The position numbers and the translations under genes were made by a program. A stretch of DNA of 64,000 nt from Eledone cirrhosa (Eukaryota): the NCBI GenBank assembly GCA_964016885.1, contig CAXHJY010000193.1, positions 5,893-69,892 of the forward strand, read 5' to 3'. A model generated the notes under the pieces. It was not told the DNA's origin. It was given only the letters and a program-made list of their open reading frames with translations, and did no database searches. Positions 1 to 64,000 of this stretch are shown piece by piece; within the stretch, counting starts at the first letter, position 1; each line of letters begins with the position of its first letter.

Positions 1-6
1 TGTATG

Positions 7-75
<69 letters not shown>

Positions 76-120
76 TATGTATGTATGTATGTATGTATGT
101 ATGTATGTGTATGTATGTAT

Positions 121-1965
121 AAGCTGTGGAATCGCTTCTTGACTTCATGGATGATTTCTTCCTATCCCAACTGGTGCTCGAACCAACGAGGTGCCACAAA
201 AACGTCCTAGACTTAATTTTCAGCAATCCTGATATGGCCGATCTGGGCTGTATCGGCGATGTTACTCCCCATTACACCTTATCGGACATAACGTTTGGCG
301 CCCCTGATGTCTTGGCGGCAATAAAGGAAATCAAGCATAATTCAGCAGTAGGTCCCGATAGGTTCCCTGCTTGTGTCTTGAAGGCGTGTCAACACCAACT
401 TGCATCTCCTCTTGCCAATCTGTGGCGGAACTCACTGGATGCTGGATATGTGCCAGAAAACCTTCTATCCCAGTCTGTTGTCCCAGTTTTCAAAAAGGGA
501 AACAAATCCCTTGCCGTGAATTACCGTCCAATCTCACTCACCTCTCATATCATTAAGGTATTTGAGCGAGTGGTGAGATCGCGAATGACCCACTTCCTTG
601 AGAGTAACAATATGCTGAACTCCAACCAGCATGGATTCCGTAATGGAAGGGATTGCCTGATGCAGCTACTGCATCACTTTGATGACATTTTGAGAGCCTT
701 GGGAGAGGGTTCCAACACTGATGTTATCTACCTTGATTTCAGCAAGGCCTTTGACAGGGTTGATCATAACATTCTACTGAGAAAGCTGTCCAATATTGGT
801 GTCACTGGAAAGCTGCTGCAGTGGATCAAGAGCTTCCTGTCAAACAGAACCCAACATGTTGTAGTTGAGGGAGTCAAATCAAGCCCAGCCAAAGTCAGTA
901 GTGGGGTCCCACAAGGCACTGTGTTGGGCCCACTTCTCTTCATCATCTATATTAATGACATCACTGACATCATCAAACACAGCAACATTAAAATTTTCGC
1001 TGATGATTCCAAGCTCCAAAAGGTCATCAATGGCGTGGATGACCGGATAAGCCTTCAGTCAGACCTACTGGCTGTTACCCAATGGGCAGAAAAGAACAAC
1101 ATGTTACTGAACGAAGACAAATTCGAACTGATCCACTTTGGAAAAGAGGATGCTCTGAAACTCCCGTACTCCCTTCCCTCCGAGGAAACTCTCGTGGCAT
1201 CTAACATCAGAGACTTGGGAGTAACCGTGGACAGCAACATAAGCTGGACCACGCATATAAGCAGCAAAGTTGACATGGCCCGCAGAATGTGTTCCTGGAT
1301 CCTCAGAACCTTCCAGTCGAGAGATTCCCGCACCATTATCCTTCTCTTCTCTACTTTCGCCCGACCACACCTTGAATACTGTTGTCCACTGTGGTCTCCC
1401 CACACGAAACAAAGTATCATGAAACTTGAAGCTCCTCAAAGGGCAATCATGAAAAAGATAGATGGCATGTCAGACCTTGACTACTGGGGTCGATTAGAAA
1501 ACCTGAAACTTTACTCACTCCAACGTCGCCGTGAGCGTTATATTATCTGCATGATGTGGAAAATGTTCCATCATCACTGCCCAAATGATGTTGGCATCGC
1601 CTTCAAGATACACCCAAGGCTTTGGCCCCGTGCTATCCGTCCCATTCAAAAATCTAAATCGCAACTCATAACAACAATACGGCACAATTATTTCACCTCA
1701 ATCGGCCCTGCTCTCTTCAACATCACACCAGGACACGTCAAAACAGAAACTGACCACACAAAATTCAAGAAGTCTTTGGACAAATTCCTCCAAGTAATCC
1801 CGGACAAACCACCCACACCCGGATATGTCTTCGCAAACAGTAATTCTCTTCTCGAATGGGCCATGGTGCCCAAATCCTGAATTGAAAGACTTCGCCAGGT
1901 GGTGCTATTAAGTTAGACATGGCCTGGGCCAATACTGGCCAAAACATTTCAAAGTTATTCAAAGT

Positions 1966-1968
<3 letters not shown>
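121..1968 (+). mobile_element. 5'-truncated non-LTR retrotransposon (LINE family A, APE-RT type; CR1/Proto2-like, clade unresolved)
   Basis: RT ORF followed by a short 3' UTR and a TTCAAAG-like tandem tail. Both ends abut TA/TATG microsatellite. Confidence 0.93.
126..1880 (+). pseudogene. LINE ORF2 fragment: endonuclease C-terminus fused to a complete reverse transcriptase and C-terminal domain
   Basis: Motifs PTRxxNVLDL, NYRPISLTS, QHGFR, YLDFSKAFDRVDH, GVPQGTVLGPLLF, FADD, RDLGV, YSLQRRRERY. Lacks the EN N-terminus and the EN-RT linker. Confidence 0.9.
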
Positions 1969-6204
<4,236 letters not shown>

Positions 6205-6214
6205 AGAAAAGAAA

Positions 6215-6982
6215 TTGAGAAAAGAAATTGAGAAGGCGTATGTCCTCATAGCGCCTCATATGGCGATGCTAAGCCGTGTCCTCAGGGAGGAGAAAACCGA
6301 AGGGAGGGATGAGGAGAAGGAGAGGGAAAAGGAAGAGGAAAAAGAAAAGGAGGAGAGCACAAGCACGGACCTGAAAGAAAATGATATACCCTCCGCTACA
6401 AGCAGGGAGGGCAGGCCGGGCAACCAACAAGCTAAGGGCAAAGGTGAAAAGCGAAATCACCTTCCGAAGGAGAACCAAGCGCAGAGGGACCAGTGGACAA
6501 TTGTTCAAAGAAAGAACAGAAAGCACCGAGACACTGGGAGCAAAAAACCCCAAGTAATGTGCAAGTTTTTCAAGAACGGGACATGCTGGCATGGAGAGAC
6601 AGGGATGGGATGCAGATTCGCCCACCCTAGGTCTCAAACGAACTATGCCCATCATACTCGCGCAACATGCCCCAGCCAAAGCCGAAATAAGCCGCTCCAG
6701 AAGTATGCTGATGTCGCGCGTGCTGCACCAACAAGGAGAAGGCACGCACATGCCGACGAGATACAGATGGCAGCAGCAGATCAGAAAAATTTTTTAGTGA
6801 TGGCAGAGAAGATTGTGGGACAGCTGACCTGGCTGCATCGTCTCCAGAGCCAGGGTCATCCACACCAGCACTCGAGACCACCGCAGTTAAGGGACCCAGA
6901 GTGGCCGCCGCTGACACCAGACCAGGTGTCATACCGACAGCCATTACTGGCACCCCAAAAGTCACACCATTGCTGCTGCTGA
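6215..6982 (+). CDS. LINE ORF1 protein (partial) with charged tract and CCCH zinc finger
   Basis: [22 protein letters not shown] = C-x7-C-x8-C-x3-H. Lies upstream of and overlaps ORF2. First in-frame ATG at 6260. Confidence 0.75.
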
Positions 6983-9942
6983 ATGTCAGGGGCCTGGTGA
7001 AACTCAGCAACATGAGTAAAATTTCCTACCTGGGAGACTTAGCCATAAGCAATCAAGCACTATGCATGGCACTAACCGAAACGCACCTGACAAGCAGTAT
7101 AGCAGATGCAGAAATACATATACCGAAATATACTGTATTTCGTTCGGACAGGAAGGAGAGAACTCATGGTGGGGTTGCTCTGTATATCCGTGAAGATGTC
7201 ACACCAATTGTACTGTTGACACATTCAAACTCAGTCTGTGACACACTGATAATACATATGAAGCAACTACAGACGGTAATATGTGTCACATATCGGCTGC
7301 CCGATGCCCCCAGTCATGAGGGTAAATTTGAGGATAGCCTAAGTAGGATAGAAGAGGTCCTTGACAAACTGGACCAGGGTCTCAACATCCTACTGCTGGG
7401 AGACTTCAACCTACCAAACGTCAAATGGCCTGAGGGCCACCTCCTCCCTGGAATGACGTCAATAGAACAGAGACAGACGGAATCCCTGCTGGCCCTCACA
7501 CACAGGCTGTTCATGGAGCAAGCAATACTCCTCCCAACAAGAGGCGAAAATGTCCTGGACCTCTGTTTTACAAACAACGAAGTGCTCATCCACAATGTAA
7601 AGGTGACACCAACAATTCTCTCGGATCATAACTTGGTAGAGCTAATGATATGTGGTCCAAGAGAACCAACAGAGACAAAACCACCAAGAAGCTCCGGGAC
7701 GCTATCCAGCCTTAACTTCTACGGGGCTGACTGGAAGAGGATTAAGAGTGAAATCCGGAAGCAAACATGGAGTGCAAACATCGCCACAAAAGACACTAAC
7801 ACACAATTTCAACACTTCATGACAACGATACACACCATATGCAAAAAGTGTGTCCCGGAGAAAGAGGCAAACAGACACAAAAATCTTATTCCCAGAGATA
7901 GGAAAATCCTTATGAGACGTAGAACTAAACTCTCAAACCAGTTGAATAGTCAACAAAACCAAAACAAGAAGGAATCCTATTTGAAACGTGCACTACTTGA
8001 CACCGAGATTGCACTCAAGCTTTCACATGAGAATGAGAGGGCAAGGAAAGAGAACAGGGCCATAGAAAACATTAAAACAAACCCTAAGGCCTTCTTTAAA
8101 TTTGCAAAAGAAACTGCCTCAGTACACTGCAAGATTGGACCACTCTTCCACACGGACGGTTCATTAACCGAAAATCCCCAAGAGATATGTGAAATACTGA
8201 ACGAACAGTACAAAAGTGTCTTCACATGTCCACTGAGGCACATGCAAATAACGAAGCCAGAGGAGTTCTTTGATGCCACAACACTACATCAAGAAATGGC
8301 AACCATCAACCACATAGACATAACGGAGGAGGATGTGGTGTACGCCATTGATGAAATTAGAACAGACTCGGCTGCTGGACCTGATGGATTCCCAGCAGTT
8401 CTCCTAAAAATATGTAAGCGGGCCTTAGCAACTCCACTGAAGATGCTCTTCAGAAGCTCCTTGGCTAGCGGTGTACTACCCAGGGAGCTGAAAGAAGGCA
8501 CAATATGCCCTATCCATAAAGGAGGTAGTAGAGCGGAGGCCAAGAACTATAGGCCAGTCTCCCTGACGTCGCATATCAGTAAGGTCATGGAGCGAGTCGT
8601 CAGAAAGAAACTAATCACTTTCCTCGAAGAAAATGACCGCCTGACTAGCACGCAACATGGCTTCCGCCCAGGAAGAAGCTGCCTTACACAGCTGCTACAT
8701 CACTACGACTGGGTACTGAGACAGCTACTAGACAGCTCACATGTAGACGTGATATATCTTGACTTTGCGAAGGCCTTTGACAAGGTCGACCACGGAATGA
8801 TATGTCACAAACTACACGGACTCGGCATAACTGGAAAAGTAGGTGAGTGGCTGCATGGCTTCCTGAGGGACAGAAGCCAGGCAGTCGCAGCAAATGGGGC
8901 CCTCTCGAGGGAAACACCGATAACAAGTGGGGTGCCTCAGGGGACAGTCCTGGGACCACTACTGTTTTTGGTGGCTCTCTCGGACATGCCCTCTGTGGTG
9001 CATGCAACAACATCCCTCACTAGCTATGCTGATGACACTAAGGTAGCACAGGCAATCAAAAACCCGGCTGACGCTGCCCTCTTACAGCAGGATCTGGATG
9101 CCATATACAGATGGGCGGAAGAAAACAACATGCAGTTTAATGCTGGCAAATTCCAAGCCCTACAATACAAACCTGCAAACACAAACACAAATATAGCGGA
9201 ACACAGCTACACAGGACCAGGAGGGACCGATATCCCCGTGTCAAAATCGATACGAGACCTGGGCATAGACATGAGCGATGATGCATCTTTTTCTTCACAC
9301 ATCATGAAGGTGGCGACAGCATGTAGACGATTCGCTGGCTGGATCTTGAGGACTTTCCTTACAAGAGATCGAGACACCATGTTGACACTGTGGAGGACTT
9401 TTGTCCTAAGCCGCCTGGACTACTGCTCCCAGCTGTGGTCACCCCATAGTGTCGGACTAACCACAGAGCTTGAGGCAATCCAGCGAAGCTACACCAAGAG
9501 GATTGCCGAGATGAGGGAGACAAGCTACTGGGAGAGGCTGAAGGAACTGAACCTCTACTCCTTGGAGCGAAGACGGGAGAGATACGCAGTGATCTACATG
9601 TGGAAAATCCTGGAGGGACTAGCACCAAACTTTGGCATTGGGAGCTGGACCAACCGTCGAACAGGACGTCACTGTGTGGTGCCAAAGGTCCCGTCTTCCA
9701 CATCTAGAATAAGGAGCAGGTATTGCAATAGCCTGGGATTCAAGGGCCCTCAACTCTTCAACAGGCTGCCGAGGCATCTGCGAGACTTGCATGACGTGGA
9801 GGTGGATGTCTTTAAGAAACATCTCGACACCTTGTTATCCAGGATCCCGGATGAGCCCACAGCAAGACACGAGGGAAACCTAAGGGCAGCAGCAACAAAC
9901 TCCCTCCTACACCAGTGGCCAACCTATACAGGCTGGAGATAA
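6901..9942 (+). CDS. LINE ORF2: AP-like endonuclease + reverse transcriptase (frame is open from 6712; first ATG at 7012)
   Basis: EN motifs LNVRGL, LTETHL, GGVALY, GDFN, PTR, LDL, SDH. RT motifs QHGFRPGRSC, YLDFAKAFDKVDH, GVPQGTVLGPLLF, YADD, RDLGI. No internal stops. Confidence 0.95.
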   Translation: MAAADTRPGVIPTAITGTPKVTPLLLLNVRGLVKLSNMSKISYLGDLAISNQALCMALTETHLTSSIADAEIHIPKYTVFRSDRKERTHGGVALYIREDVTPIVLLTHSNSVCDTLIIHMKQLQTVICVTYRLPDAPSHEGKFEDSLSRIEEVLDKLDQGLNILLLGDFNLPNVKWPEGHLLPGMTSIEQRQTESLLALTHRLFMEQAILLPTRGENVLDLCFTNNEVLIHNVKVTPTILSDHNLVELMICGPREPTETKPPRSSGTLSSLNFYGADWKRIKSEIRKQTWSANIATKDTNTQFQHFMTTIHTICKKCVPEKEANRHKNLIPRDRKILMRRRTKLSNQLNSQQNQNKKESYLKRALLDTEIALKLSHENERARKENRAIENIKTNPKAFFKFAKETASVHCKIGPLFHTDGSLTENPQEICEILNEQYKSVFTCPLRHMQITKPEEFFDATTLHQEMATINHIDITEEDVVYAIDEIRTDSAAGPDGFPAVLLKICKRALATPLKMLFRSSLASGVLPRELKEGTICPIHKGGSRAEAKNYRPVSLTSHISKVMERVVRKKLITFLEENDRLTSTQHGFRPGRSCLTQLLHHYDWVLRQLLDSSHVDVIYLDFAKAFDKVDHGMICHKLHGLGITGKVGEWLHGFLRDRSQAVAANGALSRETPITSGVPQGTVLGPLLFLVALSDMPSVVHATTSLTSYADDTKVAQAIKNPADAALLQQDLDAIYRWAEENNMQFNAGKFQALQYKPANTNTNIAEHSYTGPGGTDIPVSKSIRDLGIDMSDDASFSSHIMKVATACRRFAGWILRTFLTRDRDTMLTLWRTFVLSRLDYCSQLWSPHSVGLTTELEAIQRSYTKRIAEMRETSYWERLKELNLYSLERRRERYAVIYMWKILEGLAPNFGIGSWTNRRTGRHCVVPKVPSSTSRIRSRYCNSLGFKGPQLFNRLPRHLRDLHDVEVDVFKKHLDTLLSRIPDEPTARHEGNLRAAATNSLLHQWPTYTGWR

Positions 9943-10148
9943 AATGTGTAACAACAAGGGCGGTGCCCCAGCATGGCCTCAGCCGGATGGCTGAAACAGG
10001 TAAAAGAGTAAAAGAGTAAAAGAGTATATGTATATACATACATATATACATACATACATATATATATATATACATACATATATACATACATATATACATA
10101 CATACATACATATATACATACATACATATATATATATACATACATATA

Positions 10149-10950
10149 TCATCATCATCATCATCATCATCAGCGTTTAACGTCCGTGTTCCACGCTTGC
10201 ATGGGTTTGGACGGGGGTAGTCCCACTTGAGGCAAGAGTGATTGTCTTGCTCGCATAGGACTGTCTGGCAGGTTTTCTACAGTTGGATGCCCTTCCTAAC
10301 ACCAACCACATTTACAGTGTGGGTCTGGGAGGTTTTTACCGTGTTGCCTACACGGCCACATTACAGCGTGGACTGTGTGTTTTTTTGTCGTGACACCTAC
10401 ACGATCTCATTTGTTTCGGCCTCGATGGCGCGGCACCAACATAACTTTACATAGAACGGGGTGGTGTGGATCGGGTGGGGGTGGTGGGACGGGGTGTATT
10501 TGTTAGAGATGCCTACTGGCTGGAGTAGGTTTTACTATATATTTAGGTAAGGCGGGTCTTCTCTGTTACTGAGTACCGCCAAAGGTCTCGGTCCAGTGAC
10601 ATTGTCTTGGAGAGGTGTAAGTGTGTGATGTCGGAGTTTATCAGCTCGTCCCAGGTTTTTCTAGGTCTGCCTATTCCGTGACTACCGTCTATCTTTATTG
10701 CCCTGCACTTTGTTATACAGCTATCGACTTTCATGCGCATCACGTGTCCATACCAACGTAGCCTTCTCTCGAGTAAACAACATCTGATCCCTCTTATCTC
10801 TAATTTATTCCTTAGTTCGTTTATGCTTTGCCGTTCACGTATATTACTGTTACACATCCAGCGGAGCATGCAAGCTTCGTTCCTCTCTAGTCTGCGTATA
10901 TCCTCTGCGTATATCCTCTGCGTATATCCTCTGCACACAATGCCCAGGTC
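10149..10950 (-). mobile_element. RTE-clade LINE 3' fragment with 3' UTR and (GAT)n tail
   Basis: Minus-strand peptide [40 protein letters not shown], typical of RTE ORF2 C-termini. UTR contains GGAAGGGCATCCA and ends GGACGTTAAACGCT(GAT)n. Confidence 0.8.
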
Positions 10951-11657
10951 ATATACATACATATATATGTATGTATATATGTATGTGTATGTATATATGT
11001 ATGTGTATGTATATATATAGGTGTATGTATATATATAGGTGTATGTATATATATATAGGTGTATGTATATATATATAGGTGCATGTATATATATATATAT
11101 GTGTATGTATATATATATATAGGTGTATGTATATATATATATATAGGTGTATGTATATATATATATAGGTGTATGTATATATATATATAGGTGTATGTAT
11201 ATATATATATATAGGTGTATGTATATATATATATAGGTGTATGTATATATATATATATAGGTGTATGTATATATATATAGGTGTATGTATATATATATAT
11301 AGGTGTATGTATATATATATAGGTGTATGTATATATATATAGGTGTATGTATATATATATAGGTGTATGTATATATATAGGTGTATGTGTATATATGTGT
11401 ATGTATATATATATATGTGTATGTATATATATGTATGTATATATATATGTATATATGTATGTATGTATGTATATATATGTGTATGTATATATATATATGT
11501 ATATATACATATATGTTTATATATATATATGTGTATATATATATGTATATATATATATATATATATGTGTATATATATATGTATATATATATGTGTATAT
11601 ATATATGTGTATATATATATGTGTATATATATATGTGTATATGTATATGTGTATATA

Positions 11658-11708
<51 letters not shown>

Positions 11709-11720
11709 GTATATATATAT
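10951..11720. repeat. Compound TA microsatellite with (TA)nGGTGTATG higher-order unit
   Basis: Directly visible. Confidence 0.95.
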
Positions 11721-11721
11721 G

Positions 11722-12011
11722 TAACTTTGAACTTTGAACTTTGAAATGTTTTGGCCAGTATTGGCCCAGGCCATGTCTAACTTAATAGCACCACCTGGCG
11801 AAGTCTTTCAATTCAGGATTTGGGCACCATGGCCCATTCGAGAAGAGAATTACTGTTTGCGGAGACATATCCGGGTGTGGGTGGTTTGTCCGGGATTACT
11901 TGGAGGAATTTGTCCAAAGATTTCTTGAATTTTGTGTGGTCAGTTTCTGTTTTGACGTGTCCTGGGGTGATGTTGAAGAGAGCAGGGCCGATTGAGGTGA
12001 AATAATTGTGC
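11722..12011 (-). mobile_element. Short 3' copy of LINE family A
   Basis: Reverse complement matches 1682-1960 with about 3 substitutions seen by eye, plus a (TTCAAAG)x3 tail. Flanked by TA repeats. Confidence 0.95.
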
Positions 12012-12019
12012 AAAAGTAG

Positions 12020-12041
12020 TATGTATATATATATGTATGTA

Positions 12042-12074
<33 letters not shown>

Positions 12075-12509
12075 ATATATATGTGTATATATATATGTAT
12101 GTATATATATATGTGTATATATATATGTATATATATATGTATGTATATATATATATATGTATATATATATGTATGTATATATATATGTATGTATATATAT
12201 ATGTATGTATATATATATATATGTATATATATATGTATGTATATATATATATGTATGTATATATGTATGTATATATATATATATGTATATATATATGTAT
12301 GTATATATATATATGTATATATATATGTATGTATATATATATATATGTATATATATATGTATGTATATATATATATATGTATATATATATGTATGTATAT
12401 ATATATATATGTATATATATATGTATGTATATATATATGTATGTATATATATATATATGTATATATATATGTATGTATATATATATATATATGTATATAT
12501 ATATGTATG

Positions 12510-12540
<31 letters not shown>

Positions 12541-12593
12541 GTATGTATATATATATGTATGTATATATATATGTATGTATATATATATGTATG

Positions 12594-12625
<32 letters not shown>

Positions 12626-12703
12626 TGTATATATATATGTATGTATATATATATGTATATATATATGTATGTATATATATATATATGTATATATATATGT
12701 ATG

Positions 12704-12734
<31 letters not shown>

Positions 12735-12995
12735 GTATATATATATGTATGTATATATATATATATGTATATATATATGTATGTATATATATATGTATGT
12801 ATATATATATATATGTATATATATATGTATGTATATATATATGTATATATATATGTATGTATATATATATATATGTATATATATATGTATGTATATATAT
12901 ATGTATATATATATGTATATATATATGTATGTATATATATATATATGTATATATATATGTATGTATATATATATATATGTATATATATATGTATG

Positions 12996-13045
<50 letters not shown>

Positions 13046-13095
13046 TATATGTATGTATATATGTATGTATGTATATATGTATGTATATATGTATG

Positions 13096-13126
<31 letters not shown>

Positions 13127-13613
13127 ATATGTATGTATATATGTATGTATGTATATATGTATGTATATATGTATATATGTATATATATATGTATGTATAT
13201 ATGTATGTATATGTATGTATGTATATATGTATGTAGGTATGTATGTATGTATATATATGTATGTAGGTATGTATGTATGTATATATATGTATGTATGTAT
13301 ATATATATATGTATGTATATATATATATATATGTATGTATATATATATATGTATGTGTATATATATATGTATGTGTATATATGTATGTGTATATATATAT
13401 GTATGTGTATATATATATATGTATGTGTATATATATATATGTATGTGTATATATATATGTATGTGTATATATGTATGTGTATATATGTATGTGTATATAT
13501 ATGTATGTGTATATATATGTATGTATATATATATGTATGTATATATATATGTATGTATATATGTATATATATGTATGTATATATATATGTATGTATATAT
13601 GTATGTATATATG

Positions 13614-13644
<31 letters not shown>

Positions 13645-13695
13645 GTATATATATATGTATATATATATATGTATATATATATGTATATATATATG

Positions 13696-13728
<33 letters not shown>

Positions 13729-13879
13729 GTATATATATATGTATATATATATGTATGTGTATGTATATGTATGTATGTGTATGTATATGTATGTATGTAT
13801 ATATGTATGTATGTATGTATATGTATGTATGTATGTATGTATGTATATGTATGTATGTATGTATATATATGTATGTATG

Positions 13880-13932
<53 letters not shown>
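12020..13932. repeat. (TA)n/(TATG)n microsatellite
   Basis: Directly visible. Confidence 0.97.
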
Positions 13933-13935
<3 letters not shown>

Positions 13936-14129
13936 GAGGTTATATTTAATTTGTTGGGATACAAGCAAAATATTTTTATAACTGATATAAGCACTCAACA
14001 AATTATTGGAGTAAATATACAATATATTAACAAATGGAAACTATATTTATAAAACCATATTTATTTTATTATATAAAAGGAATCTAATATCCTTTTGCAT
14101 TCCATAAAGATTGTTAATGAAAAGCTTGC

Positions 14130-14169
<40 letters not shown>

Positions 14170-14395
14170 GAAGTTCTATTTAAATTGTTGGGATACACAA
14201 GCAAATATTTTTTTAACTGATATAAAGCACTCAACAAATAATTGGAGTAAAAATACGATATTAACAAATGGAAACTATATTTATATATTATATTTTATCT
14301 GATGAAAGCACACCATAATTTAACTTGGTGTCCTTGAAATATGTATAATGAAATAAATATGGTTTTATAAATATAGTTTCCATTTGTTAATATCG
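13933..14395. mobile_element. Penelope-like/retrozyme fragments (family P1): two minus-strand 3' pieces plus an inverted plus-strand piece carrying a hammerhead
   Basis: 13933-14068 and 14167-14285 are similar direct copies. CGATATTAACAAATGGAAACTATATTTATA (~14256-14285) is inverted at ~14366-14395. The same sequence recurs near 20430 and 28649. Confidence 0.6.
14291..14355 (+). ncRNA. Type I hammerhead ribozyme with minimal stem III
   Basis: Stem I TATTTTAT/ATGAAATA, CTGATGA at 14299-14305, stem II AAG-C-ACACCA/TGGTGT-C-CTT, GAAA at 14336-14339, then T-ATGT-A and UA. Predicted AUA cleavage after 14347. Confidence 0.75.
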
Positions 14396-14662
14396 TATAT
14401 ATGTATATATATATAGAGAGAGAGAGTGAGAGGTCACATGCTCTACATGTTTTGCTGCTATCACCATGGAAATAGTGAGCTGTTATTGTTTGTTTGTGTG
14501 TATGAACGTTTGTTTGAGGGTGGGTACATGTGTGCCTGTGTATGTGTGTGTCTGTCTTCTTGCCTGTCGGTCTGTCTGTCTGTCTATCTCCATTCCTAGA
14601 TCCAGGAAACGTTGTGGGTGGGGTAACTTAAGAACCTCACCCCCTCTCCCTCTATATATAAT

Positions 14663-14698
<36 letters not shown>

Positions 14699-14820
14699 AA
14701 TAGTGGAAAGAGTCGGGGCCCGACGGCTGAGCTTTTGCCAATTTGAATGCTGTTGAAACGGCAAAAGTTCCGCTATCTATCCCAAGTATCAAGTACTCTG
14801 TTGAATAATGACTAGTTTAA

Positions 14821-15026
14821 CCCTTTAGCATTTAAACCGGCTGTATCTGTCCAGAATTCTCTCTCTTCCTTCTGTTCAAACCAGCTGTAACTGGCCACTC
14901 ATACTGACGTTAAGGAATTGTTCTCGAAATATGATATCAAAATCTCATAGATTCAATATTATGTGAGATAAAGCTTTTACCACAAAAATGCAATAGTAAA
15001 TATAGAGTAATGTAAATGCTAAAGGG
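14821..15026. mobile_element. piggyBac-type MITE
   Basis: TIRs CCCTTTAGCATTTA / TAAATGCTAAAGGG with TTAA on both sides. Confidence 0.85.
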
Positions 15027-15050
15027 TTAATACTGGTTTAATTCTGATAT

Positions 15051-15670
15051 CATCATCATCATAATCTTCGCTTAACGTCTATCTTCCACGCTAGCATGGG
15101 TTAGACAGGAGTTGTCCCACTTGAGGCAAGGTTAGTCGGGTGACTGTGTCTTGCTCATATAGGACTATCTGGCAGGTTTTCTACGGCTGGATGCCCTTCC
15201 TAACACCAACCACATTTACAGTGTGGAACTGGGAACTTTTTACCGTGTTACCTACACGGCAACATTACAGCGTGGACTGTATGTTTTTGCTGTGACACCT
15301 ACACTATCTCGATCTCATTATCTCATTTATTTGGACTGGATGTTGTGGTACCAACTTTACAGAGGGAGAGTGGTGTTGGTGGGAGTGAGAGGATAGGGTA
15401 GGGGTAGTGGATTGGGGTGTATATTTGGTTAAGAGGTGTCTACTGACTGTAGGTTTCGCTTTGTACATAGGCAAGGCAGGTCTTCTGTATTACTGCGTAG
15501 CGCCAAAGATCTCGGTCCAGTGACATTGTCTTAGATAGGTGAAAGTGAGTAAGGTCGGAATTTATCAAATCGTCCCAGGTTTCTCTGGGTCTACCTACTC
15601 CATAACTACCATCAATTTTGATCGCCCTGCACTTTTTTATACAGCAGTCTTTCATGCGCATCACGTGGCC
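15051..15670 (-). mobile_element. Second copy of the RTE-clade 3' fragment
   Basis: Colinear and similar to 10149-10750; peptide GHVMRM..GRPRETW..DRDLWR. Confidence 0.8.
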
Positions 15671-28847: not shown

Positions 28848-28891
<44 letters not shown>

Positions 28892-28933
28892 GAAAGGTAT
28901 AGAAAGTATTGTAGCAAGAAGCCAACAAGTATT

Positions 28934-28988
<55 letters not shown>

Positions 28989-29239
28989 TGTGTGTATGTA
29001 TACCCTGTCTCTCACACACATATATATGTCCGTACGTTTGGGTTTACAAACACGAGGAAAAAGTGCTCAATACCAAAATAGAGAATATATATATATATTT
29101 CACGTACACACGCTCACAGTCTATTATATATGTATGCACATACAGTATTACACATACACACGCACACACGCCGTACAATGAGTGAAATTGACTTGAGGCG
29201 CTTGTCAGATATACATAATAAACGGGGTGTGGCCTTCGT

Positions 29240-30140
29240 AGTTTGTTGAGACACAGGTCAGCCCTTATCAAAGGCGTTCCGATCGTGACTATCCCGTCAG
29301 ATTATATATCAAGGACTACAGTATCCAATGCATCTTATCTAAAAAAAAAAAAAACGTATTGTGATTTGAGAGAGAGAGAGATGTAGCTACTATTTCTAGC
29401 GGGTCAAACGACCGTGTACTGTTGCCGTTGCGAATGTTTAGCCTCTTGTCTCAATCCCGATCGAGCAGACTTATGTATGATCAGTCAGTCGTTCCAGCCG
29501 TGACCATTCGGTCTTCTTTTTTTTTTAACGGTTATGTATGACTGCATAGGATTTAGCTACTGTTTCTAACAGGTCAAATGACCACTGAGACACTCCATCG
29601 TTGTGGCGGCGGCGGCATGCATATTTGCTGGTGGTGGTGGTGGTCTTGACACTACTAGTAGTAGTAGTAGATAACGAATAAAGGTTCTGTCGAGTGTGGT
29701 GTTGCTGGCGGTGGTGGTGGTGGTGGTGGTATACATAGCAGGGATAAGTACATATGAACTAGTATTTCTGGTGTCACTATTGGTGTTGTTGGTGGTGGTG
29801 TGATGCCAACTGCTGTTATTGTTGTTGTTGCTTTTAGCCCTAGCTCAAACCTAACCCGTGACGACACTATGATCTTCAGAAATTACCAAACAAAACCCCG
29901 CCCCGTATATTTTTGTAGATATACTTAGTATATCCACATCTACATTATCTAATGTGTCCTTTCTGTCTTCCTTGTTGTTGTTATTTTTTTAAAGACTGTT
30001 AGGGGTATTCCGGGCGTGACCATCATGTCTTTTTTTTTTTTGAGGAGCGTGTCGGATTACACAAACACACCTCCTCCTCCTGTCGGATATGATATGATTT
30101 GATATAGATTTAACTGCTGTTTTTAGCAGTGCACCTAGCC
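29240..30140 (+). repeat. Cluster of a dispersed repeat family (TTCCAGCCGTGACCAT...GCTACTATTTCTAGC)
   Basis: Three or four degenerate copies here; related pieces at ~27890-28060 and on the minus strand at ~37810-37890. Confidence 0.5.
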
Positions 30141-30177
30141 TTGCGTGCAACACTCACGCGTACACACACACACGCAC

Positions 30178-30255
30178 ACGGTGTCTGAAAAAATGTATGC
30201 ACACTTCAACAGCATTCTAATTTAAGTGTGTATACATTTTCGGGGACACCCTGTA
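30178..30255. mobile_element. Tc1/mariner-type MITE remnant
   Basis: GGTGTCTGAAAAAATGTATGCACAC ... GTGTGTATACATTTTCGGGGACACCCTGTA inverted termini. Confidence 0.55.
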
Positions 30256-30356
30256 TATTTATATACGATACATACATATAGTATGTACACACACACACAC
30301 ACACACACACACCACACACCACACACCACACACCACACCACACACCACACACCACA

Positions 30357-30389
<33 letters not shown>

Positions 30390-30433
30390 ACACACCACCA
30401 CACCACACCACACACCACACACCACACACCACA

Positions 30434-30469
<36 letters not shown>

Positions 30470-30706
30470 CCGTGCTCACGTTCTCATACAGGCCAGCTAC
30501 CGAAACCAACCATCAGGGCACAAGCAGACAGAATTAGGCGGACATGCAGAGATAGATATATAGATAGATAATGGGAGAGAGGGGGGAGGGGTATGCAGAA
30601 ACAGAAAGGGATATATAGAGATAAAGGGAGAGAGAGGGGGGGGTATGCAGAAAGGGATATCTCTTTCTCTCTCTCCACACACACACATCCCTCTCTGCAT
30701 ACCCAC

Positions 30707-30803
<97 letters not shown>

Positions 30804-31015
30804 TATGCAGAGAGGGATGTGTGGAGAGAGAGAGGGGGTGGATATGCAGGGGGATATATATATAGAAATAAAGGGAGAGGAGGGAGAGATAGATGAGTGG
30901 GGAGAGGGATATATATATAGAGAGAGAAGGGGGATGCATTTCTCTCTTTTTTATTACTTTCTGCATTTTGCTGCTATTACTAACTACAACCACTAACTAG
31001 TACTGCCACTATCAC

Positions 31016-31055
<40 letters not shown>

Positions 31056-32430
31056 TAACCACCACTACTATTGGTACTACCTCTACTACTACTACTACTT
31101 CCACCATTACTAACTACTATTACTACTACTCCAGCTAATACTACTACTACTACTTCCACCATTATTAACTACTACTACTACTCCTACTACTACTACTACT
31201 GTCACCACTAATTACCATAACCACCACCACTACAGCTATTACTATCACCACTAACCACCACTATCACTACTATTATCACCACTAACCACCACTACTACTA
31301 TCACCACTACCACCACCACCACTACTACCACCACCACTACCACCACCACCACTACTACTACTACTACAATAGAGAAGGCAGACCTTTACTGTGATCAGCT
31401 AAAATAGCAAGAAGAAAGAATTGATTGTTCTATTAATAGAATCATATTTGAAAACAGTGATTTATTTTATTATTATTATTATTATTAACATTATCAATAT
31501 TATTATTATTGTAGAACTGTAGTTAGTGAGGATGGTTAGTGTGTTGGTAGAAATGTATCGAAGTATTTTAGTTCTAGTCCCCAGCTCTACAGTTTGATTT
31601 GATTTCGAATCCCATTGAAGTAGGCTTTGCTTTTCATTCATCGATGGCTGGGTAACATAAAGTAAAGCCTCCAGTGGGGGGAAATGCCTTCTCTATTCTG
31701 TCCACCGGGGCCGCGGGGCAGGACGGAAGTACCAGTCAATTATTGGTGTTGATGTAATCCACTTCCTACCCCCCGATTCCCTCCTCCATAAATAGCTGGT
31801 CTTGTCCCTTAATCAGGAATCATTGATGTACCAGTCAATTCTTTCTCTTTCTCACTCCCTCTCTCTCTCACTTTCTATCCTTCTCTAGAAGAAATCTGCT
31901 GTGTTCACATCTGGAGAGGGATGGGCTCTGCCAGGCTTAAAAATGCCTAAGAAACACCATATGCCAAAATGGAACCCCTACGACTCCATGCCATGCCAAA
32001 GAACTGGGTTGATTTAATCACCCCCCCCCCCCATATTTCTGGCCTTGTACCTTAATTACAAATCCTTATTATTGTAGGGAATTGGCTTGGCAGAACCATT
32101 AGTACTTTGCAGTATTGGTCCTGGTTTTAAATCCTGCCGAGGTCAACTCAGACTTTTGTCCTTTAAGGGGTGTGGGGAGTGGTGGTGATAAAATAAAGTA
32201 TCAGTTACATACTGGGGTTGATATATAAGATGAGTTAGATTGGGTGTTACAGTATGGAAGTAGACAGGTCAGATGGCTGTCATGCTCATTATAACAGGAG
32301 TGTGGAGAGGTTAATTCATTTAACACTTTTGTGATCATATTTCTAACAAGAATATATTCTGTCTTTGTGTTTTAATTATGAAAATAATTAAAAATTATGA
32401 AACATTTACAGAAATAACTTTCAACTTAAT

Positions 32431-32647
32431 AATGGTTTCTGATTTAGGCACAAGACCAGCAATTTTGAGGGAGGGAAAAGTTGATTAAATCAACTTCATT
32501 ATGTTACTGGTACTTTAATTTATTGAGCCTGTAAAGATGAAAGGCAAAGCTAACCTTGGAGGTATTTGAACTCAGAACATAATGTACTGTAACTCAATGC
32601 CACAAAGCATGGTGTCCGACACTCTACCAATTCTGCCAATCCACTGC
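32431..32647 (-). mobile_element. tRNA-derived SINE (same family as 39421)
   Basis: Reverse complement has a TTGGCAGAATTGGTAGAG A-box, GAGTTCAAAT B-box and the CTTTGCCTTTCATC core. Confidence 0.75.
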
Positions 32648-32778
32648 TTTTCAACTTAATAATAAAAGACATATTTAACTACTGAAATCTAATATTATCT
32701 GTTGTATAATAATGGAATTTCAGTCAAAGGTTTAAATTTAAATTTTAATACTTTAATAGGAGTGAATTGTGGCAGGGT

Positions 32779-32815
<37 letters not shown>

Positions 32816-32979
32816 GGTTAAAATAGTGATTCTCAGAGACCCAGGTCACATCTCCCCCCCTTATAATCCCAAGTTTCACTCATTTTGAATTGTCATTAGG
32901 TAACTTTTCACCCAAGCACCATATTAACATGAGCGAGCTTTTCAAACCTCAGGAATTGTATAGTCCAAAACAGGATTAA

Positions 32980-33178
32980 CCCTTTAGCATTTACATTACT
33001 CTATATATAAACTATTGTATTTTTGTGATAACTCATAATATTCAATCTACGAGATTTTGATGTTATTTATTTTGAGAACACTACCTTAACGTCAGTATGA
33101 GTGGCTAGTTACGGCTGGTTTGAATAGAAAGAGGTGAGAGAATTCTGGCTGGAAATGGCCAGCTTAAATACTTAAGGG
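32980..33178. mobile_element. piggyBac-type MITE
   Basis: TTAA-CCCTTTAGCATTTA ... TAAATACTTAAGGG-TTAA; body similar to the 14821 copy in reverse orientation. Confidence 0.85.
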
Positions 33179-34114
33179 TTAAAGTACTAAATCCTTCCAA
33201 ATTCTTGATTTATTCTCAGTTTTCTGAAAAATTGTAGGCAATGTGTTTTATTCGAAATATGGTAAGAAAAAAAAGTCAATGACATAGGCAGACTCTTTCA
33301 CAAGAAATATAGTGAAGAAAAGGTTAATAACATAAGCAATGGGTTTCATTAGGAATATGGTTAGGTAAAGTTAATATAAAAAAATATCTTTACAGATCTT
33401 GGCTATTTCTAAAGAAATACAATAGTAAGTATAGAGTAATGTAAATGCTAAAGGGTTAACTAGCTTTCTCATTATTAAGCTCATGTTTGGAACATAACTC
33501 AACAGAAGTCTTTACATAAAATTATGAAGGAAGGTTTTTATATAAATATAAAATAGTTTTGTATTGTAGAACCACGGGTGTTTTCAAGCAGTTTAGTATC
33601 AGAATAGTTTTAACTATTACAAATAGGAAGTTATAATAAAAATTACTGGTCTTTTTATTTCTTTTTTATTTATATTATATTTATTTTTAAACATGAAATT
33701 ACAAAATTGTATTCACAAAAAAAAACACCTAATTAAACTGAAATTATATTCCTTCAGATGTTGTTGTTTTGTATTTATTTCTGTATTTATTATTATTATT
33801 GTTTTTTAAAGAAATTATTATTTAGTTTTGCTAGTTTAATAAAAAGCTTGGTCACAAGGTCACACTGACTGTTGTTGAGCTGTTTCAGCTCTCATGTCCA
33901 TAAAAGTCATGGCTTGGCTTGGCAAATATTACTAGACACAGACATGGCAGTATGGTTAAGGAGTTTGCATTGCAAATCATACAGTGCTGGCTTCAGTCTT
34001 CACTGTGTAGCATCAGCTTGGGCTAGTGTCTCCTATGACAGCCACAGGTTGGGAATTTGGTAGGCAGAAACTGAAAAAAACCTTTTTATATATATATATA
34101 TACACACAAACAGA

Positions 34115-34152
<38 letters not shown>

Positions 34153-34159
34153 CTCGCTC

Positions 34160-34206
<47 letters not shown>

Positions 34207-34370
34207 GACAATTTATTCTTACAAAATGATCAATTTTGTGAGCAGCTACCATAGTGAAACAACATGGTAATTTGTAAGAATAAATTATGTTAAATAAACA
34301 TACATTCACTTCAATATGATTGAGTACTCATTTCAAATGAAATCATTCTCCCTTACTCCCATAATAATAA

Positions 34371-34587
34371 TGGCTTCTGATTTAGGCACAAGACCAGCAA
34401 TTTTGGGGAGGGAAAAGTCGATTAAATCGACTCCAGTGTGTGACTGGTACTTTATTTTATCAAACCCTGTAAGGATGAAAGGCAAAGCTAACCTCGGTGG
34501 ATTTCAACTCAGAACGTAAAGGGCCGTGACTCTATGCTACAAAGCATGGTGTCCGACACTCAATCAACACTGATAACCCACTGCCCT
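34371..34587 (-). mobile_element. tRNA-derived SINE
   Basis: Reverse complement of the family consensus, including GGATGAAAGGCAAAG and GACTGGTACTTTATTTTATC. Confidence 0.75.
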
Positions 34588-34677
34588 AATAATAATAATA
34601 ATAAAAAAAAAAATATATGTTAACATTTATGTCTGTCTCATATTATGATGATAATAATTTTTTTTTTCTTCTTCCAG

Positions 34678-34732
34678 TTTTTTAGATAGAGTTCATATAG
34701 TAAAGTCTGCAGACTATACACCAACAGAACAG
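34678..34732 (+). CDS. GNAS: Gs-alpha exon (equivalent to human exon 7): (Y)FLDRVHIVKSADYTPTEQ
   Basis: Polypyrimidine tract plus CAG acceptor, GTAATT donor, 55 nt. Phase joins the next exon; DYxPxxQ/D G-alpha motif. Confidence 0.9.
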
Positions 34733-35177
34733 GTAATTACTTCCTCTTACTGTGTTTGTATGTGTGTTTGTGAAATTGCATGCTGCTAGGTGGCTGATGA
34801 GGTAGAAATGTAGATGTTGTGTTTTTGTGTTTATCTTATATATATATATATATATATCTGGTTTGTTTTTATGTCTGCATTTTCTACTGATATATATATA
34901 TATATATACACACGCACACACGTGTGTTTATACATGTAAGGACGTGTGTATATATACATGTACGTGTGTGTGAGACTATATCGTGTGTGCATACATATGT
35001 GTGTATGTGTATGAGACCTATATTAGAGTACAATGCCAACCCAAATCCCCCCTGGGTAGGCCGGCAGTCTATCGCAAGGTTAACTGCTGCTTCCGTTGCT
35101 GCTGGTGCTCATTTTCAGTTGACTGGACATTAGCTATGTCAAATTATTTGTTTACAATCACATATATATATATATAC

Positions 35178-35228
<51 letters not shown>

Positions 35229-35308
35229 CGTATATATATGTGTATATGTGTATGTATATATATATATATATATATAATGTGTGTGTATATGTGTATATAT
35301 ACATATAC

Positions 35309-35339
<31 letters not shown>

Positions 35340-35617
35340 CATATATATATATACATATATATATATATGTGTATAGTGAAAGAGAGAGAGGCAAGCCTGG
35401 AAAAACCCGGACGTAAAAAGAATAATGGTGATACATATATACGCCCTCACCTCCCACGCATATACATATATACATACACACGCGCACGCACGCACACACA
35501 CATACACACACGCACACGCATACACACACACACGTGTGTATGTCTGTTTATATATATATATATGTGTGTGTGTGTATATATATTACCCGTGCTAGCGTGG
35601 AAGATGAAGGTTAAACG

Positions 35618-35671
<54 letters not shown>

Positions 35672-36384
35672 TACACACTTGGCCCTGTATGTATATATTT
35701 AGTAACTTAACTACACACGTTTTCACATGTCCATGAACTAATTCTATCGAGTAATTCACCTGTTTATTAAATTTTCCATATATGGTATTGGATCGCAGTA
35801 CAACCTGTTGTTGTTGTCGTTGTCGTTCATGCTGTTGTTGTTGATGGTGTGTTATCGTTGTTAGTGATGTTGTTGTTGGTGGTGGTGGTGTTAGTGATGT
35901 TGTTGTCATCGCTGTTGGTGGTGTTGTCATCGCTGATGTTATCGTTTTTGTTGTTGGTGATGTTGTTGTTGTTGTTGTTGTTGTTGCTGATGTTAATGTT
36001 GTGGTATTGTTAGTAGTGCGGATTTTGTTACTCTGGTGTTGTCATTGTTGTTGTTATTGATGTCGTTGTTGTTGATATTCTTGTTGTTTTATTGAGGTGG
36101 TTGTTGTTTTGATTGATGATGGGATTGCTGTTGTCGTTTAGCCACAAACCTTGTAGTTTATTATAGATGTTCAATCCCTGATCATCCTATATAATTTTCA
36201 GGACTACCTTAACTAATGCAGTCCTTTTTTTTAAACCCAAACTACCCAATCTTACCCTTAATTCTATGATATAAAACTGTCCATTTTAAAGTATTTCATT
36301 TAAATTTAAATCTGCTCTCAAAATTTTATATAAAAAGTAACATTAGTCGATAGAGTGTAGCTCAGAGATCAGAGAATCACTCCA

Positions 36385-36665
36385 GGTAGAGCCATTACTT
36401 CTCTGAATTGAGAGATCACAGCTCCTAGACTATGGGCATGATGTTAGAATGTCTCAGGAAAGAATCGCTAGACAGATTTTATAAGCAAAAACCAACCGGC
36501 AAGAGGCCCAGGGGTAGAGCTCAAGCAATATGGTTGGATAACATCCATAATCTCTGTTGGTCTCGCTTGGGGATCCAACCGGATCAGTTGGAGATGGTTG
36601 CTTCTGACAGGACCCACTGGAAGGAATGTTTGAGGACTCTGACCGCACAATCCTCTCAGAAATAA
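36385..36665 (+). mobile_element. Decayed RTE-clade LINE 3' fragment
   Basis: VEPLLL*IERSQL..YGH..RM..ERIARQIL..PTGKRPRGR..W with stops and a frameshift. Confidence 0.65.
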
Positions 36666-36984
36666 GTGCCCTTCACTTGGACAGATAGAATTTCTTTGTT
36701 GCCAGCACATTTCATAGGTCCCTAAACTTATTTTTACCTTGTTCTTTGTCAACTTTATCTTTTATCCCTCCAGAGCTCAGTAGAATAAATCCATTAAGTC
36801 CATTACTAGGGTCAATTTAACCAACTCCCTTCCTCTTCCTCACCCCTCCTCTTCCCTACCCCTCTTCTACTTCCCCACCCCTCCCCCTCCTAATTCATCA
36901 CCCCTCCCCCTCCTCTTCCCCCTCCTCCTCTTCCTCACCCCCTCCTCATCTATTGCTGATCTTGTGCCTAAAATTAGAAACTGT

Positions 36985-37215
36985 TAGAGGCTGTGAAATG
37001 GCTGGGTTGTTGGAGCATCGGACAAAATACTTTGCTGTATTTGTTCTGACTCTTTATATTCTCAGTTCAAATTCTACAGAGGTCAACTTTGCCTTTCATC
37101 CTTTCGGTGTTGAAGTAACAAAGTACCAGTCAACTACTGGGGTTGATATGATTGACTCCCCTCAACCTCCAAAAATTGCTGGCCTTTTGCCAAAATTAGA
37201 AGCTATTATTATTAT
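36985..37215 (+). mobile_element. tRNA-derived SINE
   Basis: AGTTCAAATTC B-box, GAGGTCAACTTTGCCTTTCATCCTTTCGG core, GCTGGCCTT..AGAA end and (ATT)n tail. Confidence 0.7.
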
Positions 37216-37354
37216 TATCGACTCTTACATACATACACACATATATATGCTCTCACATGTACACTCATATTCACATACACACACTCACACATTTACACTT
37301 TTACATACACATAATTATACTCATACATTCATATACACATTCATTTAGACTGAA

Positions 37355-37419
<65 letters not shown>

Positions 37420-38468
37420 ATCATACTCATACAAACACATATACACTCTTACACACACACACATTCAATTATTCAGACTGAATCACACACTCACAGTCGC
37501 ACACATACATACAGACATTCTTTAGAATTCGACATGTGATTTCATACCCAGCACCACCTCCTCCAACTTTCCTTCCCCTCCACCTTCAACTTTCCCTCCT
37601 AGTAAAAAAAACTTCAGAGTTCATTAGCCTCTTTATCAAGGGACGTAACTCTACTTTCCAGAACATTCTATATAAATCTAAACTGCCCTAGCCATCGAGG
37701 TAGTCTCTATGTCATTCTAAACCGTGCTCATATTTCAATCTACTGCCTTACACTGCCCTCCAACGAAATATGAAGCACATTCTGGATAATGCATTCCTAA
37801 GTACACTGTCTGAATGCGATAGGATGGTCACGGCTGGAATATCTTTCATCATAGGTTTGCTGTACCAGAGCTTGACATGGGGTGAAACACAACTATTAAA
37901 AATAGTAGCTTAATTTCCCCTCATCTCACGTCGCCTTACATTATCTGATCCAGCTCTTTGAACTCTTCTAAGTTCAAATTCAGCCTCGCATCACTGGGCC
38001 CCTTGTGAGAGGAAACAAGATATATGGGACTTAGCTAATTGTGATAGGACCCTCTAATGTCAAAACAGAACAACCTGTTGATTGCAGCAGCACTGAAGTG
38101 AGACATACAGGCCTCCTTGTAGTGGACAGCAGGACCTATGAGACCCGAGACCTTAGGATCTTCAATATCGGAGTGAGTGATGTGATGATTGGATCCACCT
38201 CTCAATCACACCCATACCCTGCATTACAACAAGTATTTTAAGGTCATTTTCCCACCTCCTATCACTGAAACACCTATCATATTTCTGCCAGGAATTACAA
38301 CAGACAAATTGTATCAGCAATAAAAATGACCAATAGAGACATAGTTTACTAGGTCTAATCTCACTGAACCAGGTTCTTTCTTTTCTTTCACTGTACTCCA
38401 TAATATCAGGTTTGTCTAATCCTTATTTATCTGAGACATATCTGAGACATATCTTTACTCTTTTACAG

Positions 38469-38542
38469 GATATATTAAGGTGTCGTGTATTAACATCTGG
38501 AATCTTTGAAACCCGATTTATTGTTGATAAAGTAAATTTCCA
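38469..38542 (+). CDS. GNAS: Gs-alpha exon (switch I): [24 protein letters not shown](H)
   Basis: TTACAG acceptor, GTAAGT donor, 74 nt. RCRVLTSG G2 motif with the catalytic Arg. Confidence 0.97.
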
Positions 38543-38679
38543 GTAAGTAATCAAATATATTTATTTGTTGTTCTTGTTCCTATTATTAAAAAACCCTAAG
38601 AAACCTCCTATGAGAAGGAAACCAGCTAAACTTACATAGGTGTGAGCTGTAACATTTAAATTTTGTTTTCTTTCCACAG

Positions 38680-38859
38680 TATGTTTGATGTAGGTGGCCA
38701 AAGAGATGAAAGAAGGAAGTGGATTCAATGTTTTAATGATGTCACTGCCATAATATTTGTCACTGCATGTAGCAGTTATAATCTGGTACTAAGAGAAGAT
38801 AACACCCAAAATAGACTTAAAGAATCTTTAGAATTGTTTCAAAGTATTTGGAATAATAG
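38680..38859 (+). CDS. GNAS: Gs-alpha exon (switch II/III): [59 protein letters not shown](R)
   Basis: CACAG acceptor, GTGAGC donor, 180 nt. DVGGQ G3 motif. Confidence 0.97.
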
Positions 38860-39420
38860 GTGAGCATAGTCTGTCTACTATTCTCTCCTATCAAACTCTT
38901 CCTCTTTCCCTATTTCATTTACACAAACCCTTTTTGTTCCATATTTTAATGTAAAACACTGGCTGGGATTTTCAAATCATTTTGAAAATAATCAAGAATT
39001 TGGAGTGATTTAGTGATATAACTAACCTTGCTTAAATGCAAAACACTGTCTGATGAAATCATGTCAGCTGTTGTTACAGTTGCATAATTGCACAATGTGC
39101 TGGCATTTCAGAAATGCACATAACGTCAAAGCATGGTGTCCGATACTGTCAATCCACAATGATGTAATTATACTAACCTGTCTTAACATTTATTAGTATA
39201 TATATATTATAAAGAGTTGGAACCCAATGGCTAACCTCTTGGCGTTTCAACAGCTGGTTCCAGACTCTTTATAATATAATCATACTCTCCTACCCCAAGT
39301 ATCGAGTACTGTTCAGTAATGATTTAACCAGTTTCAAGCTGATTTATATATATTATAATGATTTAACCAGTTTCATCCTGATTTATATATATTATGTATA
39401 TATATATATATATATATATA

Positions 39421-39614
39421 GGGCGGTGAATTGGTAGTATCGGTAGAGGGTCGGACGCCATGCTTTGCAGCAAAGAGTTACGGCCCTTTATGGTCTGAGT
39501 TCAAATCCCGCCGAGGTTAATTTTGCCTTTCATCCCTTACGGGGTCGATAAAATAAAGTACCAGTAATACACTGGGATAATTGCTGGCCTTGTGCCAAAA
39601 GTAGAAACAATTAT
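39421..39614 (+). mobile_element. tRNA-derived SINE with a Meta-domain-like core
   Basis: A-box TGGTAGTATCGG, B-box GAGTTCAAATCC, core TTTGCCTTTCATCCTTACGGGGTCGATAAAATAAAGTACCAG. The resemblance to the MetaSINE domain is from memory. Confidence 0.8.
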
Positions 39615-39686
39615 GTATATATATATATATATAATTAATAAACACACATATATATATCCTTATCCTTCTATTTTTCCCTTTCCTAG

Positions 39687-39817
39687 ATGGTTGAGAAGTA
39701 TCTCAGTAATTCTATTCTTGAATAAACAAGATTTATTGGCTGAGAAAGTGAAAGCTGGAAAGTCAAAAATCGAAACATATTTTGCTGATTTTGATCGTTA
39801 CATAACCCCTGTAGATG
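39687..39817 (+). CDS. GNAS: Gs-alpha exon: [43 protein letters not shown](A)
   Basis: CCTAG acceptor, GTAAGC donor, 131 nt. NKQD G4 motif. Confidence 0.96.
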
Positions 39818-40543
39818 GTAAGCAATCTATTATTTTACATAACCCCTGTAGATGGTAAGCAATCTATTATTTTACATAACCCCTGTAGATGGTAAGCAAT
39901 CTATTATTTTACATAACCCCTGTAGATGGTAAGCAATCTATTATTTTACATAACCCCTGTAGATGGTAAGCAATCTATTATTTTACATAACCCCTGTAGA
40001 TGGTAAGCAATCTATTATTTTACATAACCCCTGTAGATGGTAAGCAATCTATTATTTTACATAACCCCTGTAGATGGTAAGCAATCTATTATTTTACATA
40101 ACCCCTGTAGATGGTAAGCAATCTATTATTTTACATAACCCCTGTAGATGGTAAGCAATCTATTATTTTACATAACCCCTGTAGATGGTAAGCAATCTAT
40201 TATTTTACATAACCCCTGTAGATGGTAAGCAATCTATTATTTTACATAACCCCTTGTAGATGGTAAGCAATCTATTATTTTACATAACCCCTGTAGATGG
40301 TAAGCAATCTATTATTTTACATAACCCCTGTAGATGGTAAGCAATCTATTATTTTACATAACCCCTGTAGATGGTAAGCAATCTATTATTTTACATAACC
40401 CCTGTAGATGGTAAGCAATCTATTATTTTACATAACCCCTGTAGATGGTAAGCAATCTATTATTTTACATAACCCCTGTAGATGGTAAGCAATCTATTAT
40501 TTTACATAACCCCTGTAGATGGTAAGCAATCTATTATTTTACA
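39798..40543 (+). repeat. 37-bp minisatellite x20 spanning the exon/intron junction (TTACATAACCCCTGTAGATG|GTAAGCAATCTATTATT)
   Basis: CATAAC at 39801 and 40505 are 19x37+1 apart. Copies look identical except for one extra T near 40254. Confidence 0.97.
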
Positions 40544-40789
40544 GTCATTTTATCTCCTTTTTCTACGATCTGTGAATAATATTCTAAAGGGTCTCTACCT
40601 TAACTCATGATTAATACAGAAGACATGTCATGGATTGAACCTGGGAGGGCCACATGATGGCAATGTGAATGTTTTAACCACACTGTTATGTTGTTGTTTT
40701 TTCTGTTTATTTTTTGTTTTGTTAGGAAGGAAGGGACAGTACCCATGACCTGTGCTGTAGCCATAATCTTCATAGGACCCATGACCTTA

Positions 40790-41690
40790 GTACCCACGAC
40801 CTTCTCACTACCCACGACCTTCTCACTACCCACGACCTTCTCACTACCCACGACCTTCTCACTACCCACAACCTTCTCACTACCCACAACCTTCTCACTA
40901 CCCACGACCTTCTCAATACCCCCGATCTTCTCACTACCCACGACTTTCTCAATACCCCCGATCTTCTCACTACCCACAACCTTCTCACTACCCACAACCT
41001 TCTCACTACCCACGACCTTCTCACTACCCACGACCTTCTCATTACCCACAACCTTCTCACTACCCACGACCTTCTCACTACCCACAACCTTCTCACTACC
41101 CACAACCTTCTCACTACCCACGACCTTCTCACTACCCACAACCTTCTCAATACCCCCGATCTTCTCACTACCCACAACCTTCTCATTACCCACAACCTTC
41201 TCACTACCCACGACCTTCTCACTACCCACGACCTTCTCACTACCCACAACCTTCTCACTACCCACAACCTTCTCACTACCCACGGCCTTCTCACTACCCA
41301 CGGCCTTCTCACTACCCACAACCTTCTCACTACCCACGACCTTCTCAATACCCCCGATCTTCTCACTATCCACGACCTTCTCACTACCCACAACCTTCTC
41401 ATTACCCACAACCTTCTCAATACCCACAACCTTCTCACTACCCACGACCTTCTCACTACCCACGACCTTCTCACTACCCACAACCTTCTCACTACCCACA
41501 ACCTTCTCACTACCCACGACCTTCTCAATACCCCCGATCTTCTCACTACCCACGACCTTCTCACTACCCACAACCTTCTCATTACCCACAACCTTCTCAT
41601 TACCCACAACCTTCTCATTACCCACAACCTTCTCACTACCCACGACCTTCTCAATACCCCCGATCTTGTCACTATACACGACCTTCACAC
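40790..41690. repeat. 18-bp minisatellite (ACCTTCTCACTACCCAC[G/A]), ~49 copies with degenerate flanks from ~40740 to ~41900
   Basis: Directly visible; variant unit CCTTCTCAATACCCCCGAT is interspersed. Confidence 0.95.

Positions 41691-64000: not shown

Follow-up and report, generated by a model that had tools for sequence, protein, structure and literature searches.

Minisatellites that span an exon/intron boundary and reiterate its 5' splice site have been described in several genes. The closest case is the intron 7 VNTR of human F7, which has a 37-bp unit, a first unit lying across the junction, and splicing from the most upstream donor alone (Borensztajn et al. 2006, PMC1557585). In minigenes, the F7 splicing pattern stayed the same between 1 and 12 units, and the pseudo-sites were functional once the upstream donors were destroyed (PMC1557585). 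The same report lists CBS intron 13 (15 to 20 units) and IFI6/6-16 intron 2 (25 pseudo-sites), both of which additionally splice from the two nearest pseudo-sites, as well as LMNB2 (10 to 15 units of 100 bp) and PDGFA (16 to 18 units of 81 bp), for which only the authentic site is used. In amphioxus, "mirage" minisatellites of Adh3 and of the globin genes BflGb6 and BflGb9 are reported to leave regular splicing undisturbed (PMC3087553). When two globin donors compete, the intron-proximal site is reported to gain beyond a spacing of about 30 nt and to be chosen about 100% of the time from 45 nt upward (PMC3413131). The initial annotation of the locus described here held that competition between donors is often won by the one closest to the acceptor; this is true of such two-site model substrates but not of the naturally occurring arrays that PMC1557585 lists. 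Nothing on repeated donors was found in passages of PMC10078293, and a search of the open literature yielded a review of human repeats but no published cephalopod case.

We analyzed a window of 64,000 nucleotides from Eledone cirrhosa (GCA_964016885.1; contig CAXHJY010000193.1, positions 5,893 to 69,892). On the forward strand at positions 39798-40543, TRF detected a repeat of period 37 (20.1 copies; 99% matches) with a score of 1483, which puts the array, as a repeat, far beyond chance. The units are of minisatellite size and are arranged head to tail, each being composed of 20 exonic nt (39798-39817 in the first unit) and 17 intronic nt. The authentic exon/intron junction lies inside the first unit, so that the intron carries unaltered copies of its donor. 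The motif GATG/GTAAGC occurs 20 times (last exonic bases at 39817, 39854 ... 40521), and the 19 pseudo-donors extend from 39854 to 40521. Identical sequences were found in 19 of the 20 units; the sole variant, unit 13 (40242-40279; donor region at 40255-40262), has one extra T. The coordinates given in the initial annotation were all correct, as were its 20 donors and its 37-bp unit of about 20 exonic and 17 intronic nt. A donor-spanning 23-mer had 20 occurrences in the 3.0-Gb genome, every one within the array. A dispersed repeat family or a second copy of the gene was rejected, given that this 23-mer and the exon were found nowhere else in the genome. Other minisatellites in the window include one in the same intron at 40791-41696 (18 bp; 50.3 copies; 90% matches), which is strongly C rich on the + strand, and a further 37-bp repeat at 48255-48687 (11.7 copies; 87%), the sequence of which is unrelated to the donor array.

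The host exons encode Gs-alpha. Their best solved-structure matches were Gs/Golf alpha subunits, the C terminus is QYELL as in the GNAS family, and the best of 118 database matches was Gs-alpha of Octopus vulgaris; these structure and protein matches confirm the gene identity first proposed from the sequence. The nearest named proteins are those of O. vulgaris (CAI9737960.1) and O. sinensis (XP_029647399.1). Relative to O. vulgaris Gs-alpha, the identity per exon was 93 to 100% over residues 162 to 377, and the product of the first donor (donor 1) was colinear. The donor 1 junction was also colinear with human Gs-alpha (residues 261-303 and then 307-326 in chain 8zd1). As in octopus Gs-alpha, the NKQD, TCAVDT, and C-terminal QYELL motifs are all intact, and the array causes no change to the protein when donor 1 is used.

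Four exons on the + strand define the consequences of donor choice. An upstream exon of 180 nt (38680-38859; MFDVGGQR...IWNNR; residues 221-280 of human Gs-alpha) was located by protein comparison. The host exon (39687-39817; 131 nt) contains the NKQD motif and ends at the authentic donor, G/GTAAGC, as indicated by frame, protein comparison, and a contig from run X5 (see below). Frame and protein comparison also placed the next exon (42546-42613; 68 nt; AHTEPGDD...DEFL) and the last coding exon (43582-43728; TCAVDT ... RQYELL and the stop). Splicing from donor 1 to 42546 keeps the frame open to the TGA at 43726, and only donor 1 yields an intact Gs-alpha. Donor 2 leads to a TGA in the next exon (42553-42555), which is in frame after donor 2 only and lies 58 nt before the last junction. 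Donors 3 to 20 include the in-frame TAA at 39856-39858 in 18 of 18 cases, and intron retention meets the same stop. As in regulated unproductive splicing (AS-NMD), the alternative donors give premature stops that lie ahead of a junction, and the last coding exon is absent from any product of donors 2 to 20. These frame relationships agree with those originally annotated.

The Gs-alpha exons matched once in the genome, and the gene appears to be single-copy. It is split in the assembly: residues 1 to 127 are on contig C17 (minus strand; 34,261,896-34,307,796), whereas residues 162 to 377 are on the window contig (C220), which is 70 kb long, unplaced, and repeat rich. The exon for residues 128 to 161 was not found in the genome stretches searched. 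C17 has a 200-N gap about 9 kb beyond the Gs-alpha 5' exons, and C220 likely belongs in or near this gap. Kilobase-scale (AT)n-type arrays with strong strand-specific GC skew (1966-6200, 10951-13932, 44159-46617, and 54537-63957) account for about 30% of the window. Positions 6001-10000, with a GC content of up to 44 to 50% and a strong AT skew (0.22 to 0.28), differ from their surroundings and possibly represent a retroelement. Genome contigs C1 to C4 are very large (443, 416, 379, and 379 Mb) beside many contigs of 24 to 135 Mb.

Public sequencing runs were compared with positions 39430-39871 (4 of the 23 listed runs, all as contigs). In run X1, from the same organism and the best match to this region, depths were 109.1, 163.7, 157.9, 155, and 155 in bins from 39805 to 39871. 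Judging from the bin means, such a profile is what two contigs with a common start at 39810 would give, one with a depth of 155 through the units and another with a depth of 8.7 ending at 39839, where the last unit yields to the right flank. The ratio of repeat to flank depth is 17.8 (155 versus 8.7), and the assembly predicts 18.5, although contig depth is no copy number and X1 may come from the very animal used for the assembly. Because of this agreement, we conclude that the array exists in the reads; the possibility raised in the initial annotation, that the 20 copies are an assembly artifact, is contradicted by this depth. The X1 depth suggests a mean of about 19 units over both alleles. 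Positions 39430-39600 correspond to a very high-copy dispersed repeat, probably SINE-like, matched by more than 100,000 contigs in each DNA run and plentiful as well among the RNA-like contigs and those of related organisms; stretches that resemble it by eye are present at about 32130-32220, 34360-34520, and 37050-37200.

Evidence on donor usage came from run X5 (same organism, another sample; 88 million letters; kind unrecorded), which contained one contig of 1,348 nt at a depth of 21.2. This contig matched 39684-39817 with 0 differences and departed from the genome at both ends. Its right end was exactly donor 1 (39817), its left end fit the TAG that is found both at the acceptor and where the upstream exon ends, and the depth was zero in bins 39820-39871. 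The letters outside the match (812 and 402) fit the full coding sequence of 377 codons plus 27 and 187 nt of untranslated region. We read this contig as spliced mRNA leaving by donor 1, with the letters beyond 39817 judged by their fit in length. Mature mRNA thus comes mainly from the most upstream donor, a qualitative result given that it relies on one run, from a sample that may differ in its array genotype, and that contigs drop rare variants and NMD substrates would be depleted. No X5 contig corresponded to an unproductive isoform, though contigs drop rare and degraded forms, and small leakage through donors 2 to 20 may occur. The fallback offered in the initial annotation, namely strong selection of the first among 20 identical donors, fits these data (exit at 39817 and no contig over donors 2 to 20) and matches the behavior of F7.

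Donor sequences and U1 pairing are equal across the units (-8.0 kcal/mol for all 20 donors; -7.2 to -9.5 for the other four donors of the gene), and donor 1 alone has the full exon directly upstream. The first donor may be chosen by exon definition or by 5'-to-3' selection, as proposed for F7; the precedents for such mechanisms are all mammalian or from amphioxus. Any rare product of donors 2 to 20 would have its reading frame closed prematurely, with degradation as the likely fate. No unusual RNA fold was found: the region 39760-39945 was no more stable than shuffled sequences (z, 0.03), and RNA structure masking the downstream donors was rejected on this basis. A 6-bp hairpin (39811-39830 and each later unit; -4.3 kcal/mol) holds the donor in an 8-nt loop; as a discriminator it was also rejected, since units 1 and 2 form it alike and it cannot tell the donors apart.

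To place the array in time, two related organisms were compared. Run X4 (organism B) had a single contig of 302 nt (depth, 17.6) that matched 39674-39837 with 5 differences and continued past 39837 for 99 letters unlike unit 2. Run X7 (organism D) had a single contig of 1,229 nt (depth, 27) that matched 39680-39828 with 9 differences and continued past 39828 for 953 further letters, also unlike unit 2. Depth was elevated in neither run, and unit 2 was left uncovered in both. Both of the relatives compared (contigs; at least 85% likeness) therefore have a single unit, and the conservation that would accompany a functional AS-NMD event was not observed. No common RAD site was present near the array (RAD runs X21 to X23). 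The near-identical units, together with the single unit in both relatives, point to a young array that arose by recent lineage-specific expansion, while homogenization could also keep the units alike.

A likely starting point for the expansion is a 5-bp microhomology. TTACA opens unit 1 within the exon (39798-39802) and follows the last unit within the intron (40539-40543). In the Haber and Louis model, in which minisatellites are born by slippage or unequal crossover, the signature is a unit flanked by short repeats of 5 to 10 bp (PMC6947457). The first duplication likely occurred by such slippage or crossover at TTACA and would have been followed by the recent expansion. A duplication of this shape would spare the exon and the first donor and push every copy into the intron, and we infer that the array is tolerated because the exon and first donor stay intact.

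We estimated how often a donor would fall within a minisatellite unit by a TRF survey of 37 fixed-position 10-kb stretches of large contigs (370 kb). Complex minisatellites were defined by a period of 15 to 100, at least 5 copies, and at least 85% matches, and low-complexity units were dropped. There were 12 such arrays in the 370 kb, 4 of which had at least 10 copies at 95% or more. The probability that a given position is in a first unit was 0.14% (95% interval, 0.07 to 0.25%), or 0.13% without the 2 of the 12 arrays that begin at a stretch edge; for the long near-perfect class it was 0.05% (0.014 to 0.13%). Assuming 100,000 to 200,000 donors (a round figure, uncounted) and arrays that are position independent and tolerated, 140 to 280 donor-in-array cases are expected in all and 50 to 100 in the long near-perfect class. 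A donor sitting in a minisatellite unit somewhere in this genome is thus not beyond chance; the number to be expected runs from tens to hundreds. The 48-bp units of two survey arrays on different large contigs (L047:7805-9998 and L057:8914-9268) are almost alike, which suggests that these arrays belong to a dispersed minisatellite family.

Several other explanations were weighed against these data. The suspicion that the assembler multiplied a single unit is understandable for a window on a 70-kb, unplaced, repeat-rich contig, with the gene split between contigs and with units almost perfectly identical. However, X1 contains the junction between units at a depth 17.8-fold that of the flank, and we see next to no chance of such an artifact. 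A leaky array, in which donors 2 and 3 or farther ones take an appreciable share of splicing and the resulting transcripts meet a premature stop and are degraded, would produce an unselected drop in Gs-alpha in long alleles. This is made plausible by the 20 donors having the same sequence and the same U1 pairing, by the stops at 39856 and 42553 both lying more than 55 nt before a junction, by the use of two pseudo-sites beside the authentic one in CBS and IFI6 (PMC1557585), by the suggested precedent of long CBS alleles lowering output, and by the preference of two-site substrates for the downstream site at such spacing or more (PMC3413131). On the other hand, there was no X5 contig over 39820-39871, pseudo-sites were not used in 50 clones per construct for F7, which has the same period, and about 19 units averaged over both alleles are carried by a viable animal. 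Leakage on an appreciable scale is accordingly unlikely.

The initial annotation had gone further and proposed a selected device, either a rheostat in which the number of units adjusts Gs-alpha by way of splicing and NMD or an array that sequesters U1 snRNP. Dosage could matter for an apparently single-copy Gs-alpha, and every alternative product is unproductive. Neither version was supported, given that the array is absent from the contigs of two related organisms and that such arrays are expected by chance genome-wide; in addition, 1 to 12 units behaved alike in F7 minigenes, and the intron has no AATAAA or ATTAAA for U1 to mask. Nineteen extra sites on a transient pre-mRNA are also negligible compared with the cellular abundance of U1, and selection of either kind is extremely improbable. 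A guard by U1 against early polyadenylation was rejected, there being no AATAAA or ATTAAA in 39800-42546. Each unit also reads TGTAG/ATG/GTAAG, and ATG could in principle be spliced as a 3-nt microexon between donor 1 and 42546, adding one Asp. The AG-ATG-GT arrangement is found in 20 of 20 units, and the insertion would preserve the frame, but the acceptor is weak (70% pyrimidines in the 20 nt before AG versus 75 to 95% at the four true acceptors of the gene), the X5 contig passes the junction without a break (inclusion is not visible in contigs), and the layout is merely that of the exon's own GTA GAT G codons. We give this microexon reservoir an equally slight chance. A recursive-splicing site requires GT immediately after AG and was rejected, since three bases separate AG and GT in each unit. 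A length-variable dial on Gs-alpha that combines a copy-number-dependent NMD share with a bank of 3-nt microexons adding Asp in neurons is very unlikely.

The reading that we consider probable, with good confidence, is that of a 37-bp boundary repeat spliced from its first donor, with 19 further copies as near-silent passengers and with an origin by slippage at TTACA followed by recent expansion. The repeat is likely near-neutral and, as it stands, matters little. It has a modest use as a natural experiment on how donors are chosen beyond the chordates, with 20 identical donors, 19 of them unproductive, in a highly conserved gene, and it might serve as a marker for genotyping. Should downstream donors be used according to copy number, the array would provide heritable dosage control on cAMP signaling, for which the CBS VNTR is a partial precedent.

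The array is one more exon/intron-boundary minisatellite, a class known from human and amphioxus genes. With F7, it shares the 37-bp period, the boundary-spanning first unit, the identical donors repeated into the intron, and splicing from the most upstream donor. The two differ in size (5 to 9 units with 4 exonic nt in F7; 20 units with 20 exonic nt here) and in evidence, the F7 repeat being polymorphic and tested in minigenes and the octopod array being known from one individual's data; they are in different genes and phyla and are of independent origin. The minisatellites of CBS, IFI6, LMNB2, and PDGFA reiterate a donor 10 to 25 times, and their copy numbers are like that observed here. In CBS and IFI6, the two closest pseudo-sites take part in splicing as well, whereas LMNB2 and PDGFA rely on the authentic site alone; at a low level, either pattern may apply here. 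The amphioxus mirages are likewise invertebrate tandem duplications of exon/intron boundaries and are unstable in length (PMC3087553). They have units of 10 to 160 bp with 81 to 100% identity and occur on both donor and acceptor sides, whereas the array described here is a near-perfect, donor-side array in a mollusc.
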